A program made the position numbers and the translations under genes. DNA of 64,000 bases from assembly GCF_009914755.1 (NCBI RefSeq), contig NC_060926.1. One strand, given 5' to 3'. This DNA comes from the human T2T-CHM13v2.0 reference genome, Homo sapiens. The stretch's first letter is position 1. Each line of letters starts with the position of its first letter. This document shows, piece by piece, positions 1 to 64,000 of this stretch. The notes beneath the pieces are model-generated. The model worked only from the letters and a program-made list of their open reading frames with translations. It had not been told where the DNA came from and did not search any database.

Positions 1-2435
1 ATCTATGATGAGGTTTTGAGTTGGGCAGTGAAATCATGGCAGGGCAGGCTGTGCTCTGGGTGCTGTGGAGAACAAGGGGACACTCCTGCAGGGTTAGTGA
101 TGCTGGGAGTTCAAGGGGAGACTCAGCATGGAGCTGCCTGTTGAGTCACCCCAGCAATCCTGTCTGGACAGTGATCATCTCACAAGTGTACTTGGATGCC
201 AGTGGATGGCCCAAATGTGGGTTCAGGTTGGACAAGGACAAAGCTTTAGGGATGAACATATGGGGCTCATTTGATAGTCTGAAGTTTCAGCACAAGCGTA
301 ATGAATCATATGGGAAAAGAAAGGAGTCACAAGGTTGTGACTTTTCATTTGATATTAAAATATATTCCCTCTGCTCATTTTTCCCTACAGAATGTAACTA
401 CTGTTACATATTTAACCAAAGTCATTGTTTTTAATTTTCATTTTAGTAACTGACAGCCTGTGTGCAGAGTTCCTAAATAACTGGAAAGCCAGGCCGTCAT
501 TCCTATGGCTGAAGCCAGGAAGTGACTGTGGATATGAAGAAATGTGAGTTTCATGTACATGTCTCTAAAGCCACGGGCCACTGATCTGGTGGGAACCTGC
601 AGTCATTTCACTTTCTCATACCCAGATGAGAGGACACCTTGATCTGTGTTCATCTGATGATCTGATGAACTCTAAAAACTGGACCATATTCTGAAGGTCT
701 AGTTCACACTTCTTTTCTGTGCTAGAGGGACTCTACTCACATGTATTGTACACTCTGCATAGGACAGTCTGTGATACATACAAGTTTTTTTCTGCTAAAT
801 ACTCATCAATCTTGTCATTTATGCATCTTCTATAGTTGTTACCTGACCTATGGCTATGGGGTCTTCCAAAAGAATGGGCCAGAGGTGGAGCTGTGAAACT
901 GTAGCTGAATAAGAAGTGTAAGTGTCAAGATAGGGTAAAGAAGTGTTGATAATAATAATATTTCAAATTAGTCTGGGCTCTTGGCTGTGATTACTGGTAA
1001 GTGGGAAAGAGTCTAGGTTTGTTTTTTTTAAGTTTTATTTTAATTGATAAAGTAGCCAGGGTAAAGTGCACAAATCTTCAATGTGCAACTGAATAAAGTT
1101 TATGTGTAATTCATTGTCCAGGTGGAATGATAGAATATTTCACATACTCTTGTGCTTCCCTCATGGACAATCTTTGTCAGTTTTCGCCCCTCCCACCCAG
1201 CCATAGTAACTGTTATTCTGACATCTAACACAATCACTTAGGTTTTCCTGTCTTGAACTTCACATAAATAGCATTAAGTGTATTTTTCTCTTTTTAGCCT
1301 TGGTATTGCTCCTTACAATGTTTGAGGCCTTCATTTCTTCCAGTGGACTCAAGGTCCTGTCTGATGTCATTTCCTGGGATTCTGAAGGATTTTCTCTCAA
1401 ATGTCTTATAAGACATAGCTGCTATGAATGAATGTACTTTTTTATCAAAGAAAATTTTTTTTTGCTTTTTCTTTAGATGTGAAGGTATTTTCACTGGATA
1501 TAGAATTCCTAGTGACTTTTTTCTCCTTTCAGCATCTAAGTATGTCATTTCACTGCTTCTAATCTCTATTGGTCCTAATGAAAACTTAGCCAATAACAAT
1601 ATGTTGTTTCTGTGTATTGGTTGGGAGATGATGTTTGACAGTGATCAGTTTGTGAAGCAGAGGCTTGTGTCACAATACTTTCCACAGTACTACATTTAAA
1701 AATGGCGAATGGCCTTTCATTCTTGATGCAGTGAAGATTTTCTGTCTTTCAACATTTTAATATAATGTGTTCAGTTATTAATTTCTATTATCTAAAAGGG
1801 TTTTATTGAATTTTTTCATCTAAGAATATTTTTTATTACTTTTGAAAAGTTTTTGTCATTATTTCTCCAAGGATTTTTTTTTCAGCCACTTTCTCTGTCT
1901 CTCCTCCTTTGTGACTCTCATTATACTTTTGTTGGTATCCTTCACTCTGAGCTATAAATCTCTGACGTCTTCCTCCTTTTTTTTAAACATTTTATTTAGA
2001 CTCAATAAGTTCTATTCCTTTATTTTCAAGTTAACTGATTATTCTGCCATCTCAAATTGCTATTAGACCTAGCTAATACGTATTTAAATTGGATTATTTT
2101 ACTTTTCATTTCTAGAGTTCCAATTTGGTCATTTTTTATATTTTCCATATCTTTTCTTGAGGCCCTACTTGCCAAATCTTCTTAATATTTTCTTTTTTAT
2201 GTCAATGATCATAGTTTTAAAAATAATTATTTGAAAATCTTTGTAGTCTTTACTAAATCCGATAATTACGGCAAGTTAGAATCAGCTTTCGTTGACTATT
2301 TTCTGTTGTCATTATTGTAGTTGCTTTATTTTTGTTCCTTTAATATTGGTCATTCTTCTAGTTTTTTTCCCAGGAGCTGTTAAACTGACAATTTTACATT
2401 TTTGATAATACAGTACCTCTCTTTAGATTATGGGT

Positions 2436-2738
2436 TTTTTAATTTTAATTTTAATTTTTTAGAAATAGGGTCTTACTCTTTCACCCAGGCTGGAGTATGG
2501 TGGTGTGATCATAGCTTGCTGCAGCCTCAACCTCTTGGGGTCCAGTGGTTCTCCAGCTTCATCCACCTGAGTAGCTGGGACTATAGGGGCATGCCATTAC
2601 TCTCTGCTATTTTTTTTTTTTTAAATAGTAAGATATTTTGCCCACCCAGCCTGGTCTCGAACTCCTGGCATCCAGTGATCCTTCTGCCTCAGCCTCCCAA
2701 AGTACTGGGATTACAGGCTTGAGCCACCACGTCAGGCC
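2436..2738 (-). mobile_element. Old Alu (AluJ-like); paralog at 60436-60748
   Basis: Alu consensus on minus strand ending GGCC at 2738. Confidence 0.85.
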
Positions 2739-2859
2739 TGGAATTTGTTTTGTTTTTCTGATCATTTTTTAATTTTCTTCTTAGTTACTTGGGTGAACTT
2801 ACTGATAGTACCTGACTTATGATGCTTGGAGTTATAACTTTTTGACTTTCAGATGGTAT

Positions 2860-3120
2860 GAATGTGATATGCATTCAAGTAGAAATAGAAATTCTAGTAT
2901 TTATACAACTATTCTATTTTCTCTTTCAATATAGTATTCAATAAATGACATGAGGCATTCAACACTTTATTGGAAGATAAGCTTTGTGTAAGATAATGTC
3001 GCCCAAGTGTAAGCTAATGTAAGTGTTTTCAGCACATTTAGGATAGGATAGGCTGAGCTATAATGTTAAGTGGATTAGATGTATTAAATGCATGTTCATT
3101 GCATGATATTGAAAAATCTA
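2860..3120 (-). mobile_element. Tigger-family MITE fragment (MER47/Tigger5-like); paralog near 60880-61130
   Basis: ATTCAACACTTTATT...GCTAATGTAAGTGTT...TGTATTAAATGCAT recalled as MER47-type sequence. Confidence 0.5.
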
Positions 3121-4157
3121 TCTCACGTGGTGTTTGACCACTGATATCACTGCTTCCTTTTATTCTTAATATTAATATTTAGTTTGAATTTATAGGAACT
3201 GCACATGTATCTGCATAGTGAAGTGGTCACCAATGATTTGAGACGTTTTGCTTAAATATCTAGAGGTTATAAATCTATCTTCTGTCAACCCATCTGTGTG
3301 TAGTTTAAAAAGCAAACTGCATGCAAAATGCAGCTAGTTCTTGAATCCTTCTGGTTTTACTTTGCACCGGAAACTCCTTGTTCTCATCACTCATATCTAT
3401 ATCTTCTAGGTCACTAGGAATGTGTGCAGAGATTATTTCAGCAATATGGGTCTATCTCATCCAGGAATCTGCTATTTACTATCAGCAGATGTACTACTTG
3501 CCTCAAACAGGTCATCATCTTGGACTTGTAAAGCTGTGAGATTTTTCTGTTCATTTCCTATGGAGTTCTGCATGTTTAGCTGGAAACACTGAATAATTTT
3601 TTTTCCACTCCTTGGCTTTACTCAAGTCCACCCACTTTGGCAGCAAGCTGCTAGTTTTTTTTGCTACGCTCATATTGGTAAAACTTCAGTTCTGTAATTC
3701 ATGCTGATTGAGCTGGGGGTAGAAGGCTGCTGTCACAGGCAAAAGGCTACAGACATTTTCTGTCCTTACTCAAAGCACTGGTACTTTTTTTTTCTATAAA
3801 GAATATGCATCCTTAATTATTTTATACTTCACCAATTTTCAGAGTGCTGAAATAGTTTTGATACTTCAGCTTTATATTTAAATGTGTGTTTGTTGTTTAT
3901 TTTTGCACCGAAGATTTATTAAACTCTTTGTGATGCCATAAACAGAGATGCCTTCTAAAATGCATTTAGTTGAACATAATAGCCACGGTGAAATGGTACG
4001 ATGCAATGGACTAACATAAGTAATTTTGGACTTGACAACTTGAACTCCAAAATGGCCAAATAGAGCTGAGATGCTAACACTGAGTGGCCACCCCACTAGC
4101 TGTCTGTAAAGGAAGCAGCTGGTATAATAATCTAGTAAACACTGATGGTCTTGTTGG

Positions 4158-4185
4158 GGTTTTTGTTTCATGTGGAATCACTGTG
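4158..4185 (-). other. 12-RSS of IGKV3-11
   Basis: CACAGTG (4185-4179), 12-nt spacer, ACAAAAACC (4166-4158): full consensus. Confidence 0.97.
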
Positions 4186-4701
4186 GGAGGCCAGTTGCTA
4201 CGCTGCTGACAGTAATAAACTGCAAAATCTTCAGGCTCTAGGCTGCTGATGGTGAGAGTGAAGTCTGTCCCAGACCCACTGCCACTGAACCTGGCTGGGA
4301 TGCCAGTGGCCCTGTTGGATGCATCATAGATGAGGAGCCTGGGAGCCTGGCCAGGTTTCTGTTGGTACCAGGCTAAGTAGCTGCTAACACTCTGACTGGC
4401 CCTGCAGGAGAGGGTGGCTCTTTCCCCTGGAGACAAAGACAGGGTGGCTGGAGACTGTGTCAACACAATTTCTCCGGTGGTATCTGAAATTGGAAATAAA
4501 ACAGAAATGCACTCATGTAATCAAGATCAAACCAACTGTCTTTGAGTAGAGCCAAAATTGTTGATATACTTTGAATTTTAATTATATTTCTTGCTGAGCA
4601 GAGGTGGCAAGAGTTTTCACTAATGTGCAAAACCACCTCATGTTCCCCTCACCTGGGAGCCAGAGTAGCAGGAGGAAGAGAAGCTGAGCTGGGGCTTCCA
4701 T
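4186..4701 (-). CDS. IGKV3-11: Immunoglobulin kappa variable gene segment IGKV3-11 (germline, intact): L-part1 4701-4653, intron 4652-4484, L-part2 + V exon 4483-4186
   Basis: ATG at 4701 with leader [16 protein letters not shown]; GT/AG 169-nt intron; 287-nt V region [95 protein letters not shown], recalled as IGKV3-11*01. Confidence 0.96.
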
Positions 4702-4754
4702 GGTTCCCTCTGGGTCCTAACTGAGCAGTTCCTCCCCAGGGCTCTGACACAGGC

Positions 4755-4835
4755 ATTGATATGGGCTCTGGAAGGTAGGGCAGCTGGGAGGGACATGCAA
4801 AGCAGCTGGGTGGGAGCTGAGCTTCCAGCTGCAGA
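4755..4835 (-). promoter_or_regulatory. IGKV3-11 promoter (variant octamer, TATA-like element, E-box/pentadecamer-like)
   Basis: CTTTGCAT at 4802-4795 (one mismatch to ATTTGCAT), ATATCAAT at 4762-4755, TGCAGCTG near 4833-4826. Confidence 0.75.
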
Positions 4836-6776
4836 GACCACCTGCTTCTTCCTCTCTGCACTGAGCATCCTGCGCCACCCTGGTTGTCAGGCCAGAAAAG
4901 TCTGTTGGCTCAGTCTGAGTGTAGAACTTCTCCCTTGTGCTCAGAGAATTTCATTCCTATGTCTTTCTTCTCCTCAATCACCTAAATTCACCCAGATGAT
5001 GTTTGGCACAAGCCTGTTAAGAACAATATAAAAGGCTGTGTTTTCATTTCTCTCTTCCTATCCTCAATATGCCCAGTCATCTCCCTAAGTGCATTATTGG
5101 ATCGATGGAAATGAGGAGTCTGTTAGAACTTAATCTTCCAGATACACCTTTCATTTGCTTGTTAGTAATGTTTTCTGAGGGTCCTGAAACTTTCCATTAA
5201 CCCAGACACATACCCTCTTTGAGTTAAAAAGTTAAAACTTCTGTTTACAGTCACATGTCCTGGCAGCCCTGACATAGATGCTCCATGGCTTGCCGATTGC
5301 TTGAAATTGACCAACTAACTTAACTTCCCTGTGTCTCAGTTTCCATATCTGTGTAACTGTGACAATACTGGTGCCTACCTTACAGTGCTGTAGACAGTTT
5401 AAAGAAAATAAGATAAAACATTTACAGTAGTACTCAGGACATTATGTATGCGGCAATTATTTTTGTTTTTATTGATTAAATATTTAGCACTACAGTCATC
5501 ATCATTATCATAAATATACTTACTTGGCACAGAAAAGAGTCTTCAATCTAATCCAAGAATGTTTTATCAACAGTCAAATTAAATTCTAGGGCTTTTTCTT
5601 CACTAACTGTACACAACTCTTAAAATCCTAATGATTTGGTCTTAATCTGTGCTAAAATGCTCAGACCTTCAATCATTCCCGCCCATCTCTGTCTAACGCA
5701 TTAATTCTCATCATCCATTATCAAAATGTTATCCTATGAAAGTTTCCCATGTCCTGCTGCTTTCCTTCTTTCTTACATAATCTTTAGTCTACCTTGTTAT
5801 CTTTTGTCTTATTTTTGCCCCAGGACTGACAATAAGGAAAAGCTACCATCATTACTTGTGGACTTGCTCCAGTATAATTTTGTCAGGCTTGTTATCTTGG
5901 AAGTGAGGACTATGTCTTGCAAAGAAACATATTCATTGGGTCAATGTGTTATCAAATAAAAGATTTTATCTACTTATCATCCAATAATTAATTTAGACTG
6001 ACTTGAACAGATTTTTTTTAAGGACGAAAAGGAGAAGATGATATAAGAGGAAAATACAATACAATATCAAATGCTAGCTATTATGACTCTTGCTTCATGG
6101 ATTTTTACATATATATTAGACACATGGTGGGTATATGTGTGCAATGATGATCCAAAAACTGAATGCTGACTGGCATAAGGAATGCCTGCATTACACTGAG
6201 TCTTGTCTACTTTTCCAATTATGAACAGAAAGCTGCAGTAGTATTTGTATGAGTATCAAAACTTCTAGCTGCCTGAGATAGAGGTAGAGCAGATTTACTG
6301 AAATAAAAGCCTTGGAAGTAGGAGAGGTTCGTCCTGTGATGATATGGCTGTTGCTCTGGTTGCTGTTGTTAGGAAATACAGTGGGAGTGAAAGCAAGTAG
6401 AAGATTGACAAGCTCTGCTCTTCCTCATACTCACAACCCCCTCTAGAGATGGACAGATGCTGGTACAGGAATCTCTGACACCTCTAAGGAAGTCTCTTTG
6501 CTTTTTCCAGAATCTTTCCTGACAAGTATTGTATGAGTCACAGATGAGGTGGAAGTGGGTGTAGAAGAAAGGACTAGAGCGAGGGAAGAAGTTTTCAGTC
6601 CCAGGTAGTTGTTGTTGCCACGGGGAAACTGAATTTTTCAAAGATTTGTGCCACACTTCTATCGTGTTGGGGAGAGAGGCATCAAACCAGGCTCACTCCT
6701 GAGAGAATCATTACATTATTTTAGAGAGAAGGAACTGTAAATTTCTTGTCAAATAGATGTTTAAAATTCAAAGCTA

Positions 6777-6985
6777 TCGAGACCATCCCGGCTAACAAGG
6801 TGAAACACCGTCTCTACTAAAAATACAAAAAATTAGCTGGGCGTGCTGGCGGGCACCTGTAGTCCCAGCTACTTGGGAGGCTGAGGCAGGAGAATGGCAT
6901 GAACCCGGGAGGCAGAGCTTGCAGTGAGCGAGATCGCGCCACTGCACTCCAGCCTGGGCGACAGAGCGAGACTCTGTCTCAAAAA

Positions 6986-7016
<31 letters not shown>

Positions 7017-7026
7017 ATATAAAAAC
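6777..7026 (+). mobile_element. 5'-truncated AluY with (TAAA)n tail
   Basis: Starts at TCGAGACCATCCCGGCTAA; CpG-rich; TSD ATTCAAAGCTA at 6766-6776 and 7027-7037. Confidence 0.92.
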
Positions 7027-7042
7027 ATTCAAAGCTACTGAT

Positions 7043-7334
7043 TTTGTTGTTGTTGTTGTTGAGATGGAGTCTTGCTCTGTCACCCAGGCTGGAGTGCAGT
7101 TGCATGATCTTGGCTCACTCCGTTTCCCAGGTTCAAGCGATTCTCCTCCCTCAGCCTCCCAAGCAGCTGGGATTACAGGTGTGTGCCATCACACCTGGCT
7201 AAATTTTGTATTTTTAGTAGGGACGGAGTTTTGCCGTGTTGGTCAGGCTGGTCTCGAATTCCTGACCTCTGGTGATCTGCGCGCCTCGGTCTCCCAAAGT
7301 TCTGGGATTGCAAACATGAGCCACTGCCCCGGCC
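7043..7334 (-). mobile_element. AluS with (CAA)n tail
   Basis: Full Alu on minus; TSD CTACTGAT at 7035-7042 and 7335-7342. Confidence 0.9.
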
Positions 7335-7782
7335 CTACTGATGTATTACTATTATTCATCTTCTTGAATACAGCAAGTGGTAAGGTGCAAATCCACAATT
7401 TAAACTTGAGATTTCTACTCCTATGTGAATTATACCAGTGAGGAACAGAAAAATTCTGTATTGTTTGGGAGATGATGTTTGACAGTGATCAGTTTGTGAA
7501 GCAGAGGATTATGTCACAATACGTTCCACGGTATTACATATAAAAATAACGAATGGCCTTAAACCCAGAAGAGTCTGCATTTCTCATGAGCCATACTACC
7601 ACCAAGAAAGAATTGAATTGAAACTCGTGACTACTTGATGAAGGGTGTATAGGAAGAGGGAAAGAAAAAGGACACAAAACATAATATTGTAAATGGAAAT
7701 GAGAAAGTCATTACACAGCCTATTAGAGTAAAAAAAATAAAGAGAGGCTAAATGAGTAACTTTTTGGCAACTAACTTGACAA

Positions 7783-8017
<235 letters not shown>

Positions 8018-8049
8018 TAAAGCAGTATTTTCATTTAGTAAAGTGTAGA

Positions 8050-9658
8050 AGAAAAAACATAAATAAAGTGACAACAAGAAAACAAAATGCCATTATGAAA
8101 AATGGTAACTTTAGGGCAGAAAACAAGAAAAGGCAAACCAAGATTCTCATAAGGTAAGCCTCCAATCCACAATCCTAGGAGGAATGTCAATGCTGAAAAC
8201 CCTGGAGCATCCAGGGAGTGGCCAAAAATACTAAATGCTGAAAACCCAGAGTACCCGAGTATCAGCCTATGAGTGTCCCCACACCAAATGCCAGGAAACC
8301 CTGGAATATCCAGGGGCTGACCAGTGCAGAAAATCCTGGAGCCTCAGTTGGGTGGCCAACAGTGAGCCCCAAAGGCCTGATTGGGACCACAGAACAATGT
8401 GACTCTGGCTTCTTACGGCCAACAGAACAGGAGAATTCTTACATCCAAGTGTCCTGCCTTAAACAATTGCACAAACACAATTAGCAGGGAGCCAAAGCCA
8501 AAACTGCAAAGCAAACACATATATCAGGGCAGAAAATAAGATAAAATGGCTGATGGATAAATAAAATGGCATTAGAGGAGAAATGACTAAGAGAAGGACC
8601 AAGGAGGATGTAGTCAGGTGTGCTATGGAGGACTTCAAATGGACTATCGAGTCAAAGGCCTTATTCCCTGGATCATCCAATATAGGTCAGGTGGGCAGAG
8701 GGGACACTTACAGGTGTGCAGGAGCCAAAATGGTGCCAAGCAGTCTCTAACGTGGGGCCTGCGTGAAAATCTCTCCAGGCTCCCCAGCTTGGGTGGGTTG
8801 GGCTCCTACGGGGAACTGGAGCACGGAGCGGCTGGCCTGCATGAAGCAGTGGCTCTGTGGCCACTTGCCCATCCCCAGGGCTCCACCGCCTGTCAGGAAA
8901 GATGATGGCTCTTAAAACAGCCTTTGGCTAGTGTTAACAGCTCTGCAATGTTAGCAACTCTGTAGCTTTGATCGCTGTAGCACTGATCACCGTCTCACCC
9001 TCTCTCACTGATCTCTGTCTTCCCAATTCTCCAATAGCTGTCCTGCTCATTGCTGACCGCTATGTCCATCTTCTCACAAAATCCCATCTCTTGCTGTCTC
9101 TTGTTGTCTTGCTTTCTCTGCTGTTTCTGCTGTCTCACTGCCACATCAGACGCTGCCTCTCACCATCTCTAGAGTTGAGTGGCTGGCTTAATCCTGATGC
9201 AAGGCAAGTTCTTGGATTTGCTCGGGAAAGAACGTTAGAGTAAGCCGGTGATTGAATAAAACAGCTTTATTGATGGGGCAGCAGTGTTACAGCTCTGTGA
9301 CTAAGCCTGTGGAGCAGGCATAATTCATAGGCAGAGGGCCAAGAGTAGCAGCCAGGTGCAGTTTTACAGTCACATTTATACCCACTTTTAATCATGTGAT
9401 AATTAAGGGGTGGGTTATCGAGAAATAGCTCGAAAATGGGTCGTGTTGCCCCAACTTCCCGGTGTTGCCATGGCAGGGCAGCAATTTCCAGGTGTTGCCA
9501 TGGCAAGGCGCTGCGACTTCTGGATGTTGCTATGGCAATGGTAAACTGTCATGGTACTGGTGGGTATGTCTTACGGAGAGGTGTTTTCAGAATCCTATTC
9601 CTGTTTTGGCCAGCCTCACATCTGGTCCAGAGTGAAGTGCTGCCTACCTCTTACCTCA
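8050..9658 (-). mobile_element. ERV1 (MER4-group-like) LTR (about 9165-9658) plus internal leader sequence
   Basis: Minus strand starts TGAGGTAAGAGG; TATA and AATAAA present on minus; degenerate internal tandem repeats at 8190-8360. Confidence 0.5.
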
Positions 9659-10154
9659 AAAGTAACAAGAAATCTGTAATAACAAGTTACCCAGAAAAAA
9701 CTCCAAATTTTATTTGGTGGTTAGTGACATGGTACTTATCAAAATTACACAAACTTTCAAGGGAATAAAAAAAATACTCAGAATTATTATAGGAGGTCAT
9801 AATGTCCTCCAGTCCAAAAATTAATGAGGACATAACAAAAAAAGGATATTAAAGGCTGGTATCTCTTATGAACATAGACACAAAAATCATAAGAAAAAAT
9901 AAAAATGGAATCCATCTGTGTATCTACACATTTAGTGAACACACGTTGTAAAAAGTGTTACAGTTTTTACGATAAGAACTCTTGATAGGTAATTTTAATT
10001 TCTGAAAAATTTATATGAACTATAAGGTATGTTGGATCTCTTTCCCTAACTTAAAAAATATTTCCTCGCATTTAAATATTTTCCAATTTTTAATAACTTT
10101 TTATTACTTAGACTTTTAGTTGATATAAATAAGAAATGTGTATTAAAAGCCTAC

Positions 10155-11784
10155 CATTTTGATTTAACCTATGAAACACATTTAAATTCTTGGAAAAATC
10201 CAAAAATACCTAGAAAAGTGAGCTCTTGCTAGAAGATACACAGTTCTTTAGTGTCAGGCTGAGATTATCTACCAGAAATAACTTTTGGCTCATGTAGCTT
10301 TCAGTACACTGCAAGAATAAAAGATGTGAAGACAACATTACTTAATTGGATTTGCAATTACTCACTATTCACTATTAACCAATTTTATTGAAAAAAAATG
10401 ATTCCAATCAAATACTCTGATTTTAAATGTACTGTTGAACAAGTACACTCGTGTAAATGCCTCCAAAATCAATACACACAACATTTCTATAACTCCAAAA
10501 AGTTTTGTCCTGCTCTTCAGGAATCAACTTGCTTTCCACCTCACAGAACAGACCATCCTTGGTCAGCTTATTGTTAGTATAGATTTCACTTTCTTTTTAA
10601 GAATTTTACATAAATGGAATATAGCACGTGTTCTTTTGTGGCTGGTGACTTTCATGCAGCATAATTGTTTCCTAGGCTCATTCATGTCGCCCTGTGTCCT
10701 CATGATGTGTTACTCTTCACTTTTGGGTACTATTTAACTGTGTAGTAATTTCACAATGTATCCCACCACCTGCTGATAGATATGTGGGTTGTTTCCACTT
10801 TGGGCTATTATGGATAAAGCTACCAAGAATGGTATTATACATGGCTTTGCATGAATATTTCTTTATTTCTTTTAGGCAAATACCCAGGAGTGCAGTTACT
10901 GGGTCTTACAGCAAGTGTTTAATACTCCACCAAACTGTTTTCCAAAGTAGTTGTACCATTTTACATCTCAGCCCAGAATTGATGAGTGTTCTCAATGTTT
11001 CAGCTACTTGTTTTTAAGAATTTTTCTTAATCTTCACTCAACAGTGACCAGAATGGCTAATCATCATTAAGTCATGTTTTCCTTACAATTCTCTTGACTT
11101 TTATGGGTGCTTGACTTGTATTAGGATATTGAAAACAGGATCAATATTGTCTAAACCCCCTTTCAAACACTTTTCCTAAGTCATGATATTTAGGATGATA
11201 AGAGGAGATCTAAAGGGACTGCTGGTAGTAGTAACAGGCATTATTCAATATTTATTATCATACTCCATAAGGCAATACATTTTGAGTGAAATAGCATTCA
11301 ATTAGACTCAGGATAAAAAGCTTCTAATCTCAGCTTTAGCATTAAATATTAGGAAACCTTTGAGAAAACAATCCAGGAAGACAAATCAGAGTGTTTTGCT
11401 AGTGGAGAAGTGCTGCAACACCTAAACCCTATTAATGCCAGATCTTTGCAGTGATTTCCACTCATAAAGTTGGGTTGACTCCTTGCCTTGTTCTCCTATG
11501 TGTCTGTGTGACTTCATGCTGAGGGGATGTGACATCACAGAGGGAGAAGTGCACTTGTGTACAGAAACATGGCTTAGGAGATTGGCTTTGGAGGTGGCTG
11601 CAATGAAATATACGTTTTGAAGAAGTTCCCTATGAAATGTCTTATAAACTGTTTCTTCTGGCCAGGTGCTCGGGCTCACACCTGTAATCTCAGCACTTTC
11701 AGTGACCAAGGAGAAAGGATCAGGATCATGTAAGGCCAAGAATTTGATGCAAGCCTGGGCAACATAGGGAGACCCCATGTCTAC

Positions 11785-11816
<32 letters not shown>

Positions 11817-14305
11817 TTGTGAACAATGTCATCACAAAGTGATTATTTATGAACATTTGCTCAGAAAAGTAGAAAATAAAACAATGTCTTCTGAGCTAAC
11901 AATACTATAATAAAGACGTTAGTTATTTAACTATAGTAAATACAGAGAATATAAGATTGTCTATCTTAACCATACTTGAGAGTGCAGAGAAGTGGCATTA
12001 AGTATATTCACATGTTCTGCCATTATTACTGACATAATCAGTAAAAATCTTTTCATCTTATAAAAATTAATATGTATACCCCTTAAACAATACTCCACCC
12101 ATTTTCTCTATCCCTACCTCCAGCAACCTCCATTGCAGTTCTGTCTTTATGTCAATGACATGTTTGAAGCAACTTCGCTGTGCACTGGTTACCAACGTAC
12201 TTGAGCGTGGGGGAAGAGAACACCCCCCACAGCAAGTTACATGAAGTGGGTTTATTATTACAGATAAGCAGCAAGGGAACACAAAATTCTTGGACTCATT
12301 ATGGGTCAGTCCCCCAAGGCACAGGAAAGCTATGTGGAGCTGATGGAGTTGACTATGTGTACCCCACATACACCACAGTGCAGGAACTCAGGAAAGCAGC
12401 CACTCTGGGTTTTGTATCCTGGGGTAAAAAGACACACAGGGCTGAAGTGCTAATGGACATTCTATTCTATGGGAAACTGGTATAGAGGACAGGTAGGTTG
12501 TTCTGCTCAGTTCCTGTCTATCTCAGGATGTTACAATTCCAGCACGTTCTGCAATTGTACTTGAGAACTCTTAAAATAAGCAAGAAAGTGGAGAGAACTA
12601 AGTCAGTCCAGGGTCATTGCAGAACGGTCTTGCAGTTATCTCATCCCCCTTAGCAAAGCTAGCATACTTCATATGCCCACCAACTTCCCCTGAACTGGAG
12701 GCAGAGGTTTATCTTTTCAGATTGATGAAGCACCTTGACTTACACAATCTCAATGCAGATTATGAAGCCATAGTGAGAGTACATTTCACTGGGCCATGAA
12801 AAGCTAGTACCACTGGTAGGAGGATAAAACTCCCCAAGCAGTGACTAAGATGTTAAGAGGTGAAAGGGGGATCTTTTGATGTCCTATTGTCTGCAGCCAG
12901 TGAGCCTGCTTTATGATCACCCCTACTTGTATTTCTAGGATATCTGAGGTGTTTATCCAGGTACAGCAGCCAGTGTTGGGTGTTGGTAATTGCATGGAAA
13001 GTCCATTTGTTTCCATGAGAGTGTGCCCATTGTTATGTTGATTGGGCAGTGAGGCTGTTTCTTGGTCAGAGTGAAGTCTCATGGAATATCCAAAAACATG
13101 ACATAAATTCCTCTCAAGGGTGGCCATGGTAGCCCCAGCATCTAATAGAGTGACATATATTTAGCTGTCCAGGAAGCAAGCTATTGCCATAGTCCTTTTC
13201 TCCACTCATGAGATCCTTTAATAGTTCAGTCACTCAGTTGCTATTTTCCTGACCAGACAGCTGGGCTGTTGGCAATGGCCCATGATTTAGTGGAAATGGA
13301 GCAAAATATAGTGTTGGGGGCAGCCTGCATGGCTACTATCATTTCATGTAGTTTGTCCCATTGGGCAGAATGACCATGTTCAGTGTCAGTCAAAAGATGC
13401 CATCCCCTGGCTGGATGGTGGCTGCACCCAGTGGATCCACTGGCATGTGTTTTGTACAATCATCAGGGCCCCATGCCATACTGACACAGGCATGTCTCTG
13501 AATCTTTGGCTCTATGTGGCCAAAGGAGAAGCTAAATTGTCCCCTATGGGCCATTTGTTCCCTTCTAGCAAGCTTGCCATTTATTCATGGGGCACATGGG
13601 TCCTGTGGGATCCTGGTTAGGGCTGATTCTGACTGTATCATTTCCACTTAATGATTTGGATCTGTTGGGCCTGTCCAGTTTTATTGATTGTGTTTGTAGG
13701 TACCAAAGTGAGAATGGTTAGTTAAGGTCGCAGCGTCCTGCCTGGTGCTCTAGCTCTGAGATACTCAGCCCCTATCAGTTTCCTACAGCAAGCAAGGAGC
13801 TGCCATTCAAAAGAGGCACAACTGTTGGCTGCTTCAGGAAATTTTGTGTCCAAAATCTGAGTCTGGTGCACCCAGTGACAGTAGAATCACCTGACATCAG
13901 ATGTTAGTCTGAGCCCTGATGTGTGATACAATGTGAAGGGTTCAGGAGGGGTCATTCTTCTTGGCAAATTAGGTGTTCAGAAGAGCCAGTAGCACTCTAA
14001 ATCTCGGTTGGGGGAAACTCAAATTATTGAGTCCCCACAGAGACCTCCATAACATTGGTTCATGAGACTCCCAGGGAAAGCTGGGAAAGATGACTGACTG
14101 AAGTCCATGTGTTGAATCATTCTCATTATTAAAAGCCCCTGCTCATTAATGGCATTTCGATTAGCATCCACTTGGAAAGCATTTTTTTTTTTGGATTATG
14201 GCTCATTTTAAAAACATCTAGTCATAGCTCTTCCACAATGACTTTGTCTGTAATCATCCTGTTGCATTTCTTTTAAGGCCTGATGATCTGTCAAAACCAA
14301 CAGCC
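10155..14305 (+). repeat. Older diverged duplication, paralog of about 41790-48440
   Basis: Shared anchors: GATACACAGTTCTT, CAGTACACTGCAAGA, FLAM monomer, ERVL LTR, GGCCTGATGATCTGTCAAAACCA. Confidence 0.85.
11660..11814 (+). mobile_element. Alu left monomer (FLAM-like) with (CA)14 tail; paralog at 43306-43435
   Basis: GGCCAGGTGCT...CCCCATGTCTAC followed by CA repeat 11787-11814. Confidence 0.75.
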
Positions 14306-14500
14306 AATATTATTAAAATGTTATTCTCTTTGCAATGTGATCATCAGACATAGGCCTTGCAGTTTACCCACTGTTTTGATTTTTACATTTCCAGGGCTTC
14401 CTTGACAATGGCACTGATGTGACTCCATCCAGCATCCATTGTTGTGAGAACTCTATTTGGCATATCATCATTGTGGGCATGAACATAATGGAGACTTTCA
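12161..14500 (-). mobile_element. Paralogous, more deleted copy of the ERVL-type remnant
   Basis: LTR 12161-12640, TM motif GCCTWINTSD, colinear blocks with 43808-48440. Confidence 0.6.
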
Positions 14501-15936
14501 TAGGATGCAATGATTAATATTCAACATTAGTCAAAATTTCTTCTAGTCCTACCCTTGGAGCTCTACTGGGTTGGAAAATATTTTCGGACAAGGACAATCA
14601 TTTGGTAGAGTTTTAAAAATAAAGGCTACAAATAAATTTTCCATAGCAAGAGTATGAACTATGTGTGGTCCAGAATACAATTTTTTATGGAATGTAACAA
14701 AAATTATTTAAATGTATTCAATTTAGATAATAATTTTACAAATAGGCATATATTGCATATATAATAGAATTAACACACTTAAGTATGAGTACTATATATA
14801 TAGCCAACATTTTATCAAATAATATATTGACTTGTATGTATCTTACATACATGTATGCACATTTTCCCATAAATATGGTAAATTTTAATTTTTTATTGAA
14901 ATATTAGTTTTAATTTTGTCATTAATTTTCTAAGTTTATAATTTGATTACTAAATATTTACATTTATGCCACTAATTTAAGAAAAAATACATGTGTGTAT
15001 ATATAGGTAGAGGTGTAAATACTGTATCAGGAAGCTTTTATGCATTAATGATTGGTAACTGGCTAAATACACAACTCAGTGACAGAAAATAGTAAACATT
15101 TGTTTTCATGTTCATAGATGCTCACGTTCACAGTAATCTGGCTGATCAAGGAAGGGTTCAGGTGAGTGGTTTCTCTGCATGGCACTGAGCTCGTCTTCAG
15201 CCTACACATATCAACTGTCTGAGGACAAGGCTGAACAGCAGTGACTACCCATGACTCAAGATTCTTCTGGCAGGTCACAAGAGTGAACAGCATCCCAAAC
15301 CAAACTGCACAGTTGAGTTTAAGTCCAATAATTTCTAACATAGCTTCACACATTTCAAATATATTGCTTTATTTCAGTGAGTACAAATTTTTAAGAAAAT
15401 GTTTACTCCATTTAATTATAGAGGTGTTTGATCATTCCATGGACAAATAATTATGTTTTCAACCTTTACAATATTGAAAATATTTGCAAATGTAAATTTG
15501 CATTAATAAGAAAATAAAGCTGGATGCGTTTTCAACATGTGGCTTTAAATATAATTTATTTAAATGGCCTCATGGGGGAAAATCATTTTAACTTACATAA
15601 ATTCTCATTTTGTCTCTCTTGTTTCTTATAGAGTTGCCCAATAAGAAGTCCTCCCATGAGATTTGGAAGTCCGAAAAGGATGACTCAATATTCTCCATTG
15701 GTACCTAAGACAGACACAGGGACAGACATGAGGACTAGAGAAACACCTGAAAAGATGCTGTAGGAAGCTGAGAGCATCAGCACCCCCACCCCTAAGCTTC
15801 CAGACAGGACTGAGGACCATATGGTTAGAAAGCCCATACTTCAGAGGAAGATGCATTCTGTTGCCTGAGGGAGGATCAGAGATTCCTGCTTCTAATATCA
15901 GCTTTCATGACTACTATATCCTTGGCTTTGAAAGGT

Positions 15937-16548
15937 TGTAGTGGGAAACTTAATCTTAGGAATTTGGTCATTCTTGTCATACCCAACAGAGCAAAGAAAC
16001 CAGTGGGGAAAGGCACTCAGGGTGCAAAATATTGTTTCTAGAATGCAATTGAAATAGGCCCTATTATCCCATGGAACTAATGTTTATGTTTTTTTGTATA
16101 AACATAGAAATTGACTCCCCCAGTCTTAAAACTCAAGATAGTTACATCTGTCTTATCTGAGTTTTTTTTTGTTTGTTTGTTTTTTCAGTAAACCAATGAA
16201 CAGGCCTCCCAGATACTATCAAGGAGCTGAAACTTACATATCACTGAATCGGGACAGTGAGACATCAGAACCTTCACCCATTATGATTGCCTCACTGACC
16301 TCCTGCTTCCTGTTGACCAAATTATCTTCCTTACCCCTCCCTAATTCCTGTTTTCCCACATTTCTTCCCTGCTATATAAACTCCTAATTTCAGTTGGTCA
16401 GGGAGATACATTTGAGAATGGTATCACATCTCCTAGGCTGCAGCACCTGATTAAAGCCTGTTCCTTGGCAATGCTTGTTGTCTTAGTGATTGGCTTTCTG
16501 TGGGGTAAGCTGCAGAGTCTTCACTGAATCCCTGGCATTTCAGTAACA
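15937..16548 (+). mobile_element. ERV1 solo LTR (MER39/MER34-like); paralog 21737-22329
   Basis: TG...CA termini, TATATAAA, ATTAAA, end CCCTGGCATTTCAGTAACA. Confidence 0.55.
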
Positions 16549-17210
16549 AAATTCTCTGCAACCTTCACTGCTTTGGCTTATTGTAACCTGAAATCAAATT
16601 TGTCCACAACTTCTGAGATAACTTGATATAATTCTAGGATTCATTTTGTCCACCACTGCTTACCAGTCTGAGCTTGCCAGCTCCCAACCCTTCCTAGTGC
16701 CAATGAACTTTCTCAAAGAGCCACAGGTAACATTTTCCCTTTTTCATAAAATGCTAATTTTCTCTTCGTTCTTCCAATATCTTGAAGACCACTGAGTTTT
16801 CCTGTATGCCCCACCTGGCAAATATTTCTTTGCAAATAAAACTTAAATTTAGAGATTCATCTCTACATTTTATTTTGACTTTAGTAGTTTACTTTAATTC
16901 TCTGTATTAAGACAATTCCTGCTTAGAATATCTATAGTGGCTTCTTCTGTGTTATATGAATTCAAGCTGAAGCCATAAACTAGACTCCTCAAGTGTCATG
17001 ATCTCTGTATTTATCAAATCAGGAGATGCATTGCTATGTCTGTGCAGTTGGGGCTGAGAAAGAGAAAAGAATTAGGGTGCAGAGGCGATTTCACGTACCC
17101 CTCTACCAACACCATCAGAGTGTGGCTGCATCTGAGCAACACTCTCAGCCAATGGAGGCATCAGGAGGAGCAGCTGGGGCAGCCCAGCTTCACACATCTG
17201 CTTCCCTGGG

Positions 17211-17238
17211 GGTTTATGTTCGGGTTGGTAACACTGTG
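17211..17238 (-). other. 12-RSS of IGKV1-12
   Basis: CACAGTG (17238-17232), 12 nt, ACATAAACC (17219-17211). Confidence 0.96.
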
Positions 17239-17715
17239 GGAGGGAAACTGTTAGCCTGTTGACAATAGTAAGTTGCAAAATCTTCAGGCTGCAGGCTGCT
17301 GATGGTGAGAGTGAAATCTGTCCCAGATCCACTGCCGCTGAACCTTGATGGGACCCCACTTTGCAAACTGGATGCAGCATAGATCAGGAGCTTAGGGGCT
17401 TTCCCTGGTTTCTGCTGATACCAGGCTAACCAGCTGCTAATACCCTGACTCGCCCGACAAGTGATGGTGACTCTGTCTCCTACAGATGCAGACACGGAAG
17501 ATGGAGACTGGGTCATCTGGATGTCGCATCTGGAACCTGAGATTGGAAACATAAAAACAAATGTCCACACAATTAATCATGCTGTAAGAGAAGTTCCCTG
17601 AATAGTAAAGCAGTACTCAGCACACTGACCGAGTATAATCCTAGTGTTCTCCTTTCTTACCTGGGAACCAGAGCAGCAGGAGCCCCAGGAGCTGAGCGGG
17701 GACCCTCATGTCCAT
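17239..17715 (-). CDS. IGKV1-12: Immunoglobulin kappa variable gene segment IGKV1-12 (intact): L-part1 17715-17661, intron 17660-17537, L-part2 + V exon 17536-17239
   Basis: Leader [18 protein letters not shown]; V = [95 protein letters not shown]; position between 3-11 and 1-13. Confidence 0.94.
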
Positions 17716-17762
17716 GCTGTGTCCTGACTGGGTCTGACTCCTGCACAGGGTGTGATCAGCCT

Positions 17763-17844
17763 GTTAATAAGTCTTCAGGTCAGGAGACTGTGCTCTGGGA
17801 ACATGCAAATGAGCAGGGGATGGGGCAGGCTGGGCGCAGCTGCA
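17763..17844 (-). promoter_or_regulatory. IGKV1-12 promoter
   Basis: Octamer ATTTGCAT 17810-17803; pentadecamer TGCAGCTGCGCCCAG 17844-17830; AT-rich TATA-like 17770-17763. Confidence 0.85.
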
Positions 17845-18590
17845 GGGCTGGCTCATCTCAGTAACTCAGCACCAGCTCAGTGTCCCCAGGTGTCCCAGGT
17901 AAGACCAGGGTAGCACAAATTTGTCTGCAGAGAATGTGTTTCTACTGGGAACTATTTTGTTGTGAGTAACATTTTTTGGTTTCTTTTTGACGATTTGAAA
18001 TATTCCTCAGGAGTTGATGGACTAATGTATTTCATTGGTGTATGGGGATTATTTAGGAGAATATTGTTGTTTGTAGGAAACACATAGTAAAATGTTAGAC
18101 GGTACAATTCTCAAGTCTTCAAAAGACTCTTATATGATTCCGGCTAGGGAAGGGGGTATTTGTCGTATACATGCAACATTTCTGTGAGTTTAACATTGTT
18201 CCTATGTAAAAAAATTAAAAATAAAATTTATTGACATGATGGTACATACATTTGTAAGTATCAGGTAATGGTGTTATGCCATTGTTCTTACCAGTATGAG
18301 ATCAAACTATGTACTATAGATACACAAAGATGATACCGTGTTTTCTCGATGCATGCAGCAGTCACAGATCCACAATTATCAAGAGCGACAGGTCTCTATA
18401 GTACTCAGACACTAAATGGGTTGCACCTTATTCTTGTTTTGGGCACCTTCATAGTCTACCTTCTTTTCTGCCATTCAGTATTATTTCCCAAAGTTCATCT
18501 CTCTTACTGAGGGTGACCACTGCATGGAGCATGTCCCTGCCATGCACCATCAATGACACTTTCCTCTTTTACTTTTTATCAGTGATTGGG

Positions 18591-18871
18591 GAAATCATCC
18601 TGACCCAGGCAACAGCCTCCCTGTTAACTGCTTTAGGAAAGAGACACTGAATCTCTTATCAAGCAGTTGCCTATGTACATGGAGAAATCACTTGGATCCA
18701 GATGAAACTGGACAGGGATTTGCACTCGTTATATCTCATATCTCTAATGTGCCCAAAAATGTCCCAGCCTGACTCAGTAGCAGGGAAAGTGGATCCAACT
18801 ACATCAGCATCAGTGGGCTGCCACCTAGGACTCCACAAAATTTTACTGATGCCTGACTAGGGGAGCCAAAT
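18591..18871 (+). pseudogene. Decayed full-length V-kappa exon (relic) in opposite orientation, head-to-head with IGKV1-12
   Basis: Polypyrimidine tract + AG at 18581-2; reading with two 1-nt frameshifts gives EIILTQATASLLTALGKRH*ISYQAVAYVHGEITW(35)IQMK-GQGFALVISHISNVPKNVPA*LSSRESGSNYISISGLPP-DSTKFY*; landmarks Q6, G16, W35, V58-P59, S67-G68, D82, Y87 fall at Kabat spacing; RSS follows directly. Confidence 0.88.
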
Positions 18872-18898
18872 CACAGTGCTGCAGGCTGTGCACAAACC
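18872..18898 (+). other. RSS-like element of plus-strand V relic (11-nt spacer)
   Basis: CACAGTG 18872-18878, CTGCAGGCTGT, GCACAAACC 18890-18898. Confidence 0.8.
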
Positions 18899-20191
18899 TT
18901 CCTGCTGTTTTTTAAGCTGCCTGAATTTTAAGGGAACTTGCTTATATTGGGAGAAAGGAAGAAAGCTCCATTTGTCCTCTAAATATTTGCTGAAAATGAA
19001 TGGACAAAAGAAAGATTAATAAGAGAAAAGACAAACAAAATTCATTTGAAGTGCAGCAGAATATCATAGCAGGGTGATTACCCAGATAACTCAATGGGAT
19101 ACAGTTGTTTATATTTCTTTTCTAAGGAAGAGGGAATTGAGAAGTGTAGGCAACCTGGAAAGAATAGATGAGAACAGAAGTGCATCCTCAAAAGAACAGG
19201 TCATAGCCTGTCTGGATAAAGCATCAACTTCAGTCTCTTGTATTTTAGATTCCTCTTTTGTGTTAATATTCCCTGATGTAAAAATTCTCAGGAAGAATTT
19301 TTTTGACAATTGGTTTCCTTCTGGAGAATCTGCTATTATGCAGATAAGGGACATTTAGGAAAAGTCTTTTTGTGCATTTGGTGCTTTCTAAATGTCTTTG
19401 GTTTTACATAATCATCATACCAGTGCAGCGTAGTTTGAGATGTTATTTTCTGGATTCCTTTACTTGCAACCCACCTGCCAAGATCCTGTTCCAGAGAGAT
19501 GCAGCTACAGATTGAATGAGCAGTTGACCCTTGAACAACATGGAGGTTTGGGCACTGACCATGGGTGCAGATGAAAACCTGTGTAGAACTTTTGCATTTC
19601 TAACTCCAGGCATCATCTTGAAAGTGGAGAAAGCAGACCTTAACCTGCCCATGTCTTGATCTTTAATTTCCCATTCTCCAGAACTGTAAGAAAATAAATT
19701 TCTGTTCCTTATGAATTACATAGTGACAATGAATCTGTTATAGCAGCTTGAAATAGAACAAGAGAGACAGCGCACAATCAGTGAGGACACGATGAGGTGT
19801 ATACATACCCCAGCTTCCTCATCTCTCAGGTGGAATAGCCCAGAGGAACTTAGTCCATGTTTCCACATGTGGTTGATCTTTGGTTATCCTGAGTCAGGTA
19901 GGTTGTTGATGTGTCTTTTTCCATTCATCTTCTGTTCTCTTCCTCACTTTCCTCCTTTCCTCCCAGTGTAAATTTGCTGCCTAAACAGGGATCCTCATTG
20001 AGGGTGGACCCAAACTAAGATAGTTAAAAAAAAAAATTGTTAATCTTTTGTAAGAGGGGTATTTCTCATCTGAATTCTGATAATTTCTTTTTCTTTGACA
20101 TGTAGGAATATTCAGGAGGCACTTAATTTTTTTTTTTTTTTTTACCAATCTGTTTTACATTCAATTTGTGAACTGATTTTGTTTTTCTGTG

Positions 20192-21034
20192 TGTTAAAAC
20201 CAAAAATTAAGTTGTAAGCCACCAACCTGCTGAATGGACTCCTCTTTTGTAAAGAGCACTTCAAAGAAATTTGAAAAACTAGGTTAGGCCATGACTGGCA
20301 GGTGGGTTTAGATGTGCCTCATTATACTTTGGAGTTCAGACACAACTGACCAACATTGTCATTACAACAGAGATCTTTGGGCTGACAAAACAGACGCTTT
20401 GTAGCATTAAGATACCATATTCCAACATGACAGATAATAGGCCCTGAAGAAAATCTAAATATTTTACCTTAAAAATATTTCTTCATCATATTCTGAAGTG
20501 GTTCTGCAAAGCTGCCAGTTGTGGGGGAAATTTGCATTCTATAGAGAATCTCCTCCCCTTACTAAGTCTTTTTTAAAGTCTGACATTTTTTAAAGCTCTG
20601 ATAAGCAACATTCACCTTGTACTTTATCTGCTACTGATAGGATTCATCTACATGACAAGAACCTTGGCTTCCACATCCCCTTTTCTACACTCAAGCATTT
20701 CTTTATGATGAATTCAACTCTTTAGACAGACCTTAACTCTTTCAACCAGTAGCCAGTAAGGAAAGCTTTGAATTCACCTATGACCTGGAAGCCCCTGCTT
20801 CAAGCTATCCCACCTTTCCAGGACAAACTAATGTATATCTTATATGTATTGATTTATGTCTTTCCCTGTATTTCTGTGTTTCCCTAAAGTGCTTAAAACC
20901 AATGTGTAATCCAACCGCCTTGGGCACATGTTTACAGGACCTTCTAAGGCTGTGTCACAGGCCATAAGCCTTATCTTTGGCAGAATAACCCTGTAAATTG
21001 ATTGAGACCTGTCTCAGATACTGTTTTGTTTATA
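20192..21034 (+). mobile_element. MER4-family solo LTR; paralog 26292-27131
   Basis: TGTTAAAACCAAAAATTAAG...CTGAATGGAC start and TTGATTGAGACCTGTCTCAGATA end. Confidence 0.6.
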
Positions 21035-22976
21035 CTGGGTCACAAAATTTAAAAATCCTCTAAAACTATCTACACATCAATAAATCTACATTAGAGACAG
21101 TGGAGTGAGCATACCCCAACAGATAAAACTCACAAGTTAGAGGAACCTGAGTCTAAGATTTTGTCCACCTCCCTTGATTCATAAAAATACTTCGTGATTT
21201 TTTAAATTTTACTTTAGAGAAGGACAATTTTGGGGAATATGTTTATGGTCGGTGGAATGAATAATGTCCCACCCCAAAGGATGTCCATGTCCTCATCTCT
21301 GGAACCCAAGTGTTATAGGAGTTTTTAAGAAATTATTTTAGGCAGATAGGAAAAGGGGTCCTTGGGAAGGTTTTGTTTCCTTTAAAGCAGCTCTAGAAAC
21401 ACTTCTTGTCTAGCCAGAAAGCCCTGGCTCTTAGAGCCAGGCTGGGAAGCTTTCCTATGCAAATCATAGCCATTAGAAACTGGATTCACCCAAACATGGT
21501 GATTCCCACCGTTTTCTTCCTTGTCAACACATGTGCCTGGGAAAAACCTGAAAGATGCTATAGGAAGCTGAGAGCAGCTGCAACCCCACCCTTAAGCTTT
21601 CAGACAGGACTGAGGACCACATGGTTAGATAGCCCATACTTCAGTGGCAGATGCATTCTATTTTCTGAGGGAGTACCAGAGAATCCTGCTTCTACTGTCA
21701 ACCTGCCTGACTACTATATCCTTGGCTTTGAAAGGTTGTAGTGTAAAAGTTAATCATAGGAATTCGGTCATTCTTGACATACCCAACAGAGCCAAGAAAC
21801 CAGGAGGGAAAACCACTCAGGGTGCAAAATATTGTCTGAAGAATGCAATTGAAATAGACCCTATTATCCCATGGAACTAATGTTTATGATTTTTTGAATA
21901 AACATAGAAACTGACTCCCCCAGTCTTAAAACTCAAGGTAGTTACATTTGTTAATCTGAGTTCTTTTTTCAGGAAACCAACCATCAGGCCTCTAGATACT
22001 ATCAAGGAGCTGAAAGTTATATATCACTGAATGGGGACAGTGAGACATCAGACCCTTCACCCATTATGATTGCCTAACTGACCTCCAGCTTCCTGTTGAC
22101 TAAATTATCTTCCTTACCCCTCTCTAATTCCTGTTTTCCACATTTCTTCCCTGCTATATAAACGCCTAATTTATTTTGTCAGGGAGATACATTTGAGAAT
22201 GGTGTCCCGTCTCCTCGGCTGCAGCACCTGATTAAAGCCTGTTCTTTGACAACACTTGTTGTCTTAGTGATTGGCTTTCTGTGTGGTGAGCCGCAGGATC
22301 TATACTGAATCCCTGGCATTTCAGTAACAAAATTCTCTGCAAGCTTCACTGCTTTGGCTTATTGTAACCTGAAAGCAAATTTACCCACAACTTCTGAGAT
22401 AACTTAATATAATTCTAGGATTCAGTTTGACCACCACTGCTTACCAGTCTGAGCTTGCCAGCTCCCAACCCTTACTACAGCCAACAAAATTTCTCAAAGA
22501 ACAATAGGTAATAATTTCCCTTTTAATAAAACTCTTTGCTCTTCCAACATATTGAAGACCATTGAGTTTTCCTGTATGCCCCATTTGGCAAAAATTTCTT
22601 AGCAAATAAAACATTAAATTTATCTGTACATTTTATTTAGACTTCAATACTTTAGACTCTAATTCTATCTATTAAGACTATTCCTGCTTAGAATATCTAT
22701 AATGGCTTCTTCTCTGTTATATGAATTCTAACCAAAGCCATAAACTAGACTCTTCAGGTGTCATGATCTCTATCTTTATTAAATCAGCAGAGGCATTGTA
22801 ATGTCTGTGCAGCTGGGGCTGAGAAAAGAAAAAGAAATTGGGATGCAGAGGTGATCTCATATCCTCCTCTACCAACACCATCAGAGTGTGGCTGCATCTG
22901 AGGAACACTCTCAGCCAATGGAGGCATCAGGAGAAGCAGCTGGGGCGGCCCAGTCTCACACATCTGCTTCCCTGGG

Positions 22977-23004
22977 GGTTTATGTTCGGGTTTGTAACAC
23001 TATG
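22977..23004 (-). other. 12-RSS of IGKV1-13 with non-canonical heptamer
   Basis: CATAGTG (23004-22998), 12 nt, ACATAAACC (22985-22977). Confidence 0.93.
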
Positions 23005-23483
<479 letters not shown>

Positions 23484-23529
23484 GCTGTGTCCTGAGTGGG
23501 TCTGACTCCTGCAAGAAGTGTGACCAGCC

Positions 23530-23611
23530 TATTAAGAAGTCTTCAGGGCAGGAGGTTGTGTTCTGGGAATATGCAAATGAGCAGAGGATGGGCAGGCTGG
23601 GCACAGCTGCA
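23530..23611 (-). promoter_or_regulatory. IGKV1-13 promoter
   Basis: Octamer ATTTGCAT 23578-23571; pentadecamer TGCAGCTGTGCCCAG 23611-23597. Confidence 0.85.
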
Positions 23612-24103
23612 GGGCTGGCTCATCTCAGTAACTCAGCACCAGTTCAGTGTCCCCAGGTGTCCCAGGTAAGACCAGGGTAGCACAAATTTGTCTCCAGAGA
23701 ATGTGTTTCTACTGGGAACTATTTTATTATGAGAGACATTTTTTAGGTTTTTTTTGACAATTTGAAATATTCCTCAGGAGTTGATGGAGTAATGTATTTC
23801 ATTGGTGTATGGGGATTATTTAGGAGAATATTCTTGTTTGTAGGAAATATATAATAAAATGTTAGACGGTATGATTATCAGGTCTCCAAAAGACTCTCAT
23901 ATGATCCCGGTTAGGGAAGGGGTTACTTTGCCCTATACTTGGAACATTTCTGTGATTTTAACATTGTTCCTTTCTAAAAAAAATCAAAAATAAAATTTAT
24001 TGACATGATGCTATATATACATGTCAGTATTCGGTAATGGTGTTATGCCATTGTTCTTACCACTATAAGATCAAGCAATTTACTACAGATCCACAGAGAT
24101 GAT

Positions 24104-24332
24104 GCCTATGTACATGGAGAAAGCAGTTTGATCCAGACAAAACTGGAAATGATTTGCAATCATTATATCGCACATATCTAATGTGCCCAAAACTGTCCCA
24201 GCCTAGCTCAGTAGCAGGGGAAGTGGATCCAACTATATTAGCATCAGTGGGCTGCAGCCTAGGGCTCCACAAAATTTTACTGATGCCTGAGTAGGGGAGC
24301 CAAATCACAGTGCCATAGCCCGTGCACAAACC
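24104..24332 (+). pseudogene. 5'-truncated paralog of the plus-strand V-kappa relic, with RSS-like element
   Basis: Aligns with 18669-18898 from CDR1 onward; CACAGTG 24306-24312, 11 nt, GCACAAACC 24324-24332. Confidence 0.85.
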
Positions 24333-24955
24333 TTCTTGCTGCTTTGTAAGCCGCCTGAATTTTAAGGGAACTTGCTTATATTGGGAGAAAGGAAGAAAAC
24401 TCCATTTGTCCTCTAAATGTTTGCTGAAAATAAACTGACAAAAGGAAGATTAATAAGAGAAAAGGCAAACAAAATTCATTTAAAGTGCAGCAGGATATCA
24501 TAGCAGGGTGATTACCCAAATAACTCAATAAGATCCAGTAGTTCATATTTCCTTTCCAGCGAAGACGGAATTCGGAAGTGTAGGCAATCTGGAGAGAATA
24601 GATGAGAACAGAAGTGCATCTTCAAAAGAACAGGTAATAGCCTGTCTGGATAAAGCATCAGTTCCCAGTCTCTTCTATTTTTGATTCCTGTTTTGTGTTA
24701 ATCTTCCCTGATATAAAAATTCTCAGGAAGAAGTTTTTTGACAATTGGTTTCCTTCTGGAGAATCTGCTTTTTGGCAGATAAGCGATGTTTAGGAGAAGG
24801 CTTTTTGTGCATTTGCTGCTTTCTAAATGCCTTTGGTTTTATGTAATCCTCATACGAATGCAGCATAGTTTGAGATGTTATTTTCTGGATTCCTTTACTT
24901 ACAACTCACCTACCAAGATCCTGTTCCAGAGAGATGCAGCTACAGACTGAAAGAG

Positions 24956-25297
24956 CAGTTGACCCCTGAACAATGTGGAGGTTGGGGCACTGACCACAGG
25001 TGCAGATGAAAACCTGTGTAGAACTTTTGCATTTCTAACTTAAGTACTAATAGCTTACTTTTGACTGCTAGCCTTAATGATAAAATAAATAGTTGATTAA
25101 CACTTTTTTAAGTTATTTATATCATATACTCTATTATTCCAATAAACTATGCTAAAGAAAAAAATGTAATTAAGTAAATTATAAAAATGAGAAAATATAT
25201 TTACTACTTATTAAGTACTTGCTTACAGGTGACACACACAGAAGAAAATACAAGTGGATCTGCAAATTTCAAACCCAATTTATTCAAGGGTTAACTG
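24956..25297. mobile_element. Tigger2a/MER28-like MITE
   Basis: Terminal inverted repeats CAGTTGACCCCTGAACAA ... TTCAAGGGTTAACTG. Confidence 0.7.
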
Positions 25298-25471
25298 TAC
25301 CAGGATGAATATAGGAGTCTCTATCTGTATTCTAGGGCTTTCTCTTTGCTGTACCTCTGCTCACTTCCAATGGCAATATACATGTCTTATGTTCTTTACA
25401 GTCTTGGGCAGAGAACTCTGCCTGCATGCATTGCTGACCAAATGACCTGGAATGTGTATCTCTTAGGAAAG

Positions 25472-25860
25472 TGCTATGGTTTCACTGTGTCCTCCAGAAT
25501 CCATCTGTTGTAAAGTTAATTCTCAGTGTAATGGTATTGCCAATTGGGGCCTATTGGGATGTGTTTAGATCATGAGTGTGGTGCCCTCTAGTGGAATACA
25601 TTAATGCCAGTATAAACAGCAATTGTGGGGCTGGGATCTCTCTCTCTTCTGCTTGTCTGTCATGTTAAGACATGGCCTTCCTTCCTTTGAAGGACCCCAA
25701 ACTCCAGGCATCATCTTGAAAGCAAAGAAAGCAGACCTTAACCTGCCCATGCCTTGAACTTAAATTTCCCATTCTCCAGAAGTGTAAGAAAATAAATTTG
25801 TGTTCTTTATGAATTACTCAGTGAAAAGGAATCTGTTACAGCAGCTTGAAATAGAACAAG
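25472..25860 (+). mobile_element. MaLR LTR (MST/MLT1-like)
   Basis: TGCTATGGTTT start; TCCAGAAGTGTAAGAAAATAAATTT 3' motif. Confidence 0.6.
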
Positions 25861-27972
25861 AGAGACAGCTCACAATCAGTGAGGACAGGATGAGGTGTAT
25901 ACATACTTCAGCTTCCTCATCTCTCAGGTGGAACAGCCCGGAGGAATTTAGTCCATGTTTCCACAGGTGGTTGATCTTCAGTTCTCCTGAGTCAGGTGGG
26001 TTGTTGATGCGTCTTTTACAATTCATCTTCTGTTCCCTTCCTCACTTTCCTCCTTTTCTCCCAGCGTAAATTTGCTGCCTAAACAGGAATCCTTATTGCA
26101 GGTGGACCCAAACTAAGACAGTAAAAAAAAAAAAAAAAAAAAAATCGTTAATCTTTTGTATGAGGGGTATTTCTCATCTGAATTCTAATAATTTCTTTTT
26201 CTTTGACATGTAGGAATATTCAGGAAGCACTTAATTTTTCTTTACCAATCTATTTCAGATTGAATTTGTGCAGTGATTTTGTTTTTCTGTGTGTTAAAAC
26301 CAAAAATTAAGTTGTAGGTCACCAACCTGCTGAATGGACTCCTCTTTTGACAGAAAGCACTTCAAAGAAATTTGGAAAACTAGATTAGGCCATGACTGGC
26401 AGGTTTAGATGTGCCTCATTATACTCTCCTCCCTTTGGAGTTCAGACACAACTGACCAGCATTATCATTACAACAGAGATCTCTGGACTGATGAAACAGA
26501 TACTTTTTAGCAATAAGATACCATACTCCAATGTGACAGATAATAGGCCCTGGAGAAAATAAAAATATTTTATCCTAAAAATATTTCTTTGACATATTCT
26601 GAAGTGGCCCTGCAAAGCTACCTGTTGTGGGGGAAAATTGCATTCTATAGAGAATCTCCTCCCCTTACTAAGTCTTTTCCAAAGAGTCTGACATTTTTTT
26701 CTAAGGTCTGATAATCAACATTCACCATCTACTTTATTTACTACCCATAGGATTCATCTACATGACAAGAACCCCCCATTTTCTAGACTCAAGCATTTCT
26801 TTATGATGAATTCAACTCTTTAGGCAGAGCTTAACTCTTTCAACCAGTTGCCAATCAGGAAAGCTTTGAATCCACCTATGACCTGGAAACCCCTGCTTCA
26901 AGCTATCCCACCTTTCCAGGACAAACTTATGTGTATCTTATATGTACTGATTTATGTCTTTGCCTGTAATTTCTGTGTCTCCTAAAGTGTATAAAACCAA
27001 CGTAAAATCCAACCACCTTAGGCATATGTTTGCAGGACCTCCTAAGGCTGTGTCACAGGCCATAAGCCATATATTTGGCAAAATAACCTGTAAATTGATT
27101 GAGACCTGCCTCAGATAGTGTTTTGCTTACACTAGGTCACAAAATTTTAAAATGCCTAAACCGCAGCAGCCCGGCATTCCTCCAGGACCTCCTCCCCCGG
27201 GATCTTGCTTCAAGTGCTGGAAATCTGGCCACTGGACCGAGGAATGCCCACAGCCTGGGATTCCTCCTAAGCCGTGTCCCATCTGTGCAGGACCCCACTG
27301 GAAATTGGACTGTCCAACTCTCCTGGCAGCCACTCCCAGAGCCACTGGAACTCTGGCCCAAGGCTCTCTGACTGACTCCTTCCCAGATCTTCTCAGCTTA
27401 GCTGCTGAAGACTGATGCTGCCCAATCGCCTTGGAAGCCTCCTGGACCATCACAGACACTTTGGGTAACTCTTACAGTGGAGAGTAAGTCCATCCCCTTC
27501 TTAATCAATGTGGAGTCTACCCACTCCACATTACCTTCTTTTCAACGACCTGTTTCCCTTGCCGCCATAACTGTTGTGGGTATTGACGGCCAGGCTTCTA
27601 AATCTCTTAAAACTCCCCAACTCTGTTGCGAACTTGGACAACATTCTTTTATGCACTCCTTTTTAGTTATCCTTACCTGCCCAGTTTCCTTATTAGGTCG
27701 AGACGTTTTAACAAAACTATCCACTTCCCTGACTATTCCTGGGCTACAGCCACACCTCATTGCCACCCTTTTCCTCACTTCAAAGCCTCCTTTGCATCCT
27801 CCCCTGTGTCTCCCTGCCTTAATCCACAAGTATGGGATACCTCTACTCCTTCCTTGGCAACTGATCATGCACCCCTTACCATCCCGTTAAAACCTAATCA
27901 CTGTTACCACTAGAGCCTGTTATCACCCACCTGTTACAACATGGCCTCTTAAAGCCTACAAATTCTCCTTAC

Positions 27973-28441
27973 TGAGGGAAGAGAGAGACCCTCTCATATT
28001 GTTTTATATTGTTTTATACTCAGTACCTGTTTTAAGAGTAAAAATCAAGGAAGTGAAATCAGAGACAGGCAGCCCGGCGCCAGGCCTGGGCCTGCCTGGC
28101 CTAAACCTAGTAGTTAAAAATCATCTCATGACTTAGCAACCAATGTTATCCATAGATTCCAAGCATTGTATGAAGAACATTGTGAAACTCCCTGTTCTGT
28201 TCTGTTTGACTCTGACTACCAGTGCATGAAGACCCTGTTACATAACCCCTAGATTGCTCAATCAATCACGACCCTTTCATGTAAAATCTTTAGTGTTGTG
28301 AGCCCTTAAAATGGACAGAAATTGTGCACTCAAGGAGCTCCGATTTTAAGACAGTAGCTTGCCGATGCTCCCAGCTGAATAAAGCCCTTCCTTCTACAAC
28401 TCGGTGTCTGAGAGGTTTTGTCCATGGCTCATCCTGCTACA
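27973..28441 (+). mobile_element. Solo LTR (LTR2 family, LTR2B-like, HERV-E group) inserted in HERV-H pol
   Basis: TG...CA termini; 4-bp TSD TTAC (27969-27972 and 28442-28445); removing it restores RT motif NSPYNSPILP; AATAAA near 28378. Confidence 0.85.
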
Positions 28442-31400
28442 TTACAACTCCCCTATCCTACCCATCCAGGAACCAGACAAATCTTACAGGTTGGTTCAGG
28501 ATCTTTGCCTTATTAATCAAATCGTCTTTCCCATCCACCTTATAGTGCCAAACCTCTACACCCTCCTATCTTCAATACCCCCTTCCACAACTCACTATTT
28601 TGTTATTGACCTCAAAGTCACCTTCTTTACTATCCCCTTGTATCCCTCCTCTCAGCCTCTTTTTGCCTTTACTTGGACTGACCGTGACACCCACCAATCC
28701 CAACAACTCACCTGGACTGTTCTGCCCCAAGGCTTCAGGAACAGCCCACACTACTTTGGCCAGGCCCTTTCTCATGATCTGCTTTCTTTTCACCTGTCTG
28801 CCTCCCACCTTATTCAATATTTTGATGATCTTCTTCTTTGCAGTCCCTCTTACCAATCTTCCCAGCAGGACACTACCCTGCTTCTTCAACATCTCTATTT
28901 AAAGGGGTACCGAGTATCCCCCTCCAAGGCACAAATTTCTTCCCCTAGTGTTACCTATCTCGGTATAATCCTCCATCAGCATACACATGCCCTTCCTGCA
29001 GACTGTGCTCAGTTAATCTCCCAGACCCGAATCCCCACCACAAAACAACAACTCCTTTCCTTCTTAGGCATTGTTGGATATTTCCGACTCTGGATACCAG
29101 GCTTTGCTATCCTAACAAAACCACTTTACAAGCTCACAAAAGGTAACTTAACTGATCCCATAGACCCTAAGTTTTTTGCCCATTGTTCTTTTTGCTCTCT
29201 CAAAAAGGCCCTGGAGACAGCTCCCACACTAGCACTCCCCAACTCGTCCCATGCTTTTTCCTTACACACAGCTGAAATACAAGGCTGCGCTGCTGGAGTC
29301 CTCACACAGGAGCCAGGCCCATGACCTGTTGCCTTTCTATCAAAACAACTTGACCTCACAATTCTGGTGCAGCCCTCATATTTGCGTGCAGCAGCAGCTG
29401 CTGCTGTAATACTTCTGGAAGCCCTCAAAATCACAAGCTATGCTCCACTTACCCTCTACAGTTCTCACAACCTTCAAGCATTAATATCCTCCTCACACCT
29501 TTCACACTTACTGTCTGCCCCTCGACTCCTCCAGCTCTATTCATCTTTTATTGAAACCCCAACAGTAACTATTGGCCATGGGCACGATTTCAACCCAGCT
29601 TCTCAGTTAGTAACCAACACAAGTCCTGAACCACGTGACTGCATTTCCCTAATACACATAGGATCTTCCTCCTTTCCTCGTATTTCTATTCTTCGAATTC
29701 AAAATCCAGACCACCCAATCAATTTTCACCAGGTAAGCTGGATATGCTGTCATGTCCCACATCTCTATTATTGAAACTGCTGCACTTCCTCCCTCCACCA
29801 CTTCCCAACAAGCCAAACTGATTGCTTTAACTCATGTGCTCTCTCTCGCTAAGGGAATGCACATTAACATTTATACTGACTCCAAATATGCTTTCCACAT
29901 CTTCCATAACCATGCTGCCATCTGGGCTAAAAGAGGCTTCCTTACCACACAAACCTCTTCCATTATCTATGCCTCCCTAATAAAGGTCCTCCTTAAGGCT
30001 GCTCTCCTGCTGGCCAAGCCTGGAGTCATTCATTGTAAAGGACACCAGAAACCTACTCATCTTATTGCAAAAGGAAATGCCTATGCCGACAGGACAGCAA
30101 AAGAAATAGCCAATGCCTCCACACCCGCTAATATTCCAGCTCCCACTCCAGAGGACCAGTATTTTTCTTCCTTATCTATCACTACCACCTACTCTTTTGA
30201 AAGCCTGCTCTACTAGTCTTTTCCAACTCAGGGAAAGTGCTTCTTAAATCATGGAAAATTCATTCTTCCTGCCTCACAAGCTCAGTCCATGCTTTCTTTC
30301 CTTCATGACCACTTCCATGTGGGATACAAGCCTCTGGCTCGCCTCCTGCAGCCCCTCATCTCCTTCTCTTCATGGAAATCCATCCTTAAGACAGTCACCT
30401 CTCAATGCTCGTCTACCATGCCACCAGCCCCCAAGGCTTTCTCAGCCCTCCTCCTTTTCCTACGCATCAGGCTCATGGATTTACTCCAACACAAGATTGG
30501 CAGATTGACTTCACTCATATGCCCCATATCTGTAAATTTAAATATCTCCTGGTTTGGATTGACACCTTCACTGGGTGGGTTGAGGCATTTCCCACTATCT
30601 CTGAAAAGGCTACTGCAGTCATTTCTTCCCTTCTAACAGACATAATTCCCTGATTTGGCCTCCCTACTTCTATTCAATCTGACAATGGTTTGGCTTTTAT
30701 TAGTCAAATCCTCCAAGCTGTCTCTCAAGCTCTTGATATTCAGTGGAAACTTCATACCCCCTACCATCCTCAGTCTTCAGGAAAGGTAGAAAGGAGTAAT
30801 GGTCTTTTAAAAACACACCTCACCAAGCTCAGCTTCCAACTTAAAAGGGACTGGACAGTATTTCTACCACTTGCCCTTCTCAGAAGTAGAGCCTGACTTC
30901 AAGATGCTACAGGGTACAGTCCATTTCAACTTTTATATGGACTTACTTTCTTGCTTGGCCCCAACCTTGTTCCAGACACCAGCCCTCTGGACAACTATCT
31001 TCCAGTCCTCCAGCAGGCTAGACAGGAAATTCGCCCGACTGCTAATCTTCTCTTTCCTACTCCAGATTCCCAGCCATATGAAGACACCCTAGCTGAATGA
31101 TCAGTTCTTGTTAAGAGTCTGAGCCCTCAAACTCTACAGCCTCGATGGACTGGACCCTACCTAGTCATCTATAGCACCCCAACTGCTGTCCATCTGCAGG
31201 ACCCTCCCCATTGGGTTCACCATTCCAGAATAAAGCTGTGTCCATTGGACAGCAAGCCTGATCTCTCCTCTTCCTCCTGGAAGTTGCAAGTACTCTCCAC
31301 TACTTCCCTTAAACTCACTCACATTTCTGAAAACAGTAATAACCCTTATGAACCTAATATGTTCCTTCATTCTATTAGGTCTATTCATCCTTACTCTACT

Positions 31401-31632
31401 TTTTGCAACAGGGCTTTACACAGTCACCCCCACTACTTGGACTGTGCCCCAAAACTTGTCATCCCTACTATCTTCTGTCTAGTCATACTCCTATTCACCA
31501 TTCTCAACTACTCATAAATGCCCTGCTCTTGTTTATACTGCTGGTTTACACTGTTTCTCCAAACCATCACAGCTGATATCTCCTGGCCCTATTGCCAAAC
31601 CACCACTCTTGACTTCCTCTTGGAGTGGATAG

Positions 31633-33382
31633 ATGATCTTTGCTGGCAGGGCACACTCCAATATTTTCACCATGATGAAGTCCTATTCTTTATTTTTATA
31701 CTCACTCTTATTCTCATTCCCATTCTTATGCCACCCTCTCCCTCTCCCCAACTATCTCCACTACACTATCAGTCTCACTCACTCTCTCCAAGCCATTTCT
31801 AATCCCTCCTTAGCGAACAATTGCTGGCTTTGCATTTCCCTTTCTTCCTGCGCTTACAAAGCTGTCCCTGCCTTACATACCTACTGGGCAACATCTCCTG
31901 TCTCCGTACATCTCCGAACTTCCTTTAACAGCCCTCACCTTTACCCTCCTGAAGAACTTCTTTACTTTCTAGACAGGTCCAGCAAGACCTCCCCAGACAT
32001 TTCACATCAGAAAGCTGCTGCCCTTCTTCGCACTTACTTAAAAAACCTTTCTCCTTATATCAACTCTACTCCCCCCATATTTAGACCCCTCACAACACAA
32101 GCTGCTATTCCTGTGGCTGCTCCTTTATGTATCTCTCGGCAAAGACCCACTGGAATTCCCCTGGGTAACCTTGCATCTTCTCGATGTTCCTTCACTCTTG
32201 ATCTCCAAAGCCCAGCTACACATACCACTGAAACAATTGTGGCTTTCCAGCTCCATATTACAGATAAGCCCTCTATCAGTACTGACAAACTTAAAAACAT
32301 TAGCAGTTATTATTGCTTAGGAAGACATTACCCTGTATTTCACTCCATCCTTTGCTGCCTTCCCCTTGCTCTTCAGACTCTCCTCCCAGGCCCTCTTCTT
32401 GTTTGCTTATACCCAGCCCCGTAAATAACAGTGAAAGGTTGCTCATAGACACTCGACACTTTCTCTTACACCATGAAAATCGAACCTTCCCCTCTATGCG
32501 GTTACCCCATCAGTCCCCATTACAACCTCTGATGGCTGCCGCGCTAGCTGGATCCCTAGGAGTCTGGGTACAATACACCTCTTTTAGTACTCCTTCTCAT
32601 CTTTTCACTTTGCAGCTCCGGTATTGCCTTGCACAAGGTCTCTTCTTCCTCTGTGGATTCTCTACCTACATGTGTCTATCTGCTAATTGGACAGGCACAT
32701 GCACACTAGTTTTCCTAAGTCCCTAGATTCAATTTGCAAATGGGACCAAACAGCTTCCTGTTCCCCTCATGAAACCGACACGATAAAAAAGTGTTATTCC
32801 ACTAATTCCCTTACTTGTCAGTTTAGGAATTTCTGCCTCCACTATTGCTCTCGGAACTGGAATAGCAGGCATTTCAACCTCTGTCACAACCTTCCTTAGC
32901 CTTTCTAATGACTTCTCTGCTAGCATCACAGACATATCACAAACTTTATCAGTCGTCCAGGCCCAGGTTGAATCTTTAGCTGTGGTTGTCCTCCAAAACT
33001 GCCAAGGCCTCGACTTACTGCTGAAAAAGGAGGACTCTGTGTATTTTTAAATGAAGAGTATTGTTTTTACCTAAATCAATCTGGCCTGGTATATGACAAC
33101 ATAAAAAAACTCAAGGATAGAGCCCAAAAACTCACCAACCAAGCAAATAATTATGCTGAACCTCCTTGGGCACTCTCTAATTGGATGTCCTGGGTCCTCC
33201 CAATTCTTAGTCCTTTAATACCTGTTTTTCTCCTTCTCTTATTCAGACCTTGTGTCTTCCGTTTAGTTTCTCAATTCATACAAAACCGCATCCAGACCAT
33301 CACCAATCATTCTATATGGCAAATGCTCCTTATAACAACCCCACAATACCACCCTTTACCCGAAAATCTTTCTTCAGTTTAA
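31633..33382 (+). pseudogene. HERV-H env pseudogene
   Basis: ORF pieces 31633-32424, 32313-32726 and 33185-33382 reconstruct SU+TM; frameshift near 32328, stops near 32725 and 32784, lesion in the ISD, CX6CC mutated. Confidence 0.88.
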
Positions 33383-33539
33383 TATCTTCTACACTATGTT
33401 CCCATGCCACCCCTAATCCCACTCGAAGCAGCCCTGAGAAACAATGCCCATTCTCTCTCCATACCACCACCAAAAATTTTTGCCACCCCAACACTTCACC
33501 AGTATTTTGTTTTTTCTTATTAATATAAGAAGATAGGAA

Positions 33540-33983
33540 TGTCAGGTCTCTGAGCCCAAGTTAAGCCATCATATCCCCTGTGACCTGCATGTATGCATCC
33601 AGATGACCTGAAGCAACTGAAGAACAACAAAAGAAGTGAAAATAGCCAGTTCCTGCCTTAACCGATGATATTCCACCATTGTGATTTGTTCCTGCCCCAC
33701 CCTAACTGATCAATTAACCTTGTGACATTCCTTCTCCTGGAAAATGAATCTCAGGAGCTCCCCCACAAAGCACCTTGTGACCCCTGACCCTGCCCACAAG
33801 AGAACAACCCCCTTTAACTGTAATTTTCCACTACCCTACCCAAATCCTATAAAACTGCCCCACCACTATCTCCCTTTGCTGACTCCTTATTCGGACTCAG
33901 TCAGCCTGCACACAGGTGATTAAAAAGCTTTATTGTTCACACAAAGCCTGCTTGGTTGTCTCTTCACACACACATGTGTGACA
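33540..33983 (+). mobile_element. 3' LTR of HERV-H (LTR7 family, probably an older subtype)
   Basis: TGTCAGG...TGACA termini, TATA (CCTATAAAA), ATTAAA polyA signal. Confidence 0.88.
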
Positions 33984-34209
33984 GATTACAGCCCTACTGA
34001 CACCTTAACATTAGCTCAGTGAGACTTCTGACACGGGGTACTATATTTTATTTGTGTGAAGCCAATAAGACTGTGGTGATTTAAACAGCAGCATTGGAAA
34101 CTAATGCAAGGGGAAGAGATGTCTTTCACCTCACTGAGAGCATGGTTGTCCTCTGTTCTTGGAAATATTTCCACCTTGTTATCTGGTGTCAATTATGACA
34201 TATTTTCTA

Positions 34210-35830
34210 GTATTTAAAGAAAAGATCTGCTGCCCTAAAATCCTATGTCCAGTAAAATTATTATTTAGAAATGAAGGACAAATTGAGAAGTCCTCAGTTG
34301 TAGAAAAACTAAGAGTATTTGCTGCCAGCAGATCCACTTTAAACATAGGCAAAATGAGCCCTAGGAAGATAAAACTAAAGATAAAGAGAGGATGTTAAAT
34401 AATGTTAGGGACAAAAGGCTACAAAAATGAGAAGATAGATGGATATAATGCATTGCTAAATCATGTGTGATAGTTGTATCAAAGTTGTAATACTGTTTTG
34501 TTCCTAATATATGCAGATAAATTACTTTTAAAAAACAATCTATTTACAATGGGGGAGGAAACATGACATAAAAAAGGTAAAATTCTATATTTATTTTAAA
34601 TGGTAATATATTGATGCCAACATACTGTGAGAAGCTATGCATATAAAGGAAATACCATGACAACCAATTTGAAAATCATTATAAAAAGAGATACCCCAAA
34701 ATTAGGTAAAATTAAAATGAAATTGTGAAGATGTTCAAGTAACCCAAAAGAAGGCAGCAAAAAGAAAACAGAGAAGCAAAAAAAGATATAGCAAAAAAGT
34801 AGAGTGCAGACTTAAATTTTAATATATCAATATCAATATATTAAATATGCAAATTATGAAACTTTGAAAAAGACAACAATTGATGAATAAAAAGAAATGT
34901 CCCAACTGTATGTTATCTACAAGACACTCACATCAAATATAACAGTATAAGTAGATTGAATATAAAAGGAAGGAAAATGGTATACTATGCAAACATTAAT
35001 AAAAAGAATCAGTAGCAAATACTAATATCAGATAAAGTAGACTACAGAGCCAAAGAATGTTACCAGGGGCAGAAAGGTACATTACATAATGAAGAAAGTC
35101 ATTTTGGAAAGAAGACAGAGCAGTTCTAAGTGCGTAGACACCAAGCAACAGAGCGATATAGTGCATGTGGCAGAAACTAACAAAACAATTGCACACAGAG
35201 ACTTCAAAAACCCCTTTTTAATCTTCGATAGGACAACTGGACAGAAAATCAGCAAGGATTTAGGACTCAACAATATCATCAACCCACGAGATCTAACTGA
35301 CATTTATAGAACACTCCAACCCATAACAATAGAAGTTCACATTTTTTTCTTCCAAGTGCCCACAACATATACCAAGATAGGACATATCCTGCCCACATAA
35401 CCTCTCAACATATTTGCAATAATTAAAATCACAGTGAATGTGTTCTCTGACCATGGAGGGATCAAACTAGAAATCAATATTGAAAATGTAACCCCCAAAT
35501 TTTCAAATATATGGGAACTATACAATATTGTTCTTTCCAAAGAACCAGCCTTTGGCTTGCCTGGTGTTCAGTGTCACTTTTTCTGTTTGCAGTTTTATTG
35601 ATTTCTGCCCTAATATTTATTATTTATTTTGCTCATGTTCTACTTCAGATATAAATTGCTCCTCTTTATGTAGTTTCATAAGGTGGAAGCTGAGATTATT
35701 GGTTTTATCCCTTTTATTTTCTGAAAAATACTCATATGCATATGTTTATCTACGTGCATACACATGCATAAATATGTGCAGATGCATATGCATACACGTG
35801 GTTTTAATACCATAAATTACCCTGTAAGTG
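34210..35830. mobile_element. Old L1 (L1M) fragments: plus strand to about 35520, then minus strand
   Basis: ORF1/endonuclease-like remnants (DLTDIYRTL, TYTKIGHIL); A-rich to T-rich switch near 35525. Confidence 0.6.
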
Positions 35831-37259
35831 CTGCTGAATACCTATGCGTATTTTCTTTTCTCTGAGCTCAAACTCCACTCACTTGCAAACCTGCCCACTT
35901 AATCTGCATGTTCATTGGTGTCTCAATCTAGAATTGAGCAAAAATAACAAACTCCTTTCATTTTATCTCAACTTTCTTGACCGCTAATACATTTAACATC
36001 AGTAAGTCAGAATCTATCTAATAGATTAAGGCCAAAGCTGCCAGGTCACTCCTAATCTGACTCTTCTCACACCAAGGAGTGTAAATGACATTGATTTAAA
36101 AATATGGTATCATCTGCCTATGTCTCCAACAATCTTCACTGCCCCAAAACTAGTTTATGCCAGGATCCACTTTGCCCAGATAAGCATCTCTTCTGCTTCT
36201 CACAGCCCAATTCGAGTCATTACTTTGCTAAAAAATAAATATGACCATGGGGGTACTTTGGTTAAAAAAATTCCCAGAATGTCCTGCTGTACTTACAAAG
36301 CATTTGCTCCCCAAACAGAAAATGAAGGCCTTATTAATTTCACATCAGTCACATGTGGTGATCTTTAAGACACTGAGAGAAAATGGCTCTGACCTGCCCC
36401 CTCACGAACTTTCTCTTTTTTACCTCGGTTGGTTAAGTCACTCTCCTCATAGTGCCTTTCTCTGTCCTTCACACGTTCATACTGTATTCCTTCTAAGCGC
36501 CTTGATTGTCATGAACCTCAGTGCCCTTCAGAAACTTCTCTTCAGGTCAGTTGTTCTCCTCATCCAGGTCAGTCACCTCCTCAGAAAAAGTAGCCTCTAC
36601 CTCCCTAACTAACTGACTCCTTTTCCTCATTAACCACTTCCTCTTCCCTTGCCATTTTTTTCCTTTATGACCCTTAACTTTTTCTAGAATCTTTTTGTTG
36701 ATTTATGTTTAATTAGACATGGCCTTTTTTTCACCAGAAAAGATATAGGTAAATGAGAGTCAGACACTGACTTTCTCAGGGGTGCAGCCTAGATACGTTC
36801 CTGGTCCAGCATAGTTGCTCAATTAACACTTTATTGAATGAATGAATAATGAAAAGTTAGTAAGAAACTCTCCAAGACATAATCAACACTCATAACCTAT
36901 ACACGTTGAAAACAACCCACTGAATGTAAAACATGGATTATTCTGAGTAATGAGAAGTTTGAATAGCAGTGTGCTGCTCTTCATAGTCAGCTCTTCATAG
37001 TCAGTGTGCTGCTCTTCATAGTTTGTATTTTGCTGGGGAGATAAGGAAGACATCCAAAGTCCATGATAATCAGGTAAGAGTATTCTTATCTTTTTTAAAA
37101 AACAAGCAAATAGACTTTGCAGTCACAAAAAAATTGCAATAAATGGGACTACACTATCACTTAACTCTATTGGCTCCTGTTCACAAAAACAGGTTGTATT
37201 ATTAACTCTTCTTTGAAAACAAACCAGCTCCAAACAAAATGCCATAAAATGAGTATGTG

Positions 37260-37596
37260 CAGTCCTCCCTCAGTATCCATGGGAAATAGTTTCCAGGGCA
37301 CCCTGCAGATATTCCAATTTTTGGAGACTCAAAACCTTTATGTAAAATGCACAATATTTGCATATAACCTACACATATCCTCCCGTACATTTCACACCAT
37401 CTCTAGCCTCCTTATAGTACCTAGTACGATGTCTACACATGACTTAACTTGTGTAGATTCATCCAAGTGTTACTCAGCACATGGCAAAGTCAAGCTTTGC
37501 TTTTTGGAATTTTGTGGATTTTTTTTTCAAAATATTTTTGATCCAGGATTAGTTGAATCCATGGATGCAGTTCCCATGGATAGAGAGCTGACTGTA
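37260..37596. mobile_element. MER2 MITE
   Basis: TIRs CAGTCCTCCCTCAGTATCCATGGG ... CCCATGGATAGAGAGCTGACTG. Confidence 0.75.
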
Positions 37597-37769
37597 CAGC
37601 TCCTTATAATTCTGAGGGTCAGCTCTGTGGTTCTTCCATTCTGGGCTGGCTGGACTGATCTCTGCTGAGTCCGCTCTTGTGTCTGCAGTTACCCTGTGGT
37701 TCATTTGCGACTGCATGGTCTGATGTGACTTCTTTAACCTATCTGGAAGCTGGTTTGATGTGCAGGTTG

Positions 37770-37955
37770 GACAACTTTTGGTATCGGTTTACATGGGTCA
37801 GGAAGATGGGTCCTATTCCCCAATCTGTATTAGGTTTGTTCCCAGATCAACTCTGGGGTTCAAGTCTATTCATTGTGGGTTGTTTGGGAGAAATTCTACA
37901 TGAACAAAGCTGAACTGCTGTCATTTATTGCTGTTAGCAGTTATTGTTATCCTCT
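37770..37955 (+). pseudogene. Possible degenerate V-kappa relic, plus strand
   Basis: TTACATGG (W at 37794)...TCTGGGGTT (SGV)...TATTGCTGTTAGCAG...TATCCTC resembling YYCQQ...YP; about 21 nt shorter than expected, no intact RSS. Confidence 0.38.
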
Positions 37956-39571
37956 GAAATGCATCTTATATAACCAAGATCTCCCCAGGGTGGCCCAACA
38001 GTACAGCTCAGCTCAGCCCATCCTGTCACTTCGCTGGATGACTGCAGGTGTGAGAAAGGCAATATGCTCAGTCACAGGAAAGGCAGGGGCCCACCCTGGG
38101 GCTGAAACCTGCAGACACAGCGTTCACACAGCTTCTTTGCAAAATACGAAGACTTCATTTTCTTTATACTTAAGATAGTTATACATTTTTTTCTATAATG
38201 TCCCTATGCTATTTAACTATTTTTAATTTTCAGAACTGGTTGTATTTATTATTTCTGTGTTAGGTGCTCTTAGTCACTTATGGCAAGAGTGAGTTAATAG
38301 AGACAACATACAGAGTAGCCATGGAACAATAGAGAAGTGTGTGTATTCAGACAGGATAAAGATCAAAGGGGTGACAAATACATTCTTTTGAGAAGCAGAT
38401 TCTCATAGATCACCACAAGTCAAGGTCCACATTCAAGGTGCAGTGGCGTGTCAGTCACATTGTGCAAATGGTCAGCTCTGCACATTAAACTTGGCTAGCA
38501 CATTGCAGGACCAAAATTACCTGTAAAGGTATGGGGAAAATAAACCATCATGGAAATAACAATTTGAAGGAGTTCTCAATTATTTATACTTGGATATAAA
38601 GCAGAACGCTACAATGAATGAACCTACAACCTAAAACCTTTAAGCCTTTTAAAGAGGTTTCTTTTTGTCAGGGTATTTCTCAGCAAATAATGATAAAAAA
38701 TTTATGGATAAACTACTTGCACAATTAGCCACAATAAATCCCTTCCCTGTACTCATCCTTTGGTTGGCCTCATTCTAAATGGATGCAGGTGTTGCCCATG
38801 TGTCTTGCTCAGGCCAATAGGATAATAGCAGATGTGACACAAGTGGAGTCTTGGAAAGGGCTTGCACATCGAAGCTTTCCTCTCTCTCACAGTGCTTGGA
38901 AACCCTAAGGTCACAATGAGAATAAGCCTGTGCCCATCTACAGTCAATGTCAGTGGCATGGCTGCTCTTCGGTCTACTATTTGTTCTTAAAATGTGTGCT
39001 AAGTTTGTTATGGCCATGTAACAAATTACCACAAATTTATCAGCTTAAGACTACACCCATTTATCATCTCTCAATTTCTGAGTCAGCAGTTGGCACATGG
39101 CTTTGTCGGGTCCTGGCCATTGGATTTCACAAGACTGTGCCACAGTGTAGATTGGGCTTCATTCTCACCTGTGAGTCCCCTGAGAACATAGATACTTTAG
39201 AGCTCTTTCAGGTAGTTGCAGAGCTCATTCCTTAGCATTTCTATGACTCAGGGCTTCAATTTCTAACTGGCTCTTGGCTCAAGGCTGCTCTTAGGTCCAA
39301 GAGGCTGTGGACAATTCCCTGCCATGTGATGCTCACACAGGCAATGCCCACATGGCTGGTTGCTTGTTCATGGTCAGCAGAAGGTTTCAGAGAGTGTCTC
39401 TTTCCAGTCTGCTATGACAGAGGCTTATAGAATACAATCATTGGAAAGACATCTCATAACCTATGACATATCATATGGATTAGAAGCAAGTCTAGGTTCC
39501 GCTTGCTCTCTGTGGAGGTAGATTATACAATTGTGTGATTCACTGGGGAGAGGGTTCTGCTAGGGTGTTCT

Positions 39572-39767
39572 GGCATCTTTAGTTTCCTCAAATATCAGGT
39601 ACTTGTACTGAGTGTGAAATCTGTCCTGTACTTACTGGCATTGACTAGTCCTGTGACCCCTGGGAACATCTTGGGAAGCATACTTTGTAAGAGAGGTTTT
39701 AGGGTAACCTAGCTATTGGAAGCATAACATTTGCAAAATATCCTAATCTTTGTGATTTCTAACATGT
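39572..39767 (-). pseudogene. Degenerate V-kappa fragment (relic, CDR1-FR3)
   Basis: Minus strand reads KYASQDVP-GVTGLVNASKYRTDFTLSTST...ETKDA, resembling [35 protein letters not shown]; ACAGATTTCACACTC at 39624-39610. Confidence 0.62.
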
Positions 39768-40054
39768 CCTCAAGGTTCCTTAATTGCAATTATCATAAGC
39801 CAATTATCTCTAAATATCCGCAAAATTTATATTTAATAGTAGGAAAATGATTTATTAAGGAGTCTATTAAACAAGACTCAGGGAAATGATGTCAACACCC
39901 AATTGCTGCTGCCCACTGCTAGACTATGTGAGACAATTTTCATGAACAATAGAACAGATACTGCATGCTAGACACTTCTGTGAGCACCACTGGCCTGCTA
40001 CCTCTAGAAATGTTTGCAGAACAAGGGCAATTGCTATGAGTCTCAAAATATATA

Positions 40055-41794
40055 TTTTTTTATTATACTTTAAGTTCTAGGGTACAAGTGCACAACGTGC
40101 AGGCTTGATACATAGGGATATATGTGCCATGTTGGTTTGCTGCACCCATCAACTCATCATTTACATTAGGTATTTCTCCTAATGCTATCCCTCCCACTGC
40201 CCCCGACCCCATGACAGGCCCCAGTGTGTGATGTTCCTCACCCTGTGTCCAAATGTTCTCGTTGTTCAATTCCCACCTATGAGTGAGAACATGAGGTGTT
40301 TGGTTTCTTTTCCTTGTGATAGGTTACTGAGAATGATGGTTTCCAGCTTTATCCATGTCCCTGCAAAGGACATGAAATCATCCTTTTTATGGCTGCATAG
40401 TATTCCTTGGTGTATATGTGCCACATTTTCTTAATCCATTATATCATTGATGGACATTTGGGTTGGTTCCAAGTCTTGCTATTGTGAATAGTGGCATGAT
40501 AAACATATGTGTGCATAGTACCATGATTTATAATTCTTTGGGTAGGTACCCAGTAATGGGATTGCTGGGTCAAGTGGTATTTCCAGTTCTTGATCCTTAA
40601 GGAATTGCCACACTGTCTTCCACAATGGTTGAACTAATTTACACTCCCACCACCAGTGTAAAAGCTTTCCTATTTTTCCACATCCTCGCCAGCATCTATT
40701 GTTTCCTGACTTCTTAATGATTGCTATTCTAACTGACGTGAGATGATATCTCACTGTGGTTTTGATTTGCATTTCTCTTATGACCAGTGATGATGAGCAT
40801 TTTTCATGTGTCTGTTGGCTGCATAAATGTCTTCTTTTGAGACGTGTCTGTTCACATCCTTTGCCCAATTTTTGAGGGGGTTGTTTGGTTTTTTTCTTGT
40901 AAATTTGTTTGAGTTCTTTGTAGATTCTGGATATTAGCCCTTTGTCAGATAGGTAGATTGGAAAAATTTTCTCCTATTCTGTAGATTACCTGTTCACTCT
41001 GATGGTAGTTTCTTTTGTCATGCAGAAGCTCTTTAGTTTAATTAGATCCCATTTGTCTATGTTGGCTTTTGTTGCCATTGCTTTGGTGTTTTAGTCATGA
41101 AGTCCTTGCCCATGCCTACGTCCTGAATGGTATTGCCTAGGTGTTCTTCTAGGGTTTTTATGGTTTTAGATCTAACATTTAAGTCTTTAATCCATTTTGA
41201 ATTAAATTTTGTATAAGGTGTAAGTAAGGGATCCAGTTTCAGCTTTCTACATATGGCTAGCCAGTTTTTCCAGCACGATTTATTAAATAGGGAATACTTC
41301 CCCATTTCTTGTTTTTGTCAGGTTTGTCAAAGATCAGATGGCTGTAGATGTGTGGTGTTAATTCTGAGGCCTCTGTTCTGTTCCACTGGTTTGAATCTCT
41401 GTTTTGGTACCAGTACCATGCTGTTTTGGTTACTGTAGCCTTGTAGTATAGTTTGAAGTCAGGTAGTGTGATACCTCCAGCTTTGTTTTTTTTTGCTTAG
41501 GATTGTCTTGGCAATGCGGGCTCTTTTTTGATTCCATATGAACTTTAAAGTAGTTTTTTCCAATTCTGTGAAGAAAGTTATTGGTAGCTTGATGGGGATG
41601 GCATTGAATCTATAAATTACCTTGGGCAGTATGGCCATTTTCACTATATTGATTCTTCCTATCCATGAGCACGGAATGTTCTTCTATGTGTTTTGTGTCC
41701 TCTTTTACTTCGTTGAGCAGTGGCTTGTAGTTCTCCTTGAAGAGGTCCTTCACCTCCCTTGTAAGTTGGATTCCTAGGTATTTTATTCACTTTG
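40055..41794 (-). mobile_element. 5'-truncated L1PA (3' UTR and ORF2 C-terminus)
   Basis: TTTTATTATACTTTAAGTTCTAGGGTAC 3' end; ORF2 peptides [18 protein letters not shown] and CWRGCGKIG. Confidence 0.9.
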
Positions 41795-43807
41795 ACTTAA
41801 TCTGTGAAGTGTATTTAAATTCTCATTCTAGAGAAGAAAAATCCAAAGTACTTGGAAAAGAGAAATCTTGCCATGAGATACACAGTTCTTCAGTTTCAAA
41901 GCAGAGATTATCTCTCAGATATTCTGGCTCATACAATTTTCAGTACACTGCAAGACAGAAGATGTGAAGACAACACTACCCAATTGGCCTTACACTTGCT
42001 TTGCTCACTGTTAACTAAGTTCACTGTAAAAAAAAAAAAAAAGATTACAATAAAACACATTGTCAATGAACTGTCACAAATAAATACATCTTTAGAACCA
42101 CATCCAAAATCCAGACATAGAACATTTCTATAGCTCCAAAACATTTTGACCCACTCTTTTGGAATCAACTTGCTTTCTGCCTCACAGATCAGGGAATTTT
42201 GATCTGCTTCCTGTCAGTACAGATTTCATTTTCCTTGTAAGAGTTTCACATAAATGAAACATAGGATGCGCTCTTTTGTGTCTGGTGACTTTTGTGCAGC
42301 ATGACTCTTTCTCAGATTCATTCAGATGTCCTGTGTTCTAATTATGTGCTCCTCTTTATTTTTGAGTATTATTTAACTGTTCAGTAATTTTATGATGGAT
42401 CCCTTCATCTATTGATTGCCGTGTGGGTTGTTTCCATTTTGGGCTATTATGGATAAAGTTGCTGTGAATGTTCTTGAACAAGACTTTGCATGAACATATG
42501 TCTTCATTTCTTTTGGGCTAATACCAAGGCGTGTAGTTGCTGTGTTTATCAGTAAGTGTTTAATACTCTGTCCGACTTTACCGAAAGTGGCTATAATATT
42601 TTATATGTCCACCAATAACTTATTATAGCTCCACACCCTCCAAAATATTTCAATTTTTTTTTTAAGATTTCACCTAATTGTCACTCAACAGTAACCAGAA
42701 TAGCTAGTGATTATTAAGCTATGTTTTTCTTCCCATTTTCTTGTCAATTTGGGGAATTGATGTGTTACAGGACATTGAGAACAGAATCAATACTGTCCTA
42801 GTTCCCTATCAAACACTTTTATCAAGCCATAATATTTAGGATGGTAACATGATATATAAAGGGAGTGTTGGAGTAGTAATAAGTATTTTCAATACTTATT
42901 ATATTCCATAAAGCAATATATCTTCAATGAAATGGCATTTAACTAGACTTAGCATAGTAAGGTTCTCATCTCAACCCTAGTATTCAGTATTAGCAAAAGT
43001 TTGAGGAAAAAAAATATCCAGCAACATAAGCCAGAGAGTGTTTTGCTAGTCAAGTAGCACTGCAATACTGATGCTCTTCTAATGCCAGCCCTTCACAATA
43101 ATTTCCACTCAGAACATTTGGTTGCCTCCTTGCCTTGTTCTCCTTATGGGACTTCATGCTGAGGGCATGTGGCATCACAGAGGGAGCAGTGCACTTGGGT
43201 GCAGAAATATAGCTTAGTAGATTGTCTGGCCTTAGAGGTGGCTGCAATGGAATACACATTTTCAAGGAAGTTCCCTGTTAAACCTCCTGGTAAACTGATA
43301 GTTAAGACCAGGTGCGGGGACTTATCCCCGTTATCCTAGATGTTTGCAAGATCAAGTAGGGAGGGTAGCAGAAATCTAGGAGTTCAAGACCAGCTTGGAA
43401 AACATAGGGAGACCCCCTCATCTCTAGAAAAAAAACACTGTTTGTTAAGATGTGGTGTGAACAATGGCATCTCTAAGTGATTATTTATTAACATTTGCTG
43501 AGAAAATTAGAAAATAGAACGATGCCTTCTGATCCAATAATATCATAATAAAGATGTGAAGTTTTTAAACTATGGTAAGTATAGAGAACATAAAATTGCC
43601 CATCTTAGCCATTTTCAAGTGTACAGGACAATGGCATTAAGTATAGTCACATTGTTGGGCTAGCATCAATAATATCCATCTCCAGAACTCTTTCCATCTT
43701 CTAGAACTGAAACTCCATAGCCATTAAATGACAACCCCCTCCCCGTTTCCCCTGCTCCCAGTCCCTGGCAACCTGTAATCAAGTTCTGTCTCTATGACAG
43801 TGACTGC

Positions 43808-46800
43808 TGTGAAGCAGGTTTGCTGTGCCCTGGTTACCAACCTGTCAGAGTCCAGGGAGACAGAACAATCATACACAACAAGTTACAAGAATCTAGTTTA
43901 GTATTTACAGGTGACCAGCAAGGCACGGCAGAAGCTGAGGATTTATTGTGGGTCTTTACCCTGAGGCACAGGTAAGTGGGGCTGATGGAATCTTGACTGT
44001 GTGTACCCCTCTTGGACCAGAGCTAAGGAACCCCAGAAAGAAGATGCTCTGGGTTTTAAACCCTGGTGTCACAGGACACATGGAGCTAAAGTACTGGAGG
44101 ACTTAAGTACAGGAGGACAGTACTAGAGGGAGCTGGATCAGAAGCCAGTCTGTTCTGACCTGTCCCTCGCTATTTCAGAATGTTACATTTCCAGCACATT
44201 CTACAATTATTATTGAGAAGTGTAAGAAAGAGAGTGGGGAAAATCAAGTGAGTCCAGGACCATCAGAGGACTGGAGTGAAGTCGTCCCCCAACACAGACA
44301 TCCTCCGTAGAAAGCTATTCCATTTTATACGCCTACCAACCACCGTGAACTGGAGGCACAGGTGTGTCTTGTCAGACGGATGAAGCACCTTGACTGACAC
44401 AATCTCAAAGCAACATCATTGAGACAGAGCCAGAAAAGATTTCACTGGGCCAATGAAAACTACTACCAGAGGCAGAATGATCAGGCCCACCTGAAGCAGT
44501 TATGTAGCCCAGGATCCCATGATCCACAGAAGAAGTTGCTAAAGGGGTGAAAGAAGAATCCTTCAGGTGGGATTTTCTGAATCTGCAGAATCCATTTTCT
44601 GCAATTATGAGCTTGTTTCCAGATCTCCTCTACTTGAATTTCTAGGATACCTGAGGTGTTTATCCAGGTATAGCAGGGGGTATTGGAAATTGTATACATT
44701 CCTCCCAGTTGGGATTTTTTAAAGGTCTAGAGCAACACTGTTATCTTAAACATCCATCCCGATGGAGTTAAGGGATGTCTGCTGGGTTACCAAGGCAGTG
44801 GCTATGGAGGAGGAGCAATATCTGCCATGGTCAGGGACAAGTTCCTTATCATTTCACTTTTTTTCATGAGCACTGACTCCTATACATAGTACCAAAAATA
44901 TCATAAAAGACATAAACCTATCATCTGTTGTACCTTCTGGTAGGTCCCTAGTAAGTCTGAGGTACAGCTTTGGGCTTCAGGCTCTATGATTTACCTAATT
45001 CCAAGGAGCAATATCCAGAGACAACCCCAGCATGCCCAACATGCAGGATCTCACTATTCCACAGATATCCAGAGATGGCATCACATATCCTGCATTTTGG
45101 TCACTCCCAAACCGCTTACAGAGAAAGATGTAGCCCTTGGGTGCATACAGCCCCCCTTTTCCCATTTTTCTTCAATCACTCTGTCATGGTTATGCTGGTA
45201 TTGGTGCGTTCATTAGCCAAGTCTCACTGATAGTAGAGTTGCATGAGCAAAGTTTTGCTCATACAATATTGTCTGTAGACAGAGGGCTAGCATTAGTCCA
45301 GTCCTTGTTTTTATCATTGCCATTGGGATGTTTCTCATCTATGCAATCAAAAAAGTATGGTGCATCAAAATATTAGTCCACCAATGTTTTTTTTAATTGT
45401 GGTCATGACATTCGCCAGAGGCAATTAAGTTAAACAGGGGTCCTCCAGTTTCCTCCCATGTGGCAGGTGTCAGATTCTCACTTTGTGGGCCAGTGCTTGG
45501 GTCCTTTTGATGTACACCTTAGTATTAGGAATGTTGGTGTAATTTACCCTTGGTAGAATGAAAGGGAACCTCTAGTTAATGACAGAATGAGGTCAAGAAT
45601 GGGAGATTCACTATTTTGAAAGATCACCCTGGTGACCTAAAAGAAGCTAACAAAGACATTGTGCTTCTAGGCCTTTGCTGCCTCATTCTTGTCAAAATGC
45701 AGCCTCACAGGTTAATGCATCGTCTCTCACCCATCCCAGGGTCTCAGGTGTCCCCTACCCATCTACAAGGGTTGGGCCGTGTTGGTGTAGGAATGCGGTC
45801 TGGCTGTCCTTGCTCTGTGAACAATCCATTGCCTTTGTCACTTGATCCAGATATTTCAGTCCTGATTGTCCACTCCAGGAAGGGAGATTCTGCCCTGTAA
45901 AAACTGGACATATTTCATAATATCACCAACACTAAAGGGAGGATAAGATGTCCCTGGCACCAGAAGAGGGCCCCTAGCTCCGTGATATTTCTTAGTCTTG
46001 TTATCCATCACTGTGGGATCTTGTAGAAAGGAAGCACCCAGAGGAAACATAATCCTCCTATTAGAGTTAGGGGGCCTGTCTGGGGCATTGTAATGGCCTA
46101 GATTGCAAACCACCCCAGAGCATGTATTCTAAAGGAAAAAAAGAAAAGGAATGGTTAGGAACACTGAAATAGCTTTCACAGGTCCAGACTAATATAAGTG
46201 TCTGCCTGGCCTACCTTTACTTCCACCCAGCTCTGTGTTTCTCAACATGCACTATTTCCCTTTTTGTGGCCCAGGATCTTTAATGTACATATTTCTCTAG
46301 TCAGATGGGATACCACCCCATTAACAGACTTTGTAGATGTCCTTTCTGCATATTGCTGTGTGATTCCACTGATCTAGCATTCACTAGGATCATTGGCCTG
46401 TGGATGCAGGGTGCATGGAAAGTTCATCGTGTTCCATGAGAGTGTGCCTATTGTCACGTTGCTTGGGCAGTGAAAGATGCTCCTTTGTGAGTGAGAAGTC
46501 TCATGGAGTATCCAAAAATATGACATAAATTGCACTCAAGGGTTACCTAGGTAGTCCCAGCATCAAATTCAGCATCATATTTCTTTTTCCTGCAGGTGGA
46601 AAGCTGTGGCCATAGTCCTTTCCTTCACACTGGGGATTCTTTAATAGTCCAGTCTCTCAGTTGCCATTTTCCTGAACAGATGGCAAGGCTGTTGACAATG
46701 GCCGAGGATTTAGTGGATATGTGGCATGGTGCGTTGTTGGGACAGCCTGCATGGCCATTACCACTGAATGTAGTTTTGCCCACTGGGTAGAAAGCCCATG

Positions 46801-48440
46801 TTAAGTTTCAGTTAAAAAAGTGGCCATCCACTGGCTGAATGGTGGCCACACCTAGTGGATCTGTCAGTTAGCATTTTGCTCAGCCTTCAGTGACTCCTGC
46901 CATATGGAAATCTCTGAATCTTGGGCTCCACATGGGCAAATAAAGAGCCAAATTATCACCTACAAGTTATTTGGTCCCTTCTAGCAAGCTCCCCATTTGT
47001 TCATGGAGCCACAGATCCTGTGGGGTCCTGACTAAACCTGATCAAGAATGTGCCATTTCCATTTGATAACATGGCTCTGTTCAGATTGTTCAGTTTTACT
47101 AATGGTGTTTGTAAGTATCTAAGTGAGAATGGACAGCTAAGGGACCAGTGTCACAGTCACACATGGTGCTGAAGCCTTAACATGTTCAGTCTCCATCAGT
47201 GCCTAATAGCAAGCAAGGAGTTGCCATTCAATATAAACACATTCAGTGGCTGATTCAGGCAACTTATGTGTCCTAAGATTGAGAGGCTGGTGCACTCATT
47301 GATAGTTTTCTGTTGCTATACGCTCCACTGAGTATGCATAGAGGTTGTGGATACCTGGACTTCCATCTGGTTAGCAGGCTGTAAAAATCTTAGAGAAGTG
47401 ACTGGGCCAGGCCTTGTTGAACAGATTCCAAGGCTACTGTTGCAAAACGCCTTTTTCAAAGTTGGCAACTTTGTTCATGATTTTGACTAAGGGAACCAAA
47501 AGAACACCCAGGTGAGGTTTATGCCGTCTCCCATTCGCAAAGGGGCCTACCTGCCACTGAGTCTCCTTTTATTCAGTGGGTGCCACAGCGACCAATGTTT
47601 CCAGCTGTTCAGTTGGCATAATAATTAACTATGAGTACACAGCTCACTTTCACTATACATATATTCCTTGATGGAAGTTACAGCATCATACATGATTAGC
47701 GTGTCAGAACCTTCACCACATCTGATAGGGTATCAATTCAATTACCTAGGGTTTGTGTGTCAGTTTTGCTTGACTAAGAATATGTTTTCTCCTTTCTATA
47801 GAGACGGCTGCACCTGTGCAGGTGATAAGATCATGAACTGCACCCTTTGCCTTACTTTTTTGTTGTAAATAATTTGCCCGATTCAATGCCATATTATGGA
47901 AGAATTTCTTAACTGTGATGAAAGCACTTGGAAAATCCTCAAATAATATTTCATGCAGAAATATAACTGAAAGAAAGACAAATGCATATACAGGAAAACA
48001 ACTGCTGCTCTTCTCATGTTGGATGAGGCCTGCTAAAAACACCTGACACCAGCTGTTAGTCTGATCCTTGATGTCTGGTACAATCTTGGGTTATTCTCCT
48101 TGGAAAAGTGGATGCTCAGAAGTGCCAGTATCCCCATGAGTCCCAGTTAACTGAAATTCATATTGTTAAGCCCATGCATGGATAGTCATGACATCAGTTC
48201 ATGAGATTCCCTGGGAAAGCTGGGAAAGGTAACTGATGAAGTCCATGTTTTGAATTATTTTAATTATTTTGAGCTCCTGCTTCTAATGGCCTTTAGATAA
48301 ATATTCACTTGGAAAGGATTTATTTTTTCTACTGGTCCTTTTTTGGAAGGTCCAGTCATATCTCCTCCAGAGTGACTTTGTGTCCAATCCTTCAGATGTG
48401 TTTCTTCTAAGGCCTGATGATCTGTCAAAACCACTAGTCA
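43808..48440 (-). mobile_element. ERVL/class III-type provirus remnant (MER74/MER73-like 3' LTR at about 43808-44280, env TM and pol remnants)
   Basis: LTR end GGTAACCAGGGCACAGCAAACCTGCTTCACA on minus; TM remnant DNSVALD...QLGGMYTISNTPCYTWINTSG near 44650-44780. Confidence 0.65.
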
Positions 48441-48445
48441 AGATA

Positions 48446-51225
48446 GTGATATTGTTGGTAATATCCAGAGCGGGGAGAGGACAATAGTACTCCCAATATT
48501 GCGGGAGGTGTACACCCCTCTTTGTGTTATTGTTCTTAATATCCAGGGGGAAAACAGGATGACGTTACTACCAATATCGTGGGGGGTTTACACCCTCCCT
48601 TGTGAGATTCTTCATAATATCCGGCAGGGGGGTGGATAGGACTATATTATTCCCAATATCGTGGGGGGTGTACACCCCTCTTGTGATATTATTCATAATA
48701 TCCTGGGGGGAGACGACAATATTACTCCCAATATCGTGGGGGGTGTACACCCCTTATTTTGATATTGTTCGTAATATCCAGGGTTGGAGAGGACGCCATT
48801 ACCCCCAGTATTGCGGGGAGTGTACAACCCCCTTGTGATATTGTTCGTAATATCCAGGGAGAGAGGAAGATATTACTCCCAATATCGTGGGGAGTGTACA
48901 CCCCCAACTTGTGATATTGTTCATAATATCCAGGAGGGGAGAGGACGATATTACTCCCAATATCGCCCGGGCTGTACACGCCCCCTTGTGATATTGTTCG
49001 TAATATCCGTGGGGGAAGGGAAGATGGTATTACTTCCAAAATCGTAAACACATTGTGTGTACACCCCCCTGTGATATTGTTCGTAATATTCGGGGTGGGG
49101 GGGAGAGGATGACGTTACTTTAAATATCGTAAACACGTTGTGTGTACACCCCCCCACCCCACGATATTGTTCATAATATCCAGGGAGAGAGAGGAGATGA
49201 TATTACTTTCGATATCGTAAACACGTTGTGTGTACACCCCCCTGTGATATTGTTCGTAATATCCGGGAGAGGAGAGTATGATATTACTCCCAGTATCACG
49301 GAGGGTGTACACCCCCCGTGATATTGTTCATAATGTCCAGTGGGGGAGAGGAGATGTATTACTTTCAATATCGTAAGCAACTTGTGTGTACACCCTCCTT
49401 TGGTATTGTCCATAATATCCAGGGTGGGAGAGGATGATATTACTGGCAATATCTCGGTGGCTTTACACACCCCTGTAATATTGTTCGTTAAGGAGTTAAG
49501 AGGATGATATTACTCCCAGTATCGCGGGGGAGTGCACGCCTCTGTGATATTGTTCATAACATCTTGGGAGAGACAGGAGGAAATTACTCCCAACATCGCG
49601 GGGCATGCACAGCCCCCTGTGATACTGTTCGCAATATCCAGCGGGGAATAGGATGACATTACTCCCAATATTGCCGGGGATGTTCACCCCACTGTAATAT
49701 TTTTCTTAATATTCAGGGGGGAAGGATGATATTAATCATAACACTGCGGGGGGTGTACACCCTTCTGTGATATTGTTCATTGTATCCAGGGATGGTTGGA
49801 GATGATATTACTTTCAATATCGTAAACACCTTGTGTGTACACCCCCCTGTGATATTGTTCCTAATATCCAGTGGGGGAAAGGATAATATTACTCCCAACA
49901 TCTCGGGAAGTGTACACGTCCCTGTGATATTTTTCATAATATCCAGGGGGGCAGAGGATGATATTACTCCCAATTTTGCGGGGGGTGTACAACCCACTGT
50001 GATATTGTCGTAATATGAAGTGGGAGAGAGGATGATGTTACTCCCAATATCGCCGGGAGTGTACACCCCCCTGTGATATTGTTTGTAATATCCAGGGGGG
50101 GATTGGAGGTGATGTTAGTTTCAATATCGTTGACACCTTGTGTGTACACCCGCCTGTGATATTGTTCGTAATATTCAGAGGGGGAGAGGATGATAATACT
50201 CCCAATATTGCGGGGAGTGTACACCACCATGTGATATTGTTCATAATATCCAGAGAGGGGAGAGGATGATATTATGCCCAATATCGTGGGGGGTGTGCCC
50301 CCCCTGTGATATTCTTGGTAATAATCGGGGGGAGATGACATTACTTCCAATATTGTGGGGAATGTACACCCCCTTTTGATATTGTTTGTAACATTTGGAG
50401 GGGAGAGGATGATATTACTCCCAATATAGTGGGGGGTGTAAAATCCCCCTGTGATATTGTTTTTAATATCCGGGGGGATTTGAGATGATATTACTTTAAA
50501 CATCGTAAACACCTTTTGTGTACACCCCCCTGTAATATCGTTCATAATATCCAGGTGGGGAGAGGATGATATTACGCCCAATACCACGGGGTTGTACATA
50601 CCCCTGTGACATTGTTCCTAATATCCAGGGGAGGAGGGGATGATATTATTCCCAATATCTCAGGGAGTGTACACCTCCCTGTGATATTGTTCATAATATC
50701 CAGGGGTGATTGGAGATGATATTACTTTCAATATCATAAACTTTTTGTGTATACACGCCCCTGTCCTATTGTTTGTAATATCCAGGAGGGGAGAGTATGA
50801 TATTACTCCCAATATTGTGGGGGGTGTACACCCTCTTGTGACATTTTTTGTAATATCTGGGAGGGAGAGGATGATCTTACTCCTAGTATTGCAGGTGGCG
50901 TACTCCCTGCCATGATATTGTTTGTAATACACAGGGCTGCCAGGATGATATTACTCCCAATATCTTGGCATTGTACCCTGGCCCAGCATGATGTTGTTGT
51001 TCGTAATACCCAGGCAGGGAGAGGATGATATAACTCCTAATATCACATGCAGTGTACCCCCTCTGTAATATTGTTTGTAATACCCTGTGGTGGAGAAGAT
51101 AATATTATTCTCCATATCAGGGGTGATTTACTCCTCTTTTGTGATATTGTTCCTAGTACCCTGTGGTGGAGAGGATGAAATTGCTCCCAATATCACCACC
51201 GATGTGACATTGTTCATAATACTCA
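48446..51225. repeat. SATR1-like satellite array, about 74-81-bp monomers, about 37 copies
   Basis: Repeating GATATTACTCCCAATATCGCGGGGGGTGTACACCCCCCTGTGATATTGTTCGTAATATCCAGGGGGGAGAGGAT. Confidence 0.9.
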
Positions 51226-53411
51226 GGGCAAGTCTTTCCTGTGTTTGTCCCATGATAGGGAATAAGTCTCTTGAGATCTGATGGTTTTATGAAGAGGAGT
51301 TCTGCACAAGCTCTCTCTCTTTGCCTTTTGCCATCCACGTAAGTTGTGTCTTGCTACTTTTTGCCTTCTGCCATGGCCGTGAGGCCTCCCCAGCCATATG
51401 GAAGTGTAACTTAATTAAACCTCTTTTTTTTGGTAAATTGCCCAGTCTCGGATATGTCTTTATTAGAAGCATGAAAATGGGCAAATACAGTCAATTGGCA
51501 CCAGGAGAGTGGGGCGCTATTGAAAAGATACCCAAAAATGTGGAAATGACTTTGGAGCTGGGTAACAGGCAGAGGTTGGAACAGTTTGGAGGGCTCAGAA
51601 GAAGACAGGAAAATGTGGGAAAGTTTGAAACTCCCTAAAGAGTTGTTAAATGGCTTTGACCAAAATGCTGATAATGATATGGACAATGAAATCCAGGCTG
51701 AGGTGGTCTCAGATGAAGATGAGGAACTTGTTGGGAGCTGGAGCAAAGGTTATTCTTGTTATGTTTTAGCAAAGAGATTGGTGACATTTTGCTCCTGCCC
51801 TACAGATTGGTGGAACTTTGAATTTGAGAGAGATGATTTAGGGTATCTGGTGGGAGAAAGTTCTAAGCAGCAAAGCATTCAAGAAATGACTCAGGTGCTT
51901 TTAAAGGCATTCAGTTACATAAGATAAGCAGAGCATAAATGTCCAGACAATTTGCAGCCTGCCAATGTGATAGAAAAGGAAATCCCATTTCTGAGGAGAA
52001 ATTCAGGCCAGCAGCAGAAATTTAAAAAAGTAATGAGGAGCCCAATGTTGTTAATCCTCAAGACAATGGGGAAAATGTCTCCAGGGCATGTCAGAGGTCT
52101 TCATGGCTGCCCCTCCCATCACAGGCCCAGAGGCCTGGGAGGAAAAAGTGGTTTTGTGATCCAGGCCCAGGGCCTTCATGCTGTGTGCAGACTAAGGACT
52201 TGTTGGCCTGTGTCCCAGCTCTTCCAGCCATGGCCAAAAGGGGCCAATGTAGAGCTCAGGCTGTGGCTTCAGAGGCCCCAAGCCTTGGCAGCTTCCACGT
52301 GGTATTGAGCCTGCAGGTGCACAGAAGTCAAGAATTGGGGTTGGGAAACCTTCGCCTAGATTTCAGAGGATGTATGGAAACACCTGGATGCCCAGGCAAG
52401 AAGTTTGCTGCAGGGGTGGGGTGCCATGGAGCACTGCTAGGGCAGTGCCGAAGGGAAATGTGGGGTTGGAGCCACCACACTGAGCCCCTACTGGGGCACT
52501 GCTTAGTGGAGCTGTGAGAAGAGGGGCACTGTCCTCCAGATCCCAGAATGGTAGATCCACTGACAACTTACACCGTTCACCTGGAAAAGCCACAGATGCT
52601 CAACGCCAGCCCTTGCAAGCAGCCAGGAGGGAGGCTGTACTCTGCAAACCTACAGGGACAGAGTTAGTCAAGTCCACAGAAACTCACTTCTTGAATCAGT
52701 GCGACCTGGATATGAGACATGGAGTCAAAGGAGACCATTTTGGAACTTTAGGTTTAACTGCCCTCCTGGATTTCAGACTTGTCTGGGGTCTGTAGTCCCT
52801 TTGTTTTGGCCAATTTCTCCCATTTGGAACAGCTGTATTAACCCAATGCCTGTACCCACAATTGGGCCTAGGAAGTAACTATCATTCTTTTGGTCTTACA
52901 GGCTCATAGGTTGAAGGGTCTTACCTTGTCTCAGATAAGACTTTGGACTGTGAACTTTTGAGTTAATGTTGAGATGAGTTGAGACTATGGGGGACTGCTG
53001 GAAAGGCATGATTGGTTTTGAAATGTGAGGACATGATATTTGTGAGGGGCCAGGGGCAGAGTGATATGGTTTGGCTGTGTCCCCAACCAAATCCCATCTT
53101 GAATTCTCACAGGTTGTGGGAGGTACCCGGTGGTTGGTAATTGAATCAGGAGGGCAGGTCTTCTCTATGCTGTTCTTATGATAGTGAGTAAGTCTCATGA
53201 GATCTGATGGTTTTATAAAGAGGAGTTCCCCTGCACAAGCTCTCTCTCTTTGCCTGCCACCATCCACGTTAAGATGTGACTTGCTCCTCCTTCTGCCATG
53301 GTTGAGAGGCCCCCCCAGCTTATGGAATCGTAAGTCCATTAAACCTCTTTTTTTGTAAATTTCCCAGTCTCAGGTATGTCTGTTTCAGCAGGGTGAAAAC
53401 AGACTAATACA
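51226..53411 (+). mobile_element. THE1 (THE1A-like) MaLR element: truncated 5' LTR 51226-51489, internal region, 3' LTR 53062-53411
   Basis: 3' LTR TGATATGGTTTGGCTGTGTCCCC...GACTAATACA; polypurine tract before 53062; MaLR internal ORF remnant (EGSEEDRKMWESL). Confidence 0.9.
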
Positions 53412-53882
53412 GGATTCAGACAGATTTAGAATTTTAATGGCTTCTTGATGGATTTACCAATTTATAATTATAAAATGTCCATTTTATCTCTTGCGTTAAA
53501 GTCATGACCTAGTTTCTGTTGCTCAGTTTTACATGATATGTACTTTTCATCCTTTCATTTTCAAAGCCATTCTATATTCTTACTATAGTGTGTATTTAAT
53601 GATTAACATACATCTTTGATTTTAATCCTGTCTGATAATTTTATGATTTACTTGGAAAAATTTGTTTATTTACGATGCAATTATTGTAAAGTTAGGGTTA
53701 AACCTACCGTCTTGTTTCCTCTGATTTTCTTGATTCATGCTTTCATTTGAATTAGTTTAATTATAGATTTTTTCTTATATTAACTTGCTAAATATGCAAG
53801 ATTATTATACAGAAGATATCCTCAACTTATTAATGCCTAATACACATATAGTGTATTAAAATTTCTCTCTCAAATTATTTCT

Positions 53883-54131
53883 AGGTAAGTGACACAAGCA
53901 GAATCAACCTTCGGAAGATCATCTATTTCCTGCTGGGTTGACCTGGAATGTGTGATATGACCTAAGGTAACCTTTGAGTCACCACACAGACCTAGAGCTC
54001 TGTGTGATGCAGCACTTCCTCAGGAGCTTGCAGTGGCATCAGGGCCCAGCCTTGAATGCCAGGCAGGGGTCTCTCGACTCTGTGATTCTTCCCAGGAAAT
54101 ACATAAGAACTTGCATCTGGGTTCATATCTC
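53883..54131 (-). pseudogene. Degenerate V-kappa relic downstream of IGKV2-14
   Basis: ACCCAG(TQ)...CCTGGG(PG)...GCCTGG(AW, TGG at 54061)...AAGCTCCTG(KLL)...GCTGCATCACACAGAGCT(AASHRA)...TTCTGC(FC, TGC at 53900); W-to-C spacing 161 nt vs 159 expected. Confidence 0.5.
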
Positions 54132-55006
54132 AAACGCAACCCACCAGTCTCTCACGTACTGACCTCTGCTCCAAGTCTTCAGATGGTTATTTTTCATGGG
54201 GTAAAAATATGGCTTACATATTATCTTGTAATTCTGTTTAAGATGGCATACTTATGTTCCTTTATTCTTTCAAACTTGGTCCTTATTGTTGAAACCCAGC
54301 TTTGGAGTTCAGAAAACTACTTTTTACTTCAACATGCTGTGGTTGAGACTGTGGAAAGACTTTTGGCACTAGGTCTTTATTTTTGCATACATTTGCAGCA
54401 ACATATCTAGTAACTTAAAAATCTAGACCGTGAAGAGTTATATTTTGGTACTCCCTGAAAAAAGTAGGAAAAAATACAGTGCCTGCTGGTGTCCTGGTCA
54501 GGGGTCTGCCTTCGGAAAAGTGGTGGGGGGAGGTGGAGGAGGGGAGGGAAACTGTTTTAATATTACCAAACCTTATCAACATACATATACTCTAGTAACT
54601 GCTAAACCAAATCAAAAGAATGTATTAGTTTTGCGTTGCCAGTAATCAGTCTCAATTAGGTGCCTGTTACGCAGAACGAATTTACTTGATGAATGAATGT
54701 AGGGAAGGAAGAGAGGCTTAGAATGAGCTTTCATTGAGCTTTCTCTTCTCTCGTGTCTCATTGCTCAAAGGGGAGGTGTACCTCCTCCTTTTTGCAGACT
54801 CTGTCATGCAAAGGCCGCTGCAGCTGATGGGAACTTAAAATGTGGTGCCTGAGGTGTAGCTGAGAAATTTATGGTCATGAGCCCTCAGCTGTACCAAGTC
54901 CTCTGAGTTCTCCAACATCTTGGTCTTTAGGCATCTAAGAGAATCCACAGTGCCTGCTCTCCACAGAAACAACACATCTGGGCAGCTAGGCCACAGCAAG
55001 CAGGGA

Positions 55007-55034
55007 GGTTTGTGTTCAGGACTGTACCATTGTG
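55007..55034 (-). other. 12-RSS of IGKV2-14
   Basis: CACAATG (55034-55028), 12 nt, ACACAAACC (55015-55007). Confidence 0.9.
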
Positions 55035-55800
55035 GGAGAATAATGTGTACTTTGCTGGCAGCAATAAACCCCAACATCCTCAGCATCCATCCTCCTTATT
55101 TTAAACATGAAATCTGTCCCCGACCCACTGCCACTGAACCTGTCTGGGACTCCAGGGTCCCTGTTGGAAACCAAATCAATCAGGAGCCGTGGAGGCTGGC
55201 CTGGCTTCTGTAGGTCCCAATTCAAATAGGTGTATCCATTACTGTGAAAGGGGCTATGACTGGATCTACAGGAGATAGAGGCTGGCTTTCCAGGGGTGAC
55301 GGGCAGGGAGAGTAGAGGCTGGGTCACACAGCATCTCCATTGGATCCTGAAATAATAAGAGAGAAGTGCAAGGTTATGTACAAACATTGTGAGCCATTTT
55401 AATAATTTTCTGTCTGTTATTTATGTTTTGCTCAATTATTTTTTGTGTATGATTTTGGTTAATACTCCCAAAACATACAGGTTTAAAAAGAACCAAGATT
55501 TGCAAAGCACAAATAAGCCTCTAGAAGTCACCTATCCCATCCCCCTCTTTCTGTGTCACAGCTTTCACTAAAGTACATGTCCTTGCTCCTTCTGGAATCT
55601 TCCTCACTCTCACAGATCTAGACATCACATGCCCCATCCTGGAGGACAAGACACATCTAACACGAGGACAGAACACACATGGGAGGTGGCAGGGCCCACA
55701 GAGTTCACCCTCCCACCCCATCATCCTCCCTCATTTCCCTTCTGCTCTCAGCAGGGACCCAGTGCATTAGCAGCCCTGGGAGCTGAGCAGGGAGCCTCAC
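55035..55800 (-). pseudogene. IGKV2-14: IGKV2-14 pseudogene: L-part1 55800-55752, L-part2 + V exon 55346-55035
   Basis: Vk2-type sequence ([18 protein letters not shown]...[15 protein letters not shown]); start codon GTG instead of ATG, donor CT instead of GT (55751-55750), 1-nt deletion in FR1 (GATGCTGTG-TGACCCAG); lies between IGKV1-13 and IGKV3-15. Confidence 0.9.
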
Positions 55801-55855
55801 TGTGGGAAGGTGAACTGAGGAGTCCTGATCAGTCAAGGCAAGGTTAGAGCTGAGC

Positions 55856-55907
55856 TTTTATCTCAGACTCACAAGGGAAGGTCTTCCCTAGGGGACAGTA
55901 TGCAAAT
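55856..55907 (-). promoter_or_regulatory. IGKV2-14 promoter remnant
   Basis: Octamer ATTTGCAT 55907-55900; GATAAAA 55862-55856. Confidence 0.75.
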
Positions 55908-56974
55908 CCCCTGGTGGGTGCAGTGGGGTGGAAAGAGCCAAGGAGAAGGTGGGGACCTCTCTTGTGAGCAAAATGACATAAATATATTTTATGTTTTTAA
56001 GGATATCAAGAGAGGTAAAATCTGTTTCCTGAGTGGCAGAAGGGACATATTTAGATGTTTCCTGCTATTTCCTCTACCCAATTTCTAGTTCGTTAGGACT
56101 TTCTCAGGCATGTTTTACACTTCTCTTTAATAAGGTTGAGCTTTCATAAATATTTGGTGATTCTTATTTCTTGGTTCAGGCTTATTTAAAAGAGCCTAGG
56201 TTTGTTTTATTTTATTTTATTTAAGGAAAAACACACAGTGCAAAAGGTTCAAATCTTAAGGGTGCAAATGAATGTCAAAATCCAGATCATTTCATGTCAT
56301 GATCCACATCAAAATATGGAAGGTTTCCAATTCTCTTGCTGCTTTCATTATGCACCTTCCCAGTCAGCAACTGCTGCTCAAAACACAATCAATGTAACTG
56401 ATACTGTGACATCTATTATAATTGTTTTTTTTTCCTGTACTTAATCTTCATATCAGGTAAACATTTTTTGTAGCTTCTTTCTTATTTCTTTCATTTTTTG
56501 AGGGCTTGATTCCTTCTTATCAATTTGAATTGCTGTCTGCTCTCATTCCCTGTTATTCTGAAGGATTTTCTCTTGAATTTTCCACAAGGCACATATGCTA
56601 TAATGAATTAGTCTTTGTGTATGAAGGAACATTTCTACCTTGCTTTTATGTTTAAATGATTGTTTTGCTGGATATAGCATTTGTGGCTGACTTTTCTCCC
56701 CCAGCATTTAAATATATCATTCCACTCTCATCCCACCTCTATTAGTAATGATGAAAATTTAGCCAATACCTTTATTATTGCTTCCTAGTATAGAGTAAGT
56801 CAGTATTTTAGTGATGCCTTCCAAATTCTCTGTGTCTTTGTCTTTCAACATTGGTACTATAATGTGTATTGTTATGAATTGTATTGTGCTTATCCTAGAA
56901 GGGTTTCACTGAGTTACTTTCATGTACAGACTAATGTGTTTCATCATTGTGAAAAATGTTTTTCATTATTTCTC

Positions 56975-57401
56975 CATTTTTTTCTTTTTCAGTTTTTATT
57001 TTAGAATCAAACCATACATGTACAGATATGTTACAAAGTTATTTTGCATGATGCTGAGGTTTGGGGTATGACAGAAATTATTAACCAGTTAGTGAACATT
57101 GTACCCATAGGTAGTTTTTCAGCCCCTGCCCTTTCTCCCTTTGTGTTCCTTCTAGCACAATGTCTATTGTGCCCATCAACCAGGGATTCAATAAAGAAAC
57201 TGTGGTATATATGCACCATGGAATACTATGCAGCCATAAATAAGAACAAAATCTTGCCCTTGCAGAAACTTGGATGCAGCTGGAGGCCATTTTCCTAAGT
57301 GAACAGATGCAGAAACAAAAAACCAAAAACCACATGTTCTCACTTATAAGTGGGAGCTAAACATGGGGTATTCATGGGCATAAAGATGGGAACACATTTT
57401 T
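56975..57401 (-). mobile_element. Short 5'-inverted L1 (L1PB-like), nested in an older L1M
   Basis: Minus-strand 3' UTR 56982-57170 joined to a plus-strand upstream segment 57170-57394; flanking CATTTTT repeat. Confidence 0.75.
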
Positions 57402-60400
57402 AGCCTCTTTCTGTCTTCTCCTTTGTGATTCCTAATACAAATTTGTTGGTATTATACACATGGACCTATAATGTCTGAGGTTTTATTCATTCTTCTTTAT
57501 AATTTTTTCCTTCTTTATATGAGACCATTTCTATTGACTTGTTTTTCAGTTCACTGATTCTTGTGTCATCTTAAATTGCTATTGAGTCTATCTAATACAT
57601 TTTTCAATTGAGTTGTTGTACTTTTCATTTCTAGATTTCCCAGTATGCTTGTTTTCATAGTTTTGTCTCTGTTTGAGAGCCTCTATTGGTTGAATCATTG
57701 TCTTTACAAATTCCTTTTTCAGTCTTTTATTATAGGTTAAAATAATTCTTTGAACATATATTTGATAAGGGTGGAGCACATAGACACCATGGAGATGGAC
57801 CATAAGGCAGGGAGCTCCGAATTAGATTAGGTGAATTTTGAGTCTCTGACTATATGATGCTCTTGTGGGTTTTAATTATTTCCCATGTTTTATGTTTCTC
57901 ATATTACAAATAGCTTTTATTTTTAAGATAGTAACTATTATAGAAATTCAGCTTATAAATCCCTGGAAATTTCTAACAGAAAGATTGATGAAAAGAGGGT
58001 TTTTTTAGGCCCCCACACCAGCCTCTGCCTGGGACCTGACTTTGTCTCTGAGCCAGTGGAATCTGTGATGAGGTTTTGAGTTGGGCAGTGAAATCACCAC
58101 AGGGCAGGCTGTGCTCTGGGTGCTTTGGATGACAGGAGGACACTCCTTCAGGGTCAGTGATGCTGGGAGTTCAAAGGGAGACTCAGCATGGAGCTGCCTG
58201 TGAGTTATCCCAGCAATCCTGTTTGGACAGTGATCATCTCACAAGTGTGCTCGGAAGCCACTGGATGGCCAAAATGTGGGCTCAGGTTGGAGAAGGACAA
58301 AGCTATAGGGATGAAAATATAAGACTCATTTGATACTCTGAAATATCAGTACAACCATCATGAATTATATGGGAAGAGAAAGGAGTCACAAGATTGTGAT
58401 TTTTTATTTGATATTAAAATATGTCACCTCTGCTCATTTTTCCCTCAAGGATGTACCTACTGATATACATTTAACCAAAGTCACTGTTTTTAATTTTCAT
58501 TTTAGTAACTGACAGCCTATGTGCAGAGTTCCTAAATAACGAAGCCAGACCATCATTGCTATGGGTGAAGCCAGGAAGTGACTGTGGATGTGAACAAATG
58601 TGAGATTCATGTACACGTCTCCAAAGACAGAGGCCACTGATCTGGGGAGAACCTGCAGTCATTTCACTTTCCCATACCCAGATGAGAGGACACCTTGATC
58701 TGTGTTCATCTGATGAACTCTAAAATCTGGACCATATTCTGAAGGTGTAGTTCACACTTCTTTTCTGTGCTAGTGGGACTCTCTCACTGACGTGTATTGT
58801 ACCCTCTGCATAGGACAGTCTGTGATACATACTACTTGTTTTCTGCTAAACACCCATCAATCATGTCATTTATGAGTCTTCCATAGGTGTTACCTAACCT
58901 ATGGCTATGGGGTCTTCCAAAAGAATGGGCCGGAGGTGGAGCTGTGAAACTGTAGCTGGATAAAAAGTGTAAATGTCAAGAAAGGGTATTGAAGTGGTGA
59001 TAATAATAATAATAATCCAAATTAGTCTGGGCTCTTGGCTGTGATTACTGGTAAATGTGAAAGAGTCTAGGTTTGGTTTTTATTAGTTTTATTTCAACTG
59101 ATAAAGTAGCCAGAGTAAAGTGCATAAATCTTGAATGTTCAACTGAATACAGTTTTTGTGTAATTCATTGTCCAAATGGAATGATAGAATATTTCACATT
59201 CCCTTGTGCTTCCCTCATGGACAATCTTTGTCAGTTATCACCCCTCCCACCCAGCAAAATTAACTGTCTTTCTGACATCTATACAATCATTTAGGTTTTC
59301 CTGTCTTAAACTTTATATAAATAGCATTAAGTGTATTTTTATCTTTTTAGACTTGGTATTGCTCCTTACAACTTTTGAGGCCTTCATTTCTTTCAGAGGA
59401 TTCAAGGTCCTGTCTTATGTCATTTCCTGTGATTCTGAAGGATTTTCTCTCAAATGTCTTGTAAGAGACATAGCTGCTATGAATGAATGTATTTTGTTTA
59501 TCAAATAATTTTTTTGCTTTTTCTTTAGATTTGAAGGGTATTTTCGATGGATATAGATTTCCTGGTTGCCTTTTTTTTTCCTTTCAGCATTTAAATATGA
59601 CATTTCACTCCTTCTAGCCTCTATTGGTCCTGATGAAAACTCAGCCAATGGCTATGTTGTTGTTTTTCTGTATATAGTATCTGCTTTCATTCTTGATGCA
59701 ATGAAGATTTTCTCTTTGTCTTTCAATATTTTAATATAATGTGTTCAGTTATTAATTCCTATTGATTATCTAAAAGATTTTTATTGAATTTTTTCATCTA
59801 AGAATTTTTTATTACTTTTGAAAAGTTTTTGTCATTATTTCTCCAAAGATTTCTTCAGCCACTTTCTCTTTCTCTCCTCCTTTGTGACTCTTATTATACA
59901 TTTGTTGGTATTCTTCACTCTGAGCTATAAATCTCTGAAGTCTTCTTTTTTTTCTAAACTTTTTCTTTAGACTCAATAATTTCTATACCTCTATTTTCAA
60001 GTTAACTGATTGTTCTGCCATCTCAATTTGCTATTAGACCTAGCTAACAAATATTTAAATTGGTTTATTGTACTTTTCATTTCTAGAGTTCCAATTTGGT
60101 CATTTTTTATATTTTCCATGTCTTTTCTTGAGCCCCTACTTGCCGAATCTTCTTTTTTTTTTTAAATATTTTCTTTTTTATGTCAATGATCATAGATTTA
60201 AACATAATTATTTGAACATCTGCATATTAACTGCTTTGTAGTCTTTGCTAAATCCAATAATTGGGACAAGTTAGAATTAGCTTTCATTGACTATTTTCTG
60301 TTGTTATTATTGTAGCTGCTTTATTTTTATTCCTTTAATATTGTTCATACTTCTCTGCTTTTTTCCAGAAGTTGTGAAACTAAAAATTGTACATTTTTGA

Positions 60401-62162
60401 TAGCATATTATAGTAGCTGTCTTTAGATTTTGGGCTTTTTTATTTTAATTTTAACTTTTTTAGAAATAGGGTCTTACTTTTTCACCCAGGCTGGAGTGTG
60501 GTGCTGTGACCATAGCTTGCTGCAGCCTCAACCTCTTGGGGTCCAGAGGTTCTGCAGCTTCATCCTCCTGAGTAGCTGGGACTATAAGGGCATGCCACCA
60601 CTCTCTGTTATTTTTTTTTTTAATTGTAAGATAAGAGTGTCACTATTTTGCCCACCCAGCCTGGTCTCGAACTCCTGGCATCAAGTAATCCTTCTGCATC
60701 AGCCTCCCAAAGTACTGGGATTACAAGCTTGAGCCACCATGTCAGGCCTGGAATTTGTTTTGTTTTTCTGATCATTTTTTAATTTTCTTCTTAGTTTCTT
60801 GTCTGAACTTACTGATAGTACCTGACTTATGACAGTTGGAGTTATAATGTTTTGACTTTCAGATGGTGTGAATGTGATATGCATTCAAGTAGAAATAGAA
60901 ATTCTAGTATTTACACAACTATTCTATTTTCTCTTTCAATATAGTATTCAATAAATTACATGAGGTATTCAACACTTTATTGTAAGATAAGCTTTGTGTA
61001 AGATAATGTTGACCAACAGTAAGCTAATGTAAGTGTTCTGAGCATATTTAGGATAGGATAGGCTGAGGCATAATGTTAAGTGGATTAGATGTATTAAATG
61101 TATTTTCAATGCAAGATATAGAAAAATCTGTATCTCATGTGGCGTTTGACCACAGATATCTCTGCTTCTTTCTGTTCTTAATATTAATATTTAGTTTGAT
61201 TTTATAGGAACTACACATGTATCTGCATAGCGAAGTGGTCACCAATGATCTGAGACATTTTGCTCAAATATCTGGAGGTTATAAATCTATCTTCTGTCAA
61301 CCCATCTGTGTGTAGTTTAAAAAGCAAACTGCATGCAAAATGCAGCTAGTTCTTACCTCCCTCTGGTTTTACTTTGCACCGGAAACTCCTAGTTCTCATC
61401 ACTCATATCTATAACTTCTAGGTCACTAGGAATATGTGCAGAGATTATTTCAGCAATGTGGGTCTATCTTATCCAGGAATCTGCTATTTACTATCAGCAG
61501 ATGTACTACTTGCCTCAAACAAGGCATCATCTTGGACTAGCAAGGCTGTGGGCTTTTTCTGTTCATTTCCTATGGTGTTCTCCCTGTTTAGCTGGAAACA
61601 CTGAAGAATTATTTCCCACTCCTTGGCTTCACTCAAGTCCACCCACTTTGGCAGCAAGCTGCCAGTTTTATTTGCTATCCTTACATGGGTAAAACTCCAG
61701 TTCTGCAATTCATATTGACTGAGCTGGGAATAGAAGGGTGCTGTCACAGGCAAAAGGCTACAGACATTTTCTGTCCTTACTCAAAGCACTAGTACTTTTT
61801 TTTTCTATAAAGAATATGCATCCTTAATTATTTTATGCTTTGCCAATTTTCAGAGTGCTGAAATAGTTTTGATATTTCAACTTTATATTTATAGGTGTGT
61901 TTGTTGTTTATTCTTGCACAGATTTATTAAACTCTTTGTGATGCCATAAACAGAGATGCCTTCTGAAATGCGTTTAAATGAATGTAATAGCCACACTGAA
62001 ATGGTATGATGTAATGGACTAGCATAAGTAATTTTGGACTTGAGAACTTGAGCTCCAAAATGGCCAAATAGAGCAGAGATGCTAAAACTGAGTGGCCACC
62101 ACACTAGCTGTCTGTAAAGGAAGCAGCTGGTATAATCTAGTAAACACTGATGGTCTTCTTGA

Positions 62163-62190
62163 GGTTTTTGTTTCATGTTGAATCACTGTG
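62163..62190 (-). other. 12-RSS of IGKV3-15
   Basis: CACAGTG (62190-62184), 12 nt, ACAAAAACC (62171-62163). Confidence 0.97.
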
Positions 62191-62706
62191 GGAGGCCAGT
62201 TATTATACTGCTGACAGTAATAAACTGCAAAATCTTCAGACTGCAGGCTGCTGATGGTGAGAGTGAACTCTGTCCCAGACCCACTGCCACTGAACCTGGC
62301 TGGGATACCAGTGGCCCTGGTGGATGCACCATAGATGAGGAGCCTGGGAGCCTGGCCAGGTTTCTGCTGGTACCAGGCTAAGTTGCTGCTAACACTCTGA
62401 CTGGCCCTGCAGGAGAGGGTGGCTCTTTCCCCTGGAGACACAGACAGGGTGGCTGGAGACTGCGTCATCACTATTTCTCCAGTGGTATCTGAAATTGGAA
62501 ATAAAACAGAAATGCACTCATGTAATCAAAATCAAACCCACTGTCTTTAAGTAGAGCCAAAATTGTTGATCTACATTGAATTTTAATTATATTTCTTGCT
62601 GAGCAGAGGTGGCAGGAGTTTTCACTGATGTGCAAAACCACCTCATATTCCCCTCACCTGGGAGCCAGAGTAGCAGGAGGAAGAGAAGCTGCGCTGGGGC
62701 TTCCAT
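62191..62706 (-). CDS. IGKV3-15: Immunoglobulin kappa variable gene segment IGKV3-15 (intact): L-part1 62706-62658, intron 62657-62489, L-part2 + V exon 62488-62191
   Basis: [95 protein letters not shown]; leader [16 protein letters not shown]; GT/AG intron. Confidence 0.96.
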
Positions 62707-62759
62707 GGTTCCGTCTGGGTCCTAACTGAGCAGTTCCTCCCCAGAGCTCTGACCCAGGC

Positions 62760-62840
62760 ATTGATATGGGCTCTGGAAGGTAGGGCAGCTGGGAGGGACA
62801 TGCAAAGCAGCTGGGGTGGGAGCTGAGCTTTCAGCTGCAA
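62760..62840 (-). promoter_or_regulatory. IGKV3-15 promoter
   Basis: Variant octamer CTTTGCAT 62807-62800; same layout as the IGKV3-11 promoter. Confidence 0.75.
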
Positions 62841-64000
62841 AGACCACCTGCTTCTTCCTCTCTGCACTGAGCATCCTGCGCCGCCCTGGTTGTCAGGCCA
62901 GAAAAGTCTGTTGGCTCAGTCTGAGTGTAGAACTCCTCCCTTGTGCTCAGAGAATTTCGCTCCTGTGTCTTTCTTCTCCTCAATCACCTAAATCCACCCA
63001 GAAGATGTTTGGCACAAGCCTGTTAAGAACAATATAAAAAGCTGTGTTTTCACTTCTCTCTTCCTATCCTCAATATGCCCAGTCATCTCCCTAAGTGCAT
63101 TATTGGATCGATGGAAATGAAGAGTCTGTTAAAACTTAATCTTCCAGATACACCTTTCATTTGCTTGTTAGTAATGTTTTCTGAGGGTCCTGAAGCTTTC
63201 CATTAACCCAGCCACATACCCTCTTTGAGTTAAAAAGTGAAAAACTTCTGTTTACAGTCACATGTCCTGGCAGCCCTGACATAGATGCTCCATGGCTTGC
63301 CGATTGCTTGAAATTGATCAAGTAACTTAACTTCCCTGTGTCTCGGTTTCCATATCTGTGTAACTGTGACAATACTGGTACCTACCTTATAGTGCTGTAG
63401 ACAGTTTAAAGAAAATAAGATAAAACATTTACAATAGTATTCAGGACATTATGTATGCGGCAATTAATTTTGTTTTTATTTATTAAATATTCAGCACTAC
63501 AGTCATCATCATTATCATAAATATACTTACTTAGCACAGAAAAGAGTCTTCAGTCTAATCCAAGAATGTTTTATCCACAGCCAAATTTAATTCTAAGGCT
63601 TTTCCTTCACTAACTCTACACAACTCTTTAAATCCTAATGATTTGGTCTTAATCTGTGCTAAAGTACTCACACCTTCAATCATTCCCACCCATCCCTGTC
63701 TAACTCATTAATTCTCATCATCCATTATCAAAATGTTACTCTATAAAAGGTTCCCATGTCCTGTTGCTGTCCTTCTTTCTTACACAATCTTTATTCTACC
63801 CTGTTATCTTTTGTCTTATTCTTGCCCCAGGACAATAAGGAAAAGCTACCATCATTACCTGTTGACTTGCTCCAGTATAATTTTTTCAGGCTTGTTACCT
63901 TGGAAATGAGGACTATGTCTGGCAAAGAAACATATTCATCGGGTCAATGTGTTATGAAATAAAATATTTTATCTACTTATGATCCAATAATTAATTTAGA

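What the first reader, a model, noticed from the sequence alone, without database searches (positions are those of the whole stretch)
18416..18898. Hidden full-length V-kappa gene relic on the opposite strand, head-to-head with IGKV1-12
Seen: splice acceptor (TTTTTATCAG, 18582), then from 18591 a V exon at exact Kabat spacing: EIILTQATASLLTALGKRH*ISY(C23Y)QAVAYVHGEITW35IQMK-GQGFALVISHISNVPKNVPA*LSSRESGSNY-ISISGLPP-DSTKFY*(C88). A perfect CACAGTG follows. A hydrophobic leader-like stretch starts at ATG 18416 (speculative). The ORF track misses it, and it is not one of the five named IGKV genes I recognise here. Its CDR1/FR2 resemble no functional human Vk family, suggesting an extinct lineage and an ancient inverted arrangement that travels with the Vk1 duplication unit (inference). 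V-kappa relics have been reported in locus-sequencing work, so novelty needs checking.
Basis: partly seen in the sequence, partly recalled or inferred. Interest (0 to 1): 0.8.

Follow-up and report, generated by a model that had tools for sequence, protein, structure and literature searches.

The report
Decayed V-kappa relic beside IGKV1-12
This is a dead, heavily mutated antibody kappa V-gene remnant lying back-to-front just upstream of IGKV1-12, one copy of an old pseudogene family that was copied along with the Vk1 genes; it is an ordinary relic of a kind already reported for this locus.

Summary
Window 18583-18898 (+) is a collinear V-kappa V-exon remnant followed by a recombination signal. 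A DNA profile of the five in-window V exons gives E 9.7e-11 and 35.3 bits, against at most 6.8 bits in 21 decoys. The 5' half matches kappa light chains in the PDB at residues 1-39.

It cannot code: two frameshifts, three stops and both cysteines lost. The signal is a perfect heptamer, an 11-nt spacer and a 7/9 nonamer.

The proposed leader at ATG 18416 is not supported. More divergent paralogs carry about 280 bp at the 18499|18500 junction, holding a leader-like exon and a 122-124-nt intron. This copy has lost that stretch.

The relic belongs to a family of at least 40 matches genome-wide. In 21 of 30 fetched loci it lies head-to-head with a Vk1-type gene, including orphon loci. Relic and Vk1-flank trees agree, and relic divergence equals that of its flanks, so it was passively co-duplicated. 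The family forms its own clade outside crown Vk1, 2, 3, 4, 5 and 7; its sister group is unresolved.

Kawasaki 2001 counted 69+62 V sequences against IMGT's 40+36. This relic is very probably among the 55 unnamed ones. That paper could not be read. Low interest.

The parts
18302..18499 (+). Conserved old 5' flank of the relic gene. In less-decayed paralogs this sequence lies about 170 nt or more upstream of the leader exon.
   Evidence: blastn of 18300-19000 against the loci: this part aligns at 68-74% to groups B and C about 280 bp further from the V exon than here (alignment). No ATTTGCAT on the + strand. Leader similarity z<=2.6, best 5 of 200 shuffles.
18499..18500 (+). Junction of a deletion of about 280 bp that removed the upstream flank, the leader exon (L-part1) and about 40 nt of the intron.
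   Evidence: Two collinear HSPs abut here in 12 group B/C loci. The missing segment in L014, L013, L021 and L017 holds leader-like sequence ending in a CAG|GTGA-type donor, with Smith-Waterman z up to 6.5 and 0 of 200 shuffles reaching it. The IGKV1-9 unit also continues about 95 nt past this junction into the B/C-type segment.
18500..18582 (+). Remaining 3' part of the V intron, with a polypyrimidine tract and CAG.
   Evidence: Aligned with the intron 3' ends of paralogs. In groups B and C the acceptor is TTTAG three bases upstream, giving the canonical 11-nt L-part2. Here that AG reads AT.
18583..18871 (+). V-exon remnant covering FR1 to the CDR3 start: 2 frameshifts, 3 stops, a 3-nt FR3 deletion, Cys23 changed to Tyr, Cys104 changed to a stop, Trp41 kept.
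   Evidence: nhmmer at 35.3 bits and E 9.7e-11, collinear. tblastn E 2e-5. PDB kappa light chains at residues 1-39. Decoys at most 6.8 bits.
18872..18898 (+). RSS remnant: heptamer CACAGTG (18872-78), 11-nt spacer (18879-89), nonamer GCACAAACC (18890-98, 7 of 9).
   Evidence: The model alignment shows a 1-nt gap in the spacer. The heptamer is canonical in 13 of 21 aligned family copies: 10 of 10 in group A, 0 of 6 in group B, 3 of 5 in group C.
17241..17715 (-). IGKV1-12, the functional partner gene. Its ATG lies 868 bp from the relic V exon start. Its octamer is the only ATTTGCAT between 17716 and 19400, starting at 17803 as one search printed it (minus strand).
   Evidence: Hub annotation.
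24103..24374 (+). Truncated paralog of the relic upstream of IGKV1-13, covering CDR1 to the RSS. A 330-bp deletion equivalent to 18338-18667 removed its 5' half.
   Evidence: blastn 88.3% over 273 nt. Unit comparison. RSS at 24306.

Best explanation
A non-functional V-kappa pseudogene relic. An ancestral V-kappa gene had the standard anatomy: a leader exon, an intron of about 123 nt, an 11-nt L-part2, a V exon and a kappa-type RSS. It lay head-to-head about 0.9 kb from the progenitor of the Vk1 genes. It was already disabled when the pair began to be duplicated, and it has since been carried passively with each Vk1 duplication within the proximal and distal clusters and out to the orphon regions. 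In the sub-lineage that contains the IGKV1-5, 1-8, 1-12, 1-13 and 1-16 units (group A), a deletion of about 280 bp then removed its leader exon and the sequence upstream of it. The copy at 18583-18898 makes no protein and most likely does nothing. Shown: V homology, defects, deletion, co-duplication, divergence equal to flanks. Inferred: absence of function, order of events, age.
For: V homology and RSS. No coding capacity: (longest ATG ORFs over the V exon are 39 and 52 aa). No leader or octamer. The family ancestor was a real V gene. Paralog L026 reads through the whole V exon in one frame with only 2 internal stops, with Cys23 and Cys104 in place. It matches 5180 PDB sequences at E<=1e-3, and the best single-domain hits are kappa chains at E 1.5e-18, residues 2-89. 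Groups B and C keep a leader-like exon, a donor, a 122-124-nt intron, a TTTAG acceptor and an 11-nt L-part2. Co-duplication with Vk1: 21 of 30 fetched loci hold a Vk1 gene or Vk1 promoter/leader divergently oriented next to the relic. 19 of 19 strong neighbours best match IGKV1 genes at 83-100%. The relic tree and the neighbour promoter/leader/intron tree both recover group A, at 100/100 and 100/99. Defects shared between groups: the 1-nt FR2 deletion and TAT at Cys23 in A and B; the 1-nt loss in the Cys104 codon in A, B and most of C. Neutral drift: mean pairwise identity among 7 group-A units is 90.3% in the relic V exon, against 88.1-90.3% in adjacent non-coding flanks and 91.8% in the real V exon. 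No Rfam match. No CTCF-core-like site at <=1 mismatch to a recalled motif.
Against: The heptamer is perfect here and in all 10 aligned group-A copies, and identity is slightly higher at 18800-18999 (92.6-92.8%) than at 18000-18699 (84.6-91.0%). With only 7 bases and about 10% divergence this is not significant, but it does not exclude some use of the RSS. No expression, chromatin, RAG-binding or repertoire data were available, so 'no function' is inferred. Pfam V-set was not reached for this copy (0 hits) and only below threshold for L026 (V-set E 0.011 at 16.4 bits against a cut-off of 26; Ig_3 E 0.0012). The Vk1-only leader profile did not detect the relic-side leader at E<=0.01. The leader evidence rests on pairwise alignments, which are strong in L014 and L013, moderate in L021 and L017, and weak in L012 and L016.
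Confidence: 0.88

Rival explanations
1. The relic still acts as a cryptic recombination target. Its RSS, inverted relative to J-C, is cut by RAG and joins J-kappa by inversion. This would give non-productive rearrangements that keep upstream V genes available for editing.
For: Perfect heptamer, nonamer 7 of 9, and an RSS-like architecture found only 5 times in 64 kb (3 of them real V genes). The heptamer is kept in 10 of 10 group-A copies. It lies 0.9-1.2 kb from an active Vk1 promoter, so the chromatin is probably accessible (inference).
Against: The spacer is 11 nt, not 12; by recalled knowledge, off-length spacers lower recombination. The heptamer is lost in 8 of 21 family copies, including 6 of 6 in group B, so there is no family-wide constraint. 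Divergence equals that of the flanks. No repertoire data were examined.
Confidence: 0.08
2. The family is not a separate V-kappa lineage. It is a very old inverted duplicate of the Vk1 progenitor itself, made unrecognisable by neutral decay.
For: The ancestral intron of 122-124 nt equals the Vk1 intron (124 nt; Vk3 169 nt, Vk2 405 nt in this window) (hub annotation). In the best tree the relic clade lies beside Vk1. The leader-like exon of L013 and L021 aligns with Vk1 leaders at z 4-5.7. It is always paired with Vk1.
Against: Support for relic+Vk1 is negligible (35/7.9), and pairings with Vk3, Vk2, Vk7, Vk4 or Vk5 are not rejected either (p-AU 0.26-0.49). Consensus identity to Vk1 (57.7-59.6%) is no higher than to Vk3 (59.2-59.6%) or Vk7 (59.3%). 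Crown Vk1 excludes the relics at 100/99.
Confidence: 0.3
3. The remnant has been co-opted as a cis-regulatory element, such as an upstream enhancer or insulator, or a divergent promoter, for the neighbouring Vk1 gene.
For: Constant position upstream of Vk1 genes. Slightly higher identity at 18800-18999.
Against: IGKV1-6 and IGKV1-9 are annotated V segments that lack the relic V exon, and IGKV1-13 has only half of it. No octamer on its strand and no CTCF-core-like site. RefSeq lists no functional element there (hub table). Identity is at flank level.
Confidence: 0.04
4. Chance resemblance: it is not V-derived at all.
For: Pfam finds no domain in the fragments. The FR2-FR3 fragment alone is not significant against the PDB.
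Against: E 9.7e-11 with collinear full-length alignment including the RSS. Decoy maximum 6.8 bits. Paralogs are up to E 7e-17 against the same model, and L026 reaches E 1.5e-18 against kappa chains.
Confidence: 0.01

Closest known systems
Unnamed V-kappa 'relics' of the human IGK locus (Kawasaki et al. 2001, Eur J Immunol 31:1017; earlier Zachau-laboratory work)
   Same: A degenerate V-like sequence inside the IGK V clusters that is not in the 76-gene nomenclature. Two papers citing Kawasaki give 69 proximal + 62 distal V genes and pseudogenes (passages read), against IMGT's 40 + 36 = 76 (passage read). That leaves 29 + 26 = 55 unnamed. My scan of 260 kb from IGKC to IGKV1-16 found 16 named V exons and 11 unnamed V-like stretches, a similar ratio. 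The term 'relics' is seen only in the titles of Schable et al. 1999 and 1994 in a reference list. That Kawasaki called the 55 'relics' is recalled, not seen.
   Different: I could not read Kawasaki 2001 (not held), so I cannot show that this particular element, its orientation, or its family-wide pairing with Vk1 is listed there. Four searches of the open library for kappa relics found no description of it.
IGKV7-3, the single-member pseudogene subgroup Vk7
   Same: A V-kappa pseudogene of a lineage with no functional human member. Consensus identity of the relic to it is 59.3%, as high as to any family.
   Different: IGKV7-3 is far better preserved: 257 bits against the same V model, versus 35 bits. 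It is 66-76% identical to the other named families, versus 47-56% for this copy. It is named and single-copy, whereas the relic family has at least 40 matches genome-wide.
Inverted functional V-kappa genes (IGKV4-1, IGKV5-2 and the distal cluster), which rearrange by inversion
   Same: Polarity opposite to J-C with a downstream kappa-type RSS. In the 260-kb scan IGKV4-1 and IGKV5-2 are on the + strand, like the relic. Review text on inverted IGKV genes was read.
   Different: Those genes are intact and are used. The relic lacks a leader, a promoter and an open frame, and has an 11-nt spacer.
Mouse V-kappa relics (Schable et al. 1999, title only, seen in a reference list)
   Same: The same category in another species.
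   Different: Homology to the human relic family was not tested, because no vertebrate genomes other than this one were available.

Membership tests
Germline IGKV gene unit (leader exon, intron, V exon, V-RSS) | V exon homologous to immunoglobulin kappa V regions over its full length | tested here: met
   nhmmer E 9.7e-11 at model positions 18-341 of 348. tblastn E 2e-5. PDB kappa chains at residues 1-39, E 4.3e-4. Pfam gave 0 hits on the fragments.
Germline IGKV gene unit (leader exon, intron, V exon, V-RSS) | Conserved Cys23, Trp41 and Cys104 | tested here: not met
   TAT at 18657-59, TGG kept at 18693-95, TGA at 18847-49. Both Cys are present in paralog L026.
Germline IGKV gene unit (leader exon, intron, V exon, V-RSS) | Open reading frame through the V exon | tested here: not met
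   Two frameshifts and three stops.
Germline IGKV gene unit (leader exon, intron, V exon, V-RSS) | Leader exon with ATG and GT donor, and an octamer promoter upstream | tested here: not met
   Deleted at 18499|18500. No ATTTGCAT on the + strand in 17716-18590.
Germline IGKV gene unit (leader exon, intron, V exon, V-RSS) | RSS with heptamer, 12-bp spacer and nonamer directly 3' of the V exon | tested here: inconclusive
   Heptamer perfect, nonamer 7 of 9, spacer 11 nt. Activity was not testable.
IGKV1 subgroup | High nucleotide identity to subgroup members (the roughly 75% rule is recalled) and placement inside the subgroup clade | tested here: not met
   54.0-55.9% for this copy and 57.7-59.6% for the consensus against seven IGKV1 genes. 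The Vk1 clade excludes the relics at 100/99.
V-kappa relic (degenerate or truncated unnamed V-like sequence in the locus) | Recognisable V homology with multiple disabling defects or truncation, absent from the 76-gene nomenclature | tested here: met
   Not in the RefSeq table supplied by the hub. IMGT lists 76 genes.
V-kappa relic (degenerate or truncated unnamed V-like sequence in the locus) | Listed individually in the published relic catalogue | not testable with these tools
   Kawasaki 2001 is not held. Only the totals 69+62 were seen in citing papers.

The most novel reading that the evidence does not exclude
The relic family is an undescribed eighth V-kappa lineage. It was the head-to-head partner of the Vk1 progenitor, was pseudogenised before the Vk1 expansion, and has been carried for roughly 10^8 years. 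That age is inferred from a path of about 0.36 substitutions per site between groups A and B and a recalled neutral rate. On this reading it serves as a neutral clock for dating every Vk1 duplication and orphon dispersal, and it may have an intact functional ortholog in some non-primate mammal.
Probability: 0.15. Interest if true: 0.35.

Novelty: already known. Interest (0 to 1): 0.15.

Why it matters
It matters little for function. The element adds nothing to the antibody repertoire. It has modest value for locus history. The relic is a near-neutral marker physically tied to each Vk1 gene. Its family tree, the 280-bp deletion shared by group A, and the private deletions in the IGKV1-13, 1-6 and 1-9 units together give an independent record of the order of Vk1 duplications and of orphon export. 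That record is less blurred by selection than the V exons themselves. Its inverted RSS is also a candidate cryptic site to keep in mind when mapping off-target or non-productive kappa rearrangements.

Tried and rejected
- Pfam on three read-through fragments of this copy gave 0 families. The first two attempts failed on stop codons and frame and were corrected at the same tool.
- A Vk1-only promoter/leader/intron profile found only the true Vk1 neighbours and a leader-sized fragment in L022/L023. It found nothing on the relic side at E<=0.01. Leader evidence therefore comes from pairwise alignments with shuffles.
- A CTCF-core-like motif (recalled) was not found at <=1 mismatch.
- Rfam gave 0 matches at E<=1.
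Position-only genome searches then found no proximal counterpart of the distal copy L004; this remains unresolved.
- Kawasaki 2001 is not held. Library searches for kappa relics gave no description of this element.
- Assigning a sister family to the relic clade failed: nothing is rejected.
- The top PDB single-domain hits to L026 are mouse kappa chains (D1.3 Fv, 70.2 bits). They are only a few bits above many others, so no family assignment was drawn.

Full report
**What is there**

The stretch was read directly and translated.
- A polypyrimidine tract ends in CAG at 18580-18582.
- From 18591 one frame reads EIILTQATASLLTALGKRH*ISYQAVAYVHGEITWIQMK.
- After a one-base loss, the frame from 18710 reads GQGFALVISHISNVPKNVPA*LSSRESGSNYISISGLPP.
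- After a second shift, the frame from 18829 reads DSTKFY*.

The defects are:
- stops at 18648-50, 18770-72 and 18847-49, the last at the Cys104 position;
- TAT in place of Cys23 (18657-59);
- a 3-nt loss in FR3.

The tryptophan codon survives at 18693-95. CACAGTG lies at 18872-18878, followed by an 11-nt spacer and GCACAAACC, which matches the nonamer consensus at 7 of 9 positions.

**Is it more than chance?**

I built a DNA profile from the five annotated in-window V exons with their RSS.
- It aligns 18585-18901 collinearly to positions 18-341 of 348, at 35.3 bits and E 9.7e-11.
- The five real genes score 318-386 bits.
- The best score in 21 decoy windows (one reversed, twenty block-shuffled) is 6.8 bits.

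Protein-level checks gave mixed support.
- tblastn with the IGKV3-11 and IGKV3-15 proteins finds 18531-18707 at E about 2e-5. The two Vk1 proteins find nothing there at E<=10.
- The 39-residue 5' fragment, with its stop read as X, matches 701 PDB sequences at E<=10. These are mostly antibody light chains in exact register (1-39 to 1-39). The best single-domain chain has E 4.3e-4.
- The FR2-FR3 fragment is not significant on its own: light chains appear only from E 0.16, with a chance non-antibody hit on top.
- Pfam reports nothing for the fragments.

An RSS-like arrangement (heptamer, 11-13-nt spacer, nonamer with <=2 mismatches) occurs only five times on both strands of the window. Three are real V genes, one is this element, and one is its paralog at 24306.

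**The leader**

Its similarity to five V leaders is no better than 5 of 200 shuffles. No octamer lies on its strand upstream.

The paralogs explain why.
- In more divergent copies (groups B and C, below), the part equivalent to 18302-18499 lies about 280 bp further from the V exon. Two collinear HSPs abut at 18499|18500 (alignment).
- The extra segment holds a leader-like exon ending in a CAG|GTGA-type donor. It is followed by a 122-124-nt intron, a TTTAG acceptor, an 11-nt L-part2, and then the codons for DI(I/T).
- Similarity to V leaders is strong in L014 and L013 (z up to 6.5, 0 of 200 shuffles), moderate in L021 and L017, and weak in L012 and L016.
- A Vk1-only profile did not detect it at E<=0.01.
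- The IGKV1-9 unit also runs about 95 nt past the junction into this segment before an interspersed repeat cuts it off.

So the segment is ancestral, and the copy in the window has lost it by deletion. It is a V exon plus RSS only, not a full-length gene.

**The family**

A search of the window's own genome with 18560-18910 gives 40 matches at E<=1e-3. This is a lower bound, since 40 of 43 candidates were scored. They fall as follows:
- 10 in the proximal IGK cluster;
- 11 in the distal cluster;
- 1 between the clusters;
- 18 elsewhere, on chr2 (92-114 Mb), contigs C9, C10, C14, C22 and C24.

A wider query gave 48 matches. Three groups emerge.
- Group A is 87-100% identical to this copy. It covers the units of IGKV1-5, 1-8, 1-12 and 1-16, the truncated IGKV1-13 copy, and distal counterparts.
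- Group B is about 72-74% identical.
- Group C is 66-72% identical.

Pairing with Vk1:
- In 19 of the 30 fetched loci, a strong V exon lies divergently next to the relic.
- All 19 best match IGKV1 genes, at 83-100%.
- Two more loci show the Vk1 promoter and leader at the edge of the held DNA.
- Seven Vk1 genes lie in the 260 kb scanned. Four have the whole relic V exon.
- IGKV1-13 has the 3' half; a 330-bp deletion removed the rest.
- IGKV1-6 and IGKV1-9 have lost it.

**Co-duplication and drift**

Maximum-likelihood trees of the relic copies and of the neighbouring Vk1 promoter/leader/intron both recover group A, at 100/100 and 100/99. Both keep group B together, at 93/92 and 71/77.

Among seven group-A units, mean pairwise identity by region is:

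| Region | Identity |
|---|---|
| Relic V exon | 90.3% |
| Adjacent non-coding flanks | 88.1-90.3% |
| Real V exon | 91.8% |

Groups A and B share the FR2 one-base loss and TAT at Cys23. A, B and most of C share the one-base loss in the Cys104 codon. The gene was therefore already dead when the pair was being copied.

The path between groups A and B is about 0.36 substitutions per site. With a recalled neutral rate this puts the split on the order of 10^8 years. This is a rough inference, and gene conversion could distort it.

**What the ancestor was**

The best-kept member is L026, at chr2:89289468-89289820 on the minus strand, with a distal mirror copy L027.
- It reads through the whole V exon in one frame, with two internal stops and both cysteines present.
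- It matches 5180 PDB sequences at E<=1e-3. The best single-domain hits are kappa chains, at E 1.5e-18 over residues 2-89.
- Pfam stays below its cut-offs: Ig_3 at E 0.0012 and V-set at E 0.011.

In a V-exon tree with 16 named genes of families 1, 2, 3, 4, 5 and 7, the 12 relic copies form their own clade (100/100). Crown Vk1 excludes them (100/99).

Identity to the named genes:

| Comparison | Identity |
|---|---|
| Family consensus against named genes | 51.7-59.6% |
| This copy against named genes | 47.1-55.9% |
| Named genes against each other, between families (six reference rows) | 53.6-80.4% |

The sister group is unresolved. The best tree puts the relics beside Vk1 with support 35/7.9, and no other pairing is rejected (p-AU 0.26-0.49). 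The 122-124-nt intron equals that of Vk1. An old inverted duplicate of the Vk1 progenitor therefore remains possible.

**Function**

Nothing points to one.
- There is no open frame; the longest ATG ORFs over the V exon are 39 and 52 aa.
- There is no leader and no promoter octamer.
- There is no Rfam match.
- There is no CTCF-core-like site, using a recalled motif.
- Divergence is at flank level.

One residual possibility is a cryptic RSS.
- In favour: the heptamer is perfect here and in 10 of 10 group-A copies.
- Against: it is lost in 8 of the 21 aligned copies.
- Against: the spacer is one base short.

No repertoire or chromatin data were available, so absence of function is inferred rather than shown.

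**Comparison with what is known**

IMGT lists 76 IGKV genes, 40 proximal and 36 distal (PMC7555362, passage read). Two papers that cite Kawasaki et al. 2001 give 69 proximal and 62 distal V genes and pseudogenes (10.1101/006866 and PMC11327106, passages read). So 55 V-like sequences were counted beyond the named ones. I recall, but did not see, that they were called relics. The term appears in the titles of Zachau-laboratory papers in a reference list.

My scan of 260 kb from IGKC to IGKV1-16 returned 30 hits at E<=0.01:
- 16 named V exons;
- 3 antisense self-matches inside Vk3 exons;
- 11 unnamed V-like stretches.

That ratio, 11 unnamed to 16 named, is close to 29 to 40. This relic is among the more complete ones, so it is very probably in that catalogue. 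Kawasaki 2001 is not held. Six searches of the open library found no text describing this element or its pairing with Vk1, so listing of this individual element is unverified.

**Verdict**

This is a real but ordinary V-kappa relic.
- The inference that it travels with the Vk1 unit is right.
- 'Full-length' and the leader are wrong.
- 'Extinct separate lineage' is plausible but unresolved.
- Novelty is low.

Noticed in passing
window 39586-39701 (-): Another unnamed V-like remnant. It matches FR3 only (model positions 172-267), E 5.7e-5, and has the same orientation as the functional genes.
   Followed up: no
outside the window: window coordinates -66598..-66408, -64646..-64415, -51955..-51729 (all -), -50272..-50222 (-), -123947..-123833 (-): Five further unnamed V-like stretches lie between IGKV5-2 and IGKV3-7. 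Two score much better than the relic studied (E 8.5e-19 and 3.3e-18).
   Followed up: no
L026 = chr2:89289468-89289820 (-), with distal mirror copy L027: The best-preserved member of the relic family. It has no frameshift, two internal stops and both Cys present, and it is oriented like the functional V genes. No Vk1 neighbour lies within the 3.4 kb held. PDB kappa chains match at E 1.5e-18.
   Followed up: partly
L004 = chr2:90637102-90637799 (-), distal cluster: This group-A relic is probably beside IGKV1D-17, judging by its 17.45-kb spacing from the 1D-16 copy. It has no near-identical proximal counterpart near IGKV1-17 in two genome searches. That suggests a possible proximal/distal structural difference or a search miss; the DNA could not be fetched.
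   Followed up: partly
window 4388-4452 (+) and 62393-62455 (+); also inside IGKV3-7: The V profile also matches the antisense strand of the FR1-CDR1 part of all three Vk3 exons (E 4e-4 to 2e-3). This suggests a quasi-palindromic stretch within Vk3 exons.
   Followed up: no
L022/L023 (chr2:89139799-89140207 and its mirror copy): Here the relic copy is accompanied only by a leader-exon-sized Vk1 fragment (profile positions 231-318, E 2e-11). The Vk1 partner itself has been lost.
   Followed up: no
window 23007-23483 (-), IGKV1-13: The annotated V segment has an in-frame stop at the conserved Trp position (..SALA*YQQ..). Its heptamer reads CATAGTG instead of CACAGTG in this assembly.
   Followed up: no
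window about -11655..-11034 (upstream of IGKV1-9) and window 19604: An interspersed repeat has 70-77% copies at six other places in the 260 kb. In the IGKV1-9 unit it replaces the relic. Homology between Vk1 units breaks at about 19604, with insertions of 660-690 bp in other units.
   Followed up: partly
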